From a virus, in the IMG/VR virus record IMGVR_UViG_3300037313_001714, positions 54,454-118,453 of that record: DNA of 64,000 nt. One strand, 5' to 3'. Made by a program: the position numbers and the translations under genes. The notes beneath the pieces were generated by a model, which ran no database searches, was not told the DNA's origin, and saw only the letters and a program-made list of their open reading frames with translations. Below are positions 1-64,000 of the stretch, piece after piece. Each line of letters begins with the position of its first letter. Positions within the stretch are counted from its first letter, which is position 1.

Positions 1-629
1 GCGATCAGCTCGATCGCGCCCTTCTCGCCGATGCCGCCCACGCCGCTGATGACGTCCGAGCTGTCGCCCATGAGACATTTGCGCTCGAGGAACTGCAGCG
101 GCGTGCGGCAGCCCGTCCATTCGTAGAAGTTGCGGGCCGTGACCAGGCGCGAGCCGTCGCGCATGTCGCGCCAGAAGACGTTGCGCCGCACGAACTGCAG
201 CCAGTCACCGTCGCCGGTGATGCAGCCGATGCGGTGACGCGGATCGACGCTGAGCTTGCGCACGAAGTGGCCGGCCAGGTCGTCGGCCTCGTGAGTGAAC
301 GCCGTGATCTGGCGGATGCCCAGGTGCCGCAGCAGACCCTGGATGTAGGGCTTCTGGCTGGCGTAGGCCTCCTTCATGGCCACCCGCTCGGGCGTCGAGC
401 GCCGGTTGCTCTTGTAGTCCGGGTGCAGCGCGAAGCGCCACTCGGCGCGGCCGTCCCACAGCACCAGCGGCGTCGCGCCGGGATAGTCCTGGCGCAGCGT
501 GCGCATGTCGATCAGCATCCCGTAGGCGGCCTGCGTGGGCTGGCTGCCCGAGGTCAGCTTGGTGGCTTGCTGCCAGGCGTAGCCCAGCGCATTGCCGTCC
601 ACCAGCAACGTGAACTTGTCGTAGTTCAT
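1..629 (-). CDS. 5'-3' exonuclease (PolI N-terminal / T4 RNase H-like), runs off the left edge
   Basis: Translated by hand from ATG at 629 (absent from the ORF track): MNYDKFTLLVDGN...DYKSNR...EADDLAG...ITGDGDW...MGDSSDVISGVGGIGEKGA, the typical flap/5' nuclease motifs. Confidence 0.88.
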   Translation of the reverse strand, partial: MNYDKFTLLVDGNALGYAWQQATKLTSGSQPTQAAYGMLIDMRTLRQDYPGATPLVLWDGRAEWRFALHPDYKSNRRSTPERVAMKEAYASQKPYIQGLLRHLGIRQITAFTHEADDLAGHFVRKLSVDPRHRIGCITGDGDWLQFVRRNVFWRDMRDGSRLVTARNFYEWTGCRTPLQFLERKCLMGDSSDVISGVGGIGEKGAIELI

Positions 630-634
630 GAACA

Positions 635-717
635 AGGAGGTCGCGTGTGGGACTCGAACCCACCTGGCGGAGCGAAGCGGGAAGCTCCGCGGGCCTCACC
701 CGAAGCCGAACGCGACC
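635..717 (-). ncRNA. Non-canonical tRNA-like cloverleaf (8-bp acceptor, 5-bp T stem)
   Basis: GGUCGCGU-UC-GGCUUC(GGGU)GAGGCC-C-GCGGAGC(UUCCCGCUUC)GCUCCGC-CAG-GUGGG(UUCGAGU)CCCAC-ACGCGACC-UCCU; four fully paired stems and a canonical T-loop fill the SSB-exonuclease intergenic gap. Confidence 0.65.
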
Positions 718-726
718 GTGTCCGCT

Positions 727-1569
727 TTACGCGGTCGTGTCGATGTCGCCCAGCAGGTCGTCCAGCTCGGCGTCGAGGGCGACACCGGCGTCCGGTGCAG
801 TGCGGGCGGCGCCCGCGGCGCCGTTGCCGTTCACGCGCGCGCCGATCGGGGCGGCCGCCGGACGCGGCAGGGCCGTGGTCGGGGTCGCGGGCGCTGCGCC
901 CGGTGCCGGCAGCAGGCCAGCGACCGTGTTCAGGGCCGCCAGGGCGCGCTGCTCGCCCTCGGTGCTGTCCTGCTTCACGTAGTCATCCAGGTCCGTCACC
1001 TTGTCCTGCACAGCCTTCGGGATCGGCGTGCCAGGCTTCATGCTCATGGTGGTGGTGTAGCGCGTGTTCAGACCCGTGCCTTCGCGGTTCACGACGATTT
1101 CGTGCCCCTTCTCGGGGTCCAACACGGCTTCCGCGCCGTTCTCGATGATCATTTCGAAGATTTGCGTCAGCACCTGCTGCGCCACTTTCGTCACCTTCGG
1201 CGTGTTGGGCTCGGACGAGTCCAGGTGCAGCGCGTTGACGAGGTGTTCCTTGCTGGACTTGGACTTCGCGAGGACTTCGGTTGTGGTGTCGTCCGGGGCG
1301 CTGGCGATCAGCGCGCGCAGCGCGTTGCAGGTGTTGCACGGCTTGCCGTCGGTGGCAGCGGCGCAGACATAGACGGCCTGGAGTTCATCGGCCGCGTTCT
1401 TGATGAAGTGCTGGCCGAAGTCGCGCCAGAACTGCTCGGGGTTCTTCGGGTTCCAGCCGGCGAACAGCCGGATGCGGTTCTTGCCTTGGTTGAAGCCGGC
1501 GGCGCGCTCGATGCGCTTCATGGCTTGTTTCTTGGAGGCGATCAGGGCAGCGATTTTTGCGGCGTCCAT
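727..1569 (-). CDS. Probable single-stranded DNA-binding protein (T4 gp32-like)
   Basis: RIRLF...FWRDFGQHF, Cys cluster VCAAATDGKPCNTC, acidic tail ELDDLLGDIDTTA; next to recombination/replication genes. Start placed at MDAAK (1569) because the upstream ATG overlaps a promoter. Confidence 0.6.
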   Translation of the reverse strand: MDAAKIAALIASKKQAMKRIERAAGFNQGKNRIRLFAGWNPKNPEQFWRDFGQHFIKNAADELQAVYVCAAATDGKPCNTCNALRALIASAPDDTTTEVLAKSKSSKEHLVNALHLDSSEPNTPKVTKVAQQVLTQIFEMIIENGAEAVLDPEKGHEIVVNREGTGLNTRYTTTMSMKPGTPIPKAVQDKVTDLDDYVKQDSTEGEQRALAALNTVAGLLPAPGAAPATPTTALPRPAAAPIGARVNGNGAAGAARTAPDAGVALDAELDDLLGDIDTTA

Positions 1570-1657
1570 GTGGTGTGTGACAGCAGTAAAGAGGTTGAAG
1601 AGATGGCAGGTTTGCAGGTGCTTCTCGACGCGGTCGCCCGCGTCAATCGCACCCGAC

Positions 1658-1686
1658 ATTATACCTCACCGGTGACTTACTGACGA
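1658..1686 (-). promoter_or_regulatory. Sigma-70-like promoter with the operator in the spacer
   Basis: TCGTCA-17 nt-TATAAT; operator ACCTCA-CCGG-TGACTT at 1663-1678. Confidence 0.6.
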
Positions 1687-1704
1687 GCCCGAGTCCGCGG
1701 GCCT

Positions 1705-2835
1705 TCAGGAGCCCGCGCGGGCTGCGTGCAAGGCCTGCACCACGCGCACCGGCCCCTTGCTTTCCTCGCGCCGGTCGGCGCCGATCTGGATCAGCATGTC
1801 GCGCCGGTCGTTGAGCGACGCCACCAGGCTCTTGTTGATGCTGGCGATGGTCTCGGCCTCCACCACCCGGTTCTTGATCGCGAGCCACAGCGGGTCTGTC
1901 TTGACGGCGCTCTCCACCGCCTTCTCGGTGACCTTCTCGCCGCCCGCGGCAGCCTTCGCGGCCAGGATCTTGCGGTGCTTCTCGTACAGCTGCGCCTCCT
2001 TCACTTCGGCCTGCAGCTTCACGCGGTCGGCCTGGGCCTCCGCGTTGGCCGCGAACTGCCCGTAGGTGGCGCGCAGGCTGTTCTGCTGCATCATGGCGTC
2101 GCTCAGGTTGGTGTCGCTGATCGCCGTCTCGCGCTTGAACTCGTCCACGTCGATGGAAAAACGCAGGCCCGGGGCGACGCGCGGGTTGTGCGTGTCGGGT
2201 TCGGCGGGCGGCTTGCTGGCTTCGCTCGCCAGGCCGGTGCCCTCGTCCTTCTCGATCTCCGCGATGGCAGCGGCCGCTTCGGCCGCCTCGTTCGCTGCGG
2301 CCACCGGGGTAGCCGGGGCGGCGGGCGTTGCTGCAGCCGCCTTGCGCGTGCGCACGATGGTCTGCACCGCGACGAACGCCGACTGGTACTCGCTGCTCGC
2401 CTGGCCGTAGATGCCGGCGATGTCCTTGAGCTTGGCCTTCATCTGCTCGCCGGTCATCGGCGACCAGTCGGGCATCGTGAAAGCCGGCAGGCCCAGCGCT
2501 TCGCCGGTGCTCGGATCGTCCTCCCACGGCAGCGGGTCGGCGATGGGTGTGACCTTCTCGGGCACGACGAAGTTGGAGGGCTCGGGCGCGGCATGGGCGG
2601 CGTCGGCGATGATCGCGTCCACCTTCTGCGCGGCCGTCACGCGCTGCGACTTCAGCGCCTCGGGCGGCAGCTCGGGCTGCTCGCGCTTGGCCGGCGCGGC
2701 GACGGCAGCGGCCGCCTCCTCGACGACCACCGCGGCCGGTGCCGCGGGCGCATCGACCGCGCCGGCAGTCTCGAGTTCCAGCTCCGCCATGATGGCGTCC
2801 AGCTCCGGGTCGTTCATTTCGATTTCGCGTGCCAT
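1705..2835 (-). CDS. UvsY-like recombination mediator candidate with a long Ala/Glu/Pro-rich N-terminal extension
   Basis: Helical C-terminal region ...VTEKAVESAVKTDPLWLAIKNRVVEAE...; lies between SSB and DnaE; start at MAREIEM with GGAG upstream. Confidence 0.45.
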   Translation of the reverse strand: MAREIEMNDPELDAIMAELELETAGAVDAPAAPAAVVVEEAAAAVAAPAKREQPELPPEALKSQRVTAAQKVDAIIADAAHAAPEPSNFVVPEKVTPIADPLPWEDDPSTGEALGLPAFTMPDWSPMTGEQMKAKLKDIAGIYGQASSEYQSAFVAVQTIVRTRKAAAATPAAPATPVAAANEAAEAAAAIAEIEKDEGTGLASEASKPPAEPDTHNPRVAPGLRFSIDVDEFKRETAISDTNLSDAMMQQNSLRATYGQFAANAEAQADRVKLQAEVKEAQLYEKHRKILAAKAAAGGEKVTEKAVESAVKTDPLWLAIKNRVVEAETIASINKSLVASLNDRRDMLIQIGADRREESKGPVRVVQALHAARAGS

Positions 2836-2939
2836 GTTGCGTGTGCTCCGTGTTGCGTGTGCAGGTTGCAGGTTTGAGGGTCTGACTGTAGCCCGAATGG
2901 GCAGGAAAAGATGCGTCACGGGTGACTGAGTGAAACTGC

Positions 2940-5900
2940 CTAAGAAACGATCTCGTGAACGGTCTTGAACACCTCCTTCAAGGCGTCGTACTTGCTCGGG
3001 TCGAAGTTGATCTGTTGCGGGTTCAGGCCGCACACGATGGTGGCGGCCAGCGCCGCGTCGTAGATGGTCTTGCCCACCATCTCCGCGCCCTTGGCGCCCG
3101 GGATGAAGCGGCGGATCGCTGCTGAGCCCAGCGCCACGATCACCGGCGGCTTGATGACTTCCAGCTCGCGGGTGAGGAACTGGCTGCAGCCGTTGATCTG
3201 GTCGTTGGAGAGGAACTTGTCGTTCTTCTTGGCCTTCACGAGCGTGGTGTAGTAGCCGTCACCGGGCTGCAGGCCGGCATCGCGGATGGCTTCCTTCACC
3301 CAGCCGGCGGCCTCGCCCTCCAGCAGCTTGTCGGCCTTTTCCTCTTCCCAGCTCGGGCAGTCGGCCACCACCATGAACTTCACGTTGGACTTCATGCGCG
3401 CCTGCGGATGCGGCCGGCCGGCCAGGTCGCAGTCGCCGCACTTGCGGTACTCCTGCACGATGTGGATCACCTTCGCGCGCACGAACTTGTCGGTGACGTC
3501 CGTGGTGCGGTCGGCCTTGACGTTGTCGATGATCAGGCCTGGCATCAGCTCGGTCTGGTCGCGCCGGCGGTCCGGGTGGCGCGCCGGCTTCTCGGTCGGG
3601 TCGATGCTGGCCAGTGCGCCGACGAGTTTGAGGCGCTCGCGGTGCGTGATCGTGATCTTGCTGCCCTTGACGCTGGTCACTGCCTCGAAGTGCGCGGCGC
3701 TGGTGAAGCGGCCGCCGGCGGCGGCGCGGTGGGCCATGAGCTTGTGCGCCGTGTTGTCGCTCAGGCCCTTGACGGCGCTGAACGGTGCCAGGATGTGCGT
3801 GTCGTCGGGAATGGTGAAGCGCTCGGTGGACAGGTTGATGTCCGGCGGCAGGATCTCGATGCCCGCCTCGCGCGCGTCCTTGACCAGGCCCGCGAGCTTG
3901 TCCTCCTTGACGATCGACAGGCAGGCAGCGAAGTATTCGGCCGGGTAGCGCACGCGCAGCCACATGGTCCAGTAGCTGATGATGGAATACTCGACCGCGT
4001 GCGAGCGGTTGAAGCCGTAGCCGGCGAACGCCTCGATCTTGTCGAACAGCGCGCCCGCGATCGCGGCATCCATGCCCGAGTGCTTCTCGCAGCCCTCCAC
4101 CCAGGCCTTGCGCTGCTCGGCCATCTTGACCTTGTCCTTCTTGCCCATCGCCTTGCGCAGGTGGTCGGCGCCGGCGCGGGAAAAGCCGGCCAGGTCGATC
4201 GCCAGCTGCATCACCTGCTCCTGGTAGACGATGACCGAGTAGGTGGACTCGAGCGCCGCCTCCATGTTCGGGTGCTCGTAGCTGGGCGTGAGCATGCCCT
4301 GTTTGATCGCCACGAAGTCGTCCATCAGGCCCGAGTCCATCGGGCCGGGCCGGTACAGGGCGGTGGCCGCGGTGATGTCCTCGAAGGTGAGCGGTCCACC
4401 CTTGCGCAGCTCGCGCAGCAGCTTGCGCATGCCAGGCGACTCGAACTGGAAGACGCCCGTGGTGTCGCCGCGCCCGAAGGCGTCCATCACGTCCGGGTCC
4501 TCGAGCGGCAGATCGGTGTAGGTGACGTCGACGCCGTGCCGGCCCTTGATGTACTGCCGTGCGATCTCCAGCACGTCGAGCGTGGACAGGCCCAGCACGT
4601 CCATCTTGACCAGGCCCCAGTCCTCCACCGTGCGCTTGTCCCAGGACACCACCGGCAGGCCTTCATCCGTCTCGCTGCGCGTCTCCACGACCGCGCGCTC
4701 GTGCAGCGGCACGCCGCCGATCACCACGCCCCCGGCGTGCTGGCCGAACGAGCGCATCACGCCTTCGAGCTTCAGCGCGTGGCCCCAGATGTGCGGATGG
4801 TTCAGGCGGAACTTGTCGATCTCGGGGATCGCTTTGGCGGCTTCCTCGAGGGTGGCCGACACGCCCTGCTCCTTTGGCACCAGCTTGGTCGGACTCAGCT
4901 CCAGGTTGGACAGCTCGTGCACCCGGCCCGCGTCCCTCAGCGCCGATGCGGAGGCGAGCGTCGAAAAGTTGCTGACACCGGCCACCCGGTCGGCACCGTG
5001 GCGGCCGACCAGGTACTGGAAGACCTCGTGCCGCCGGCTCGTCTGGAAGTCCAGGTCCGCGTCCGGGAGGTCGAGGCGTTCAGGGTTAATGAACCGCTCG
5101 AACAGCAGGTTGAAACGGATAGGGTCCACCTCGGTGATCCCAAGGAGGTAGGCAACGAGACTGCCACCAACCGATCCCCGACCGGGACCAACAATGATGC
5201 CATTGGCTTTGCTCCAGTTCACGAGGTCCGCGACCAGCAGGAAGTAGCCGGCGAAGCCCATCTTTTTCAGGACCGCCAGCTCGTAGTTCAAGCGCTCGCG
5301 GTACTTGGGCAGGTCGGCGATCGACGGCTGGTGGCCCATGACGCGGCGGCCGAAGCGCCTACCCCAGCCCGCGATGCACAGCCTGCCCAGCTCCATGAAC
5401 TCGTTGGTCGCCATGGTGGGCAGCGACACCGGCAGCTTCGCGAACTCCCACCTGCAGGCGTCGGCCAGGTGCTGGGTGTTGACCAACCCCCTGGCGAACA
5501 GGGTGGCGATCTCATGCTTGCTCAGACCCGTGTTTCCCCACTTCTCCGCACGGTCCACCGCGCCGCTCAGACGTAGTCGCAGCGTCGCAGCCGGCTTGAA
5601 GCCGAAGTCGCGCACGAACTGGCGCGGGCGGTGCCGCGTGTCCATCTTGTACTGCCCCGACGAGCAGATCGTCTGCAAGACCTCCAGCGTGGGTGCGTCT
5701 GCGTCGTCGCGGTACAGAAACGGATAGGTGACAAGGGTGCGCGCAGCGTGCGTGTGCGCTGCCTTCAGCGCGCGCGCGTTGAGCGTGTCGAACAGCGGCG
5801 TGTCGATCGGCGCCAGTTCGACATAGACGCGCTCGCGGCTGAACTTCGCGATCAGCCGCTGCAGGATCGCGTCGGCCTCCTGGTGGTGCCACAGGCTGTT

Positions 5901-6335
5901 GAAGTCGCCGGTGGACACAAGCACGTCCTCGAGCGCGAACACCTGCTCCCAGCCGGTGCGCGCGTGGTAGTAGAACTGCTCGCGCGAGTTGGCCGCCGAC
6001 AGCAGCTTCATCAGGCTCGTGATGCCGCGCTCGCCCGCCACGTAGACCTTGATGCACACGTGCGGGTTCGGCTTGTCCTCGATGCCGCTGTTCTTGGCCG
6101 GCTTCTTCCACAGCGGGTCGTCGTAGACGCGCAGGCGGCAGCCGACGATCGGCTTGATGCCGGCTTTCTTGCACTTCGTGGTGAAGTCCACCAGCGAGTG
6201 GATCGACATCGTGTCCACCAGCGCGACCGACTCGTAGCCGTGCCGCTGGGCCTCCTCGATGATGTGGTCCGTCTGCAGCAGCGACTCGCCGATGCTGAAG
6301 TCGCTGCGCACGGACAGCGCGTGGTTGATGCTCAT
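2940..6335 (-). CDS. dnaE: DNA polymerase III alpha subunit with a C-terminal uracil-DNA-glycosylase family-4-like domain
   Basis: PHP start HALSVRSDFSIGES; GPGRGSVGGSLVAYLLGIT; PDADLD; GQHAGG; KMDVLGL; GVFQFES; VYQEQVM; GYGFNRSH; C-terminus CGDCDL...FMVVADCP...YYTTLVK...KPPVIVALGS. Confidence 0.95.
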   Translation of the reverse strand: MSINHALSVRSDFSIGESLLQTDHIIEEAQRHGYESVALVDTMSIHSLVDFTTKCKKAGIKPIVGCRLRVYDDPLWKKPAKNSGIEDKPNPHVCIKVYVAGERGITSLMKLLSAANSREQFYYHARTGWEQVFALEDVLVSTGDFNSLWHHQEADAILQRLIAKFSRERVYVELAPIDTPLFDTLNARALKAAHTHAARTLVTYPFLYRDDADAPTLEVLQTICSSGQYKMDTRHRPRQFVRDFGFKPAATLRLRLSGAVDRAEKWGNTGLSKHEIATLFARGLVNTQHLADACRWEFAKLPVSLPTMATNEFMELGRLCIAGWGRRFGRRVMGHQPSIADLPKYRERLNYELAVLKKMGFAGYFLLVADLVNWSKANGIIVGPGRGSVGGSLVAYLLGITEVDPIRFNLLFERFINPERLDLPDADLDFQTSRRHEVFQYLVGRHGADRVAGVSNFSTLASASALRDAGRVHELSNLELSPTKLVPKEQGVSATLEEAAKAIPEIDKFRLNHPHIWGHALKLEGVMRSFGQHAGGVVIGGVPLHERAVVETRSETDEGLPVVSWDKRTVEDWGLVKMDVLGLSTLDVLEIARQYIKGRHGVDVTYTDLPLEDPDVMDAFGRGDTTGVFQFESPGMRKLLRELRKGGPLTFEDITAATALYRPGPMDSGLMDDFVAIKQGMLTPSYEHPNMEAALESTYSVIVYQEQVMQLAIDLAGFSRAGADHLRKAMGKKDKVKMAEQRKAWVEGCEKHSGMDAAIAGALFDKIEAFAGYGFNRSHAVEYSIISYWTMWLRVRYPAEYFAACLSIVKEDKLAGLVKDAREAGIEILPPDINLSTERFTIPDDTHILAPFSAVKGLSDNTAHKLMAHRAAAGGRFTSAAHFEAVTSVKGSKITITHRERLKLVGALASIDPTEKPARHPDRRRDQTELMPGLIIDNVKADRTTDVTDKFVRAKVIHIVQEYRKCGDCDLAGRPHPQARMKSNVKFMVVADCPSWEEEKADKLLEGEAAGWVKEAIRDAGLQPGDGYYTTLVKAKKNDKFLSNDQINGCSQFLTRELEVIKPPVIVALGSAAIRRFIPGAKGAEMVGKTIYDAALAATIVCGLNPQQINFDPSKYDALKEVFKTVHEIVS

Positions 6336-6607
6336 ACTGGGATGTAGTCCTGGTCCACCCGTTCGGGAATGGTTCGCTCCCACAAGATGACGAGGTTATG
6401 CATGCGCGTGCGGCTGATGGTTCTGGATGGTGAAGTTGCCGTGCACCCCGGCGACGGCGACACGAACGAGCTGCCCGGATCGAACTCGCTCTCGTTGTGC
6501 TCCTGCAGGTAGCTCGCGCGCACCCGCCAGCCCGACTCCGTTGTGGGCGGCAGCAGCGTGCCGGAGAACGGCAGCGTCACTGTGTGGACGTGATATTCGA
6601 ACCTCAT
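6332..6607 (-). CDS. Hypothetical protein (91 aa)
   Basis: ATGA overlaps with both neighbours. Confidence 0.5.
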   Translation of the reverse strand: MRFEYHVHTVTLPFSGTLLPPTTESGWRVRASYLQEHNESEFDPGSSFVSPSPGCTATSPSRTISRTRMHNLVILWERTIPERVDQDYIPV

Positions 6608-7260
6608 GCCAGCACGAACCTGTCGCCGTCCAGGCGCACGATGCCGAAGGTCTGCAGGATGGCCATCGCCTGCGCCATCTGGCTGCGCGCGGTGCCCTCG
6701 GTCCAGCCGAGGTCGGCCATCAGGCGGGCCAGCATCTCGGCGCGGGTGAAACCGCCGGTCAGCAGCAGCTCGCAGGCGATGCGCATGTGCTTCCACTCGC
6801 CGATCTCGGCAAACGGGTTGTTGCCTTCGTGCAGCTTGTCGCGCAGCCCGGTGATCAGGTTCGCCTTGCACAGCGACACCGCCATCGCCTGCGCCTTGGT
6901 GTTGGCGATCTTCATGATGAGCGTGCTCTGGTCGCCGCTCAGGTCGAAGGAGACCTTCACCACGCGCGTGGTGCGCTCGATCGGCTTGGCCACCGGCTTG
7001 GGCTGGGATGCCGGCACCGCCGGCGTGGCCACCGACTCGGGCGGGCAGGCCGCAGCGCGCGCCTTCTCGTGACGCTTGAGCAGGTCGTTGACGTTGACCC
7101 GGTCGCGGATCGCCTGCAGCGTCGCCCAGCTCGCGTCCTTGCAGGCCGCGTAGGCCGGGCAGTCCTGGCAGACCTTGCCGTCCACCGCGAACACGCTGGC
7201 CGCGCCGAAGCAGCCTGGCGCCAGAATCTGGCGCCCATCACTGGCGTTGACGATGGTCAT
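6604..7260 (-). CDS. Hypothetical protein with an N-terminal four-Cys cluster and a possible C-terminal winged helix
   Basis: GCFG...VCQDCPAYAAC; C-terminus GFTRAEMLARLMADLGWTEGTARSQ; translationally coupled to the sigma-like gene. Confidence 0.6.
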   Translation of the reverse strand: MTIVNASDGRQILAPGCFGAASVFAVDGKVCQDCPAYAACKDASWATLQAIRDRVNVNDLLKRHEKARAAACPPESVATPAVPASQPKPVAKPIERTTRVVKVSFDLSGDQSTLIMKIANTKAQAMAVSLCKANLITGLRDKLHEGNNPFAEIGEWKHMRIACELLLTGGFTRAEMLARLMADLGWTEGTARSQMAQAMAILQTFGIVRLDGDRFVLA

Positions 7261-8015
7261 GCTGTCTCCACTTGCCGCACCAGCTCGCCCAGCTCGGCGT
7301 GCACCAGCGCCAGGTCGGTGTCGTCCACCGGTGCGCCCGCGAGCTGCAAGAAGCGGCCAATGCTGTCGATGCTCACATCGGGGTCGCGCATGATGGTGGC
7401 GGCCCGCGCGCCCTGCTCTTTCGCGTGCTGGTAGTGCGCCGACTGCTTGCCCAGCTCGCACACCAGCTCGGGCGGCGGCTCGCGCAGCCAGCTCACCACC
7501 AGCTGCGTGAGCGGCGACATGCGCTGCAGCTGCTTGTCCACCCATTCCAGGCGCTCCACCTTCTGCTCGGGCGACTCGCTGTCGGCCTCCAGCAACTCCT
7601 CGAAGGGCAGGCCCTCCTCGTGGGAGCGCAGCCGGCTGAACGGCACCGGGCGCAGGCCCCACTGGGGCGGATCGAGCAACTTCTCGCCGGCGATGGCGCG
7701 CCGCTTGTTCTCGTCGCGCACGAGCTGGATCTGCTCGCGCTGGCCGGTGTTCAGGTTCTTCACCCCCGACATCACGCCGATCACCTTCTGGAAGTGGTTG
7801 CGGGCATAGCGCGAGTAGATCGCCGAGAACTTGAAGCCGGACTCCGGGTCGTAGTTCTCCGCGGCTTTCAGGAAGGCGATCGACGCCTCCTGAAAGCAGT
7901 CGTCGTATTCGAAGCCGGCGTGGTTCAGGTTGGCCATCTTCAGGCACTGCTGGGCCTGCAGGTGGATCAAGCCCTGGTGGTCCTCGAAGCGCGGCGGGTT
8001 GGTGTTCTTGGCCAT
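7257..8015 (-). CDS. Phage sigma-70-like factor (region 2 recognisable)
   Basis: EDHQGLIH...YDDCFQEASIAFLKAAENYDPESGFKFSAIY matches the sigma region 2.2-2.4 pattern. Confidence 0.72.
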   Translation of the reverse strand: MAKNTNPPRFEDHQGLIHLQAQQCLKMANLNHAGFEYDDCFQEASIAFLKAAENYDPESGFKFSAIYSRYARNHFQKVIGVMSGVKNLNTGQREQIQLVRDENKRRAIAGEKLLDPPQWGLRPVPFSRLRSHEEGLPFEELLEADSESPEQKVERLEWVDKQLQRMSPLTQLVVSWLREPPPELVCELGKQSAHYQHAKEQGARAATIMRDPDVSIDSIGRFLQLAGAPVDDTDLALVHAELGELVRQVETA

Positions 8016-8017
8016 GG

Positions 8018-8155
8018 TCACGCTCCGAAGAAGAACAGCCAGGACCAGTCGCGCAGGCCGTAGCCGCACGGGCAGCACTTGTAGGCCTCGCAGCTGGCGG
8101 ACCAGGCGTAGGCCAGGTCCACATCCAGCACGCTCACGTCGTCGTGGATGAACAT
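8018..8155 (-). CDS. Small hypothetical protein (45 aa)
   Basis: Hand-translated MFIHDDVSVLDVDLAYAWSASCEAYKCCPCGYGLRDWSWLFFGA; TGATG overlap with the upstream stop; fills the gap. Confidence 0.4.
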   Translation of the reverse strand: MFIHDDVSVLDVDLAYAWSASCEAYKCCPCGYGLRDWSWLFFFGA

Positions 8156-8721
8156 CACGCCTCCGCGGTCTCGGGTTCGGGCTGCTTGTCCTTGGGCCAG
8201 CCCGCCTTCGTGAGGTCGGCCATCAGGTTGGCCAGGGCCGGCACGCTGCGCGAGGGCGGCGCGGTTTCATCGGGCAAGTACTTCGCGAGTTCCGGCAGCG
8301 CCTCTTTGGCTGTCTTCACCGTGCTGTAGCCGCGAATTGTGGCGTTGAGCTTTTGCTCCATCTCGCCGCGCGCGGTGTTCTGCTCTCCTTCCTTGTCGTA
8401 CAGCGCCTGGATCTTCGCCTCGAGGTCCTTGTCCTTGATGTAGCCGTCGTCCAGGTCGCTCAGGTACACGTGGAAGTTGATGTTGGTCGTGTAGCTGCGA
8501 CCCGATGAAACGGAATAGACGACGCTGACGTGCACCTGCTGGATCGGAAAATACTGCGGATGCGCCTTGCGCGCACGCTTGATGATGTCGGGCGCCTTGT
8601 TCAGGAAATAGTCCTGGACGATCTTTTGCATCTGCTCGCGGTAGTCGACGCGCGGGATGTCCTGCATGACCGCCCGCACGAAGGCGTTGCGGATCGATTC
8701 GGTGATGCGCATGCTGCTCAT
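8155..8721 (-). CDS. Phage protein, possibly Nmad5-like (nucleotide-modification-associated)
   Basis: MRITESIRNAFVRAVMQDIP N-terminus and ...YSTVKTAKEALPELAKYLP C-terminus recall that family; not verified. Confidence 0.45.
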   Translation of the reverse strand: MSSMRITESIRNAFVRAVMQDIPRVDYREQMQKIVQDYFLNKAPDIIKRARKAHPQYFPIQQVHVSVVYSVSSGRSYTTNINFHVYLSDLDDGYIKDKDLEAKIQALYDKEGEQNTARGEMEQKLNATIRGYSTVKTAKEALPELAKYLPDETAPPSRSVPALANLMADLTKAGWPKDKQPEPETAEA

Positions 8722-8735
8722 GTTCCGCTCTCCCT

Positions 8736-9953
8736 TCAGCCGAAGATGCGCTGCGCCAGGCCATCGGCCACTTCGCGGTCGACCTTGGACAGCTTGTTGA
8801 TGAAGGCCAGGTTCAGACCCTGGCGGAAGCTCGCGCGCATGACACCGATGCGCGCCGCGTTGATCAGGGTGCGCGGCGAGATCGTGTCGCTGATCTTGGC
8901 GCCGTCGTACGACTGACGGATCAGCGAGGCGAACTCCACCATCTTGTCGGCGTCGGCCTTCGTGAGCTTGCAGTGGTTGATCAGGATCTGGCTCTCGGCC
9001 GCCTTGTCCATGTACTTCTTGTGGATCACCATCCCGAAGCGGTCGTAGTTGGCGCTGTTCTGGATCAGCGTGCCTTGGTACAGGCCGGTCTCGTCGCCGC
9101 TGCCGTTGGTGTTGCCCGTGGCGACGAAGCGGAACATCGGGTGCGGCTTGACGATCCGCATGTCTTCCGGCGCTTCTTTAATCACCAGTGACTTACCCTC
9201 CAAGACCGGCTGATAGACCGCCAGGACGCTCGGCATGCCGAAGTCGTATTCGTCGGCGCAGTACACCCAGCCATTGAGCATGGCGAGCGGCAACGGCCCG
9301 AGCTGGAACTCGGTCTGGCCGCCCTTGACGATCCACTGCCCGAGGATGTGGCTCTCTTCGGTGTTCACCGTGTGCTGCACCCGGATGAACGGCCGGTTGG
9401 TGCGCGCGGCCACCTGCTCGAGCATCTCGGACTTGCCCGAGCCCTTGTGGCCCCACAGCAGCGTCGGGATGTTCAGCTCCATCGCGAGGATCACGTTCTT
9501 CAGCTCGTCGATGTCGTAGACATAGTTGTCCGACACCGCCGGCACCATGTCCTGCTGGTCGTGGGCGCTGATGGTGGAGATGTTGATCGGGTCGCCGCGG
9601 GCGGACAGCGCCGCCTTCACCTTGCCCAGTTCGAACACCTCGTGGAGGTGCTTTTTCACCACCGAGCCCTTCGGGATCAGCTCCACGACCTTGGCTGCGG
9701 TGGCGGTGCCGCTCATGGCCATCACCGGTTCGACAGCCGCGGGCTGCGCTTCGCCCTGCGTGGCCTGGGCCTGTGCGGCTTGCTGGCGCTTTTGCTCCAG
9801 CAGCTGCTTGGCCATCTCCGACAGAAGCGGCTGGCCGGGGTGCTTCGCCTGGTAGTCGGCGATCGTCATGCCCGGGTGCGCTTCCTTGAGGTGACGCTGG
9901 ATGGCGTGCTCCAGCGCCCCGCATTCAGCGCAGCGAATCTTTCCGTTGCTCAC
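8736..9953 (-). CDS. MoxR/CobS-like AAA+ ATPase with an N-terminal C2H2-type zinc finger
   Basis: CAECG...HLKEAH; Walker A GHKGSGKS; Walker B CADEYD; ATGNT; ANYDRF; GTG start with AGGAG upstream. Confidence 0.85.
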   Translation of the reverse strand: MSNGKIRCAECGALEHAIQRHLKEAHPGMTIADYQAKHPGQPLLSEMAKQLLEQKRQQAAQAQATQGEAQPAAVEPVMAMSGTATAAKVVELIPKGSVVKKHLHEVFELGKVKAALSARGDPINISTISAHDQQDMVPAVSDNYVYDIDELKNVILAMELNIPTLLWGHKGSGKSEMLEQVAARTNRPFIRVQHTVNTEESHILGQWIVKGGQTEFQLGPLPLAMLNGWVYCADEYDFGMPSVLAVYQPVLEGKSLVIKEAPEDMRIVKPHPMFRFVATGNTNGSGDETGLYQGTLIQNSANYDRFGMVIHKKYMDKAAESQILINHCKLTKADADKMVEFASLIRQSYDGAKISDTISPRTLINAARIGVMRASFRQGLNLAFINKLSKVDREVADGLAQRIFG

Positions 9954-10069
9954 GTGCTGCTCTCCTGATGGTGCGGGCACCGCGCCCGCGTTCGATGGTT
10001 TGAATTATCGTCAGCGCGTGCAGGAAAATAAGTCAGCGGTGACTTGTTCTTACACATCGCCGACACGGC

Positions 10070-12043
10070 TTACTTGGCGCCCTGGACGATCAGGCCGCGC
10101 AGCGTCTTCATGACAGCGGCCGGCAGCTCCTCGACGTTGTTCAGGACCATGTTCTTCGGATAGAACTCCTGCACGGCCTCCGACTGGATGCCGATGCCCA
10201 CCACGCTCACGCCGGTGTGCATCAGGTCCTTGACCACCCGCTTCAAGTGGCCCTTGAGCGCTGCCGGGTCGCCGTGCGCGGCGGGGTAGCCGTCGCTCAG
10301 CACGATCATCACCTTGCCGCTCTCGCGGCGCGCCAGCAGCATGCGCCCGGCGATCATCACGCTCTCGCCGTCGACGTTGCTGTTCATGGCGCTGGAGTTG
10401 GGCATCCAGCCGAAGCGCTTTTTCACCTCCGTGCCCATGCGCTCGTTGAAGCCTTTGAGGATCGGCATGTAGAGCGACTCCATGCGGCTGTAGCGCACGC
10501 TGTGCGCCTTCTTGCCCTTGCGCGCGGCGCTGATCTTCTCGGCTTCTTCCTCGAGTTCGGTGTAGCTGGCGACCATCGGCCCGGTCGTGAAGCACACGCA
10601 CATGCTGGGGATGCCGATGCGCTCCAGGGTGCTGGCAAGCGCGTACGCCGCCTGCACCGCAGTGTGGACCTTGCTGCCGTGCATCGAGCCGGAGATGTCC
10701 ACCACCAGCATCGCTGCGACGTCCTTGCTGGACGACTCGTGCTTCTTGCGGAAGACCCGGTCGTCGTAGCCGGCGGGCGTGTGGATCGCCAGACGCGACA
10801 GGTTCGCCGGGTGCAGCCGGCCGCTGCGCAGCCCCGACGACCACGTCGCCAGCGAGCGGGCGCTGATGGCGCGCTCCAGGTCCTTCTGCATGGGCCCCAC
10901 CATGTGGTCCACCTTGTCCTGCAGATTGGTGAGCATCTCCGGCTTGTAGCCCGAGCCGATGTGCAGCGGCTCGATGACGTCCTTGTCGGTGGAGTAGACG
11001 AGGTAGTCGGCGTCGGCCGCCGCTGCGGCGCTGACGTCGGTGATCTCGGCGGAGACGCTGGCGTCGAAGTCGTTGGCGGTTTCCTTGTCGATCGCCTTCC
11101 AGGTCGCCGGGTCCATCCCGACGGTCATCTCCTCTGCGCCCGCGCCGGTGTCCTCGTCTTCGTCACCGTCCTCGCCGTCATCGTCCTTGTCGGCGTCGTC
11201 GTCCTTGTCCTTGTCGTCCGCGTCGTCCTCGGGCGGCGGGGGCGGCGCGTCGTCATCGTCGGGTGCGGCCGCCTTGGTCTTCAGGTCGCCGTCCTCGTCG
11301 TCATCCTTCGGCGGCGCAGCGGGACGCCGGCCCTTGCCCTTGCCGCCGGCGCGGCCACCGCGGCCGCTGCCCTTGGCTGGCTTGCCGCTCTCCTCCTCGT
11401 CGTCGTCGTCGCTGCCGCGCAGGCGCTTCACGACCTCCCGCGCCAGCGCCAGGGCCTCCGCGGTGTCGGCGCAGTTCTCGATCTTGCCGGCCAGGTCCTT
11501 GAGCTTGTCGTACAGCGGCTGCACGATCCCGCTGTGGCCGTCGATGAAGTCCTTCATCTCGTCCTGGCCTGCCAGCGCACGCACCAGCGGCACCGTGAGC
11601 ACGCCGATCGCCGTGTCGGTGTCGCCGCCGGCGATGGCGGCCTCCAGCTTGGGGGTGATGTACTTGTCGAGGAAGAAGCGCCGCGTCTGGCTCAGGTTGT
11701 GGGCGCTGCCCTCGAAGCGCTTCGCCATCTCGCGCTCGATGCGGCAGTCCTCGACGATGTTGAGCATGTTGGCCACGCTCGCATCGCCGATCGTGGGCAT
11801 CACCTTGAAGTCGGTGAACAGGATGTGCGCGACCTCGTGGTCGAGGAAGCCCTGCAGCGCGTTGATCAGCTGCTCGGTGGCGTTGTCGGGCAGATACGGC
11901 AGGTTGACCTGGACCGGACGGCCATCTGGGTCACTGCGTACATACGCGGAAACTCCCTGCTGAGTTACTTGGACCCCCTTGCCGGCCAGCATTTGTGTCA
12001 ATTTGACAATGGACTGGCGCAGCACGAACACGCGATCGTTCAT
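10070..12043 (-). CDS. CobT-like von Willebrand A domain protein (MoxR partner)
   Basis: HEVAH metallopeptidase-like motif, acidic linker, MIDAS motif VVDISGSM, VLSDGYP; adjacent to the AAA+ gene. Confidence 0.85.
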   Translation of the reverse strand: MNDRVFVLRQSIVKLTQMLAGKGVQVTQQGVSAYVRSDPDGRPVQVNLPYLPDNATEQLINALQGFLDHEVAHILFTDFKVMPTIGDASVANMLNIVEDCRIEREMAKRFEGSAHNLSQTRRFFLDKYITPKLEAAIAGGDTDTAIGVLTVPLVRALAGQDEMKDFIDGHSGIVQPLYDKLKDLAGKIENCADTAEALALAREVVKRLRGSDDDDEEESGKPAKGSGRGGRAGGKGKGRRPAAPPKDDDEDGDLKTKAAAPDDDDAPPPPPEDDADDKDKDDDADKDDDGEDGDEDEDTGAGAEEMTVGMDPATWKAIDKETANDFDASVSAEITDVSAAAAADADYLVYSTDKDVIEPLHIGSGYKPEMLTNLQDKVDHMVGPMQKDLERAISARSLATWSSGLRSGRLHPANLSRLAIHTPAGYDDRVFRKKHESSSKDVAAMLVVDISGSMHGSKVHTAVQAAYALASTLERIGIPSMCVCFTTGPMVASYTELEEEAEKISAARKGKKAHSVRYSRMESLYMPILKGFNERMGTEVKKRFGWMPNSSAMNSNVDGESVMIAGRMLLARRESGKVMIVLSDGYPAAHGDPAALKGHLKRVVKDLMHTGVSVVGIGIQSEAVQEFYPKNMVLNNVEELPAAVMKTLRGLIVQGAK

Positions 12044-12220
12044 GCGTTCTCTCCTGATCTCATGCGAGACTGATTTAAGTCATTCGTGACTTGATGCCCG
12101 AAGCATAGAAACGCCCGTCAGGCGGGCGCGCGGCAATATTGCAGTTGCCTGCAATGCGAAGCGGCCCATCGGGCCGCCGCATGCGAATAGGGTCGAGGCG
12201 AAAGTAGATCGCGGCGCGAC

Positions 12221-12412
12221 CTACGCTTCCACCAGGGTGCAGAAGTCCTCGATCGAGCTGGTCAGGTACAGGAATCCACGCTTCGGGTGCTGGATGTAGT
12301 GCGTGATCGACGATTTCCGGTCCTGCGAGTCGATGATCTCCGACTCTTCCAGGAGGTCCGCGAATTCCTCGTGGGAAATCTGCTTGGGGGTGCGAGCCTG
12401 GACAGCGCTCAT
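12221..12412 (-). CDS. Small hypothetical protein (63 aa)
   Basis: MSAVQARTPKQISHEEFADLLEESEIID...; GGAG upstream; divergent from the repressor. Confidence 0.5.
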   Translation of the reverse strand: MSAVQARTPKQISHEEFADLLEESEIIDSQDRKSSITHYIQHPKRGFLYLTSSIEDFCTLVEA

Positions 12413-12587
12413 GTGATCTATCTCCATCAGTCTTCGTGCATGAAACCCTGACAAGCGCGTGAGGCGCGTCTGACAGGATGTGAGTATAGCGGAGAGTCAG
12501 TCACCGCTTATGTCGCATTTCGGGCGGTTTTGCTCATCGTGTCTTATCTCTCCCGGCGATTTGATAGGCGTTACCTATCCAATTGTT

Positions 12588-12662
12588 CAGGTAGCAGTGA
12601 CTTGGACTCCTGACAAACCCTCGAACCTGTCGCTATAATTTCAACTAAGTCACTGCTGATTA
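12588..12662 (+). promoter_or_regulatory. Repressor promoter flanked by operator sites
   Basis: CTGACA (12610)-18 nt-TATAAT (12634); operator half-site at 12588-12603 and AAGTCA-CTGC-TGATTA at 12647-12662. Confidence 0.65.
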
Positions 12663-12724
12663 TTTCCACAGCTGCTGGCTTCAACAGCTCCGCAATCGGG
12701 GCACTGAAAGAGGAACGCAAACTG

Positions 12725-13174
12725 ATGAACGCCACCAAGACCAAGGCCGGCGCCACGAACAAGAACAAGGTGACGGTCGCCGAATATCTGTCGCAGCAGT
12801 TCGACCTGTGCGGCAAGACCCAGCTGGAGATCGCGCGGGAATGCGGCTTCGAGAAGCCCAACGTCCTCACGATGTTCAAGCAGGGCAAGTCCAAGCTGCC
12901 GATCGCTCGCGTCGGCCGCATGGCCCGCGCCATCGGCGTCGATCCGCTGTTCCTGTTCCAGCTGGTCATGTCCGAGTACGAACCCGAAACCTGGGCCGAG
13001 ATCGAGAAGCTCGTCCTACAGCAGCCCTACGTCAGCCAGAACGAGATGGAGATCGTCCAGCTGCTGCGCATGACCGGCGTGCCGAACCCGAAGGTGCGCA
13101 CCCAGGAGGAGCGCGAGCGCATCATGTCCGCCTTCAGCCGGCTGCGGCCTGATAACGCGGTAAGTGGTGACTGA
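12725..13174 (+). CDS. XRE/cI-like helix-turn-helix repressor
   Basis: KTQLEIARECGFEKPNVLTMFKQGKSKLP HTH; one of only three plus-strand genes; near attP and int. Confidence 0.85.
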   Translation: MNATKTKAGATNKNKVTVAEYLSQQFDLCGKTQLEIARECGFEKPNVLTMFKQGKSKLPIARVGRMARAIGVDPLFLFQLVMSEYEPETWAEIEKLVLQQPYVSQNEMEIVQLLRMTGVPNPKVRTQEERERIMSAFSRLRPDNAVSGD

Positions 13175-13201
13175 AACCATACGTGCCTTCCTGACCATTC
13201 G

Positions 13202-13223
13202 AGGCGCCTTCGGGCGCCTTTTT
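13202..13223 (+). terminator. Intrinsic terminator after the repressor
   Basis: AGGCGCC-TTCG-GGCGCCT followed by TTTT. Confidence 0.8.
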
Positions 13224-13731
13224 CATGTCCGTTCTCTGCGGGTCGGATCATTATCCACAGGTTCAAGCGAACAGGGTCCCGGATGTTCTTACGTAAGTCC
13301 ACGTAGTCACGGTCTCGTCCGGCGTCGTATGCATACTAACGGTGTCATTGAACCTGACCGCCTCTTCTTCGCACAAAAGTAAGCGCTTAGTGAATGCATT
13401 TGAGGCCATGCATTTGCCCAACCACAGCCGTTTTACTGGTCATGCATACAGACCAGCACGAAAACCCAATAAGATCAATGGCTTACACGGTTGAGCTAGG
13501 GTTGGACGTGCGAGGGATTTCGTATGACATCGTTTCAGCGCGCACTGAAGGGCCTCAGCTGACTCGACAGGCTGATTGTGTCCGTGCACACACAAAGCCG
13601 TGTCGATGCGTGACAACAGAAAAGGTTTTCACTGACGCCGGTCCGGGGCCCTGTCCTACAGGGAATAGCCATTGTCGTGAGGCGGCGACGGCGGCGTGCT
13701 CCTGGTCGCCGCGGGGCCAGCAGTGAGCATG

Positions 13732-14022
13732 TGGCCCCCAAACTGGCCCCCAAGCCGGGCCTGATGCGGAAACGGGTTACGCCATCACTGACGTAACCCG
13801 TTGATTTCCTTTGGTTTTTCTTGGTCGGCGTGGCGGGATTCGAACTCGCGACCCCTTGCACCCCATGCAGCGGGCCATCCATTTTCATGGATAAACATCC
13901 AGTATCAACTGGTCCCCAAATTCCGTAGCCTTCAGAGGGAGACCCCTTGCAAACCGGACTCGGGCGCTACCATTCGATCTCTTTTCAGCTCGCCAAAAGT
14001 GGCCCCCAAATCGGCCCCCAAC
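13732..14022. other. attP-like region: arm-type repeats on both sides of a tRNA-derived core, plus an IHF site
   Basis: TGGCCCCCAAA-like direct repeats at 13732, 13744, 13910, 14000, 14012; WATCAANNNNTTR match on the minus strand at 13794-13806; immediately upstream of int. Confidence 0.75.
13822..13869 (-). other. 3' half of tRNA-Pro(GGG), the att core; not a complete tRNA
   Basis: TGC-ATGGGGT-GCAAGGGGTCGCGAGTTCGAATCCCGCCACGCCGACCA; 5' acceptor strand and D arm absent. Confidence 0.85.
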
Positions 14023-14049
14023 GCGACCCCTTGCTGAAAAACCGTAGGC

Positions 14050-15285
14050 ATGCTTACCGACAACGCCATCAAGAACCTGAAGCTCGCGGAGTTCCAGCGC
14101 GAGAAGGTCGTCGCCGACGGCCTGGGCCTGGTGCTGCGCCTTCGCGACGATGGTAGCCGCACCTGGATTTTCCGCTATACCTACAACGGCCAGCGCAAGA
14201 AGGTGGCGCTGGGTGCCTATCCGCAGATGTCGCTCAAGGAAGCCCGCATCGCCCGCGACGGCCAGGCCAAGGTCCTGGAGGGCGGCCGCGACCCGGTGCT
14301 GCACAAGCAGCAGGCCACCCAGGCCAAGCGCGAGGCGATCACCGTGGGCGAGCTGGCCGAGGAATTCCGCAAGCGCTTCCTCGCGCCGCGCTACGAGCGC
14401 CCCGACGAGGCCTATGCCGCGCTCAAGCGCGATCCGGTGCGCGCGCTCAAGGCCTCGACGCTGGCGCAGGACGTGACGCCGGAGATGCTCACCAAGGTCT
14501 TCAACGCCATGGTCGACCGCGGCTCGAAGGTGGCGGCCAACCGCACGCTGGCGCTGACCCGCCTGATGTTCCAGTACGGCGTCGACCAGCACTACTTGAA
14601 GGCCAACCCCGTCACGATGCGCCCGAAGGCTGTCGGCGGGCGCGAGACGGCCAAGAAGACCAACCTGCTGTTCGAGCAGATCCAGGACTTCCTCGCGGTG
14701 CTGGGCGACCTGCAGGTGGCGATGCATCCGATCACCAACGCGGCCCTTCGCTTCATCCTGGGCACCGCCAAGCGCCCGCTGGAGGTGGTGACGCTGGAGT
14801 GGTCGCACATCGACCGTGAGCGCAGGCAGTGGCTCAACCCGTGGCAGCTGACCAAGGACAAGCAGCCTGGCAAGGATCACCTGGTGTTCCTGAGTCAGTG
14901 GTCGCTGAATATTCTGGACGAGGTCGCCGCCATGAAGCTGGAGGGCAAGTACGTCTTTCCGTCGCCCCAACGCCGCGGCGACGAGATCGTGCCGATCGAG
15001 CGCCACGCGCTGTCGCGGGCCGTGCTGCGGCTGCACCAGGCAGGCGTGATCAAGCCGAAGTTCACCCCGCACGATCTGCGCCGCACCTTCGCCACGCGAG
15101 CTGGCAGCCTGAAGATTCCGCCGTACGTGGTGGAGAAGTGCCTCGATCACGTGATGGAGGGAATGATGGCCGTCTACAACCACGACGACTTCTTCGAGGA
15201 GCGCCGCGAGGCCATGGACAGATGGGGCGCCAAGCTCGCGGAACTGGAGAGCTTGAGTGCAAAATCCCACGTCACTAGTGACTGA
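14050..15285 (+). CDS. int: Tyrosine integrase (P4-like, N-terminal arm-binding domain)
   Basis: GLVLRLRDDGSRTWIFRY arm domain; KRPLE, HDLRRT, LDH, AVYN catalytic motifs. Confidence 0.95.
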   Translation: MLTDNAIKNLKLAEFQREKVVADGLGLVLRLRDDGSRTWIFRYTYNGQRKKVALGAYPQMSLKEARIARDGQAKVLEGGRDPVLHKQQATQAKREAITVGELAEEFRKRFLAPRYERPDEAYAALKRDPVRALKASTLAQDVTPEMLTKVFNAMVDRGSKVAANRTLALTRLMFQYGVDQHYLKANPVTMRPKAVGGRETAKKTNLLFEQIQDFLAVLGDLQVAMHPITNAALRFILGTAKRPLEVVTLEWSHIDRERRQWLNPWQLTKDKQPGKDHLVFLSQWSLNILDEVAAMKLEGKYVFPSPQRRGDEIVPIERHALSRAVLRLHQAGVIKPKFTPHDLRRTFATRAGSLKIPPYVVEKCLDHVMEGMMAVYNHDDFFEERREAMDRWGAKLAELESLSAKSHVTSD

Positions 15286-15356
15286 TTTCTGACAAGGCCG
15301 CCGGCTATAATGGCATCATCGGCTGCCAAGCAGTCTCAGAGGAAAGCAGTAGCGCC

Positions 15357-15581
15357 ATGAGCCTCGTCGACGACCCCATCATCCGCCCGCGCCAGATCCG
15401 CGCGGCCACCGGCCTGTCCAAGCCGACCATCTACCGCATGATGGAAAAGGGCGAGTTCCCGCGGCCGATGAAGCTGTCGGCCGGCGCGGTGGGCTGGCGC
15501 CAGTCGACCATCGAGAAGTGGCGCGAAGAGCGCGGCCTGGCCGGCGGCGGCGAGCTGCCCGAGGACCCCAAGCAGCACTAG
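15357..15581 (+). CDS. AlpA-family regulator / excisionase
   Basis: IRPRQIRAATGLSKPTIYRMMEKGEFPRPMKLSAGAVGW. Confidence 0.9.
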   Translation: MSLVDDPIIRPRQIRAATGLSKPTIYRMMEKGEFPRPMKLSAGAVGWRQSTIEKWREERGLAGGGELPEDPKQH

Positions 15582-15817
15582 GCCCAGCGCGCGGCCTTGG
15601 GCCGCAGCACGGCCCGTTTCGTGGCCTTGAGCTGCTCCAGGCGCAGCTTCTCGGCTTTCTCGACCTTCTCTTCCGGGGTCAGCTCGCGCGAACCCCACCC
15701 CATCGGGATGCGTTCGGTCACCGTGCCGACGTTGCTGTTGATGGCCGTGGAGATCGTGACCGTGCCGATCACCACCACGTTGTGACAGGCGCACGTGGTG
15801 TCAGTATCTGGCGCCAT
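15578..15817 (-). CDS. Hypothetical protein
   Basis: 79-aa ORF coupled to the upstream stop. Confidence 0.4.
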   Translation of the reverse strand: MAPDTDTTCACHNVVVIGTVTISTAINSNVGTVTERIPMGWGSRELTPEEKVEKAEKLRLEQLKATKRAVLRPKAARWA

Positions 15818-16035
15818 CACTGCAGCAGCGGCGAGCGCGGCGTGCGACCGGAGCCGTTGCACTTCGAACAGCGGCAGCCGGTCTCGAAGTCCTCGCCCAT
15901 GCCGCCGCACTGGTCGCACGGGCCGCGCAGGTTCTCGTACAGGCGCTCGAGGGCTTCCACCTTGCGCAGCGCCGTCTCCAGCTGGGCGCGGTCCTTCCAG
16001 TCCCAGGCGTTGCGGACGTCTTGCGCCAGGCTCAT
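15817..16035 (-). CDS. Small protein with a DnaJ-type zinc-finger motif
   Basis: CDQCGGMG...CSKCNGSG. Confidence 0.55.
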   Translation of the reverse strand: MSLAQDVRNAWDWKDRAQLETALRKVEALERLYENLRGPCDQCGGMGEDFETGCRCSKCNGSGRTPRSPLLQ

Positions 16036-16649
16036 GACCGCACCGCCTCGAGGACTTCCAGCGCCAGCTCGCGCGGGGTGCTGTGGTCGGCGCTGTCGAT
16101 CTTGTGGTCGTAGAGGAACTCGCTGCTGCCGATCCAGCCCTCGTCGGCCATCAGGCGCCAGCCCACTTCGGTGGACAGCATCAGCGCCAGGCGTTCGGCA
16201 TGGGCCTGCACGGCGGACTGGCCGATCAGCAGGTCCTCGGTCACGCGCTTCATGAAGCGCTCGGCCTGCTGCAGCGGGCCGCAGTCGACCCACACCGAAC
16301 GCACCGGGATGCTGTTGGCGAGACAGTAGCTGCGAATCTGCGCCGCGCCCTTGGGTTCCACGACGATCACCGCATGCCCGGTCACCGCGTCGCGCTGCGC
16401 GATCTCCAGCGCCCGCTTGCTCATGCCGTAGCGCCTGCTGCCGAGGTTGATCACTTCGACAAAGTCGCCCTGCTCCTCCATGAACTCGAAGGCACGCCGG
16501 TCCACGAAATGGTAGTGGTTGCCGTTCTCCTCGCCGATGCGCGGGTGGCGCGTGGTGTGGCTGATGGCGCGGCCGCAGCCGAGGGCCTGCAGCTCGCGCT
16601 CGATAGTGGACTTGCCGGCGCCAGACGGGCCGGTCAGGGTGATGATCAT
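16032..16649 (-). CDS. Guanylate kinase-like nucleotide kinase
   Basis: ITLTGPSGAGKST; SHTTRHPRIGEENGNHYHFV. Confidence 0.85.
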   Translation of the reverse strand: MIITLTGPSGAGKSTIERELQALGCGRAISHTTRHPRIGEENGNHYHFVDRRAFEFMEEQGDFVEVINLGSRRYGMSKRALEIAQRDAVTGHAVIVVEPKGAAQIRSYCLANSIPVRSVWVDCGPLQQAERFMKRVTEDLLIGQSAVQAHAERLALMLSTEVGWRLMADEGWIGSSEFLYDHKIDSADHSTPRELALEVLEAVRS

Positions 16650-16861
16650 GTGGAAGCTCCCGGTTCGGGGTTGGTGGGCGCTGCCGCAGTCTCTCGGGCG
16701 AGCTTTTGGGTCACGATGCGCAGCACGCCGCACATGACGGTGAAGGGCACCTCCTGGCCGTTGCGGTCCAGGATCTGCAGCAGCCCGCCGCGCGGCGTCT
16801 GCAGGTAGCGTTCGGTCCAGGGCATGGTGGCTTTCGCCTGCGCGAACTGCTCGGGCGTCAC
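16646..16861 (-). CDS. Hypothetical protein (71 aa)
   Basis: GTGA/ATGA overlaps with the ligase and the kinase. Confidence 0.45.
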   Translation of the reverse strand: MTPEQFAQAKATMPWTERYLQTPRGGLLQILDRNGQEVPFTVMCGVLRIVTQKLARETAAAPTNPEPGAST

Positions 16862-18252
16862 GCCGACACCGCCGCTTCGAACTGCTCGCGGATGCGCTCC
16901 AGCGTGTCGGCGACGCTCTTGTCGTCGCGGATCTCCACCAGCACCGGCAAATACAGCGAGTGGTCCGGGTTGCTGTCGCTGGGCGCGCAGATCGCATTGC
17001 CCTCCACGGTGGCCACCTTGTCCAGGAACTTGTCGCGGTTGGCCCAGACGTGCGCGCGCTGGGCGTCGCCGCGGGCGTTCACGTCCACCTTCAACGCGCC
17101 GCACTCGCTGCGCATCTTGAAGGCGCCCAGCATGCCGGTGTACTTGCCGTTGCCCTCGATGAAGCCTTCGATGCGCAGCTCCACCGGCACCTTCAGCTTC
17201 AGCTTGATCTGCTCGCGGCTGGTGCCGTCCTTCCAGATGGCGTGGTATTTCTTCACCACGCTGCCCTCCAGGCCGCGCGCTAGGTTGGCCTTGTAGTGGG
17301 CCATCGCCTCGTCCATGTTCTTGACGAAGCGGCTCTCCACGATGCCGAGGTACTGGCCTTTGGCCGGCTGCTTGAGCACCTCGTTCATGCTCTTGAGACC
17401 GGCGCAGCCTTGCAGCAGCTGCAGGCACAGCCCCACCAGCCGATGGGCATAGGATTTCTTGTAGCTGCCCTTGGGCACGGCCGCCTCGAGCGGAATCTGG
17501 TCCCACGCCAGGAACAGCGGGCGCTCGTTGGCGGCGAAGTCGCCGCCCTCGCGAATGTGGGTGAACACGCCGTTGCCGTCGGCGCGGTCGATGATCTGAC
17601 CGTCGCGCAGCAGCAGCAGCTCGCCGTGCAGCTGGGTGCCTTTCCTCACGTACTGGCGGATCTCCGCGAGCAGCGGCTCGAGCGCCGTGAGCGGGTACTC
17701 GTTGCCCTGCCGGGTGCTGATGCGAATCTCGCCGTCGGCAGTGATGTCGATGTTCGCGTAGGTGCCGTCGGCCTTGACCTGGCTGATCGCGCCGTGCTCG
17801 AAGAACTCGTCCAGCTTGACGTGCTTCGGCAGCGAGCAGCGCATGTAGGGGAAGTCGGGCACGAGGCCCTTCCACACCTTGTTGACGGTCTCGGCGTCGA
17901 AGCCCGCGCGCATGTCCTTCGTGATGATCCGGTGCAGAAGCGATGCGCTCTTGGGCGTCAAACGCGTCTGCTCGGCCTCGATGGCGTCCAGCGCCGCGGT
18001 GCCGGACAGTCTGCGGCTGGCCAGCTTCTCGAGCATCAGCCAGGTGTTCTCGGCGGTGAAGTGACCGGTGCCGTGCCGCGTGACCGCGCGCATCTTGCGC
18101 ACGCCGTAAGTGGTGAGCGGGTGGTAGGCGTGCTTCAACACCGTCATGAGGTGGTCATCCTCCTCGTACGCCGCGAGCAGCGCGATCTTGACGTTCTTGC
18201 CGCTGTTGGCGGCCACCTGCTCGATCAGATCGAAGATTTCGTCCGATGTCAT
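16858..18252 (-). CDS. ATP-dependent DNA ligase
   Basis: Adenylation motif QVKADG; LHGELL; LEGSVVK; IKLKL; C-terminal OB fold. Confidence 0.92.
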   Translation of the reverse strand: MTSDEIFDLIEQVAANSGKNVKIALLAAYEEDDHLMTVLKHAYHPLTTYGVRKMRAVTRHGTGHFTAENTWLMLEKLASRRLSGTAALDAIEAEQTRLTPKSASLLHRIITKDMRAGFDAETVNKVWKGLVPDFPYMRCSLPKHVKLDEFFEHGAISQVKADGTYANIDITADGEIRISTRQGNEYPLTALEPLLAEIRQYVRKGTQLHGELLLLRDGQIIDRADGNGVFTHIREGGDFAANERPLFLAWDQIPLEAAVPKGSYKKSYAHRLVGLCLQLLQGCAGLKSMNEVLKQPAKGQYLGIVESRFVKNMDEAMAHYKANLARGLEGSVVKKYHAIWKDGTSREQIKLKLKVPVELRIEGFIEGNGKYTGMLGAFKMRSECGALKVDVNARGDAQRAHVWANRDKFLDKVATVEGNAICAPSDSNPDHSLYLPVLVEIRDDKSVADTLERIREQFEAAVSA

Positions 18253-18866
18253 TTGCCTTCCTTCTTGAGTGCGGCGAGCCGCATGGCGCGGGCGCGCGGG
18301 GTTTCACCTGGCAGCGCGGCCAGTGGTGCGAATGCCTTGTGGGCGCCTTCCTTCGAGAAGGCGGGTTCGGTCGCAATCGCCGTGTGCAGGTCGATCTCCT
18401 CTTTCGAGAGGCCCGACGCGGCCTGGGCCTGCTTCAGCTCGGCGTTGATCGCGTCCGCGAAGCCGCCGGTGTCGATGTGTCCGGTGCGCTTGTCGGGCAC
18501 CTTCACGTGCTCGCTGTGGTACGGGTCCGCGCGCTGCGCGATGTCCTTTTCTGCGCGGTTCGCATCGGTGGGCTCGCGACTCCAGGCGGGCGCACGCACC
18601 GCGTTGCCGGCGGTGTCGCGCGGCAGAAAGTACAGCGCCTCGCCAGCGAGTTCTTCGGTCTGGCGCATGGTCACGGCCTGGCAGGTGCCCAGCCGGATCG
18701 CTTCGTTGCAGGCGGGCCAGACCTCGCGCGCCCTGCCCTCCTTGACCAGGCGCATCTTGTCCAGGCACGCGGCGTAGGCCGGGTTGTGCTCGGTGATGCG
18801 GCAGTGCCCGAGGTAGTAGGCGTTCTTGCCGGACAGCGACGCCGAGAGTGGGTGCTTGTCGCTCAT
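18249..18866 (-). CDS. Hypothetical protein
   Basis: 205-aa ORF with ATGA overlaps; Cys/His-containing N-terminus. Confidence 0.6.
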   Translation of the reverse strand: MSDKHPLSASLSGKNAYYLGHCRITEHNPAYAACLDKMRLVKEGRAREVWPACNEAIRLGTCQAVTMRQTEELAGEALYFLPRDTAGNAVRAPAWSREPTDANRAEKDIAQRADPYHSEHVKVPDKRTGHIDTGGFADAINAELKQAQAASGLSKEEIDLHTAIATEPAFSKEGAHKAFAPLAALPGETPRARAMRLAALKKEGK

Positions 18867-19045
18867 AGCAGTCCCGCCAACGTGAGCGCCTTCTCGACCA
18901 CCAGATACAGCGACCAAAGGCCGCCCGTGAAGATGGCGAAGGTGGTCGACCAGAAGCCGTGTGCGAGCACGATGCCCGCCACCCACATGACGAGGTAGGC
19001 CACACTGAGCACGCTCTCCACGAGCACAGTTGCAAATCGAATCAT
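18863..19045 (-). CDS. Small membrane protein
   Basis: 60 aa with two hydrophobic segments. Confidence 0.55.
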   Translation of the reverse strand: MIRFATVLVESVLSVAYLVMWVAGIVLAHGFWSTTFAIFTGGLWSLYLVVEKALTLAGLL

Positions 19046-19539
19046 CAGAAAGTCCCCCATGCATCGCCGCGGTCGACGGTCTCGTCGAACACGGGTTCAG
19101 CCTTCGTCACCGGTGACGTATCCGTAGCGGCCATAGTGATGCCGCCAATCCATTTCGTGATCTGGTTCACCAAGTCCGAGCTGGCGTAGTGATGCTGAAC
19201 TTTCTCCAGCACCTCGGACGGCTTGTGCACGTTGTCGCCCGACATCTGGTGCAGGCTATGGGTGGTGGGCACCACCTTGTAGCCCTTGGTCGAGGACATC
19301 TTTTGCTTGAGGATCTTCTTGCGCTCGCCTTCGCACAGCATCAGCGTGCCGCTGTGAACTTGGCAGTCCTTGCCGCCAGTGTTGGCATGGGCCCACGGGC
19401 CCCAGCGCTTGATCAGCATGGCGCCGGTGCACTCACTCTCGCCTCTGAAGTTGATCTCGATCTTCTTCAGCAGGACGGTCTCGTAGAACTTCGTGCCGCC
19501 TTCGTGCCGCAGAAAGTAGGTCTCGACTTGGATGCCCAT
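19045..19539 (-). CDS. WGR-domain-like protein
   Basis: TKFYETVL...KRWG...KILKQKMSSTKGY follows the WGR pattern (KFY, RWG, terminal KGY). Confidence 0.5.
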   Translation of the reverse strand: MGIQVETYFLRHEGGTKFYETVLLKKIEINFRGESECTGAMLIKRWGPWAHANTGGKDCQVHSGTLMLCEGERKKILKQKMSSTKGYKVVPTTHSLHQMSGDNVHKPSEVLEKVQHHYASSDLVNQITKWIGGITMAATDTSPVTKAEPVFDETVDRGDAWGTF

Positions 19540-19627
19540 GGGGGTGTCTGGTGCGTGCGCGATGCCCGCGCGTGATGGTTGAATTTTACTGAGACCGTCA
19601 GGAAAAACAAGTCATCGGTGACTCTTC

Positions 19628-20725
19628 CTATGAGGCAGACGCAGCGAGCTTGGCGCAGCGCATGCGCAGCTCGATGGCGCTGGTCGGGTTGATCACCCGG
19701 GCCTTCCAGTAGGCGTCGCGCACCACCTGCGGGGCGACCTCGTTGGGGTCCTTGTCCGCGGGCAGCTCCGCCAGGCGCGCCTTCAGGCCGATGCCGTGAC
19801 ACAGCAGGCCCGCGCTGATCGCCGCTTCCAGCGCCGCGGGCTCGCCGTCCCACATGAAGGTGATGATCTGCAGCCCGAGCGCCTGCAGCTGCTGCAGCTT
19901 GGCGAGCTGGCTGTCGGCATCGCCGCTCGACAGGTGCTTGCCGAAGGTGCCGATCGGCACCACGTGGCGCGTCTGCAGGCTGCCGTCCAGCGCGAACTTG
20001 ATGGCCGCCACGTCGAACACGCCCTCGCCCGCGCAGACCTCGCGCGCGCCGACCGCGTTGTGGCCGTTGTAGAGGATCGAGCCGGTGCTGGCGAACCCCG
20101 GCGGGAACAGGTACTTCTTGTCGGCGCTGCCGGTGATGTCGCGCCCCTGGAATGAGGCGAGCTGGCCGTCCAGGTTGAACACCGGGATGATGACGCGCCG
20201 GCTGTAGTCCTGGAAGCGCTTGCGCCCGCCCTCCTCCCACCAGAACTTGCCGTCATGGCAGTAGCGCAGCCCGAAGTAGCGCGCCAGCTCGCCGCCGATG
20301 TTGCGGTTGTCCAGGTACTTCAGGTTTCGGCCATTCACTGGCAGCGCGACCGACTTGGGCAGTTTCAGCGGACCATGCTCGACCGTCGGGGCGGCAGCCA
20401 GTTTCGGCGGCTGCCAGCCCTGCTCGCGCGCGGAGGCCTTGACGTTCTCCACCGTGGCACGGTTGTCGCCGCCCATGTAGGCCTTCATGAAGCTCCACTT
20501 GTTGAAGCCCTGGCCATCGCAGTCGCCTGAGAAGCAGTTGCCAAAGCCTGTGTCCAGCCCGAAGTAGACCTTCCACTTGGTGCTGCCGCAGCGGGGGCAC
20601 TCGCGGATGTTGGCCTGCCGGCCGTGGTGGCCGCGTGTGACCTTGTAGCGGATGCCCTCGCGATCGAGCCACTGCTCGAAGTCCAGGGTGTCCAGCGCCT
20701 CCTGCAGCTCGGCGTTGCCGCTCAT
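19628..20725 (-). CDS. DNA primase (zinc finger plus TOPRIM)
   Basis: CPRCG...CFSGDC; RRVIIPV; QGRDI; AGEGVFD; MWDGE; DPNE. Confidence 0.9.
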   Translation of the reverse strand: MSGNAELQEALDTLDFEQWLDREGIRYKVTRGHHGRQANIRECPRCGSTKWKVYFGLDTGFGNCFSGDCDGQGFNKWSFMKAYMGGDNRATVENVKASAREQGWQPPKLAAAPTVEHGPLKLPKSVALPVNGRNLKYLDNRNIGGELARYFGLRYCHDGKFWWEEGGRKRFQDYSRRVIIPVFNLDGQLASFQGRDITGSADKKYLFPPGFASTGSILYNGHNAVGAREVCAGEGVFDVAAIKFALDGSLQTRHVVPIGTFGKHLSSGDADSQLAKLQQLQALGLQIITFMWDGEPAALEAAISAGLLCHGIGLKARLAELPADKDPNEVAPQVVRDAYWKARVINPTSAIELRMRCAKLAASAS

Positions 20726-20883
20726 AGCCGGTGCTGCTCCAGAATTTCGCGCAGATGCCGCGACAGCGCGATCAGCTCGGTGACGCACCGCGCGCGCCGC
20801 ACCAGCGTGCGCATGCACTCATGCCACAGCAGCAGCATGGCTGCGAACCAGCAGAAAACGCCCAGCATGAACAGCGGCAGCAT
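20722..20883 (-). CDS. Small hydrophobic protein (53 aa)
   Basis: Hand-translated MLPLFMLGVFCWFAAMLLLWHEC...; fills the helicase-primase gap with an ATGA overlap. Confidence 0.4.
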   Translation of the reverse strand: MLPLFMLGVFCWFAAMLLLWHECMRTLVRRARCVTELIALSRHLREILEQHRL

Positions 20884-20886
20884 CGT

Positions 20887-22344
20887 CTACTCCACCTTGA
20901 TGATCGAGCGGATGAACACCATCCGCGCGATGTCCTGCTTCACGTGCACCGTGAAGCCCGACTCCTGGTTGCGGCTGGCCATGAAGTACAGGCGCGCCTC
21001 GTTGTTGGCGCGTTCCTCGTCGGTGATGTTGATGCCGATCATCAGGTCCACCGTGCGCACCTTGTTGATGTCGTCGGCGATGTCGCCCATCTTGGCCACC
21101 GTGGCCTTGATGCCGTCGCGGTTGATGGCCGTGGCTGTGAGCATCGCGACGTCTTCGTCGTTGGCGATCGCGCGCAGGTCGATCCAGATCCAGGTCATGC
21201 GGCCCTTGTCGCCGTCGTAGGGCCGGTCGCTGTCCATGATGTCGGCGTAGTCGACCACCACGAGGTCGAACTTGATGGCGGGAATCGTCTCGCCGTTGAC
21301 GACCTGCGGCGCCTTGTAGCGCTCGATCAGCGCGCGCAGCATGGAGGGCTTCAGCGTGCCGCTCGAGTATTCGTGGATCTGCAGCGCGCCGGCCTTGGCG
21401 GCCAGCGCCCGCACCTTGGACTCGACGTCGTGGATGCGGGTGCCGACCTCCTTCATCAGGGTGTCGGTGACGCTCGCGTCGGCGCGGTCGGCGATGATGT
21501 CCTTCGCGACCTCGCAGGTGGCGTACAGCACGTTGTGGCCACCCAGGCTGGCGGCCTTCGCGAAGTTCAGCAGGGCCGTCGTCTTGCCCACCTTGGGGCC
21601 ACCCGACAGCGCCGACAGCTCGCGCTTGCCCCAGCCCTTGTGATACAGCAGCTGGTCGAGCTGGTAGATGCCGGTGGTCACGCCCGTGGGCGGCAGCACC
21701 CCGGCGAGCCGATCCTGGCGGCGCTTGGTGCGCTCGCCGATCTTGGTCCAGTAGTTGTAGCTCTCGCCGTCGGCGTTCACCGCGACAGCCATCGCCGCCT
21801 GCATGTCACGCTCGATCAGGTCGAAGCGCCCCTTCTCGCGGTGCCCCACCGCGCGCAGCAGCGCCTCGCCCATCGCCTGGTAGCGCGCGAAGGTGGCGAC
21901 CTCCTGCGCGAAGTAGTCGCCGTTGGACAGGTCCGGGTTGTCGATGTAGACCGCGAGCACCGCGTCCTTCAGGGGCTGCTGCACCTCCGCGCGCAGCCGC
22001 TTCTTGGCTTTCCAGTCGCGGATCACCTGATACAGCGCGACCTTGTTGGGCTGGCTGCCGTAGGTCTTCCAGAACTCCAGCACCATCGCGACCAGCGCCG
22101 CCTCGCCCACGTTCTCGAAGTATTCGGGCCGCAGGATGTGGCCGACCTTGCGCATGAACGAAGCGTCGCGCGCGACGTGGCGCACGATCTGGGTCTGGAA
22201 GTCCGCGTCGAAGCTGAAGTGATCGACCTCGCCATCAGCGGGCGTCGCCGGCGCGGGTGCAGAGGCAGCAGGAGCGGCCGCAGCCGCTCCGGTGTAGGTC
22301 TCGCCGATCAGCGTCGCAACCGACGCTTCAGCAGCCGAGGTCAT
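20887..22344 (-). CDS. Replicative SF4 helicase (DnaB / T4 gp41-like)
   Basis: GVTTGIYQLD; Walker A GGPKVGKTT; LVVVDYAD; TATAINR; ASRN. Confidence 0.92.
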   Translation of the reverse strand: MTSAAEASVATLIGETYTGAAAAAPAASAPAPATPADGEVDHFSFDADFQTQIVRHVARDASFMRKVGHILRPEYFENVGEAALVAMVLEFWKTYGSQPNKVALYQVIRDWKAKKRLRAEVQQPLKDAVLAVYIDNPDLSNGDYFAQEVATFARYQAMGEALLRAVGHREKGRFDLIERDMQAAMAVAVNADGESYNYWTKIGERTKRRQDRLAGVLPPTGVTTGIYQLDQLLYHKGWGKRELSALSGGPKVGKTTALLNFAKAASLGGHNVLYATCEVAKDIIADRADASVTDTLMKEVGTRIHDVESKVRALAAKAGALQIHEYSSGTLKPSMLRALIERYKAPQVVNGETIPAIKFDLVVVDYADIMDSDRPYDGDKGRMTWIWIDLRAIANDEDVAMLTATAINRDGIKATVAKMGDIADDINKVRTVDLMIGINITDEERANNEARLYFMASRNQESGFTVHVKQDIARMVFIRSIIKVE

Positions 22345-22712
22345 TGGATGGTTTCCTCACCGGTGACTTTAGAAGCCGGACGCACTGCGGGCCGGAACTC
22401 GCTGATGTCATGCTTGAAGATGACGCGGTCGGCGCCGGTGGCCTGGCAGCGCAGGGTCACGGTGTACTTGTCGCTGCACTTGACGGTGCCGCGCAGCAGG
22501 GTGCGGCTGCCGATCTTCTCGATGATGATTTCCGTCCCGCTCGCTTCCAGCTGTTTCAGGAACGCCTCGTGCCCCTTGGGCTTGACTTTGTCCTTCGGTG
22601 CCCCGCGCGTGAGGATCGGGCGCCTGGTGCGCTCCTCGCGGGCCATGCGCGCGCCCTCCTGCTGCTGCTCGCGTCGCACGTTCTGAAAATCGTCGGAGAT
22701 TCGGTCTTGCAT
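22341..22712 (-). CDS. Hfq-like Sm-fold protein
   Basis: EAFLKQL...LRGTVKCSDKYTVTL...VIFKHDISEFRP aligns by eye with E. coli Hfq DPFLNAL...LQGQIESFDQFVILL...MVYKHAISTVVP. Confidence 0.72.
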   Translation of the reverse strand: MQDRISDDFQNVRREQQQEGARMAREERTRRPILTRGAPKDKVKPKGHEAFLKQLEASGTEIIIEKIGSRTLLRGTVKCSDKYTVTLRCQATGADRVIFKHDISEFRPAVRPASKVTGEETIQ

Positions 22713-22772
22713 GGGGCATCGTCCTTGTGGCGGGGCCGCGGTGCCCGAATAACTCGGGCTGATCGCGACTCA

Positions 22773-23498
22773 TTATAGGTCACGGGTGAGTGAGTTCTGC
22801 AGGCTGAAATCGATTGCCTCGTCGAGGTCGTCGGACGCGAAGGCGGCCAGCGCGGCCTCAAGCCGCAGGTGGCCCACCGTGTGCAGCGCGGCGCTGAGCG
22901 CAAAGCGCCGCACCGGGCGACGCCGGATGGCCTCGATCAGGTGCACCTCGTAGGCGCGCTGGTCGGGCGCGGCGCACCAGTTCTCCACCCGGAATCGGCT
23001 GGACGCGGCCCACTGGATCTTCTCGCGGCCCTCCAGCGTCCAGGCGTTGCACACCGCCACGATCAGGTCGTTGTCCGCGGTCAAGTGGGCCGGCCGCGGC
23101 GGGTGCGGAACGCCCTTGCCCCAGCCCTGCTCGATCAGGTAGCTCATCGCCTCGCGCAGAAAGAACTCGTAGCGCATGCCGAGCCGGTCGATCAGCTGGC
23201 GCAGCTTCCAGAAGCTCTTGCGCTCGTGGTGCTCGAAGAAGTCGCCGCCCTTGATCGCCTTGGTGAAGCGCAGCTTGTGGTCCAGCGCGCGGCCGATGAA
23301 GTCGCCGTACGCCAGGTTGTAGTGGTGCACCAGCAGGTGGGTGGCCACCGCCGGGTGCAGCTGGCGGTAGTCGAACCACTTCGACTGCATCAGGGCCGGC
23401 TCCTCCGCGAGCAGCGTGCGGTCGATCCGCGCCACCGTGAGGATCTCGGCGCTCTCCAGATCCAGGCCCGATCCGTAGAAGTCCGGAAGGTCCTTCAT
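22773..23498 (-). CDS. Hypothetical replication-module protein
   Basis: 241-aa ORF with normal codon use upstream of Hfq-like, helicase and primase. Confidence 0.7.
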   Translation of the reverse strand: MKDLPDFYGSGLDLESAEILTVARIDRTLLAEEPALMQSKWFDYRQLHPAVATHLLVHHYNLAYGDFIGRALDHKLRFTKAIKGGDFFEHHERKSFWKLRQLIDRLGMRYEFFLREAMSYLIEQGWGKGVPHPPRPAHLTADNDLIVAVCNAWTLEGREKIQWAASSRFRVENWCAAPDQRAYEVHLIEAIRRRPVRRFALSAALHTVGHLRLEAALAAFASDDLDEAIDFSLQNSLTRDL

Positions 23499-23634
23499 CG
23501 GGTCCGCGGATTGGGGCCGCCTCGTTCCGCCGTAATGAATTCAATGTGTCCCATGTGAGACCAATATAGAAAGAATCTTATGAAGCGAGGTGGCGGCCCC
23601 ACACGTCCGCCCCAAGTCCAAGAGGACCGGAAAA

Positions 23635-23754
23635 CTACGGGCTCGGGAACAGGAAGTTCAGGTGCCAGATGACCTCGGCGACGCCAGCAATCCAGCCCCA
23701 CCACTTCGAGCGCGGGCGTGGCCTCTTGTCGCGCGGGTGAATCTTTGCGCTCAT
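23635..23754 (-). CDS. Possible 39-aa peptide
   Basis: Hand-translated MSAKIHPRDKRPRPRSKWWGWIAGVAEVIWHLNFLFPSP. Confidence 0.25.
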   Translation of the reverse strand: MSAKIHPRDKRPRPRSKWWGWIAGVAEVIWHLNFLFPSP

Positions 23755-23761
23755 GCTCGTC

Positions 23762-24466
23762 TCATTTCTCGTACGCCTCCACCACGTCCTGCACGAAGCC
23801 GTGCCGCACGATGTCCTCGACGCCGAACTCGATGAAGCCGCAGCGGCGCACGTGCTTCATGCGGCGCAGCGCGTCCGGCAGGCCCGAGTTCTCGATGTCC
23901 ACCTGCTTGAGGTCGCCGCACACCACCACCCGGCAGTTCGGCCCGACGCGGGTGAGGAACATCAGCATCTGCTTGGGGGTGACGTTCTGCGCCTCGTCCA
24001 GGATGACGAACGCGTCGCGGAAGGTGCGCCCGCGCATGAAGGCCAGCGGCTGGCCCACGATCTGGCCGGCCTTGACGGCGTACTCGTACTCGCTCGCGCC
24101 CATCGTGTCGTGGAAGATGTCGATGAACGGGCCGAGGTAGGGCTCGTACTTCTCGTCCAGCTCACCGGGCAGGAAGCCCAGGTCTTCCTCGGCGCCGACG
24201 GCGGGCCGGGTGAGGATGATCTTCTTCATGACGCCGGCGTCCAGGGCCGCGGCCGCCAGCGCCGTCGGGATGTGCGTCTTGCCGGTGCCTGCCGGGCCGG
24301 TGGCGAAGGTGACCACGTTGTCGCCGATGGTGTGGATGTAGCGCGCCTGCATCTCGTTGCGCGGGGCCAGCGGCTTTTTCACCTTCGGGAAGCGCGGGTC
24401 ATGGTTCTCGATCAGTTCCATCTGTTCCTGTTCTTCGCGCTGCCGGCGGCTTCGTTTGGTCATCAC
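23762..24466 (-). CDS. phoH: PhoH-family ATPase
   Basis: GPAGTGKT; RGRTF; ILDEAQN; GDLKQVD; DIVRH. Confidence 0.93.
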   Translation of the reverse strand: MMTKRSRRQREEQEQMELIENHDPRFPKVKKPLAPRNEMQARYIHTIGDNVVTFATGPAGTGKTHIPTALAAAALDAGVMKKIILTRPAVGAEEDLGFLPGELDEKYEPYLGPFIDIFHDTMGASEYEYAVKAGQIVGQPLAFMRGRTFRDAFVILDEAQNVTPKQMLMFLTRVGPNCRVVVCGDLKQVDIENSGLPDALRRMKHVRRCGFIEFGVEDIVRHGFVQDVVEAYEK

Positions 24467-24525
24467 GGCTCCGTTGAAAACTACATGCTAACTCACCGGT
24501 GACTGATCGCCTATAAGCGACGGCG

Positions 24526-25860
24526 TCACCGCATCGACAATCGGGGCAAGACCGTGTGATCGTGCTCGTGCGGCTCGCGCAAATGCATCTTCCCGCCCGC
24601 CACCGCGAAGTCGCTGACCGTGACGTAGTCGTGCGCGGTGGCGCGCGTGGCGGTGTCGACGTGCACGATGTCAAAGCCCAGGTGCCACTTCTCGCCCTCG
24701 CAGTAGCTGGCGCTCCTCTTGTGGCCTGAGCCCAGCTGGTGCCACTCGTAGGCGCCGTAGATCGGGCTGAACTCGTTGTAGACGAGGTGCCGGTGGTGGT
24801 GGCCGTTCACGCCTGGCAGGCCCATGTCGCGCGCATGCGGGAAGTGGTGCGCCAGCACGCAGTCCCAGTAGACCTTGTAGTTGGCCGCCAGCTCGCGCTC
24901 GAAGTCGCGCTTGGTGAAGGCGGCCAGGTCGGCCTTGGCCACGTAGTTCATCTCGAAGCGGTCCAGCCCGAGCAGCTTGGGCACGGTCCAGCCGTGCAGG
25001 TCCGCCAGCACCGCGCGCAGCGCCGGCGTCTGGTCGGCCAGGTGCTTCAGCAGTCGCGCCTCGTGGTTGCCCTCCAGCAGGTCCATCTGGGCGTTGGGCA
25101 CCGCCTCGCGCAGCGGCCCCAGGATCTTGTCGTGCACGAAGCGGATGCGCTCGACGACGTTCCACTCGCGCGGGTCCACCGTGTACTTGCCGAACTCGGG
25201 CAGGTCGAACACGTCGCCGACCAGGCAGACCACGTCCGGCTGCAGGCGGGCCGCCGTGTCGATGAGCACGCGCAGATAGAACGGGTCGATCTCGATGTCG
25301 TGCAGGTCGCTGGCGAACAGGATGGTCTTGAAGCGGCCGTCGCGGCGCACCTCGTAGCGGTCGCCGTAGTCCTTGCGATCGCAGTTCAGCTGCCGGTAGT
25401 GATCGACGCTGGCGTGCTTGGCGATCGCGCGCTCGTGGGCGTGCTGCTGGCGCGAGAGCTTGATGCCGGCTTGCTTCTTGAACTCCTCGAAGGTGCCGAA
25501 GTAGCGGTTCCAGGTCGACTCGGAGATCGCGCTGTGCACGCGGAAGTAATTGCGCGAGACCACCCGATCGGGGTCGAGCTTGGCGACGCGCTGCAACTCC
25601 TCGATGCACTCCGCGGGGCCCCAGTCGGCCATGAAGCGGCCCGGGTCCTCGGACATGGGCGCCTCGGCGGTGGTTGCCCGGTAGATGATCCGGATCGACG
25701 GATCGCTCTTGGCCAGCGTGCGCAGGAACCCGGCCTTGTTCCTGATCGTCTTGGCCGAGATTCCGAGCGCGCGCTCGACATCGGCAACGGTGGGATAGGT
25801 GTCGCGGTCGTTGTAGACCGCGAGGAAGCGGCCGTGGTCGGCGGGAATCACGCCCACCAC
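24526..25860 (-). CDS. Calcineurin-like metallophosphoesterase with an N-terminal HTH and a homing-endonuclease-associated repeat
   Basis: SDLHD, GDVFD, GNHE, GHHH; N-terminal YFGTFEEFKKQAG repeat-like motif. Confidence 0.8.
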   Translation of the reverse strand: MVGVIPADHGRFLAVYNDRDTYPTVADVERALGISAKTIRNKAGFLRTLAKSDPSIRIIYRATTAEAPMSEDPGRFMADWGPAECIEELQRVAKLDPDRVVSRNYFRVHSAISESTWNRYFGTFEEFKKQAGIKLSRQQHAHERAIAKHASVDHYRQLNCDRKDYGDRYEVRRDGRFKTILFASDLHDIEIDPFYLRVLIDTAARLQPDVVCLVGDVFDLPEFGKYTVDPREWNVVERIRFVHDKILGPLREAVPNAQMDLLEGNHEARLLKHLADQTPALRAVLADLHGWTVPKLLGLDRFEMNYVAKADLAAFTKRDFERELAANYKVYWDCVLAHHFPHARDMGLPGVNGHHHRHLVYNEFSPIYGAYEWHQLGSGHKRSASYCEGEKWHLGFDIVHVDTATRATAHDYVTVSDFAVAGGKMHLREPHEHDHTVLPRLSMR

Positions 25861-26159
25861 TCGGCGGAGACGGCGTTGGTCGTCGCCGAGATCACGCTGA
25901 CGGCGGTGCAGCCCGGGGCGATCGCCATCAGGTGCTCGTACTGCACGTAGACACTGCCGGTGCCGTCGGTGAGGTCGGCTGCCGGAATCGCCGCGTTGTT
26001 GCGGTCGTTGAGCCAGAACGGATTGGTGGCGCGCAGGCGCAGGAAGTGCGCGCCGGCCGGCACCGTGAACGGCTCGGCGATGTTGGCCGCGAGCACGCGG
26101 TTGTCCACCTGGTTGCTGGGGCTGTACGCCGTGGATGCCTTGCTGTTGGCATCGGGCAT
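25848..26159 (-). CDS. Hypothetical beta-rich protein
   Basis: 103-aa ORF directly after the spanins. Confidence 0.55.
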   Translation of the reverse strand: MPDANSKASTAYSPSNQVDNRVLAANIAEPFTVPAGAHFLRLRATNPFWLNDRNNAAIPAADLTDGTGSVYVQYEHLMAIAPGCTAVSVISATTNAVSAEWWA

Positions 26160-26190
26160 GGCTGCAAATTGGCGCATGGGTGACTCTCCT

Positions 26191-26466
26191 TCAGGGGTGC
26201 TTGGCTTGTTGCTTCAGGACGCTGTCGACCCAATCGACCAGCGCGTTGTGGCGCGTCATCAGCTCGTTGTAGCGAGCCGCGGCGTCGATGTCGGCGTCGA
26301 CCAGCTGGGCGACGTCAACGGGCGGCTTCAGCGGCGGCAGGCGCTGGGCCTTTTGCATCGCCGCTTGCGGCGGCACCAGCTGCGTCGCCGGCACGCGCAG
26401 CGTTGAGCAGCCGCACAGTGTCATCGTCGAGCCGAGCAGCAGGATCGACAGTAGCGTTTTGCGCAT
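26191..26466 (-). CDS. o-spanin (Rz1-like lipoprotein)
   Basis: Signal peptide with lipobox TLCGC; Pro-rich; overlaps the 3' end of the i-spanin in another frame. Confidence 0.8.
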   Translation of the reverse strand: MRKTLLSILLLGSTMTLCGCSTLRVPATQLVPPQAAMQKAQRLPPLKPPVDVAQLVDADIDAAARYNELMTRHNALVDWVDSVLKQQAKHP

Positions 26467-26797
26467 CGGTGGGAACCTCCGGTTGTTCGTCGGGATGGGC
26501 CGCGGCATAGGCGCGCGCCTCCTCGCGGGCGGCCGCTTCCGCGGCCAGGTGTTCTGCCGCGGCGTTGCGCACGCTGGCGGCCTTCTGGTTGCCGCGCGTG
26601 ACAGCCGCATCGATGCGGTCGCTGCCCTTGCGGGCGTTGATGATGTTCTTGCCGGTGGTCTTGGCCGAGTCCATCGCCAGGTGCGCGTTGGCGCGCATGT
26701 GCAGCCACTGCTGGATGCCCCAGGCGCCGCCGACCCCGAGCAGCAGCCCGAAGAACAGCATCACCATCCAGAATTTGATGTGCTCCAGAATCGTCAT
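26315..26797 (-). CDS. i-spanin (Rz-like)
   Basis: N-terminal TM segment plus coiled-coil; follows the endolysin. Confidence 0.75.
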   Translation of the reverse strand: MTILEHIKFWMVMLFFGLLLGVGGAWGIQQWLHMRANAHLAMDSAKTTGKNIINARKGSDRIDAAVTRGNQKAASVRNAAAEHLAAEAAAREEARAYAAAHPDEQPEVPTDAQNATVDPAARLDDDTVRLLNAARAGDAAGAAASGDAKGPAPAAAEAAR

Positions 26798-27351
26798 GCG
26801 CTGGCCTTCACTTGCGGTTGCGGGGCGGCCAGCGGCTCCAGGCACCAGGCGCGCTCGAACAGGCGCCGGTTGTAGAGACCGCGCACGAAGCGCGCGCCGT
26901 GGTTGGTGTAGCTCCAGACCGGCGTGCCGTCGGGGCCTTGGGCGATGGCGTCGCAGCCGGCGGCAGCGTCACCGGCCTTGATCAGCGCCATGGCGCGCGA
27001 GCCGCAGGCGTTGGCCACGCCCACGTTGATGGCGAACAGGGTCAGCGCGTCGAACTGGTGCTGGTTGAGCACCGGGTGATCGGCGGTGTGGCCCGAGCAC
27101 TGGATGATCGCGAGGCCGTACTTGGCGGCGTCGGCCGCGCGGATGTGACTGCACTCGTCCTCGCTGACCTGCGAGCCGACCTTCATCTTCCAGTCGGTGT
27201 GGCCCGAGCAGACGGTGGGCAGGCCGCCGGCGAGCTTGTCGGCGTAGACGGTGGTCTCGTCGCCCTCCCACTGGGACATGGCGCCGAGGATGGAGGCGCT
27301 GGCCACCACCAGCCCGGCGACCACCTTGGTGCCGCGGCTGATGTCAGGCAT
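26794..27351 (-). CDS. Endolysin (GH24 lysozyme, probable SAR type)
   Basis: EG...YAD...GLPTVCSGHT catalytic E/D/T; QFDALTLFAINVG; GLYNRR; weakly hydrophobic Ala/Gly/Ser-rich N-terminus. Confidence 0.9.
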   Translation of the reverse strand: MPDISRGTKVVAGLVVASASILGAMSQWEGDETTVYADKLAGGLPTVCSGHTDWKMKVGSQVSEDECSHIRAADAAKYGLAIIQCSGHTADHPVLNQHQFDALTLFAINVGVANACGSRAMALIKAGDAAAGCDAIAQGPDGTPVWSYTNHGARFVRGLYNRRLFERAWCLEPLAAPQPQVKASA

Positions 27352-27592
27352 CCTGGTTCGCCTTCACCTGCAGGGCCTCTTCGATCTTGCCTTCCTTGAC
27401 CAGGATCTGGCGCAGCTTGCGTCGCTCGAGCCAGTCCCAGAAGCGCACGCCGTACCAGGCGATCGAGACGAGGGCCGCCAGGCCCGGCAGCCAACCGAAG
27501 ATGGCGGCGATGATGCCGGCGAAGGCGGCATGATCGGTGTGACCCTTGACCGAGTCGCTGAGACCGCCGATGAAACTGGAGAGGAGCGTCAT
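27344..27592 (-). CDS. Holin candidate
   Basis: 82 aa, hydrophobic core, charged C-terminus, overlaps the endolysin start. Confidence 0.7.
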   Translation of the reverse strand: MTLLSSFIGGLSDSVKGHTDHAAFAGIIAAIFGWLPGLAALVSIAWYGVRFWDWLERRKLRQILVKEGKIEEALQVKANQDA

Positions 27593-27654
27593 GCTGGAAC
27601 CTGCAGAGGTGGTCCTTCAGCGGTCGCTCGCCTCGGGGGTATCTTGGTTGCGGC

Positions 27655-27697
27655 AGTCTAGCTGAAACCCGACCGGAAATCAAGTCACTGCTGACTT
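27655..27697 (-). promoter_or_regulatory. Lysis-cassette promoter with the operator over -35
   Basis: TTGATT (27683-27678)-17 nt-TAGACT (27660-27655); perfect operator at 27682-27697. Confidence 0.7.
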
Positions 27698-27703
27698 ATC
27701 TGG

Positions 27704-30700
27704 TCAGAAGTTGCTGCCGGTGAACAGTGCGTCGGCAATGCCTCGGATCACCACCAGATCCAGGTGGAGGAGGTCGAACGCCTCGCTGGCCGTCAGGGCG
27801 CCGGCCACCAGCACGCTGCCGGTGATCTGGGTGCTGTCCGGGTCTTCCGTCGCGACGAGGTCGACCAGCCCGCCGTGCTCGAGCACGCCCGCGAAGCCGT
27901 CGGCCAGCTGCTCGATCGCGGCGACCACGCCGGCCACCAGCACGTGCAGGTCGCCCACCAGGGTGTCGGCATCCTCGGTGGCGGCCGCGCTGCCCTGCAC
28001 CAGCACGCTGGCGCTGATGTTGGCGCGGTCCAGGCCCGGGTCTTCGGCGCCGGCCAGGTCGCCCGAGACGAGCACCGAGACGCTCGCGCTCGCGCTGTCG
28101 GGGGCTTCGGTGAGCGCCATGCCACCGTCGACGATCACCTGCGCCGTCACCGGGCCGAAGGTGTCGGCGCCGCTCTCGCCGGCGGCCAGGTCGGCCGTGA
28201 CATAGACGGTGGCGGCCGCGGCCGCGGTGTCGCTCGCCTCGGTCGCCGCCAGCGCCCCGCTCACCAGCACCGACGCTGCGATGGCGGCCGCATCGGGCGC
28301 TTCGGTCGCGCCCACGCTGCCCGTGACCAGCACACCCAGCGTGCCGCTTGCGCTGTCCGCGCCCTCGGTGGCGGCCAGGCTGGCGCCGATCCAGCCGGTG
28401 GCGCTGGCGGCGAAGGTGTCGTTGGCTTCGCTGGCGGCCAGGCTGGCCTGGACCAGCACGCTGCCGGCGATCTGGGCCGTGTCGGGCGCTTCGGTGACGT
28501 CCAGCAGGCCCTGCACCAGCACGCTGGCAGCGAAGGCCGCGACGTCTGGCGCCTCGGTGGCGGCGAAGCTCGCGTTGTCCAGCAGGACCACGCTGGCCGC
28601 GAAGGTGTCGGCGCCCTCGCTCGCCGCGAGTGTGCCTTGCACCAGCACGCTGACGCTGGCTGCCGCGCTGTCGGCGTTCTCGGTGGCTGCCAGCGTGCTG
28701 TTGATGGTCTGCAGGCCGGTGCAGTCGATCGCGGCGGTGTCGGCCCCGCTCTCGCTGGCGGCCAGGCTGGCATTCCACCAGGGCCCGGCCGCGCTCATCG
28801 CCGCGCTGTCGAAGCCGCCTTCCACCGCGCCCAGGCTGCCTTGCACCAGCACGCTGGCCGCCAGGCTGGCCGTGTCGGCGCCGCTTTCGCTGCTCGTCAG
28901 GTCGCCGGACACCAGCACGCCGGCGCTGAAGCTCGCGCTGTCGCTGGCCTCGGTGGCGGCCAGGCTGACGTTGGTGAAGTTGCTGACCTGGATGCTGGCG
29001 CTGTCCGCGCCCTCGGTGGCGGCCAGCGCGCCTTGCACCAGGACGGCCGCGCTCAGGCTGGCCGTATCGGCGTCTTCGGTGGCCGCCAAGCTGGCGTTCC
29101 AGTACGGCCCTTCCGCGGTGGCGGCCGCGGTGTCGGGGCCGCTCTCGGTGGCAGCGAGGGAACCCTGCACCAGCACGCTGACACTGGCCGCGGCGCTGTC
29201 GTTGCCTTCGGTCGCAGCCAGGCTGGCGTTCCAGTACGGGCCACTGGCCGTGATGGCCGCGCTGTCGGCCGCTTCCGTGACCGCCAGGCTGCCCTGCACC
29301 AGGACGGCGCCGGTCATCGCGGCGGTGTCGGCCGCTTCGGTGACGGCCAGGCTGGCATTCCACCACGGGCCCGTCAGGGTGCCACTGGCGGTGTCGCTGC
29401 CCGACTCGGTGGCCGCCAGCGAGGCGTTCCACCAGGGACCGGCAACCGTCACGGCGGCCGTGTCGGCACCTTCGGTCGGGGCGAAGCTCGTGACCTGGAC
29501 CAGCACGCTGGCCGACAGGGATGCCGTGTCGCTGCCCGACTCGGTGGCCGCCAGCGTGGTGTTGTCGGCCGTGGACAGGATGTTGAAGTTGTCCCACAGC
29601 GCGGTGGTGGCGCTGGCGCCGGTGGTCGCGCCGGCGTCGCCGGTGACCAGGCCCTGGTAGAGGTTGCTGACCGGGAAATTCAGGCTGCTGGTGGCCAGCG
29701 TCGCGAAGGTGCTCCACGAGCCGGCCGACCCGCTGCCGTTGTCCGCCGCGGTGGAGAGCGTCAGCGTGCCGCCGGACTCGCTGATCTGCAGCCACTGGTG
29801 GTTGGTCGCATCGTACGTGGCGTCCGTGCCGATCGTCGTGTACGTGCCGTTGTTGGCGTACTCGGCGTGCAGCACGCCGTTGCTGGTGCCGTCCGAGTTC
29901 CAGCCGAAGCTGATGACGTTGCCGTCGTCGAACACCTGACTGGACGGCAGCAGCTGGATGTGCGCGGTGGCGCCGCTGCTGATGCTGCCTTGCGGCTTCT
30001 GGGCCAGTCGGACGGTGACGCTGCTGCCGGTGAGGTCGAACGGCGTCGTCGTCATGACGCGGGCATAGCCCGCTGCCGAGGCGTTGTACGTCTGCTGCAG
30101 GACTGTCAGGCTGCCCGAGGTGGTGCCCGGGGTGTTGCTGCAGCTGGCGTCGTTGGCCTCGGCCCAGTGGGTGGCCAGCGTGGCGCTGTCGAAGGTGTCG
30201 GTGAGGGTCGCGGCCTTGTTGGACGCCGTCGTCGTGGTGAACGTCGGCGTCGTGATCGTGCAGTTGGTGCCGACCTTGAACAACCAGTCGGCGCTGTTGC
30301 TGCCGCCGGCCGTCACCGTCTCCATCGCCACCGAGACGAACAGGTATTCGCCTTCGAGGGTGAGGGAGCCTGGCGACCACGTGACCGAGGCGTTCTGGAC
30401 CGTCGAGGTGTTGCCGGTGATGTTGCCGGTCTGCAGCGTGGCGCTGGTCAGCTCGCGCAGGCTGATCCCGCCGCCTTCATCGATCGACGCGAAGACGCGC
30501 ACCCGGATCGCATCCACCTGGCTCGAAGCCAGCGTGGAGATCATCCCGAAGTTGAACGTCCAGTTGGTGGCGGCAAAGGTGCCGCTGTAGACCTTCTGGG
30601 TGCGAAAGGCGTTGCCGTTGGTGTCGTCGATCGTCGCCGCCGGCAACACCGTCGTGCCGAACGAAGTGGAGGCCTGCTTGGTGCCTTTCTTGAACGGCGC

Positions 30701-30844
30701 GTAGCGGCTGGCCGCGGTCTTGGCGACGGTCCAGCCGGCCGTCGAGTTGGCCGTGGTGGGCGCGGTGCCGCCATCCTGGATCGACGCGCAGTGGCCCGCG
30801 CCCGGCGCGAGCGTGTCTGGCAGCAGATACCAGGTGGTGGACAT
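27704..30844 (-). CDS. Large repetitive fibre-like virion protein (beta-rich N-terminal part plus 28 repeats of 21-24 aa)
   Basis: Repeat consensus (A/G)SLAATE-x2/3-D(T/S)A...ending VLVQ or GP(W/Y)WN; located in the fibre module. Confidence 0.75.
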   Translation of the reverse strand: MSTTWYLLPDTLAPGAGHCASIQDGGTAPTTANSTAGWTVAKTAASRYAPFKKGTKQASTSFGTTVLPAATIDDTNGNAFRTQKVYSGTFAATNWTFNFGMISTLASSQVDAIRVRVFASIDEGGGISLRELTSATLQTGNITGNTSTVQNASVTWSPGSLTLEGEYLFVSVAMETVTAGGSNSADWLFKVGTNCTITTPTFTTTTASNKAATLTDTFDSATLATHWAEANDASCSNTPGTTSGSLTVLQQTYNASAAGYARVMTTTPFDLTGSSVTVRLAQKPQGSISSGATAHIQLLPSSQVFDDGNVISFGWNSDGTSNGVLHAEYANNGTYTTIGTDATYDATNHQWLQISESGGTLTLSTAADNGSGSAGSWSTFATLATSSLNFPVSNLYQGLVTGDAGATTGASATTALWDNFNILSTADNTTLAATESGSDTASLSASVLVQVTSFAPTEGADTAAVTVAGPWWNASLAATESGSDTASGTLTGPWWNASLAVTEAADTAAMTGAVLVQGSLAVTEAADSAAITASGPYWNASLAATEGNDSAAASVSVLVQGSLAATESGPDTAAATAEGPYWNASLAATEDADTASLSAAVLVQGALAATEGADSASIQVSNFTNVSLAATEASDSASFSAGVLVSGDLTSSESGADTASLAASVLVQGSLGAVEGGFDSAAMSAAGPWWNASLAASESGADTAAIDCTGLQTINSTLAATENADSAAASVSVLVQGTLAASEGADTFAASVVLLDNASFAATEAPDVAAFAASVLVQGLLDVTEAPDTAQIAGSVLVQASLAASEANDTFAASATGWIGASLAATEGADSASGTLGVLVTGSVGATEAPDAAAIAASVLVSGALAATEASDTAAAAATVYVTADLAAGESGADTFGPVTAQVIVDGGMALTEAPDSASASVSVLVSGDLAGAEDPGLDRANISASVLVQGSAAATEDADTLVGDLHVLVAGVVAAIEQLADGFAGVLEHGGLVDLVATEDPDSTQITGSVLVAGALTASEAFDLLHLDLVVIRGIADALFTGSNF
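27760..29570 (-). repeat. Intragenic tandem repeat, about 63-72 nt unit, 28 units
   Basis: Counted from the translation; boundaries approximate. Confidence 0.85.
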
Positions 30845-30845
30845 C

Positions 30846-31145
30846 TCAGCTCACGCGCGTGAAGACGTAGGTGCAGTCCGGCTTGTCGGCGATGTGCTCG
30901 GGCACCGAGGGCCAGACGTTGCAGCCGTTGAGGTACGCGGCGCTCGCGCGGCCGGTGCACTGCAGCACCCCGTTGGCATCCGTGGCGAGGTAGTGGCAAG
31001 CGCCGGCCGCGCCGGTGTCAACGTCGGCCTGGCAGCAGGCGCCGCAGTGACAGCAGTAGCCGGTGCGGCGCCAGGTGACGCCGGCAGCGTCGGTGTAATC
31101 GACCGGGTCTTCGGCCTGGACGATCGCAATGAACGGCTGGGCCAT
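30846..31145 (-). CDS. Cys-rich protein, YkgJ/CxxCxxCC-like metal or Fe-S binding
   Basis: CCHCGACC...CHYL...C...GCNVWP...C. Confidence 0.6.
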   Translation of the reverse strand: MAQPFIAIVQAEDPVDYTDAAGVTWRRTGYCCHCGACCQADVDTGAAGACHYLATDANGVLQCTGRASAAYLNGCNVWPSVPEHIADKPDCTYVFTRVS

Positions 31146-31162
31146 GTCTGCCCGCCGCGCGC

Positions 31163-31540
31163 TTAGGCGTGGGTGATGGTGGCGCTCGAGAGCTTGATGC
31201 TCTGGCCCGAAGTGATCGAGGTGGAGTCGACCACGATGTCGGTGCCGCTCGTGCCCACCGTCAGCCCGGTGACGATGTCGGTGCCGCCGGTGGCGGTGCG
31301 GATGCGGCCGGCCGCCGCGGTGCCGGTGGCGGCAGCCGTCACCGTCTGCGGGAATGCCGGCGAGCCGGCGAAGGTGAGCACGCCGCCCGAGGCGGTGCCG
31401 GCGGTGGACGCCAGCGTGAAGGTGGCGAGCACGGTGGCCATCGCGCTCGTGCCGATCTCGATGACGCCGGTGGCGCCGATGGCCGTCACCACGGCGCTCA
31501 GGCGCGAGTTCTTGACGGCAGTGGTGTAAGTGACAGCCAT
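31163..31540 (-). CDS. Small virion structural protein
   Basis: Ala/Thr/Gly-rich beta protein within the fibre module. Confidence 0.6.
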   Translation of the reverse strand: MAVTYTTAVKNSRLSAVVTAIGATGVIEIGTSAMATVLATFTLASTAGTASGGVLTFAGSPAFPQTVTAAATGTAAAGRIRTATGGTDIVTGLTVGTSGTDIVVDSTSITSGQSIKLSSATITHA

Positions 31541-31619
31541 TTCTGGTTCCTAGGTTGTGCGCGAAGTCACCAGTGACTTAGTGCGCGGGTTGCAAAACGG
31601 GTGGTCTTTCGGATGCGGG

Positions 31620-32117
31620 TCAGACGTCGCCGACCTTGGACAGCGACTGGATGAAGCGGCTGCCGCTCCAGTACAGCGACAGCAGCGACTCGCCGTTGGC
31701 GGCCTGGTTGATCTGCGGCACGGCGGCCGAGGCGAGCCAGCGGCCCGTCTCGAGATTGGCGAAGGTGAGCTGGTGGCCGCCGCTGGCGTCCTGGGCGATG
31801 CGGACTTGGTAGTTGCCGCAGCCGGCGGCGGTGGGGTCGATCGTGAGCGCCAGGTCGCCGCTGAGGGTGATCGCCTGCTTCTGACCGTTGGACAGCGCCA
31901 GGGTGTAGGCGCCGGCGTGGCTGCCGTTGTCGATCTCGTCGGCAAAGCCCACCGTCAGCGCGTGGTACAGCGGCGCGCCGTGCATGTCGATCGGCCCGCC
32001 CGCGTAGGCTGGGCCGGCCGGCCCCGGGATGCCGATCTCCAGCAGCTCGGGGGAGCTTTCGGTGACCACCAGGACTTCGGTCGGCGTCACCAGGAATTCT
32101 TGGATCGGGTCGCTCAT
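31620..32117 (-). CDS. Fibre-associated protein
   Basis: C-terminal domain (LALSNGQKQAITLSG...AQDASGGHQLTF) resembles the N-terminal domain of the 2023-aa fibre (WDASKGSIATLTLTG...IQPHTGG). Confidence 0.6.
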   Translation of the reverse strand: MSDPIQEFLVTPTEVLVVTESSPELLEIGIPGPAGPAYAGGPIDMHGAPLYHALTVGFADEIDNGSHAGAYTLALSNGQKQAITLSGDLALTIDPTAAGCGNYQVRIAQDASGGHQLTFANLETGRWLASAAVPQINQAANGESLLSLYWSGSRFIQSLSKVGDV

Positions 32118-32121
32118 GGCC

Positions 32122-32487
32122 TCAGTGCTCCACCACCACGTCGCCCTTGAGCAGCTTGTGCGCGTAGCCGGCGGGGAAGTCGGCGCTGACCGGGTAGCGC
32201 ACGAAGCACACGTAGTCGGCGCCCTCCTCGTCGTCCCAGCTGAACTTGGCGCTCTGGCTGTCCTGGATCAGGATGCGGATCGAGCCGTTGGCCAGCTGCA
32301 GGCCACCGCCCGCCTTGTCCAGCCGCAGCACCTGGGTGCGCTTGGCGTCCTTGCGCCGGATCACCAGCCAGGCGTCGGTGCACGTCGACAGGTCCACCGG
32401 CGTGCGCTCGGCCCCGCTGCTGTAGTAGAGCGTGCGGTCGAAGCTGGCGCCCTGTTGCAGCGTGAGGTCGTACTGGAAGGTGAGCAT
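32122..32487 (-). CDS. Fibre attachment / baseplate-upper-like protein
   Basis: LTLQQGASFDRTLYY...PVDLS pattern; position between fibre genes. Confidence 0.55.
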   Translation of the reverse strand: MLTFQYDLTLQQGASFDRTLYYSSGAERTPVDLSTCTDAWLVIRRKDAKRTQVLRLDKAGGGLQLANGSIRILIQDSQSAKFSWDDEEGADYVCFVRYPVSADFPAGYAHKLLKGDVVVEH

Positions 32488-32502
32488 GGCGGATCAGGCT
32501 GA

Positions 32503-32545
32503 ACTGTAGCGGCAAACGCCCCGGAAATCAAGTCACCGATGACTT
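32503..32545 (-). promoter_or_regulatory. Promoter with the operator over -35
   Basis: TTGATT (32531-32526)-17 nt-TACAGT (32508-32503); perfect operator at 32530-32545. Confidence 0.7.
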
Positions 32546-32550
32546 ATGCA

Positions 32551-35500
32551 TCAGGGCAGCCACCAGCAGCCCGCGGCCACCACCAGGCACAGCAGCTGGA
32601 TTTCGCTGTCGTAATAGCCGGTCGTGAGGTGGCGCAGGTTCCAGTCGAACAGCGAGTTGAGCATCGACTGATAACTGGAGTCGGTCATCATCGCCAGCAT
32701 CGCCGGCGCGACGAACGAGGGGCTGGAGCTGCCGTCGGTGTTGCCGGTGCCCTGGCGGTTGCCGCTCATGTCGTAGCCGTCGCGGATGCCGATCAGCCAG
32801 TCGTTGGTGCCGGTGACGGTGCCGTTGGCCTGCGACTGGAAGAAGTTCGCCATTCGCATGGTGTAGGTCTTCAGCGTCGCGTCCGCGGAGAACACGTAGT
32901 CGGTGCCGAAGCGCCACGGGTCGCGGCAGGCGTTCCAGTAGTAGTACATCTCCGTGGGCGTGCCGTCGCCGATGCCGCCCGGCGACAGCCCGGGGCTGTT
33001 GCCGTCGCAGTTGATGGCGAAGTCCGGCAGCAGGCCGGTGGACGGGCTGTAGGTGGTCTGCAGCTCGTTGATCAGGCTCTCGCACTTCGTGACGCAGGTG
33101 TCCCAGAAGGTGTCGCCGGTGGCCTTCTTGAACGATCGGAAGTGGCCCAGCATCCAGTCCGAGGTGCGGCTGTTGACGGCGCTCTGGATGCGCGGGAAGC
33201 CCAGCGCGTTGAAGTTGGCCGACTTCATCGCGTTGATCTTGCCGATCGCCTCAGCGCGGTAGTTCCACTGGCCGCTGGTGCTGCCCCACTGGGCGTCGGC
33301 CATCAGCAGCGCCAGCGCCATGTCCAGGTCGCCATCCACCGCGTTCCAGCCGCCGCCGGCGCTGCTGCCGTTGGCGTACAGCCGCCAGTCCATCAGGTAC
33401 TGGCTCACGCCCGGGATGTAGGGGTCGTAGGCGTACGCGGGGCGCGCCTTGACGGTGGCGTACAGGCCGTCGAAATACTGGCGCGCGGTGCCGTCGTGGC
33501 CGGCGAACAGCACGCACATCAGCATGGCGTAGCCCATGCCCTCAGAGACCGTGCAGTAGGTCGGGTCGGAGAACTGGTCGAGGTAGCCGCCGGCGACCAC
33601 CTGCGAGGCCGAGACGATGCGCGCGAGCTTCCAGGCGTCGTACTGGGCGGTGAGCTTGGTGTCCATCGCCGAGTTGGTGTAGTTGGTCGGCTTGATGCCG
33701 GCCGCGTACGTCTGGATGCGGTTGCCGTAGGGCATGCTCACCGTGCCCGGTGCCGGCGCCGGCGCAGGTCCCGGGGCGGGCGCGGGGCCGGGTGCCGGGG
33801 CGGGGGCCGCGGCGCCCATGGTGGCGTCGGCGTAGCCGGCCTGCTGGGCGACATAGTTGGCGGCGTTGACGCGGTCGGTCGGCGTGCCTGCATTGTTCTT
33901 GCGCAGGATCATCGCGTACATGTAGCCGTACCAGTCGTTCGACTCGGCCACGCCCTGGTCGCCGTCGATCATGAAGCCGCTCGAGCCGGCTGTGGCGGTG
34001 CCGCAGGCGAGCGTCTCGATGGTGCCGCCGTTGATCCGCACGCCCAGCGAGCCGCCGTCGTGGTAGCACACCACCGTGTTGTCCTGGCCGAAGCGGATCT
34101 GCGCGGCGGTGGTCAGCGTCACCCGCGTGTTGCCGATGCCGACGGAGAACTCGACGTTGTTGTTCGGCGTGATGCGGATGCGGTAGCCGGCGTTGGCGGT
34201 ATTGGCGTCGCTGTAGAGCGTGCGGGTGATGCCATTGCCCGAGTAGTCCTGCGAGCACCAGGCGAACATGAAGCCCGAGGTCGAGCCACCGCCGCCGATC
34301 GTGCAGGGGAAGTTGGCGTAGATGTTCAGGTAGTCGACCCCGGCGTTGGTGGTGTTCCACACCGGGTTGCTCTGGAGATTGTTCTGGGTGATGTCGTTGC
34401 CGCGGCCCGACTTGTCCTTCCAGGTGCGCACGCCGCTGCCGGGGCCGGCCGCTTGCGCGCCCGTGCCGGTGTTGCCGATCAGCGTGGTGTGGTCCTTGGC
34501 GGTGTACCAGCCGCCCTGCGCGCTGTTGGCGAAGAAGGCGGCGATGGTGGCGTCCGAGACCGGCGTGCCGGTGCCCGGGGCCGGGGCGGGGGTCGGCGCC
34601 GGCGTGGGAGACGGTGCCGGGGCGGCCCCGGACAGCGTCGCGCCCGACAGCGACGCCATGTACTTCTCCAGCACGTTCAGCTCGGAGGTGCTGGGCGTGC
34701 CGGTGCCGACGATCGCGCCGTAGAATTGGCCGAGCGGCGCCGCAGTCTCGAAGAAGTTCACGTAGCCGCCCAGCAGGTGCATCGCGTTGTAGGGCGAGGC
34801 GGCGAAGGTGCTGGCGCCGCTGGCGACCTGGGCGCCGTTCTGGCGCAGCACCTGCGCGCCCTGCGCGTGCGTGAGCGCGAACACCTGCGGCGTGTTGACC
34901 GGCGGCGGCGTGCCCTTGAGCGTCACCGACAGGCCGTTCACGTCGTTGATCACCGCCTGCGGCGTGCCCGAAGCGAAGCCCAGCTCGGTGCGCTGCTGGC
35001 CCTCGTCATTGCCGGCGGCAAAGATGATGCCGCCCGAGGACGAGGCCGTCAGCGCGTAGCCCGCCACCACGAAGTGCGCATTGGTCAGGTCGAAGGCCAT
35101 CTTGTCCTTCGGCAGCGGGATCACGCCGGTCTGCGGCACCGTCTTGCGGCACCAGAAGCCGCGCTGCGGGTAGACCGAGGTGTCCAGCACGTACTTGCCG
35201 GCGCTGTCCTGCTGCAAGGTGGGCCGCTGGAACAGCTCGGAGCCTTCGTTGACGTCCGTGTTGTACCAGTTCAGCATCTCCATCGGGTTGGTGTTGCTGG
35301 ACATCGCGCCGGTGTCGCAGATCGCGCGCACCGGCCCCTTGAGCGTTGCCACCTGCGGGGTGGGCAGGTAGTCGGCCACCGCGTCCTGGGCGCGCCACAG
35401 CGCGCAGCTGTACTTGCCCACGACGGTCATCGCCGCGTCGGTCAGATTGGTCGCGGCGAGCGTCACCGGGTCGGTGTAGGTGTAGATCGTGCGGATCGGG

Positions 35501-38500
35501 GGCACCTGGCCGCCGTCGGCGCGGGTGTACTGCACCGTGCACTTGGCATTGGCCACCGGCGTGACGGTGTAGGTCGCGGCGCTGTTGGGGCCGGCCGGCA
35601 GCGTGATCGAGCCGGCGCTGGTCGAGCCGTTCGAGGCCGTCAGGGTGATGGTGAGCGGGCTGGTCAGGTTGCCGCGCGCCTCCACCGTCACGGTGTAGTT
35701 GGAGCCGCCGGTGCCGTACATCGGGCCGGCGTCGACGATGGTGGCCTGGTTGATGCCGGCCACGAACTTCATCACCCCGCCCACCGCCGGCTCGAGCGTC
35801 TGGCGCTGGTAGAACTGCGGCGTGTGGTTGATCGGGTAGCCGTGGATCGGCCAGTGGTTGCCGCCCATCCAGGTGTAGACCTCGATGCCCTGGCCGAAGG
35901 CGTACGTGACGCCGTTCTTGAACTGGGTGAGCCAGTTGGCATTGCCCGAGTCGTTGGACAGCGGCATGCCGGTCTCGGTCCAGGCGAGGCTCGCGCCGGT
36001 GAGGCCCTTGCCGGTGGCCCAGGTCACCACTGGCGTGATGCGGTTGGTCAGCGTGCTGGTGCTGATCGCGCCGGCCTCGCCGGCGGAGGTGCCCTTGGCG
36101 ACCTCGACGCTCCAGTCGAAGTGGGCGCCGTCGCTGGCGGCGTCGCCGTAGCAGTGGAAGTCGTAGATCAGGTTGGGCATCGCCGAGCCCGACGCCGCGC
36201 TCTTGTAGTTGGCGATCTGGGTGGTGGTGAGCCAGCCCTTGCTGGTGACGATGTTCTGCTCGGCCGCCGACAGCGTGCCGCCCGCGAACGCCGTCACGAG
36301 GTACAGGTCCTCCTTGGGCGTGGTGAGCGTCTTCATCAGGCCGAAGCGGTTCTCCGGGGCCGACTGGCTCGTCTCGTCCAGCAGCTCGTAGACGCAGATC
36401 GAGTCGATCGTGCAGTTGGTCGTCGAGACCAGCTCCTGCATGTGCACGGCCAGCGACTGGTAGCCCTCCTCGGTGTAGGTCGCGCCGTCGGTGTTCTCGT
36501 AGGTGCCGGGGTTGCCGTTGGCGACGTCCCAGTAGATTTCGCCGGCGTTGAACTCATTGACCGTGACCGGCTTGCCGAAGGTGCCCAGCATGCCGGTGGC
36601 GCCGCCCGTGCCGTACCAGGGGTCCGTGTTCAGCGAGTCGTTGGCCAGGATCGGGTAGACGTGAAAGCCGGTGACGTCCCAGTGCACGCCGGCGTTCTTC
36701 ATGTACGTGAGGAAGCCGAAGTCGCGGCCGATTTCCGTCAGGATCACCCGCAGCGGCACGCCCTGCGCGTTGGTGCCGATCGCGTGCACGGCGTCGGCGA
36801 TGCCGCGCGCCACGTACGAGATGCTGGTCATCGCCGTGGAGGCGTTGTAGTTGGTCAGGTCGGTGCCCTGGCCGTTCCAGTCGATCTGGCCGCTCACGTC
36901 GGGGCGGATCTGGATCTCGTTCAGGATCTCGAAGTCCTGCACCAGGTCCTTCATCGCGTTGACGAGCTGGATGGTCTGGTTGTAGGAGTCCGTGTAGACC
37001 TGCTGCAGCGTCATCGACGCCGTCGGGTAGATCGTGTAATCCCACTGGTAACTGTTCTGCAGCACCGCCTGGATCTTGCAGCCGTTGGCCACCAGCTTGC
37101 CGCAGACGTCGCGCAGCAGCGTGAGGTCGGCGCCGGCGCCGAACAGGTCGACCCGCACGTTGCGGAAGTTGCGCGCCTGGCAGATGCTGGCGATCGAGGC
37201 GTTGTTGTTCGTCGAGCCGCCGCCGGTGTGGATGTTCACGCCGACCGGGATCGCGGTGGTGGCAGCGGTGGTGAGCGGGAAGCTCGTGTTGTTGGAGGAC
37301 CAGCCCACCGGCGACTGCCAGGCGTTGCCGCCGACGTAGACCTTGCCGCTCCAGCCGGCCGCACGAATCGCGTTCACGGCCGCCTTGGCGAACGACGGCC
37401 AGATCGTCATGTCCTCGACGTTGCCGCTGACGAACGGGCTGTTCCACGGCGTCGTGCCCGTGCTCGTGGGCATGTCGTGCGGCTCGTTCATCAGCGAGAA
37501 GCCGGCCAGCGCCGCGTGCCCCTTCCACAGGTTGGTGACGCGCGTCCAGAAGTCGGTGAAGTCGGCGACCGTCAGCGTCGCGCCGGTGGCCTTGGCGAAG
37601 ATGCGGGTGGTGACGGCGCCGGTGCTCGAGTATGGCGGGTAGCGCTTGTCCGACGGCACCGTGAAGCCGTTGACGGTGCCGTCGGCGTTGTAGATGAAGT
37701 CCTGGTAGCGGCAGGAGTTGTGCAGGTCCAGCACCACCTTCACGCCGGCCGTCAGCGCGTTGTCCAGGCAGGACTGGATGTAGCTCTGGTAGAAAACGTC
37801 CAAGCCGCCCTTGACGCCGCCGATGTTGTGCGCGTTCACCACGCTGGTCGCGGCCGGCGAGGACGCCAGGATCGGCTGCAGGCGCTCCCAGATGATCGGC
37901 AGGCGCACCTTGGACACGCCGGTCTGGCGCAGAAACTGGAAGTCCTCCAGCCGCGGCACCGTGAAGTTGCGGTTCGGGTAGGTGGAGGTGCCGAAGCGGA
38001 AGTTGGGCTGGGCCCACTCCATGCCCGACAGGTTGACCCCGAACAGGTTGTTGCTGGCCGCCTGCTGGGCGATCACGTTGGCCAGGCCGGCGAAGGTGTC
38101 GCGCGCCTCGCTGGCGGCGACGCTGGCGTTCACCGTACCCGGCTGGCTGGCCGCGCTGTTGGCGGTCTTGGCGAACAGCTGGCCGTACAGCGCGCTGCCG
38201 TCGGACATGAAGACAAAGGTGTCGCGCGCGTCCGCCGTGGTCGAGGGCGTCCAGCTCTGGATGTTGTAGCCCGCCGCGAAGCTGTAGCTGTAGGGGCCAC
38301 CGGTGTGCGGCTGGATCACGTACAGCGTGTACTGGCCGGTCTTCAGATTGGTCGGCAGCTGGATGACGTGGTTGTTGCCGGTGAGCGTGAGGGTGGCGAT
38401 CGAGCCCTTGCTCGCGTCCCAGGCCACCGAGGCGGCGTCGATCAGGATCTGCTGCGTGATGCTTGGGTTGAGCAGGTCCTTGTTGGTCAGCTGCTGGGTG

Positions 38501-38622
38501 CCGGTGGTGGTGACGTTGCCCAGCAGAAGCACCCAGCCGACGCCGTTGTAGGTCCAGGTCGAACCGCCGGACGAGAAGATCTGGCCGTTGGTCGGGTTGT
38601 TCGGGAAATTGATTGCTGCCAT
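32551..38622 (-). CDS. 2023-aa tail fibre/depolymerase: GH5 interrupted by a nested clan GH-A module, two LamG-like domains, Pro/Ala linkers, C-terminal GH8
   Basis: GH5: GVNLSGMEW, VRLPIIWERLQP, VVLDLHN, MNEPH, DFHCY, WTETG. Nested module: GVNIH, ILNE, FHVYP, VNEFN. GH8: TVSEGMGYAM, AVDGDLDMA, RTSDW, YYYWNACRDPWR. Confidence 0.85.
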   Translation of the reverse strand: MAAINFPNNPTNGQIFSSGGSTWTYNGVGWVLLLGNVTTTGTQQLTNKDLLNPSITQQILIDAASVAWDASKGSIATLTLTGNNHVIQLPTNLKTGQYTLYVIQPHTGGPYSYSFAAGYNIQSWTPSTTADARDTFVFMSDGSALYGQLFAKTANSAASQPGTVNASVAASEARDTFAGLANVIAQQAASNNLFGVNLSGMEWAQPNFRFGTSTYPNRNFTVPRLEDFQFLRQTGVSKVRLPIIWERLQPILASSPAATSVVNAHNIGGVKGGLDVFYQSYIQSCLDNALTAGVKVVLDLHNSCRYQDFIYNADGTVNGFTVPSDKRYPPYSSTGAVTTRIFAKATGATLTVADFTDFWTRVTNLWKGHAALAGFSLMNEPHDMPTSTGTTPWNSPFVSGNVEDMTIWPSFAKAAVNAIRAAGWSGKVYVGGNAWQSPVGWSSNNTSFPLTTAATTAIPVGVNIHTGGGSTNNNASIASICQARNFRNVRVDLFGAGADLTLLRDVCGKLVANGCKIQAVLQNSYQWDYTIYPTASMTLQQVYTDSYNQTIQLVNAMKDLVQDFEILNEIQIRPDVSGQIDWNGQGTDLTNYNASTAMTSISYVARGIADAVHAIGTNAQGVPLRVILTEIGRDFGFLTYMKNAGVHWDVTGFHVYPILANDSLNTDPWYGTGGATGMLGTFGKPVTVNEFNAGEIYWDVANGNPGTYENTDGATYTEEGYQSLAVHMQELVSTTNCTIDSICVYELLDETSQSAPENRFGLMKTLTTPKEDLYLVTAFAGGTLSAAEQNIVTSKGWLTTTQIANYKSAASGSAMPNLIYDFHCYGDAASDGAHFDWSVEVAKGTSAGEAGAISTSTLTNRITPVVTWATGKGLTGASLAWTETGMPLSNDSGNANWLTQFKNGVTYAFGQGIEVYTWMGGNHWPIHGYPINHTPQFYQRQTLEPAVGGVMKFVAGINQATIVDAGPMYGTGGSNYTVTVEARGNLTSPLTITLTASNGSTSAGSITLPAGPNSAATYTVTPVANAKCTVQYTRADGGQVPPIRTIYTYTDPVTLAATNLTDAAMTVVGKYSCALWRAQDAVADYLPTPQVATLKGPVRAICDTGAMSSNTNPMEMLNWYNTDVNEGSELFQRPTLQQDSAGKYVLDTSVYPQRGFWCRKTVPQTGVIPLPKDKMAFDLTNAHFVVAGYALTASSSGGIIFAAGNDEGQQRTELGFASGTPQAVINDVNGLSVTLKGTPPPVNTPQVFALTHAQGAQVLRQNGAQVASGASTFAASPYNAMHLLGGYVNFFETAAPLGQFYGAIVGTGTPSTSELNVLEKYMASLSGATLSGAAPAPSPTPAPTPAPAPGTGTPVSDATIAAFFANSAQGGWYTAKDHTTLIGNTGTGAQAAGPGSGVRTWKDKSGRGNDITQNNLQSNPVWNTTNAGVDYLNIYANFPCTIGGGGSTSGFMFAWCSQDYSGNGITRTLYSDANTANAGYRIRITPNNNVEFSVGIGNTRVTLTTAAQIRFGQDNTVVCYHDGGSLGVRINGGTIETLACGTATAGSSGFMIDGDQGVAESNDWYGYMYAMILRKNNAGTPTDRVNAANYVAQQAGYADATMGAAAPAPAPGPAPAPGPAPAPAPGTVSMPYGNRIQTYAAGIKPTNYTNSAMDTKLTAQYDAWKLARIVSASQVVAGGYLDQFSDPTYCTVSEGMGYAMLMCVLFAGHDGTARQYFDGLYATVKARPAYAYDPYIPGVSQYLMDWRLYANGSSAGGGWNAVDGDLDMALALLMADAQWGSTSGQWNYRAEAIGKINAMKSANFNALGFPRIQSAVNSRTSDWMLGHFRSFKKATGDTFWDTCVTKCESLINELQTTYSPSTGLLPDFAINCDGNSPGLSPGGIGDGTPTEMYYYWNACRDPWRFGTDYVFSADATLKTYTMRMANFFQSQANGTVTGTNDWLIGIRDGYDMSGNRQGTGNTDGSSSPSFVAPAMLAMMTDSSYQSMLNSLFDWNLRHLTTGYYDSEIQLLCLVVAAGCWWLP

Positions 38623-38625
38623 GGG

Positions 38626-39432
38626 TTAGCCGTAGTTCACCCACTCGGCCGAATCGGCGTCGACCGTGTACGTGTAGCGGATGCCGGTGGTGGTATCGAG
38701 CCATTCCTGGCCATGCACCGGGTTGGCGGGCGCGGTGGGGCCCACGGTGAGCGCGACCCCGCCGCTGCCGCCCCCGGGCGGGATGCCATCGAGCTTGGCC
38801 TTGTCGGAGGCCGACATGAAGCCGTGCGTGGCCGGCGTGGCCAGCGCGTGCTGGGTGTCGCCCTGCCCGATGTGCCCGGCCACCAGCGCGTTGATCTTGC
38901 CCAGCGCGTCCAGCACCGTGTCGCTGGGCGTCACCAGCTGGCTGGCCGTCAGGAAGTTGTTGGGCGAGGCGGCCTGCGTCACGCCGGTCAGGGGCGTCGC
39001 GCGCACCCGGGTGGCGGTGAAGTACAGGTTGGACAGGCCCTCCATCAGGCCGTCGGTGCTGGTGATGCCGGCGCCGCCGCCTCCGGACAGGCCGCCGTTG
39101 AGCAGCGACTCGATCTGGTACATGGCGGCGGTGAAGATCGCCGCGGTGCCGACGTCGCCGTTGTTGATCAGCGGAATCTTGTTCGTGTTGGTCTCGTCGC
39201 GCACCACCACCGCCGGCGTGAGCGCAGCGCTCACGTCCTGGTAGGCGCCACTCAGCATGAAGGTGGTGTCGGTGCCGTTGAAGACGGCGTTGGTGGCGAC
39301 GAAGTACGGCACCTTGTAGGGCGTCGCCAGGAAGATCTGCGACGCCTTGATGTCGGCCGAGACGTCCTGGCCCGGCACCGTCACGAGCTGCGAGCCGTTG
39401 CTGACGTTGCAGGAGAGTTTGAGCTGTGCCAT
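38626..39432 (-). CDS. Proximal tail fibre protein
   Basis: TDGLMEGLSNLYFT, GFMSASDKAKLDGI, PANPVHGQEWLDT motifs common in fibre proteins. Confidence 0.7.
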   Translation of the reverse strand: MAQLKLSCNVSNGSQLVTVPGQDVSADIKASQIFLATPYKVPYFVATNAVFNGTDTTFMLSGAYQDVSAALTPAVVVRDETNTNKIPLINNGDVGTAAIFTAAMYQIESLLNGGLSGGGGAGITSTDGLMEGLSNLYFTATRVRATPLTGVTQAASPNNFLTASQLVTPSDTVLDALGKINALVAGHIGQGDTQHALATPATHGFMSASDKAKLDGIPPGGGSGGVALTVGPTAPANPVHGQEWLDTTTGIRYTYTVDADSAEWVNYG

Positions 39433-39503
39433 GCCTACCGGGTCCGGAATGTCCAGTGTATCACAGTCACCAGTGACTTATGTATAAGGATCGGGAATGC
39501 GGA

Positions 39504-40073
39504 TCAGGGATGGCCACCCTGCGCTTGCGGCGGCGGGCTCGGGCTGGGCGTCGGTGGCTGGGTCGGCGACGGCGGCGCGGGCGTCGGTGCCGGTGGCTGC
39601 GCGGGCGTGGGTGCCGGGGTGGTCGCCGGCGGCGGCCCCATCTTGAAGGCCAGCTTGGGCGTGGGCCGGACCGGCACCGGCGGCTGGCTCGCCGGCAGCG
39701 GGTGGGCGTTCTTCACCGCCTTGATCGCGTCGTAGAAGCCCGTCACCTGCGGCAGCTGGCCGGCGTCCATCGCCTTGAACAGCGCGTCCAGCTGGTCACC
39801 CACGCTCGGGTAGGCGTTGCGCCGTGCCACCTGGATGGCCACGTAGTCGTCATAGGCCTGGGTCTGCGCGTCGCGCAGGTCCTCCCAGGCGCCGCTGGTC
39901 ACGTTGAACTGGTGGTGGATCGATGGCCGCGGGTTGCCCAGCGTCGGGTCCTCGCCGAGCACCAGCGTCAGGCCGTCGGTCAGGTTCTGGCGCGCGTGGG
40001 CGAGCTGCCCGACCGGCATCACGCCGGTCGACACGAGGTGCGTGCCGTCATGGACGTAATATTTGAGATTCAT
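39504..40073 (-). CDS. Tail fibre assembly-like protein with a Pro-rich tail
   Basis: RRNAYPSVGDQLDAL...IKAVKNAHP motif. Confidence 0.6.
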   Translation of the reverse strand: MNLKYYVHDGTHLVSTGVMPVGQLAHARQNLTDGLTLVLGEDPTLGNPRPSIHHQFNVTSGAWEDLRDAQTQAYDDYVAIQVARRNAYPSVGDQLDALFKAMDAGQLPQVTGFYDAIKAVKNAHPLPASQPPVPVRPTPKLAFKMGPPPATTPAPTPAQPPAPTPAPPSPTQPPTPSPSPPPQAQGGHP

Positions 40074-40099
40074 ATGTCACTGGTGACTTTTGGATTCGG

Positions 40100-43000
40100 T
40101 CAGCGCTTGACGCCCTGCACCAGCACGCTGGCGATCGAAATGCTGGCCTGCGAGCTGGCCGCGAGGAAGGTCAGGTAGGCCACCACGGTGCCGGGGCCCA
40201 GCCGGATGTAGCCCGAGGGGTTGATGTTGATCATGCCGTTGCCAGTCTGCTGGCACAGCACCAAGCCCTGGATCGAGGGCGTCTGCGACCCCGGCGGGTA
40301 GTAGTCCAGTCGCAGGTTGACCGTCACCGGGATGAAGCCCGAGCCGTAGCCGATCTCGCCCACCGCCGAGATCACCAGGCCGACGTCCGGCACGTTCGGC
40401 GGCAGGCTGAGGTCGAGGCTGTTCACCACCACGATCTGCTCGAAACCGTTGCCGTAGAAGGCGCCGCCAATCGTGGCATAGCTCGGGATGATGACGGCAT
40501 TGCCCTGGATCTTCTCGGTGAGCACTGCCAGGTCGCCGATGCGCGCGCTGTTGATCGCCGCGTCGCCGATGATGGCGTTGTTCATGCACACGGTGGGCAC
40601 GCCGTTGACGAAACCGACCACGAACGGCGTGACGGCCGGCGAGCCCGGGTAGGTGGGCATCGCCACGAAGAAGGTCTCGGCCTGCACGCCGAACGCCGAG
40701 TGGCCCTGCTTGGGGTCGTAGGCGTCGGGTGTGATGGCCAGCCCGAAGCCGGAGGCAAGCAGCCGGCCGTCGGCCGAGTTGTAGCCGATCTTGACGGTGT
40801 ACTCGTTCTGCAGGTTCTGGATCTGCGCCGTCTGGTCGGCCGCCAGCCCGATCGTGGTCTGCAGGTCGGTGGTGAGCTTGGTCTTGTCCAGGATGCCGTC
40901 CTGGATCGCCTGCACGTTCAGGTAGGTGGTCTTGAACGCGATCGCGCCGGAAGGCTGCAGCTCGGTCAGGCCGAACTGGTCGTAGGCGGCCACCCGCACC
41001 CAATAGTTCGAGTTGAACATCAGGTTGTTCAGGACCACCTGCGTGCCCGAGCCGCGGTACACCTCGTACAGCGTGCCCAGCAGCGCCGTGTAGTCGCCGG
41101 CGATCAGGGTGCCGTCGGCGTCGGTGAGGAACACCACCAGGCCGGCGAAGTCCGCATCGTCGCTGTGCTGGATGTTCACGACCGCCGTCTCCCAGTCGGG
41201 CGTCACCTGCATACCGGTGATGGTCGGCGGCGGGTTGTAGGCGGTGAGCAGCGCCGGCTCGCCGAGGTTGTTGAAGATGTCGCGCATGCGGATGCGAAAG
41301 CGCAGCCGGCGCGTGATGCCGTCCTCGGCGTTCTTGCCGTAGGTGTAGACGTAGCCGTTGACCGTGGTGTACTCGACGCGGCGCGGCGCGGCCGCGGGGT
41401 CGTCGTCGTAGTGCCAGACCTCGATCTGGTAGTCCTTGAAGTGCGGATCGAGCGCGCCGGCGTTGGCGCCCACGTTGTCCGGTTCGCTGCCGAAGTCGTA
41501 GCTGTGGGTGACCGAGTTGTAGCGCCAGGCCAGGTGGCAGTCCGGTCCGCTCCACACCACGGTGGGCGCGGAGATGACGCCCACGCTCACGCCGGGGATC
41601 TCGCCGAGCACCGTGTACTGCAGGCCCGGGGCGCCGTCCAGCGGGGCGCGCTTGCCCCACACGTCGAAGGCGTCGACGCTGACCCGGACGACGTCGCCGC
41701 GGTTGGCCTGGATGTTGAGCTGGCTTTGCACGCCGACCTGCGTGACCTGCGTCGGGTTGTCGTTCAGGTGCCAGTAGACGTCGGCGCCGGCGTACAGGCC
41801 GACGGCCGGCGCGTTCCAGTAGACCACCGCGTTGGTGATCACCTGCTCGCCGGCGATGATGGTCTGCTCGGTGATGGTCAAGCCGGTGACCTGGCCGATC
41901 GCCGTCTGGCTCGGATCGAGCACCGTGCCAGGCAGGTGCTGGTCGCCGTAGCGGCTGAAGTCCCAGATGTTCGGGTCGTACTGGATCGCCGTGATCTGGC
42001 GCGTCAGCTCCTCGCCGGAGCTGGTGATCGCCTTGATGCGGTAGACCTGCTTGACGGTGCTGGCCTCGCCGAACATCCACTGGGCATACTGCTCGGGGGC
42101 CACCTGCAGCACGCCGGCCAGCTCGATGACGTCCGTGTCGCCCGGCGGGTTGGCCACGACGACCTCGTCCACCACGTCGGTGTCGTACAGCACGAACGGC
42201 GCGCCCACAAAGATGTTGCTGCCGACCACGTCGGCGATCACGCCGGCTCCGGGCACCACGTCCTTCACCGCGAAGTCGCGCTGCACGCCGCCGATCGTCA
42301 CCTGCAGGCGGGTCACCCGCGGCGGGGTGGTCGACCAGCTGTTCAGGCCGACCAGCCACAGGCCGTCGTTGAGCGGCGTGAGCGCGTTCACCTCGCCGGC
42401 GTAGCGCGTCACCGCGCTGTGCAACACCAGCAGCTTGTAGGTCTTGCCGGCGGCGATCGTCACCGTGCGGTCCAGGTTCACGCTGATGGTGGTGCTGCCG
42501 GCCTTGCAGCGCCCGGCCTGACCCCAGTTGGGCATGTCGTGCTGCACGAACACCAGATTGCCCACCGAGCAGCCAATTGCCTCCAGCGGCGCCTTGAACT
42601 CGACCGTCTTGAGGATCAGTCGGTTCATGTTGAGCATGATCATGCCCTCGCGGAACGCCGTGTCGTAGTCGATGCAGCCGATCAGGGTGATCGCCGCGGT
42701 GCGCTGCGGCTCGCCGGCGGTGAGCGCCACCGGGTCGTAAATCTTGATCGTGCGCTGGGTGTAGTTGTCCTGCCAGTCGAAGAACGTGACGTCGATCTCG
42801 TTGGCCCGGTCGCTCATGTTCAGCCACGTCTCCTTGTAGGAGTCGGGCACCATGTTGGCGACCGAAAACATCATCACCGGCGTGTCCTGCTTGTCGACCA
42901 CCACGGTCCACTTGGTGCCGATGTTCACCAGCTGGGCGTGGCCGATGCGCAGCGGGTACTGGGTGGCATCCCAGACGTTCATCTCGCTGTCGATCACGCC

Positions 43001-44785
43001 GTTGAAGCGCAGGCCCGCCGCATCGCAGTATTTGGCCCAGGTGTAGAAGCTGTAGAAGTCCAGCCGCGAGGGGTCGATGCCGCCGCCGAAGCGGGTGTTG
43101 GTCAGGATGTCCCAGGTGATCCAGGCCGGATTCGAGCTGGGCGCCTGATACCACTGCTCGGCCGCCCCGGGCACCGGCGCGCCGTAGACGGCGATGATCC
43201 GGCCGTGGTTCATGTAGGTCACCTGCGGCAGCGACGACAGGTGCTCGCCCAGCGTCACGGTGACGGCCAGCAGCGCGGTGTTGGGATACGTCAGCGTGTC
43301 CAGCAGGATCTCGTTGACGTCGGACAGGTAGACCTGGTCCATCACGTTGGTGGCGGTGGACTCGGGCGTGGTGCGGCGCACGCGCACCACGTAGCGCCCG
43401 CTGGTCAGGATCAGCGAGTCGAACGAGGTGCGCACCGCGTTGCGGGTGGCCGCGCCGATCGACAGCCCGCCGCTGACGGCGAAAACCGGCACTTGCGGGG
43501 TGGGCGTGTTGGCGCTGAAGCCGTTGGCCTGGATGTAGGTCAGGTCGGCCGGCGAGACCGGCTGCAGGTTGTCGGCGTAGACCCAGCTGGAGACCGCCGT
43601 CAGCGCGCTGGCCAGGTTGGGCGACTCGTAGGCCCACTCGAAGCCGTCCCAGACGTAGACGTTGCCGGCGGCGTCGGTCTGGATCGGCTGGCCGCTGACG
43701 GCGTCCTTCAGGGTCGGGATGACGGCGCGCCAGCTGGTGAGCTGCGAGGGCACCACCAGCGGCGTCCAGCTGCCGTCGCCGCCGACCAGCTGGTACTCGA
43801 TGTCGAACCAGACGCCTTGCGGCTCCATGGCGCCGCTTTTGGTGTTGACGCTGTAGAGGCCCTGCGGCGCCACCACGTCGATGCGCAGCCGGTCCACCGC
43901 GCCGGTGGTGGTGTAGAAGGTGTAGTCGGTGGTGAGCTTGGAGTTGACGTTGTGCGGCGTGATGATGTTGCCGAACCACGGGATCGGGGGCTGGTCGTTC
44001 CAGCCGCCGCGCCCGTCGATGCCGATGCCCGGGTACGTCGCCGCGTCGTTGCCGTTCAGCATGACACCGTCGAGGCCGGCCACCGCGCCCTCGCCGGCGT
44101 TGATCAGCATGTAGAGGATCTGGTTGGAGCTGCCGGTGTTCTGGGTGTAGAGGTCGATGATGTTGCCGGCCATGCGGTACTGGCCGTAGCACACCGGCAC
44201 CGGCACGCCCTCGGTGGAGGTGTTCTTGGCGCCGTCGATGCCGTAGGTCGGGCTGTCGGTCTGGTCGCCCGTGTTCTTGGTCGGCTGGCTGGGCGCGAAC
44301 AGGCTGTGCACCAGATAGGAGCCGGCCAGCGTCAGGCCCACCGTCAGCAGCGAGGTGCCGAAGGTGCCCAGCCCGAACGCCGAGCCGATCGCGCCGGCCG
44401 CCATCGGGGCGACAATTGCCACTGCCAGCATCGCGACCATCCCGAGCAGCCCGCCTTTGCTGCCGCCCTTTTGCGGGACCGGGGACAGCACCAGGCAGTC
44501 CCCGCGCTGCGGGATGGTGGTCGCGTACTCGTCGAACGTGACCACACGCCCGTTCAGGGCGACCACGTGGTCCGGCACTTCGGCGGGCAGGTAGTCCGCG
44601 AGCGTGGCGCCTTCGAAGGCCCACTGTTCGCGCTCCATGCTGTGCAGCGGGTCGAAGGGATTGGTGATGCGCGTGACGTTGATCGCCTCGGCGCTCAGGT
44701 GGATCTCGGGCTGGATGTCCTCGATGCGAGGCGGCCGCTGCTCGAGGCGCTTTGGAACGACGTCCGTGATGTCAGCGTCCCGCAT
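40100..44785 (-). CDS. Tail tip / host-specificity protein J with a fused N-terminal gpI-like region
   Basis: Ubiquitin-like start and hydrophobic segment; YGIDG...GVPVPVCYG; TYPNTALL; NPAWITWD; FNGVID; FN3-like region; follows L and K. Confidence 0.88.
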   Translation of the reverse strand: MRDADITDVVPKRLEQRPPRIEDIQPEIHLSAEAINVTRITNPFDPLHSMEREQWAFEGATLADYLPAEVPDHVVALNGRVVTFDEYATTIPQRGDCLVLSPVPQKGGSKGGLLGMVAMLAVAIVAPMAAGAIGSAFGLGTFGTSLLTVGLTLAGSYLVHSLFAPSQPTKNTGDQTDSPTYGIDGAKNTSTEGVPVPVCYGQYRMAGNIIDLYTQNTGSSNQILYMLINAGEGAVAGLDGVMLNGNDAATYPGIGIDGRGGWNDQPPIPWFGNIITPHNVNSKLTTDYTFYTTTGAVDRLRIDVVAPQGLYSVNTKSGAMEPQGVWFDIEYQLVGGDGSWTPLVVPSQLTSWRAVIPTLKDAVSGQPIQTDAAGNVYVWDGFEWAYESPNLASALTAVSSWVYADNLQPVSPADLTYIQANGFSANTPTPQVPVFAVSGGLSIGAATRNAVRTSFDSLILTSGRYVVRVRRTTPESTATNVMDQVYLSDVNEILLDTLTYPNTALLAVTVTLGEHLSSLPQVTYMNHGRIIAVYGAPVPGAAEQWYQAPSSNPAWITWDILTNTRFGGGIDPSRLDFYSFYTWAKYCDAAGLRFNGVIDSEMNVWDATQYPLRIGHAQLVNIGTKWTVVVDKQDTPVMMFSVANMVPDSYKETWLNMSDRANEIDVTFFDWQDNYTQRTIKIYDPVALTAGEPQRTAAITLIGCIDYDTAFREGMIMLNMNRLILKTVEFKAPLEAIGCSVGNLVFVQHDMPNWGQAGRCKAGSTTISVNLDRTVTIAAGKTYKLLVLHSAVTRYAGEVNALTPLNDGLWLVGLNSWSTTPPRVTRLQVTIGGVQRDFAVKDVVPGAGVIADVVGSNIFVGAPFVLYDTDVVDEVVVANPPGDTDVIELAGVLQVAPEQYAQWMFGEASTVKQVYRIKAITSSGEELTRQITAIQYDPNIWDFSRYGDQHLPGTVLDPSQTAIGQVTGLTITEQTIIAGEQVITNAVVYWNAPAVGLYAGADVYWHLNDNPTQVTQVGVQSQLNIQANRGDVVRVSVDAFDVWGKRAPLDGAPGLQYTVLGEIPGVSVGVISAPTVVWSGPDCHLAWRYNSVTHSYDFGSEPDNVGANAGALDPHFKDYQIEVWHYDDDPAAAPRRVEYTTVNGYVYTYGKNAEDGITRRLRFRIRMRDIFNNLGEPALLTAYNPPPTITGMQVTPDWETAVVNIQHSDDADFAGLVVFLTDADGTLIAGDYTALLGTLYEVYRGSGTQVVLNNLMFNSNYWVRVAAYDQFGLTELQPSGAIAFKTTYLNVQAIQDGILDKTKLTTDLQTTIGLAADQTAQIQNLQNEYTVKIGYNSADGRLLASGFGLAITPDAYDPKQGHSAFGVQAETFFVAMPTYPGSPAVTPFVVGFVNGVPTVCMNNAIIGDAAINSARIGDLAVLTEKIQGNAVIIPSYATIGGAFYGNGFEQIVVVNSLDLSLPPNVPDVGLVISAVGEIGYGSGFIPVTVNLRLDYYPPGSQTPSIQGLVLCQQTGNGMININPSGYIRLGPGTVVAYLTFLAASSQASISIASVLVQGVKR

Positions 44786-45155
44786 AGCGATACCAGCCGA
44801 GGATGCGATGGGGCGCCACGCGCTGCGCGATCACGCCGGTGGTTTCCCACGTGTGCAGCAGCTCGTGCGCGTTGAGGGAAAAGGCGGTGTGGCAGGCATG
44901 CTGCCCGACCCGCACCAGGACGATGACGCCGGCGGTGGGCTGCACCTCCTGCCACAGCGGGTCAACCCGCTGGGTGGCGATGACGGCGTGCTGCACCGCC
45001 AGGTCCTCGGGCGAGGCGAAGTCCGGCAGCAGCACGCCGTGCGCGCGGCGGTAGCACTCGCGCACCAGGCCCCAGCAGTCGTACTCCTGCGGGCCCCGCG
45101 CGCCGTAGCGGAAGGGCTTGCCGATCAGGTCGTCGTACTGCAGGGCGGCCGTCAT
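44772..45155 (-). CDS. NlpC/P60 tail tip protein (gpK-like)
   Basis: LIGKPFRYGARGPQEYDCWGLVR; HAC; LLH. Confidence 0.85.
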   Translation of the reverse strand: MTAALQYDDLIGKPFRYGARGPQEYDCWGLVRECYRRAHGVLLPDFASPEDLAVQHAVIATQRVDPLWQEVQPTAGVIVLVRVGQHACHTAFSLNAHELLHTWETTGVIAQRVAPHRILGWYRYAGR

Positions 45156-46780
45156 CAGCGCACGGTGATGGACACCGACTTGGAGCTGCTGTTGTTGGCC
45201 GCGTCGAACGCCGTCACCGTCAGCGTCTTGGTGCCGCGGCCGCCCGAGTAGAAGGTGCACTGGTACGGCGCGGCATTCGCCACGCAGGTGGTGCCGTTGA
45301 AGGTGAAGGTCACCTTGGCGACGCCCACGTTGTCGCTGGCCGTGGCGCTGACATTGAAGTTGGTGCGGTGGTACACAGAGCCCGGCGCCGTGATGGTGTT
45401 CACGCTCGGCGGCGTCGTGTCGGCGCTGCCGGCGCGCGGATCACTGCTGGCAGCCCACGGGTTGCCCGAGGTGACGCTGTTGTCCCACACCCACCAGTCA
45501 CCCCAGGAGTTCTGCTGATAGACCTTGTGGTTGTAGTACAGCAGCAGCGTCACGCTCGAGGACACGGTGGCCACGCCGTTGCGGTAGATCACGCCGCCCG
45601 CGACGGTCCACGTCGCGCCCTGCGCGTCCACGATCTGCGTCGCGCTGGGAATGGTGGTGCTCTGGGCGCTTTCCGTCGCGGTGCTGCCGGTGCTGCCGGT
45701 GCCCGTGCCGCTCGTGCTGGTCGACTTCATCGCCGCGATCTGGCTGTCCGTGAGCAGGCCGCGGCTGGTGATCTGCGACTGCTCGGTGGACGTGAGGGTG
45801 CCGCCGGCGTAGGCGGTCACGAGGTACAGCTCGACCTTGGGGCTGGTCAGCGTGTAAAGCAGGCCGAAGCGGTTCTCCGGCGGGCTGTTGGAGGGCTCGT
45901 CCAGCAGCTCGTAGACGTGGACCGACTCGAGCGTGCCGTAGGTGTTGCCGCGCAGCTCCTGCAGGTGCTTGTTCACCGCCTGCAGGCACTCCTCGGTGTC
46001 GGGCTGGCCGGCGGTGTTCTCGTAGTTCGAGTCGTAGATCTCGCCGCAGTTGAACTCGTTGACGGTGATCGGCTTGCCAAACAGCGACAGCTGGTAGATC
46101 GGGCCGTTGGTGCCGTACCAGGGGTCGCTCAGCAGGCTGTCGTTTTGCAGGCGCGGGTACACATGGAAGCCCGTCACGTCCCAGGTGACGCCTTGGGACT
46201 TCATGTAGGTCAAGAAGCCGAAGTCGCGGCCCGCCTCGCCGAGGATGGCGCGCTGGCCCTGGTCGTGGATGGCGCGCGCCATGCCCCGGCTCACGGCGGC
46301 CAGCGTGGCGGCGCAGGAGCTGGCGTTGTAGGCGCTGGTGCTCGTGCCCTGGCTGTTCCAGGCGACCTGGCCCGACAGGTCCGGGCGCAGCTGCATCTCG
46401 TTGAGCATCTCGTAGTCGTGCGCGATGTCCTTGGTCGCGCCGACCATCTGGAAGGTCTGGTTGTAGGAGTCGCTCTCGACGGCCGCGAGGTTCTGGTTGC
46501 AGGAGTAGTCCCACTGGTAGTTGTTCTGCACCACCAGCTGCGCCTTGCCGCCGTTGGCGTTGATGCGGCTGATCTGGTCGCGCAGCAGCGTGGTGTCGGC
46601 GCCGATGAAGTAGTCCAGCCGCGCCTGCTTGAAGTTGCGCGTGGCCATGATCGAGGCGATGGTTGCGTCGTTGCCGGTGCTGCCGCCACCCGAGTGGATG
46701 TTCACGCCGATGTCCTGGGCCATGACGGCCGACGCGGCGAGCGCGAGCGAGGTCGCGATGAGTCGATGGAAGAGCTTCAT
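45155..46780 (-). CDS. Secreted clan GH-A glycosidase-like protein with a C-terminal Ig-like domain (moron)
   Basis: Signal peptide MKLFHRLIATSLALAASAVMA; MLNE, FHVYP, VNEFN; DTTPPSV...ASDNVGVAKV Ig-like fold; operator at 46798. Confidence 0.8.
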   Translation of the reverse strand: MKLFHRLIATSLALAASAVMAQDIGVNIHSGGGSTGNDATIASIMATRNFKQARLDYFIGADTTLLRDQISRINANGGKAQLVVQNNYQWDYSCNQNLAAVESDSYNQTFQMVGATKDIAHDYEMLNEMQLRPDLSGQVAWNSQGTSTSAYNASSCAATLAAVSRGMARAIHDQGQRAILGEAGRDFGFLTYMKSQGVTWDVTGFHVYPRLQNDSLLSDPWYGTNGPIYQLSLFGKPITVNEFNCGEIYDSNYENTAGQPDTEECLQAVNKHLQELRGNTYGTLESVHVYELLDEPSNSPPENRFGLLYTLTSPKVELYLVTAYAGGTLTSTEQSQITSRGLLTDSQIAAMKSTSTSGTGTGSTGSTATESAQSTTIPSATQIVDAQGATWTVAGGVIYRNGVATVSSSVTLLLYYNHKVYQQNSWGDWWVWDNSVTSGNPWAASSDPRAGSADTTPPSVNTITAPGSVYHRTNFNVSATASDNVGVAKVTFTFNGTTCVANAAPYQCTFYSGGRGTKTLTVTAFDAANNSSSKSVSITVR

Positions 46781-46829
46781 GTGAATGAGACGGAATGAAA
46801 TCACTGGTGACTTAGTGAGACAGGCAAAA

Positions 46830-47465
46830 CTAACCGCCCTGCACCACGTCGCGGGTGTTCAGGCCGCGGAAGGCCCCGAAGCGCGGCGCGTTGTTGTGCG
46901 CCTCGCAGCCGTTGGGGCCCTTCAGGGACAGGTCGCACGAGGGCATGGCGCCGGCGTACGCGCACTCGGGGCCCTTGTAGCGCCACTGGCAGTAGTCCTT
47001 GGTCTGCTTGCGGCGCGGGAAGGAGTGCGCGATGGCGTTTTCCGCGCCCAGCGTGAACGCGCAGACGTAGGCGTTGGCCTCGGCCCCCACCACCTCGAAG
47101 AACTCCTGCACCTCGGGCCCCTGCCCCAGGTTGCCGGCGTTGACCACCGAGACGGTGACGGTGAAGCCCACCCCGCCGCCATACAGCTGCATGCGCTGCA
47201 TGACCATGCGCGAGTAGTCCGTGATCGAGAGCGTGACGGACTGCAGCACCCCGCTTTCCTCCTTCAGTTCGATGTCGAAGGGCACGGGCTGGTAGGTGTG
47301 GCCGTTCCAGACGATGGATTCGCTGTTGCGCACGAGGTACAACGTCTCCACGAGGCCGCCCGTGCTGGGGTCCTTGACGGCGATGTCCAGGCACACCAGG
47401 AAGGCGACGTCGCTCGACAGCCGGTTTTTCTCGATCACCGAGGCGACGGACAGGGGAGCAGCCAT
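46830..47465 (-). CDS. Minor tail protein L-like
   Basis: WNGHTYQPVPF; C-terminal CQWRYKGPECAY...CDLSLKGPNGC. Confidence 0.85.
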   Translation of the reverse strand: MAAPLSVASVIEKNRLSSDVAFLVCLDIAVKDPSTGGLVETLYLVRNSESIVWNGHTYQPVPFDIELKEESGVLQSVTLSITDYSRMVMQRMQLYGGGVGFTVTVSVVNAGNLGQGPEVQEFFEVVGAEANAYVCAFTLGAENAIAHSFPRRKQTKDYCQWRYKGPECAYAGAMPSCDLSLKGPNGCEAHNNAPRFGAFRGLNTRDVVQGG

Positions 47466-47506
47466 GCCGCGATTCTACCTTAGTCAGTGGTGACTTACTA
47501 GCCGAG

Positions 47507-47905
47507 TCAGGCTTCTTCGAGATCGAACTGCACGTCCCAGCGCCGGGTCGACCCCATGCCGGTGTACTTCCAGTCGAGGAAGGTGTTGTTGCTCGAGCCG
47601 CCGCCGATGGTGCTGCCGAAGCGCACGCTGAAGGTGGCGCCGGAGGCCGGGTCGACCCAGTCGAAGATCACGCTGCCGCCGCGGGTCGTGGTGCCGAAGA
47701 AGGCATCCAGCTCGCTCTTTTGCGCGTCGGTCAGGTCGGTGAAGCCGGTGGTGAAGACGTGGCGCGGGGCGCGCGTGGTGCGCGCGCGCGAGACCACGTA
47801 GCCGCCCTCCATCGGCGTGCGCATCGCCTCGTCCTCGAGCTTGACGTGGTAGTACTTGGAGTCCTGGATCGTCGCCAGGTCGGTCGGGAATTGCGGATTA
47901 GCCAC
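47507..47905 (-). CDS. Distal tail protein (gpM-like)
   Basis: Position after the tape measure; FF...RGG...FDWVDP motif. Confidence 0.7.
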   Translation of the reverse strand: MANPQFPTDLATIQDSKYYHVKLEDEAMRTPMEGGYVVSRARTTRAPRHVFTTGFTDLTDAQKSELDAFFGTTTRGGSVIFDWVDPASGATFSVRFGSTIGGGSSNNTFLDWKYTGMGSTRRWDVQFDLEEA

Positions 47906-50900
47906 GCAGTGCCTGCTTCATCGAATCGCGGAACGGACCCGGCGAGCTGGCCGCGGACACCACCACGTCCAGGATCGCCTTCTTGCCGTCGAACTGCACG
48001 CCCTGCTGCTGCGCGCTGAGCGGCATGCCCGACTGGTTGATCACGTTCACCTGGATCTGCGGCGCGCCGCCGCCGGCCATGTTCACCGGAATGGAGCGGC
48101 CGTCAGGCAGCGGCACGTAGGCCTCTGGGCCGGCCTCGCCGTACAGCGCCAGCTGCGGGCTGCGCGCGATGCCGCCGGCGGCGTAGCGGCGCAGCGGCAC
48201 CATTCCCTCGCGGGTGAGCACGCCGCCGTTGGCCAGCTCGAAGAAGCCCGCGCTCATGTCGGCGGCCAGGCCGGCGTCGAGGCCGCTCAGGCCGGCGCCA
48301 CCGCCCATCGCCATCATCGCGCCGCTCGCGCTGTTGGCCGCGCTGGCCAGCGCCGTCAGGCTGGTGGTGGCCGCTTCGTTGGCCGTGAGCTGGGTGCCCA
48401 TCTGCGTGACGTTGTTGGTCAGCGCCTGGGTGGCCTGGTCGGCGCCGTCGGTGGCGAGCTTTTGCAGCGACTGGGTGGCCTGGTCGGCCGCGCGGTCCTC
48501 GTCGAAGCCCTTCATGTTGGCGATGCCCGCGTTCAGGCCCTCGCGCGTGTCCCCGAACAGGCCGTTGCGCAGCGAATCGACCCCCGAGCCGATGATGTTG
48601 GACAGCGGGTCGGCCAGCGACTTGTGCAGCTGAATCTTCAGGATGTCGGACAGCACCGACTCGGCGAACTGCTTGAACTGCAGCTTGCCCTTGCCGATGC
48701 CGTCCACCAGCATGTCGACGAAGCCGTCCATCCAGCGCGTCTGCGCCTGGCGCAGCTGCGCGTCGGTGTCCTTCCAGGCGCGCGCGAGCGCATACACCGG
48801 CTGCTCCAGGGCGCGGGCGCGCTCCTCGGCCATGATGCGCAGCCGCTCGTTCTGCGCGTCCTGCGCCTGCGTCTGCTCGCGGTCGGCCTGCTCGCGGATG
48901 CTCTTGATCTGGTCCTGGATGCGCTGCTCCAGCAGGACCCGCTCGGCGCCGTAGGACTGGTCGGCGGCCAGCTGCTGGTTGAGCGCGTCGATGGCGGCCT
49001 GGGCCTGCTCCTTGACGCCGTCGATCTGGCGCTGCGACTGCTCGCGGTACTTGGCCTGATCGGCGTCGATCTTGGCCATCGTGCGCTCGATCTGGGTGGG
49101 CAGCAGCGTCGCCTCCAGGTCCTTGTTCTGCTCGCCCACCTGCGAGAAGAAGTTGGCGCTATCGGACAGGCGCCGCTCGAACAGGGCCTGCTGCTTGATG
49201 GCGTTGTAGGCCGTCAGCCCCTTGGTGACGCCGCCCATGCGCTGCTCCAGGCGCGCGAAGTCGCGCTCCAGGGCCTGCAGCGCCTGGCTCTCCTTGGAGC
49301 TGTTGGCGCCCGTGAGGCGCGCCATCGCATTGTCCGCGTCGCTGGTGGCCGCCGACAGTCGCTCGTTGCCGTAGGTGAGCGCCTTGATCTGCGCTTCCAG
49401 CACCACCGCCGCTTCAGTGTCCTTTTGCAGCTGGAGGTAGCGCGGGTCCTCGGCCGAGACCTGGTTGCGCCGATCGTGATCGAGGTTGAAGTCGCCGGCC
49501 TTGCGCTTGCCTTCGAGCTTTTCCAGGGCCTGCTGGCGCATCGCGTCGAGCGACTCGCTGTCCGTCAGGATGCCCTTCATCTTGATCTGGTCGGCGGCCA
49601 GCTTGCCGGCTTCCTCCTCGAGCGCCTTGTCCAGCGGATCGACGTGCTCGCGCGGCTCGCGCAGCACGAACTCGCGCGGCGTGCGCGGCGTGCGGGTCGA
49701 CGTCGGGATGTTGAGGTCGCCGCTGTGGTCGGTGCGCGCGGTGCCGCCGAACGCTGGCGGGGCGCCGCCGGTGCGCCGGCGCGCGGCCAGCAGCTTGGCC
49801 TGCTCGGCCACGTGGGCGTTGGCGGCCTTCACGGCGTCGCCCATCTGGCGCTGCGCCGCGGCCATGTCCTGCATGTTCTTCAGCTCGCGCTTGGCGTCGG
49901 CGTCGCTGATGCCCGACAGGATCGGCTGGTTCTTCGACTGCTCCAGGATCTTGAGCGCCTGCTTGTCGTGCTCGCTGATGATCTTGGCGCGCGCCTTGTC
50001 GTATTCGGCCTGCGCGCGGTCCTTGGAGACGTCGGCGCCGAAGAAGCTCTTCAGCTCCATCCAGCGCGTCTGGAAGTAGCTCACCGTCTTCGCCCAGGCG
50101 TCGGCCATCTCCTGGAACGTGGTGAGCACGTTGATCTTCACCTGCGTGAAGTAGTTCTGGATGTGCTGGTTGATGGTCAGGCCGCCGGCGTCGATGTCAC
50201 CGATCCACTTGCCGATCGCGTAGCCCACCGCCAGCGCGAACGTGCCCGCGGCGATCGTCACCGCGCCCTTGGCCAGGAACGCGATGAACGCACCGAACGC
50301 GCCGCCCGCGAGGCCCACGCTTTCGGCGACCGAGCCCAGGCCGGCCAGCAGCGTCGGGAACTCGCCGGCCACGCCCTTCAGCACGCCCCACAGGCCCTGC
50401 ATGCCGAACAGCTTCATCAGGCCCGACACGCCCGCGTAGGCGCCCAGCACCACGGTGCCGAGCGTGAGGATTTGGGTGACGAGCGGGTTCTCCTGCGCGA
50501 ACGAGTTGAACCAGCCGAAGATCTCCTGCACGGTCTCCAGCACCTTGTTCAGCGGCGGCAGCAGCTCGCTGCCGATCGTGATCCCGAGGTCATGCAGGCG
50601 CGCCTGCGCTTCCGTCAGCTGCTGGTTGAAGGTCGGCTCGAGCTTGTTGGCGACCTCGTCGACGCCGGCGGAGTTCTGGATGGTCTGGGTCTGCGCGCGC
50701 AGGCGCTCGCCGGTTTCGGGGCTGCCGGCGATGACGGCCGCCTGCTGGGCCGACACCGTCACGCCCAGACGGCGCAGGAAGATCTGGAAGCCGTTCTCGA
50801 TCTCCTCGTCCGAGAGCTGCTGGCCGTTCTTGAAGCCGAAGTCGGTCGGGTGGCTCTTGATGTACGCGGCGATCTTCGGGAACAGCTCCTGCATCGCGCC

Positions 50901-52706
50901 GACCGGGTCCTCGACCCACTTCTGCATGTTCTGGAAGCCCGCGCTCTTGGCGTTCTTGATGCCGGCCTTGCTGCTGAGGTCCAGGTTGTCGAGGTTCAGG
51001 ATGTTCGCGCCGCCCAGCTCCTTGACGGCCTGCTCGCCCGGCAGCGCCTTGCCCAGCGCGTAGGCCTGCAGCATCTTGAGCGCCGTGCCGACGGTGGACA
51101 CGCCCGAGCCGGAGCCGCCGCCGTCACCGCCCGCGACCTTCATCATGTCGGCCAGGCCGGCGAAGTTCGCGATGCCGGTGTCGCTCAGCTTGGTGGCGCC
51201 CGGACCGAAGCGGCGCAGCACCGTTTCGATGTCCTGCACGTTGATCTTGCCGCCCGTGCCGATCGCGATGCGCTGCAGCAGGTCGGCGTTGCCGCGCACC
51301 GCTTCAGGGTTGGCGGTCTGGCCGCGCACTTCCGACAGCGCCATCACGTTGCGCACGGTGGTCTGGAAGTCGCCGTGCGCCAGGCCCAGGCGCTCCATGT
51401 TGTTGGCGGCCTTGGCGATGTGGTCGATGGTCGCGTCCATCGTCTGCACGTCGTTGTAGCCCAGCGCCTGCAGCATCGACAGGCGCGTGTTGATCGCGTC
51501 CAGCTGCGACAGGAACTTGTCGGTGCGCGTGAGGTCGGCCGACTTGATGAAGAACTCCTGGGTGGCGGCGTCGCCGAGATTGAGCGACTGCACCTTCACC
51601 CGCGCGGCCTGCATGTCGGCGGCCTGGCCGACCGAGGCCTTCAGGCCCTGCTCGATCTTGGAGGCGGCGTAGAGCTGGCCCAGCGCCTTCCACATCTCCA
51701 TCATCTGGCGCGCGTAGGCCATCTCCTCTTCGTGCGCGCTGCGCGCGAAGGCCACCCGCTGGGCGTACGACTGGCGCGCGCTCTCGGCGGCTTCCCGGTC
51801 GGCGTCCTTCTGGCGCTGCAGCGCGATGCCCTGCACGCGCGCGACCTCGTCGGCGTTCTTCTGGCCCACGTAGGCGGCGATCGTGGCCAGGCGCTCGCGC
51901 TCGGCCTGCTCGGTCTGCATGGCCACCACGTTGTCGCGGCGGGCCTGCTGCTCGGCGCGCAGCTGGGGGATCAGCGTGTCGAGCGCGGCGCGCTCGCGCG
52001 CGTACAGGTCGGCGTTGGCCGTCAGCCGCGCGGCCTCGTCGTTCAGGGCCTGCTTGTCGGCCGCCGACATGAACTGGCCGTTGGGCGTGCGGCCGGCCGC
52101 GGCCTTTTGCTGGGCGGCCATCGCCTGCATGCGCGTGTCGCTTTCCAGCTTGCGCAGCTCGGCGTGCAGCTTGGCCTTGCTCTCCAGGATCTTGTCGTTG
52201 GTGGCGATGGTCTGCTGCAGCTCGCGCAGCCGCAGGCTCTCGCGGGTGCCCGCGTCGTCCTTCATCTGCCGGGTGGCGGCGCTGCTGGCCGCGCCCAGGT
52301 CCTTGAAGCCCTGCGCCGCGGCGGCCAGCGAGGGCTTCATCTGCGCCATCGACACGCCCACCGCGTTGGCGTTCTTCTGCACGTCGGCCATGCCCTTGGC
52401 GACCGGTTCGCTCTGGGCGTTCAGGTCGGTCAGGCCCTTGGCGAGGTTGGACACCTCGCGCGCGATGTTCTGCAGCTCGCTGACCGTCTGGTTGGAGGTG
52501 GTCGCGATGTCCTTGAGCAGCTTCTGGTTGCTCGCGAGCGGCTTGGCCAGGTCCGCGAGGGCCTTCTCCAGCTTCTGGCTCTGCTCGGCCGAGGTGCGCA
52601 GGTCCGAGTTCAGGAGCTTGAGCACCTCCTGGGCGCTCTTGCCCTTGGCGGTGAAGCCGTTGTCGTCCAGGGTGAGGACGACGCGGATGTTCTTGGAGGT
52701 GGCCAT
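47898..52706 (-). CDS. Tape measure protein
   Basis: 1602 aa, Ala/Gln-rich helical; C-terminal FELANGG...YAAGG...GEAGPEAYVPL; follows the G/GT chaperones. Confidence 0.93.
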   Translation of the reverse strand: MATSKNIRVVLTLDDNGFTAKGKSAQEVLKLLNSDLRTSAEQSQKLEKALADLAKPLASNQKLLKDIATTSNQTVSELQNIAREVSNLAKGLTDLNAQSEPVAKGMADVQKNANAVGVSMAQMKPSLAAAAQGFKDLGAASSAATRQMKDDAGTRESLRLRELQQTIATNDKILESKAKLHAELRKLESDTRMQAMAAQQKAAAGRTPNGQFMSAADKQALNDEAARLTANADLYARERAALDTLIPQLRAEQQARRDNVVAMQTEQAERERLATIAAYVGQKNADEVARVQGIALQRQKDADREAAESARQSYAQRVAFARSAHEEEMAYARQMMEMWKALGQLYAASKIEQGLKASVGQAADMQAARVKVQSLNLGDAATQEFFIKSADLTRTDKFLSQLDAINTRLSMLQALGYNDVQTMDATIDHIAKAANNMERLGLAHGDFQTTVRNVMALSEVRGQTANPEAVRGNADLLQRIAIGTGGKINVQDIETVLRRFGPGATKLSDTGIANFAGLADMMKVAGGDGGGSGSGVSTVGTALKMLQAYALGKALPGEQAVKELGGANILNLDNLDLSSKAGIKNAKSAGFQNMQKWVEDPVGAMQELFPKIAAYIKSHPTDFGFKNGQQLSDEEIENGFQIFLRRLGVTVSAQQAAVIAGSPETGERLRAQTQTIQNSAGVDEVANKLEPTFNQQLTEAQARLHDLGITIGSELLPPLNKVLETVQEIFGWFNSFAQENPLVTQILTLGTVVLGAYAGVSGLMKLFGMQGLWGVLKGVAGEFPTLLAGLGSVAESVGLAGGAFGAFIAFLAKGAVTIAAGTFALAVGYAIGKWIGDIDAGGLTINQHIQNYFTQVKINVLTTFQEMADAWAKTVSYFQTRWMELKSFFGADVSKDRAQAEYDKARAKIISEHDKQALKILEQSKNQPILSGISDADAKRELKNMQDMAAAQRQMGDAVKAANAHVAEQAKLLAARRRTGGAPPAFGGTARTDHSGDLNIPTSTRTPRTPREFVLREPREHVDPLDKALEEEAGKLAADQIKMKGILTDSESLDAMRQQALEKLEGKRKAGDFNLDHDRRNQVSAEDPRYLQLQKDTEAAVVLEAQIKALTYGNERLSAATSDADNAMARLTGANSSKESQALQALERDFARLEQRMGGVTKGLTAYNAIKQQALFERRLSDSANFFSQVGEQNKDLEATLLPTQIERTMAKIDADQAKYREQSQRQIDGVKEQAQAAIDALNQQLAADQSYGAERVLLEQRIQDQIKSIREQADREQTQAQDAQNERLRIMAEERARALEQPVYALARAWKDTDAQLRQAQTRWMDGFVDMLVDGIGKGKLQFKQFAESVLSDILKIQLHKSLADPLSNIIGSGVDSLRNGLFGDTREGLNAGIANMKGFDEDRAADQATQSLQKLATDGADQATQALTNNVTQMGTQLTANEAATTSLTALASAANSASGAMMAMGGGAGLSGLDAGLAADMSAGFFELANGGVLTREGMVPLRRYAAGGIARSPQLALYGEAGPEAYVPLPDGRSIPVNMAGGGAPQIQVNVINQSGMPLSAQQQGVQFDGKKAILDVVVSAASSPGPFRDSMKQALRG

Positions 52707-52713
52707 GCGGGTG

Positions 52714-53393
52714 TCAGTCGCTGAGGGTTCTCAGCTCATCGAGTCCTTCGGCGTCGAGCGTTTCGGCAGCGCGGGCTTGTTGTTCGTCGACCACCACGAC
52801 CTCGCCGCGCTCGATCTCCAGACGCGAGCGCACCTCTTGGGCGGCCTCGTTGGTGGACTGGGCAGCGACCCCGATGGACAGGGTGCGCATGTCGCGCTGG
52901 GCCTCGATGCGGTCGATGTTGTTGTGCATCAACCAGAAGGTCCTGAGCGGCAGCGCCTTCACCTGGTCGGGGGTGTAGCCGTAGAAGTGGCAGACCCGGC
53001 AGAAGAAGAAACCGAAGTCGATTTCCCTTATGCCGGCGTGTCGACGTTTCCCGCGTCTCCTTCACCGGCCTTCGCCGCTTGCTGTTGGACGGCCTCTTCC
53101 TGGCCCTCGACGTCCTCGCCGCGCACGTAGTCGGCGATCTTGCCGAGCGTGGCGAGGTCATAGACCTTGAGCACGTCGCGCGTGAGCGCTGGCACGGCGC
53201 GGGTGATCATCTCGATCGTGGCTTCGATCTGGGCGGCCATGCCGGCCTTGTCGGCCACGAGCTTTTCGGCGACCTTGGTGGTCTCGATGAAGTTGTCCAC
53301 CGACATGCGCGGCACCGGATAGGTCTTGCCGCCCAGCACCAGCTCGCGCTGGCTGGTCGCCGAGAGCGCGTCCAGGTTGAGGATCTTGGTCAT
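52714..53393 (-). CDS. Tail assembly chaperone GT, made by -1 frameshift
   Basis: G GGA AAC slippery heptamer at 53052-53046 in the G frame; the -1 frame is open from there to the stop at 52714. Confidence 0.8.
53028..53393 (-). CDS. Tail assembly chaperone G
   Basis: 121-aa ORF between tail tube and tape measure. Confidence 0.85.
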   Translation of the reverse strand: MTKILNLDALSATSQRELVLGGKTYPVPRMSVDNFIETTKVAEKLVADKAGMAAQIEATIEMITRAVPALTRDVLKVYDLATLGKIADYVRGEDVEGQEEAVQQQAAKAGEGDAGNVDTPA

Positions 53394-53415
53394 TGCGTCA
53401 CTGCCCTTTCAAACG

Positions 53416-53445
53416 AAAAGGCCCCGTCCTTGCGCAGGCGGGGCC
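53416..53445 (-). terminator. Intrinsic terminator upstream of the chaperone gene
   Basis: GGCCCCG...CGGGGCC stem followed by UUUUCGUUU. Confidence 0.65.
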
Positions 53446-53499
53446 GGTTGCTTTGGTCATGGCGCCGATTTTAAGTCAGCGGTGACTCATACGCAAGGG

Positions 53500-53718
53500 T
53501 CAGGACTTTTTCTTGGCCTTCCGGATGATCTTGTCGGCCTTGGCGTCGATCTCGTGCAGCTGGGTGACCGTCAGGTTGCCCTTGTGGTACTGCTGCTCGG
53601 CGCGGGCCTTGGCGTTGATCGCGTGGGCCTTGTCCGGCATCGGGTACTTGCGCTGCGACGGCAGGCCGAAGGTCGACTTGCTCAGGGACTTGCGGCGCTG
53701 CGTCGAGAGCTTTGCCAT
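53500..53718 (-). CDS. Small highly basic protein (DUF6582-like, from recall)
   Basis: MAKLSTQRRKSLSKSTFGLPSQRKYPMPDKAHAINAKARA; operators at 53473 and 53722 flank it. Confidence 0.7.
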   Translation of the reverse strand: MAKLSTQRRKSLSKSTFGLPSQRKYPMPDKAHAINAKARAEQQYHKGNLTVTQLHEIDAKADKIIRKAKKKS

Positions 53719-53739
53719 GCTACGTCACCGGTGACGTTA

Positions 53740-54585
53740 TTACTTGCCGACGGTGAAGAGCTTGCCGGTCACGGGGTCGGCGTAGCCGGTGAACTCCGTG
53801 TCGTAGACGCGCTCGTCCTCGAGCTTGTAGGCGAACTTCAGGGCGCCGGCGGTGGCCGCCAGCGGGATCACGAAGTCGTCGGAGACGTCCGTGTCGAGGT
53901 TGCCCACCGGGTGCAGACGCAGCGGCTTGGCGATCGCGAGCAGGTTGGTGCCCACACCGTTGCCCACGTCCACGCTCTTGCTGGTCGGGTCGGTGCCGCC
54001 CGACAGCGTCGCGCCCGACATCGTGATGGAGGCGCCGGCGGTGCCGGTCGCGAGCGTGATCGCGTTGGCGGCGGCGCCCTTGTTCTTGGCCGTCAGCGTC
54101 ACGACGTTGGTCGACACGGTGGCCGTGAAGTCGCCGAACTCGGGGAAGCCGTCGTTGGCCAGGGCCTGCTGCAGGTTGGTCGCCGTCGTGGCCGAGGAGC
54201 CGCCCACCGCGAAGTCGGTGTTGGCCACTGGCACCGTCTTGGCCGTCAGCGTGATGCCGTTGACCACAAGGGTCTGGCCGTCGGTGAGGTTGGTGGTGAC
54301 GGTGATCGAGCCCGTGGCCGCGGCGCCGCCCACGGTGGTGAGCGTGGCACCGGGCATGATGGCGACCATGTTCTCCAGGGTCGTCTCGGCGAGCGGGCAC
54401 TTGGCCGACACGGTGCGGCCCATGATGTATTCGTTGATCGGCGTCTTGCCGAACTGGTCCACCATCACCTTGTGGGTGTCGGTGGCAACCGTGACCTCCA
54501 CGCCGCCGGACGTGTAGCCAAGGTCGGTGCCGTTGTAGATGACCTTGCAAACGCCGAGCTTGACGTTCTTGGTATTCGAAGCCAT
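53740..54585 (-). CDS. Major tail tube protein with an internal Ig-like insertion
   Basis: LGYTSGGVEV, LAETTLENM; Ala/Thr/Gly-rich insert ATGSITV...ITMSGATLSGG. Confidence 0.85.
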   Translation of the reverse strand: MASNTKNVKLGVCKVIYNGTDLGYTSGGVEVTVATDTHKVMVDQFGKTPINEYIMGRTVSAKCPLAETTLENMVAIMPGATLTTVGGAAATGSITVTTNLTDGQTLVVNGITLTAKTVPVANTDFAVGGSSATTATNLQQALANDGFPEFGDFTATVSTNVVTLTAKNKGAAANAITLATGTAGASITMSGATLSGGTDPTSKSVDVGNGVGTNLLAIAKPLRLHPVGNLDTDVSDDFVIPLAATAGALKFAYKLEDERVYDTEFTGYADPVTGKLFTVGK

Positions 54586-54699
54586 TCGAGAGAGTCCTTC
54601 GCGCGAAAAGGTGGAAACCGATTGGGGCTACAGACTGTCGCTCGCTAAGTCACCCGTGACTTAGAATCTACCACAGCAGTACGGACTTGTCCAGTCCCG

Positions 54700-55158
54700 T
54701 TACAAGTCCTGAAACTCGGCGTCCAGGCCGTCCTCGACCTGCTGGCCGGCGCGCTCCATGTAGCCGCCGCCCACCTGCACATCCGGGTTCTCGGCCTGCT
54801 TTTGCTGACTCGCGGGCCCGAGCTGCCACTCGCCGTAGGGGGCCAGGTGCTCGTGCTGCAGGTAGGCGTAGCGCTCCACCGGGCCGTGGTCGCCTTCGAC
54901 ACTGCCATCCACGTAAACGGTGACTTCAATGCGGGCGAAGCGTCCGAGGATGTCGCGGTTTGGCAAGCCGGTGTAGTTCTCCGGGTCGACCTTGATGGCC
55001 GCCTCCAGGTTGCCGTACTCGCGCGGCGCCATCTTGCGGGCGATGATCTGCACGCGCTGGGCCGCCTCGACCAGCTTCTTGACGGCGCGCCGGCCGGTGC
55101 TGTCGACCTGCAGCGCCAGCCAGTCCGCGGCGTCGCCGCCTTCGATGCGGATCGGCAT
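54700..55158 (-). CDS. HK97 gp10-like neck / tail-completion protein
   Basis: ARKMAPREYGNLEAAI; YAYLQHE; YMERA. Confidence 0.7.
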   Translation of the reverse strand: MPIRIEGGDAADWLALQVDSTGRRAVKKLVEAAQRVQIIARKMAPREYGNLEAAIKVDPENYTGLPNRDILGRFARIEVTVYVDGSVEGDHGPVERYAYLQHEHLAPYGEWQLGPASQQKQAENPDVQVGGGYMERAGQQVEDGLDAEFQDL

Positions 55159-55159
55159 G

Positions 55160-55537
55160 TCACTCGACCCAGCAGGCTTCGAACTGCACGCTGGTCTCCA
55201 CCAGGTTGCCGCGCGACAGCGGAAACGACACCGGCTGGGTGGTCGGGCGGCAGAAGTTGAAGTGCTGCGGGCCTTCGTCCACCTGGTTCAGGGTGAGCGC
55301 CGCGACGACATTGACCATGCGCGCCTCGGTGTCGTCGTAGCTCTCGCCGCGCACGATCACCTGGAAGTCGCCGCGGTAGAACCCCGGCAGCTCGTTGTTG
55401 ATCTTGGTGCCCGGCGGCGGGCAGCGCAGCAGCACGCCGGACGGCGCGTCCAGCGGCATCATCTGCACGAACAGGTCCACGCCCTGGCGCGCCAGGCGCA
55501 TGCGCGCGAGGCGCAGGGCGAGCGGCACGAGGTTCAT
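55160..55537 (-). CDS. Tail terminator-like protein
   Basis: DLFVQMMP...FQVIVRG...NF pattern and position. Confidence 0.65.
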   Translation of the reverse strand: MNLVPLALRLARMRLARQGVDLFVQMMPLDAPSGVLLRCPPPGTKINNELPGFYRGDFQVIVRGESYDDTEARMVNVVAALTLNQVDEGPQHFNFCRPTTQPVSFPLSRGNLVETSVQFEACWVE

Positions 55538-55887
55538 TGGACGGTCCCCTGCCAGTAGGTGGCCTCGATGCGGTAGTGGTCGATCGCGCCGAAGATGTCC
55601 AGCTGCGGCTCCTTGGCGGTCACGCGCAGCTGCAGGCCGAGCAGCTCGATGCGGTCGTTCAGCCGCGCCGCGGTGTCGGGCCCCACCAGCAGCCGCGCGT
55701 CGGCGATCGGCTCGTCGGAGGCGCCGCGGCTGGCGCTGGAGTCGGCGCGCACGCTGGTGCGCTGGCCCTGCGCGCGCAGCAGCAGCACGGTGCAGCCCTC
55801 GCTGGTCCAGCGTCCCGGCTTGGGCTGGCCGTGCAGGGTGTAGCCGGCGCTGCGCTGCACGCGCAGCCTAGAGGTGGGGCGAAACAT
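55534..55887 (-). CDS. Head closure / head-tail adaptor protein
   Basis: GYTLHGQP, DRIEL, IDHYRIE; position. Confidence 0.6.
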   Translation of the reverse strand: MFRPTSRLRVQRSAGYTLHGQPKPGRWTSEGCTVLLLRAQGQRTSVRADSSASRGASDEPIADARLLVGPDTAARLNDRIELLGLQLRVTAKEPQLDIFGAIDHYRIEATYWQGTVQ

Positions 55888-56560
55888 GCTGCAGTCGCGC
55901 GCTGGCGTTGGGGTGGAAGATCTCGCTGCGCACCTGCGCGAGGCTCGGGTGCGCGGGCGTGGCGCCGCTGAGCGACACCAGCAGGCCGTGGTGCTCGTGC
56001 GCCGGGTTCGGATAGACCACCTGCGCCAGGTCGCCGACCGTCGCCAGGCGCGCGGCGGCGGCGTCGATGCCGGCCTGGTAGGCGAAGTCGCGCGCGAGAA
56101 AGCGCACCAGCCGGTCGGCCGGCCAGCGCCGCCCGGCGCTGTCGTGGGCGGTGAAGTTGATGCGCTCGTCGCGCGCGACCAGCAGGCGTGCCAGCGCGCC
56201 GGCCGGGGGCGCGCTGAGCGCGCCCTTCAGGCCCGCACCGCGGGCGCGCGCGACGAGCTGGTCGGTCTCGTCGAAGGCGATCGCGCGCAGCCGGCCCACC
56301 AGCTCCACGCCGCGCCCGGTCAGGCGCGCATCCGCCAGCGCGGCGCCCGACAGCTGCGCGAGCTGGGCGACGGTCTGGGCATCCGCGGCGCGCACGAACT
56401 GGATGGCCGCGGCATGGCTTTGCACCCGCAGCTGGGTGAGCGCGCGCGGGGTGAGCGTGGTGCCCGCCAGGCGCCGGCGCAGCCACAGCGCGGTGAGCTG
56501 GCTGGCGAGCGTGCCGTGCAGCGTGACGATCTGGTTGGCGAACTGCAGCTCGTGGTCCAT
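55868..56560 (-). CDS. Minor capsid-like protein
   Basis: FTAHDSAGRRWPADR motif; position; start at MDHEL coupled to the upstream stop. Confidence 0.45.
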   Translation of the reverse strand: MDHELQFANQIVTLHGTLASQLTALWLRRRLAGTTLTPRALTQLRVQSHAAAIQFVRAADAQTVAQLAQLSGAALADARLTGRGVELVGRLRAIAFDETDQLVARARGAGLKGALSAPPAGALARLLVARDERINFTAHDSAGRRWPADRLVRFLARDFAYQAGIDAAAARLATVGDLAQVVYPNPAHEHHGLLVSLSGATPAHPSLAQVRSEIFHPNASARLQHVSPHL

Positions 56561-57402
56561 CAGCAGCGCCCCAGCTTCGTGCGCCAGGTCAGCCACAGGC
56601 CGAGCGCGCTCGCCGCGCGCCGGCACACCGGCAGCTGCAGCGCCTTGCCGGCGCGGAACATCACCTTGGCGTCGCCGGCGGTGTCCAGCTGGATGCCGGC
56701 GGTGCGTTTGTCGTCGGCCGGATCACCGCCCAGGATCGCGTTGGCCTCCAGGATCTGCGCGCGCTTCAGGTCGGTGACGAACTGCGGCGGCAGCAGGTTG
56801 AATTGGTTGGCCGGCAGCAGCAGCAGGTTGCCGCCCCAGATGAAGCTGCCCTCCACCGCCGCGAAGGGCGTCGCGAAGCTGCCCTCGGGGATGAAGTTCA
56901 GGCTGTCCTGGCCCCAGAACTTGTTGCCGTTCAGCGGCTGGAAGTTCAGCTGGCAGATGTGCAGGCGCGCCTCAATCAGCGCCGCGGTCTTCTGCGCCGC
57001 GCTGGCCTTGTCCCAGCCCGCGAGGTTGGGGATCAGGTCGGCGACGAAGTCGGCCGCCTCGAGCGTCTGGAAGGTGTTGACGCCCACCTGCAGCACGTCG
57101 CCCGACTGGATGATGTAGGCCACCTGCAGCGGCACCACGTTGCCGTCCACCGTGGCCTGGATCTCCACGATGCGCAGCGCCCGCGCGTCGCCGGCCGGCG
57201 TCTGGTTGGACGCCGCGGGCACCAGGATGTCCGCCTCGGTCGACTCGGCCACGAAGGTCGCCAGCGCCGTCCAGTCGATCAACACCGCCGCGTCGGTGTC
57301 CAGCACGCGGTAGCTCACCGCCGACACCGACAGCGGCGTGCCATCTTCGGCGACCAGCGGCACGGTGACGGTGACGTCCTTGCCGGCGACGTAGGCTTGC
57401 AT
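56560..57402 (-). CDS. Head-tail connector (DnaT-like adaptor domain)
   Basis: NTFQTLEAAD...WDKASAAQKTAALIEA; LKRAQILEA. Confidence 0.65.
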   Translation of the reverse strand: MQAYVAGKDVTVTVPLVAEDGTPLSVSAVSYRVLDTDAAVLIDWTALATFVAESTEADILVPAASNQTPAGDARALRIVEIQATVDGNVVPLQVAYIIQSGDVLQVGVNTFQTLEAADFVADLIPNLAGWDKASAAQKTAALIEARLHICQLNFQPLNGNKFWGQDSLNFIPEGSFATPFAAVEGSFIWGGNLLLLPANQFNLLPPQFVTDLKRAQILEANAILGGDPADDKRTAGIQLDTAGDAKVMFRAGKALQLPVCRRAASALGLWLTWRTKLGRC

Positions 57403-57412
57403 GGCTCAGGCC

Positions 57413-57871
57413 TCAGCTGAAGTCCGGCTGGTCCGGCCTGGGCTGCTGGCGCAGCATGATCTTCTCGATCAGCTCGCGGATCGAGTTGCCCTTCACCTCC
57501 AGCGGCTCGGCGATCGCGCGCAGCCCGCGGATGCCGTCCTTGTCGGCGATCGCGGCCAGCTGCTCGCGCGTGTAGAGGCTGGTCTGGGGCTTGTCGCTCT
57601 CCATGGTCGCCACCATCGCGAGCGCCTTGGCCTGGCGGTCATGCTCGGCGGCGCCCTGCTCGTACACCGGCGCCGGGTCGTGCGCGGCGTCCAGCAGCTT
57701 CTGGGCCATGTTGGCCGGCGTGCCGTCCTCCCACTCGGCCAGGTAGACCGCGGCGATGCGCATCGCGTCGTTGTTGGAAACGTCGGCGGTGGTCAGGCCG
57801 TTCTCGAAGAAGTGGACCCCCATCTGGCCGGTGTAGCCCTGCATCCCGGGCTGGGTCAGGCGCACGCGCAT
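57413..57871 (-). CDS. Head-associated protein with a small C-terminal helical domain
   Basis: YTREQLAAIADKDGIRGLRAIAEPLEVKGNSIRELIEKI; N-terminus similar to the upstream 66-aa ORF. Confidence 0.6.
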   Translation of the reverse strand: MRVRLTQPGMQGYTGQMGVHFFENGLTTADVSNNDAMRIAAVYLAEWEDGTPANMAQKLLDAAHDPAPVYEQGAAEHDRQAKALAMVATMESDKPQTSLYTREQLAAIADKDGIRGLRAIAEPLEVKGNSIRELIEKIMLRQQPRPDQPDFS

Positions 57872-58071
57872 TACCAGGCCTCCTGGTCGCTGCCCTCGGG
57901 CGTGTCGGACGGCATTTCCTCGAGCTGCACGATCGCCGCCAGGCTGCGCACGAAGTCCGGATTGAGCGTGTGCACCGACACGCCGTCCCTGAACTGGATG
58001 TGGCCCATCTCGCCGGTGAAGTTCTGGTAGCCGGCCTGGACCAGACGAATGCGTTTCATGGGAGTCCTCAA
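57871..58071 (-). CDS. 66-aa protein, apparent paralog of the N-terminus of 57413-57871
   Basis: RIRLVQAGYQNFTGEMG versus RVRLTQPGMQGYTGQMG. Confidence 0.6.
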   Translation of the reverse strand: MRTPMKRIRLVQAGYQNFTGEMGHIQFRDGVSVHTLNPDFVRSLAAIVQLEEMPSDTPEGSDQEAW

Positions 58072-58076
58072 ATGTG

Positions 58077-58104
58077 AAAAGGGCGGACCTTGTGGGCCCG
58101 CCCC
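58077..58104 (-). terminator. Terminator after the major capsid gene
   Basis: GGGCGGGCC-loop-GGUCCGCCC followed by UUUU. Confidence 0.7.
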
Positions 58105-58136
58105 TATTTTATGTCACGGGTGACTTACCCGCAAGA

Positions 58137-59048
58137 TTACGTGTTGGTCACGCCTTGCAGACGGGCCATGCTCCGCGTGGACTTGAGCGCCAGGCCGCAG
58201 TACCACTTGACGCGGATGCGCGTGGCATCCTTGTTCTGCACCGTGCCGATGTTCTCGACCACGAAGCCGGCATTGGGGCCGCCGTACAGGCCATGCAGGC
58301 CGTCGGCTTCGTTCATGCGCAGCGCGTACACCGAGCAGGTGTTGGACGTCGCGCCTTGCGTCTCGTTGCCCGCCAGGAACTCGTTCATGATGATCGGGAT
58401 GCCGTTGTGCGTGAGCATCGGGCGGCCGAAGTTCTCCAGCTGCTGCATCACGGCGTCCGTGCCGTAGGTGGCGCGCAGCAGGCCGCGGTACGCGCGGATC
58501 GTGCCGCGGCGCATCACCAGCACGTCGGCGCCGTTGGGCACCGCGTCGCACAGCTCGTCGAGCATGGCCAGCGTGAGGGCGTTGCCGTTCGTGCCGGCCG
58601 AGACGATCTGGCTCGCTTCCAGGCTGGAGGCGATCTTGGCCACGCCGTCGAACGACTTGGTGTTGACCGAGCTGTCGCCGGTGGCCACCGTCTGGCGGAA
58701 GATGCGGCCCACGGCCTTGGCCTTCTTGGCGATCTGCACCGCCATCTGGTCGTTGGTGTCGCTCTCCGTGGTCTGCAGGAACTTGTCCACGTCGACGTCG
58801 CCAGCGAGGATCTTGAGCTTGGCGACCACTTCCACGAACGTCGCGGCGCTTTCGTTCACCGCGTCGTTCGGGCTGAGGAAGTCGGCGGACGGCAGCGTGC
58901 CTTCGCGGTTGTAGACGTAGGCCTTGGAATTGACCTTGACGAAGGGCAGGACCGCGAACAGGTCGTCGCGGTCGATGATCTCGTCGATGATGCCGGCGAT
59001 GAGCGTGTTATTGCTCAGGAGGTCGGCATCGGCTTGCAGCAGCGGCAT
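58137..59048 (-). CDS. Major capsid protein (HK97 fold)
   Basis: 303 aa after the scaffold; LFAVLPF, YVYNRE, GDVDVDKF, LDELCD, RIRVKWY. Confidence 0.85.
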   Translation of the reverse strand: MPLLQADADLLSNNTLIAGIIDEIIDRDDLFAVLPFVKVNSKAYVYNREGTLPSADFLSPNDAVNESAATFVEVVAKLKILAGDVDVDKFLQTTESDTNDQMAVQIAKKAKAVGRIFRQTVATGDSSVNTKSFDGVAKIASSLEASQIVSAGTNGNALTLAMLDELCDAVPNGADVLVMRRGTIRAYRGLLRATYGTDAVMQQLENFGRPMLTHNGIPIIMNEFLAGNETQGATSNTCSVYALRMNEADGLHGLYGGPNAGFVVENIGTVQNKDATRIRVKWYCGLALKSTRSMARLQGVTNT

Positions 59049-59118
59049 TTGAGCTTCCTTGGAAAGAAAAACGGTTCGTCTTTCGGTCCTAAGTCGCTCT
59101 AGTCACCGATGAAGCGTG

Positions 59119-59161
59119 ACTCTACCGGAAAAGCCCAGCAGTGTCAAGTCATCGGTGACTT
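59119..59161 (-). promoter_or_regulatory. Capsid promoter with the operator over -35
   Basis: TTGACA (59147-59142)-17 nt-TAGAGT (59124-59119); perfect operator at 59146-59161. Confidence 0.75.
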
Positions 59162-59176
59162 ATTTTTGCAGGCGCG

Positions 59177-60082
59177 TCAGAGCCCGAGCGCCTTCAGTCC
59201 GGCGGCGATCTTTTGCTGGCCGGTCTTGGGCGTGTCTTCCTTGCTCGGCGCGCGCCGCTGGGCCGGCGTGCCGCTGCCCGAGCCCGAGCCGTTCTTGACC
59301 TTGGACTTCAGGATCGTCTCGCGGTCCGGATCGGCCTCGACCAGCTTGGCGATCGCCTCCTCGAACGCGAGGTTGCTGCCGTACTGGTCGACCAGCGCGG
59401 TGCGCCCGGCGGCGCCGCGCGGCTTGTCGTAGACGACGATCTCGCCGTCCACCCGGTCGACGTGGTCGCCGTACACCTTGCGCATCTTGGTGGGCGTGTA
59501 GACGGTTTCCTCGCGGATGTAGGTGGACTGGGCGAAGGCCTGGCCGACGGTCAGCTCGTCGATCTGGGCGTGCGCCTTCTGCAGCTCGCCCTTCAGGCTC
59601 GTCACCGCGGTGTTGACCTGGTCCATCTGGGTCTTGTGCTCGCCCGCCATGCGGGCCTTGAGCTTGTCCCACTCGCCCTTCTCGGCCAGCGCCTTTTCCT
59701 CGGCGGTGCGGCGGTCGGCGATCATCGCGCGCAGCTCCGCGGGGTCCAGGCCGTTGAACGCCTCGAGCTTGCTCTTCAGGTCGGCGATCTCGTTGTTGGC
59801 GGCCTTCAGCTCGTCCTTGCGACGCATGTTCTCCTTCAGGAGCTTGGCGTTGTCGTCGGACATGCCGCCGGCCTTCTTGGCCGGCTTCTTGGCGGGCGGC
59901 TTGCCCTTGTCGTCGGCGGTCGCATCGTCGTCGCCGCCCTCGCCGTCGCCGCCGTCGTCATCGCCGCCCTCGCCGTCACCGGCGCCGCCATCTCCGTCAC
60001 CGGAGCCACCGCCGCCATCCCCGCCATCGCCGCCTTGCGGGGCTTGCACGCGCGCGAGGAGTCGTTGTTTCCACAGAGGCAT
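59177..60082 (-). CDS. Capsid scaffolding protein
   Basis: Gly/Asp-rich N-terminus, coiled coil, GSGSG tail; between portal and capsid. Confidence 0.8.
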   Translation of the reverse strand: MPLWKQRLLARVQAPQGGDGGDGGGGSGDGDGGAGDGEGGDDDGGDGEGGDDDATADDKGKPPAKKPAKKAGGMSDDNAKLLKENMRRKDELKAANNEIADLKSKLEAFNGLDPAELRAMIADRRTAEEKALAEKGEWDKLKARMAGEHKTQMDQVNTAVTSLKGELQKAHAQIDELTVGQAFAQSTYIREETVYTPTKMRKVYGDHVDRVDGEIVVYDKPRGAAGRTALVDQYGSNLAFEEAIAKLVEADPDRETILKSKVKNGSGSGSGTPAQRRAPSKEDTPKTGQQKIAAGLKALGL

Positions 60083-60160
60083 TTCTCAGTCCTTTACGGC
60101 CGTTCTCTCGGCCGGGTTGAAGTCGCCGACGCTTTGCGTTCCCGCGCCGGCATCGGGAAA

Positions 60161-61813
60161 TCAGGTTCCGTTCACCACGTTCTTGGCGTCGGCGCGCTGG
60201 GCCGTGCGCGCCAGCGTCTGCTGCGCCGGCAGCTGGGCGTCGGCGATCGCGCCGGCGGTGTCGCCGGCGAGCTGCACCGGGTCGAGCGGCCAGTCCTTCA
60301 GCTCGGCGAGCATCTTGGCTTTGATGTCCTTCGCCAGCTGCGGGAACAGCTTGTCGATGACGGTCTCCATCTGCTGGCGGCGCACCGTGTCGGGCGCCTC
60401 CACCAGCAGCAGGCGCGCCGCCAGGTCGAATTCGTCGTACAGGCCGCGGGTGTCGAAGTTGTCGGGGTAGCGCACCAGATCGTCGGCCGGGTCGGGCTCG
60501 CCGTTCCACTTGGCGACGATGTGCACCAGCCAGTTCTCCAGCACCTCGCAGGAGTCGGCCTTGGCCTGCAGCAGCGCGTTCACGCGCTCGAAGTCGTAGG
60601 CCTTGGCGACGCCCGAGCTGTTGTCGATGCCCAGCGCGTTGTCCTGCTTGGTGCGCTCGCCAGCCAGGCCCACCGTGTGGTAGATCTCGTTGATGATCTT
60701 GTTGATCACCGCCAGCACCATCTGGGCCTGCTTCGGGTCCGGGCTGATGTACTTGGGCTCGGCCTTGCCTTCGCCGTCGTAGAGGAACACCCGCTTGGTG
60801 CTCATCTCCAGCAGCTTGGTGTAGGCGTCCTCGCCGGGCAGCAGGTTCTGCGCCGGCATGATCAGCTGGCTGAAGGTCTGGTCCTGGATGATCGCGTCCA
60901 GGTTGGACAGGTAGTTGGCCACCGCCCGGTCCAGGTAGGCGATGTCGTCGATCAGCGAGGGCGGCGCGTAGACCTCGTCGCCGATCGTGTTGTCGAACAG
61001 CTTGACCGGCACCTCGCCCAGCCCGTGCTGGCCGCCGGCGACCTCGACGATGCGCGTCTTCTGGGTGTTGGCGATGCGCTCTTCCTTGTAGAGCGTCCAG
61101 TCGGTCTTGGTCCACAGCCGCCAGCGCGGCTCCTCGGCGCCGGTGCTGGTCATCGGGTCGGCGTCGTCGCGCCAGCACTCCTCGATCAGCACCCAGTTCA
61201 GCGCGCCGTTGTCGTCGAACGAGTAGTCCAGCAGCTGGTCGGGGCCGACCAGGTAGGCGTAGGTCTGCACCGCACGCTCGTCGGCCTTGGAGACCGTCGT
61301 GTCGCTCTTGTTGTTGTCGACCACCACGCCGATGCGCCCCACGGTGGAGGCGCGCCGGCTCGCGCCGCGCACGAGATCGCGGATGCCCAGCCCGTTGCGG
61401 GTGGCGCGCTTCCAGAACTTCTGCACCGCGGGCGGCGCGTCGGCGCCGTTGCGCGCGATGTTCTGCTTGAACAGGTACTTGTTGACCAGGTCCACCACCT
61501 CGCGGGTGTGGTTGAAGCGGTAGGCGCGCTGGACGCGGTCGTTGTACTCGTTCTCGCCTTCCTTGATGTACTTGAAGATGTTGTCGTCGAACCACTCGCG
61601 GCCGCCCTCGTAGGTGTCCTCGAGGAACTCCCAGTGGTCGACGTGGCAGCTGTACTCGGGATGGCGCCGCTGGATCAGCGCGCGCAGGCGCTTTTGCTGC
61701 TCGGTGTCGGCGGCGCTGGCCTGCGCGGTGCTCTGGTACACCTCCACCGGGTCCATCACCGCGGTCTGGCCGGGCTTGGGAAGGCGGGGTTTGCGGGGCT
61801 TGGAGGTGGCCAT
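60161..61813 (-). CDS. Portal protein (SPP1 gp6-like)
   Basis: 550 aa after the terminase; YEGG, HGLGEVPV, SGVAKAYDF. Confidence 0.85.
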   Translation of the reverse strand: MATSKPRKPRLPKPGQTAVMDPVEVYQSTAQASAADTEQQKRLRALIQRRHPEYSCHVDHWEFLEDTYEGGREWFDDNIFKYIKEGENEYNDRVQRAYRFNHTREVVDLVNKYLFKQNIARNGADAPPAVQKFWKRATRNGLGIRDLVRGASRRASTVGRIGVVVDNNKSDTTVSKADERAVQTYAYLVGPDQLLDYSFDDNGALNWVLIEECWRDDADPMTSTGAEEPRWRLWTKTDWTLYKEERIANTQKTRIVEVAGGQHGLGEVPVKLFDNTIGDEVYAPPSLIDDIAYLDRAVANYLSNLDAIIQDQTFSQLIMPAQNLLPGEDAYTKLLEMSTKRVFLYDGEGKAEPKYISPDPKQAQMVLAVINKIINEIYHTVGLAGERTKQDNALGIDNSSGVAKAYDFERVNALLQAKADSCEVLENWLVHIVAKWNGEPDPADDLVRYPDNFDTRGLYDEFDLAARLLLVEAPDTVRRQQMETVIDKLFPQLAKDIKAKMLAELKDWPLDPVQLAGDTAGAIADAQLPAQQTLARTAQRADAKNVVNGT

Positions 61814-61826
61814 GGTGGACTTCCTG

Positions 61827-61856
61827 AGTATAAGTCAGCGGTGATTTATCTGTCAA
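61827..61856 (-). promoter_or_regulatory. Portal promoter with the operator in the spacer
   Basis: TTGACA (61856-61851)-18 nt-TATACT (61832-61827); operator at 61832-61847. Confidence 0.75.
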
Positions 61857-61858
61857 CG

Positions 61859-63097
61859 TCAGCGAGAGAGCCCGCCGACCCACACCTGGCGCACCGGGAA
61901 TTCCAGCTCGATGCAGTAGCCGGCGGCGTCCGCGGAGTGCTCCTTGCCCTGGCTCTTGTCGACGTCGCGGCTGCCCTTGACGTAGATGGTCTGCTCGAGC
62001 GCCTCGATCAGGTGCTTGCACTTCGGGTCGATCTTCAGCCGCACGCCGCCCGAGGCGGTCATCAGCATGCGGTTGACGGCGTTCACGCGGTCGGCCACCA
62101 GCGGGTTCTTGCGCCGGTACTTCACCTTGCGAAAGCCCTTCTCGCGCAGGATGTCGATGTCGGTCTCGCCGCGGGCGTGCTGGCGCTGGCCGCCGGCCGG
62201 GTCGGGGTACACGACGATCTGGCCCTGCTGGCGCCAGTAGCGCTTTTCCAGCTCCTCGCAGATCTCCTCGGTGTTGGAGCCGAACAGCACGCACTCGTCC
62301 ACCGCCCACAGCTCGCCCGAGGGCTGCGGCTGGAAGATCACGGTGGACATCGGGTCGATGTTGAAGTCCATGCCGACCCAGATCGGCAGCTTGTCGTCGA
62401 ACTGGCAGGGCGCCACGTGCTGGCGCCGGTCGAACGGGTAGTACACGCGCCCGCTCATGGTCTCGAAGCTCGCCTCGAACTCCTGGGCGAAGCTCTTCGG
62501 GTCCATGTCGTCGCGCGCGGCGGCGATCTCGCTGTGCGGGATGAACGGGCTGGTGATGGTCGGGAACTGCCAGCTGTCCCACTCGGGGAACTTCGGGTCC
62601 TGGCCACGCTTGTAAAGCTCGTACAGGTAGTTGTACGCCTTGGGCGTGCCGATGAAGATCGCGTCGCCGCCGGTGTCGGCCAGCGTCGGGCGCAGCACTT
62701 CCTTCCAGACCTCCTCGGCCATGTCCTGGAACTCGTCCAGCACCAGGAAGTCGATGCCCACGCCGCGCAGCGAGTCGGGCTTGTCGGCGCCCTTCAGCTC
62801 GATGCGCGTCTGGTTGATCAGCGTGATGGTCAGGCTGGTCTCGTTGATCTTGGCGATCCATTTGCGCGGGATCGCCGCCAGCAGATCGAGCCACATGATC
62901 TGCTTGGCCATCTTGTAGGTCGGCGCGACGTACCAGATCTTGCGGCGCTTCTGGCGCGCGCGGGTGATCATCAGCACCCGCGACAGCGCCGTCTTGCCCC
63001 AGCGGCGGCCCGCCACCACCACGCGAAAGCGCGCGGTGGAGCGAAACACCGTCATCTGCTTGGGGTGCAGCGACAGATCGAACGCCTCGGCGGGCAC
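61859..63097 (-). CDS. terL: Terminase large subunit
   Basis: VVAGRRWGKT; SLRG; LVLDEFQD; FIGTP; GMDFN; HSADA; GTG start at 63097. Confidence 0.95.
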   Translation of the reverse strand: MPAEAFDLSLHPKQMTVFRSTARFRVVVAGRRWGKTALSRVLMITRARQKRRKIWYVAPTYKMAKQIMWLDLLAAIPRKWIAKINETSLTITLINQTRIELKGADKPDSLRGVGIDFLVLDEFQDMAEEVWKEVLRPTLADTGGDAIFIGTPKAYNYLYELYKRGQDPKFPEWDSWQFPTITSPFIPHSEIAAARDDMDPKSFAQEFEASFETMSGRVYYPFDRRQHVAPCQFDDKLPIWVGMDFNIDPMSTVIFQPQPSGELWAVDECVLFGSNTEEICEELEKRYWRQQGQIVVYPDPAGGQRQHARGETDIDILREKGFRKVKYRRKNPLVADRVNAVNRMLMTASGGVRLKIDPKCKHLIEALEQTIYVKGSRDVDKSQGKEHSADAAGYCIELEFPVRQVWVGGLSR

Positions 63098-63099
63098 GG

Positions 63100-63816
63100 T
63101 CAGTCGCCCCCGACCACGTCGTCGTCCTTGTCGTCGTCGCCGGTGAGGGCCGGATCGACCGGGCGCTGCACCGCGCCGCCCTCTTCCACCTCCAGGTGGT
63201 CGCGCGCGCGCAGCTTGTCGATCTGCTCGGCCGTGAGTTCCCGGATCACCAGCTCGGGGATCTGCTCCGGGTCCAGCGCGTCGGCCTTGTCCAGGCCCAG
63301 CACGGCGTAGCGCTCCTCGCGCGCCATCTTCAGGTTGGAGATCGCCGCGTTCAGCGCCTTCAGGTTGTTCAGCGCCACCGCGAACGGCTTGCTGTCCTTC
63401 TTGGCCTGCAGGATCTCGTTCCAGGACAGCCGCGCCAGGGCGCTGGCCATCTTGTAGTGCTCCTCCTTGGTCTCGCGGATGCGCGCGGCGATCACCTGCG
63501 CGTCGTTGATCTGCTCTTGCTCCAGCCGCTCGGCGACCTTCTCCTGGATCTTCTTGGCCTTGGAGCCCTTCTTCACGCCGTGGTGCTTGAAGTGGCGCTC
63601 GAACGTCTTGGCCGAGCGGCCGTACTTCTCCACCAAGTCGCGGTAGTTCACGCCGCCCTCGGCCCACAGCGCGCGCACGCGCGCCCACTCGCGCGGGCTC
63701 ATCTCCACCGGCGGCTTGGTCGCCTTGGGCGAGATGTACTTGCTGCGTTTTTTCTTCGGGGGAGGAGCCTCGACGCTTGCAGCGTCCGCCGGGGTCTCTT
63801 CAGGCGTCGCGGTCAT
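63100..63816 (-). CDS. terS: Terminase small subunit
   Basis: N-terminal HTH (WARVRALW...LVEKYG...), helical oligomerisation region; immediately upstream of terL. Confidence 0.75.
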   Translation of the reverse strand: MTATPEETPADAASVEAPPPKKKRSKYISPKATKPPVEMSPREWARVRALWAEGGVNYRDLVEKYGRSAKTFERHFKHHGVKKGSKAKKIQEKVAERLEQEQINDAQVIAARIRETKEEHYKMASALARLSWNEILQAKKDSKPFAVALNNLKALNAAISNLKMAREERYAVLGLDKADALDPEQIPELVIRELTAEQIDKLRARDHLEVEEGGAVQRPVDPALTGDDDKDDDVVGGD

Positions 63817-63827
63817 GCGTCACATCC

Positions 63828-63855
63828 AAAAAAAGAGGGCCAGGAACGTGGCCCT
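63828..63855 (-). terminator. Intrinsic terminator in the terS leader
   Basis: AGGGCCA-CGUUCC-UGGCCCU followed by C and seven U. Confidence 0.7.
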
Positions 63856-63881
63856 TTCAGGGAGGCAGCAGATGAGCTTTC

Positions 63882-63924
63882 ACTGTAGGGCATTTGACAC
63901 AAATTGTCAAGTCACCGCTGACTT
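63882..63924 (-). promoter_or_regulatory. terS promoter with the operator over -35
   Basis: TTGACA (63910-63905)-17 nt-TACAGT (63887-63882); perfect operator at 63909-63924. Confidence 0.75.
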
Positions 63925-64000
63925 ACGCAGCAGGAACAGCAAAGCGAGCGCGCGGGCCAGCCCCTGGGTGGCCTGCGGGGCGGTGGCGTAGCCCTCGCCG

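Follow-up and report, generated by a model that had tools for sequence, protein, structure and literature searches.

Among the substrates of RNase P are tRNA-like structures of phage RNAs (C4 of P1/P7, CI of P4 and M3 of phi80) and co-transcripts that join an mRNA to a tRNA, such as secG-leuU. Processing of this type sets RNA ends and affects the expression of neighbouring genes. Among tRNAs themselves, a 13-bp acceptor/T helix is, to our knowledge, otherwise used only by tRNA-Sec, together with SelB, and the long variable arm of tRNA-Sec is needed for SerRS. Non-canonical, tRNA-Sec-like cloverleaves of bacteria and phages have been described as allo-tRNAs and as (8/4) tRNA-Ser and tRNA-His (Mukai et al. 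2017, PMC5389517). In these RNAs the branch has 12 bp (8/4 or 9/3), the V-arm is long and the anticodon loop has the normal 7 nt; some have been proposed to be regulatory non-coding RNAs, and several were shown to decode (PMC5389517).

The element described here is a real, unusual and singleton tRNA-like RNA, and more likely an RNA-processing signal than a decoding tRNA. It lies in a phage record of IMG/VR (118,453 bp, 127-bp terminal repeats, G+C 66.7%), the right-hand 64 kb of which is the whole stretch of DNA that was analysed, hereafter the window. The phage belongs to a group with genomes of 105-120 kb that contains Rhizobium phage RHEph10, Pseudomonas phage nickie, Stenotrophomonas phage ANB28 and the SSU5-like phage-plasmids, and its nearest exonuclease homologues have their home in the Burkholderiales. 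The features of the locus are collected in Table 1.

Table 1. Positions, in window coordinates, of the tRNA-shaped element, its parts and the flanking features.
Feature	Position	Strand	Description
tRNA-shaped element, 82 nt (ARAGORN)	636..717	(-)	acceptor, D arm, aberrant anticodon arm, T arm, discriminator U, CC
Acceptor stem, 5' strand	710..717	(-)	8 bp
Acceptor stem, 3' strand	639..646	(-)	pairs: 717-710 with 646-639
D arm	692..707	(-)	6-bp stem, one G-U, 4-nt loop GGGU; tRNA-Sec type
Anticodon-arm equivalent	667..690	(-)	best fold: 7-bp stem + 10-nt loop
T arm	647..663	(-)	5-bp stem, canonical loop UUCGAGU
ACCUCCUU	634..641	(-)	acceptor end, discriminator U, CC, UU
5'-3' exonuclease (FEN-type) gene	1..629	(-)	ATG 629, no Shine-Dalgarno site, runs beyond window start, 340 aa in total
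gp32-like single-stranded-DNA-binding protein (SSB) gene	727..1569	(-)	likely start ATG 1569
Promoter-like site TCGTCA-17-TATAAT + operator-like palindrome	1658..1686	(-)	upstream of SSB gene

The element occupies the 97-nt spacer between the SSB gene (Pfam PF08804, PHROG 1192; stop at 729-727) and the exonuclease gene (PF02739 and PF01367), beginning 9 nt past the SSB stop, ending 5-9 nt short of the exonuclease ATG and running in the orientation of the operon; a DNA polymerase III alpha gene lies further upstream of the SSB gene. The sole promoter-like site nearby is the one upstream of SSB, and a terminator scan of the spacer gave no terminator-like site. Since that promoter-like site lies just upstream of SSB, the SSB gene, the element and the exonuclease gene are probably one transcript, and the element is probably transcribed as part of the SSB-exonuclease operon RNA. 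The ORF-maximal ATG of the SSB gene, at 1659, overlaps the -10 box of the promoter-like site (minus strand, 1569-1690), which also carries an AAGTCA..TGAC palindrome. The true SSB start is probably ATG 1569, which fits the N-terminus of a related SSB; it has no Shine-Dalgarno (SD) sequence, and its leader is only C/A/U-rich. Starts that lack an SD occur elsewhere in this phage too, that of the SSB gene among them.

An initial annotation of this DNA had described a complete cloverleaf on the minus strand, and every structural detail of it is present in the sequence, namely the stems of 8, 6, 7 and 5 bp, their loops and the tail. The D stem pairs 707-702 with 697-692. The arm in the place of the anticodon arm pairs 690-684 with 673-667 around a 10-nt loop at 683-674, of which nine positions are pyrimidines, and the variable region of this best fold is 3 nt (666-664). 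The tail, U-CC-U at 638-635, is followed by the same 5 nt before the exonuclease ATG at 629 that the annotation had given. Standard pairs stand in all 26 positions of the stems (one of them G-U), and both the T-loop and the GG of the D-loop are intact, which argues for selection on the fold. The features of an RNase P substrate are present as well: a coaxial acceptor/T-arm helix, a T-loop/D-loop elbow and a single-stranded tail starting N-C-C (here U-CC). The folding energy is only modestly better than that of shuffled sequences (z = -2.07) and is unremarkable alone; consequently, the evidence for the element is its tRNA-specific shape and motifs, not its energy.

ARAGORN and Infernal/Rfam, both proposed in the initial annotation, gave different views of the same structure. 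ARAGORN detects the element and labels it tRNA-Gly(UCC), the sole tRNA called in the 118-kb genome; only 2 hits arose across 60 dinucleotide-preserving shuffles of the whole genome. With introns permitted, the program makes 2 further, implausible calls in the genome, with "introns" of 24 nt and 2089 nt. In Rfam the one meaningful match to the element is tRNA-Sec (RF01852; 39.1 bits, E = 2.7e-6), which falls short of the gathering score of 47 bits, and the general tRNA model RF00005 matched nowhere in the genome at E <= 1. A scan of the window with Rfam returned nothing at gathering score.

The ARAGORN label rests on an alternative fold of the anticodon arm, with a 5-bp or 6-bp stem, a 7-nt loop CUUCCCG (anticodon UCC) and an unpaired variable region of 8-9 nt. 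This fold is 5.8 kcal/mol less stable than that with the 7-bp stem and 10-nt loop, with a predicted population of about 6e-5, and its position 37 is C instead of a purine. A 7-nt loop with U33 and an NCC anticodon is seen only in this higher-energy fold, and because of its cost the stable form is without a normal anticodon loop. The earlier statement that the element has no usable anticodon is thus correct for the stable fold, but it needs qualifying insofar as a suboptimal fold does present UCC.

With bacterial tRNA-Sec (selC) the element shares the 8-bp acceptor and 5-bp T stem, that is, the 13-bp branch, the 6-bp D stem with a 4-nt loop ending in GGU, a two-nucleotide connector and, in the UCC fold, a possible 6-bp anticodon stem with a loop starting CUUC. 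It differs from tRNA-Sec in having a 10-nt loop, or an alternative 7-nt loop that reads UCC and not UCA, and a variable region of 3 nt (or 8 unpaired) versus about 20 in selC. Moreover, its 3' end reads U then CCU, whereas selC genes, in every case where the 3' end is shown, carry G followed by CCA. The geometry that had been compared with tRNA-Sec at the outset, 8/5 with a 6-bp/4-nt D arm but without the UCA anticodon and the long variable arm, is therefore as described, and the G73 discriminator of tRNA-Sec is missing as well. With no UCA, no long variable arm, no G73-CCA and a sub-threshold score, we rejected an assignment to tRNA-Sec. When the model of the element was run on 151 Burkholderiales genomes, its best hits were selC (33-39 bits) and tRNA-His (28-31 bits). 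Burkholderiales selC is unrelated to the element in the sequences of its acceptor, D stem and anticodon stem, and a recent capture of host selC or tRNA-His was rejected, as only architecture and T arm are shared.

Like the allo-tRNAs, the element has a long acceptor stem and a long D stem with a tetraloop (PMC5389517). In contrast to them, its branch is 8/5 (13 bp) rather than 8/4 or 9/3, its variable region is short with no long V-arm, and its loop has 10 nt, and it was not accepted as an allo-tRNA. To the C4/CI/M3 RNAs and secG-leuU the likeness is one of mode of action, with a tRNA-shaped unit forming part of a longer RNA from a phage or an operon. However, the element has neither sequence nor Rfam match to C4, no antisense target was found for its loop, and its cleavage is a prediction from its shape. 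It is best placed with the tRNA-like structures known from phage and operon RNAs, its own geometry being that of tRNA-Sec. That it might be an attP site is unlikely, as the cloverleaf is full-length, lies inside a replication operon and has no exact match in the genome collection.

The search for homologues covered 17 loci found through the SSB protein, 3 annotated phages, 2 metagenome loci and 85 further loci found by exonuclease alignment. ARAGORN found no homologue of the element in 107 related and other loci, and no tRNA in any of the relatives recovered. Its covariance model matched none of 84 related loci, none of 5 whole related phage records and nothing in the genome that carries a provirus with a 65%-identical exonuclease, host genome included; that provirus is the closest relative compared at the DNA level. 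Exact and gapped pattern scans of the viral and genome collections and blastn against phages and plasmids likewise returned no homologue. The spacers between SSB and exonuclease genes of related phages, the comparison that the initial annotation had called for, were all without the element wherever they were recovered. Exonuclease homologues of 66-73% identity (P0002-P0007) are known as proteins only, and the spacers compared are from more distant relatives; the one metagenome scan gave relatives at 54% only. The element is thus a singleton, with no homologue in about 110 related loci and the collections scanned. In four complete related genomes (110-114 kb) and a partial one (82%) there is no tRNA of any kind, and the genome of the phage itself has no CCA-adding enzyme (PF01743), no RNA ligase (PF09414) and no tRNA-repair genes.

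Three tRNA calls in other viral contigs were noted along the way. The best match of the element's model (43 bits) is a tRNA-Val(UAC) in a 407-kb jumbo-phage contig (L148:5276-5351), which has a 24-nt stretch of variable loop and T arm identical to the element and is itself a canonical 7/5 tRNA with CCA. The other two ARAGORN calls, in viral contigs unrelated to the phage, are a tRNA whose anticodon has four bases (aaga; 413-kb contig, L151:1673-1768) and one whose anticodon loop has six nucleotides (58-kb contig, L133:3232-3303).

All relatives recovered keep the order of SSB, then exonuclease, and their spacer has a conserved layout: a GC-rich hairpin and a T-run, together an intrinsic terminator, and then GGAG 5-8 nt ahead of the start codon. 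Among the 14 closest relatives inspected, whose exonucleases are 50-65% identical, 11 have hairpin, T-run and GGAG; one (L034) has the hairpin but no clear T-run, and the spacer could not be read in two (L038 and L030). The layout recurs in four more distant relatives (36-55%). The loci, from phages and proviruses, with a strong hairpin, T-run and GGAG, about 100 nt upstream of the exonuclease, are L024, L025, L029, L031-L033, L035-L037, L039 and L131; in L025 and L039 a palindrome, AAGTC-N-GACT, comes right after the SSB stop.

The element and the terminator with SD of the relatives have the same position and orientation in spacers of similar length. The relatives, however, have a simple GC hairpin, a T-run and GGAG, whereas our phage has a four-arm cloverleaf with neither T-run nor SD. 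That the exonuclease gene lacks an SD, as had been claimed, is confirmed by the duplex of its start with the anti-SD, at +0.4 kcal/mol versus -6.4 to -8.5 kcal/mol in the relatives. Because the length of the spacer is similar to that in the relatives, the change is a replacement and not an insertion. Judged from this comparison of spacers, the terminator and SD are the ancestral occupant of the SSB-exonuclease spacer, and the element is a lineage-specific replacement of terminator and ribosome-binding site, a point that is new relative to the initial annotation. The element was also considered as an intrinsic terminator in its own right and rejected, since it has no T-run and the terminator scan was silent.

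We hypothesize, tentatively and as the reading that we prefer, that the element does not decode but acts in cis, as a tRNA-like module for processing or stability. According to this hypothesis it would serve as RNA punctuation inside the SSB-exonuclease operon transcript, having taken the place of a leaky intrinsic terminator and an SD site. Two lines of evidence bear on the first part of this claim. First, the 26 pairs, the elbow, the N-CC tail and an anticodon arm that is not that of a tRNA make the element look selected for shape and not for decoding; the perfect 7-bp helix with its 10-nt loop and the minute share of the UCC fold point to a non-decoding RNA. Secondly, there is no decoding rationale, since the codon GGA makes up just 2.3% of the Gly codons of the phage and the genomes of its relatives are tRNA-less; codon supply was therefore rejected as an explanation. 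The element was initially called a tRNA mimic, and a cloverleaf of 8/5 tRNA-Sec type for which decoding is unlikely fits that name well.

As to mechanism, the acceptor/T-arm stack and the elbow of D- and T-loop make the element a likely substrate of RNase P, and a cut would be expected between 718 and 717. RNase P would act on the 5' side, possibly with trimming on the 3' side, and the element may in addition be a compact, nuclease-resistant fold that protects ends. Processing at or beside it would separate the abundant message of the gp32-like SSB from that of the exonuclease and the genes downstream, and would set the relative stability of the two. In its simplest form the role would be that of the lost terminator: the element would, without termination, uncouple the SSB message level from the levels of the exonuclease and the genes behind it. 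The exonuclease would then be translated independently of an SD, from a short pyrimidine-rich leader. Both the cleavage by RNase P and its effect on expression are what we infer from shape and location. A role in processing or translational control had been suggested from the start; the operon location makes it plausible. The anti-SD tail pointed out there lacks statistical support.

The hypothesis should be interpreted with some caution. The element is a single sequence with no homologue, and neither conservation nor covariation speaks for it. A cut by RNase P would strip the SSB message of a protective 3' hairpin, and both the tail, CCU and not CCA, and the C at nucleotide -1 are suboptimal for bacterial RNase P. 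Moreover, the SSB gene is itself without an SD, and the SD-less start of the exonuclease need not depend on the element. The modest folding energy also counts against a processing module.

Among the alternatives, the one that survives best is a neutral relic, in which case illegitimate recombination would have brought in a tRNA gene (Sec, His or Gly type) that overwrote the spacer and fell out of use, with the phage tolerating the loss of terminator and SD. Much in the data agrees with such a history: the element is an orphan in a tRNA-less phage family, its anticodon arm is aberrant, its 3' end is CCU whereas tRNAs of the host order encode CCA, RF00005 failed and the cut-off for tRNA-Sec was missed. 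The 24-nt identity to the jumbo-phage tRNA-Val fits an origin from a tRNA, and the SD-less starts elsewhere in the phage show that such starts are found apart from this spacer. However, decay should yield mismatches, yet none of the 26 pairs is broken and even the abnormal arm forms a perfect 7-bp helix. The capture would also have cost the phage two signals, retained by nearly all sampled relatives, that lie upstream of a conserved gene for replication. On balance we regard a relic as rather unlikely, though it is a history to be taken seriously.

A trans-acting mimic or decoy is a further alternative, and one that we find unlikely. Here an RNA of about 80 nt, once freed from the transcript, would titrate or mislead a tRNA-binding factor, which might be a host defence nuclease that cuts tRNAs, an enzyme of modification, the CCA-adding enzyme or a sensor of uncharged tRNA. 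Phage tRNAs do counter tRNA-targeting defences, and an intact elbow and acceptor joined to a non-decoding anticodon arm, with expression predicted from an operon of replication genes, would suit this purpose. Against it, nothing specific speaks for a decoy: the loop, which is the usual target of the nucleases, resembles no loop of a host tRNA, the phage has no RNA-repair or CCA-adding genes, and the element is absent from relatives that presumably face similar hosts.

Returning to the processing module, a stricter form of it is that RNase P cleavage at 717/718, with 3' trimming after U-CC, yields a leaderless or near-leaderless exonuclease mRNA. Leaderless translation after tRNA punctuation is found in mitochondria. 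The CC runs straight into an in-frame UUG at 635, with the AUG at 629, and under such processing the mRNA would start at, or no more than 6 nt from, its start codons. We consider this form improbable.

Decoding would require the element to be a genuine, odd tRNA-Gly(UCC) that uses the alternative anticodon fold and has its 3' end trimmed and repaired to CCA. The ARAGORN call speaks for this, as do the 6-bp stem and the 7-nt loop starting CUUCC, as in the loops of tRNA-Sec and tRNA-Gly(UCC), and the CC of CCA is encoded. U73, C35, C36 and G1:C72 match what we take to be the identity elements of bacterial GlyRS. Of the reference set (U73, G1:C72, C2:G71, G3:C70, C35 and C36), however, only U73 and G1:C72 are present outright; pairs 2 and 3 are G:C and U:A, so that C2:G71 and G3:C70 are missing, and C35 and C36 are found solely in the minor UCC fold. 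The energy of that fold, the C at position 37, a 13-bp acceptor/T helix belonging to tRNA-Sec and SelB only, the silence of RF00005, the rarity of GGA and relatives that need no tRNA further make a decoding tRNA very unlikely.

The weakest alternative, a functional ACCUCCUU tail that mimics the 16S rRNA 3' end and controls translation by pairing with SDs or by masking exonuclease initiation, draws on an exact 8-nt identity at the usual place of an SD, before a gene that has none, but is highly improbable in that the 8-mer occurs 2 times on the sense strand versus about 1.3 expected, three of its nucleotides are locked by pairing inside the acceptor stem, and no partner was found. The 8 nt are identical to the last 8 but one of 16S rRNA of E. 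coli type, and the identity pointed out in the initial annotation is real as a match, though statistically unremarkable; we take it for a side effect of U-CC-UU standing behind an acceptor end ...ACC. SD sequences were rejected as partners of the tail, the nearby AAGGAGG matches all being Lys-Glu codons inside genes, and a search for an antisense target of the 10-nt loop gave only matches at chance level inside genes.

Two other explanations of the spacer were tried and discarded. Translational coupling through an ORF that ends at an ATGA overlap fails, as no start codon occurs in 118 codons of that frame. On the plus strand, a perfect AAGGAGGT followed by 5 nt and GTG (634-649) opens an ORF of 111 codons (634-982) with non-coding composition; it is antisense to SSB with a GC2 of 0.79 and was not accepted as a gene, and its apparent SD, AAGGAGGT, is simply the complement of the element's tail.

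In conclusion, the presented data would, if the element is functional, mean that a phage has evolved a tRNA-shaped RNA as operon punctuation or expression control and not for decoding, and that a conserved terminator and ribosome-binding site were swapped for a tRNA-shaped device. Its 8/5 shape with a short variable arm would then join the known non-canonical cloverleaves. The locus offers a compact and easily cloned test case for the action of RNase P on mRNAs, for SD-independent initiation downstream of a structured RNA, and for the use of tRNA-Sec geometry outside selenocysteine decoding. If, instead, the element is a relic, it would be a dated example of tRNA capture that overwrote regulatory signals without killing the phage.
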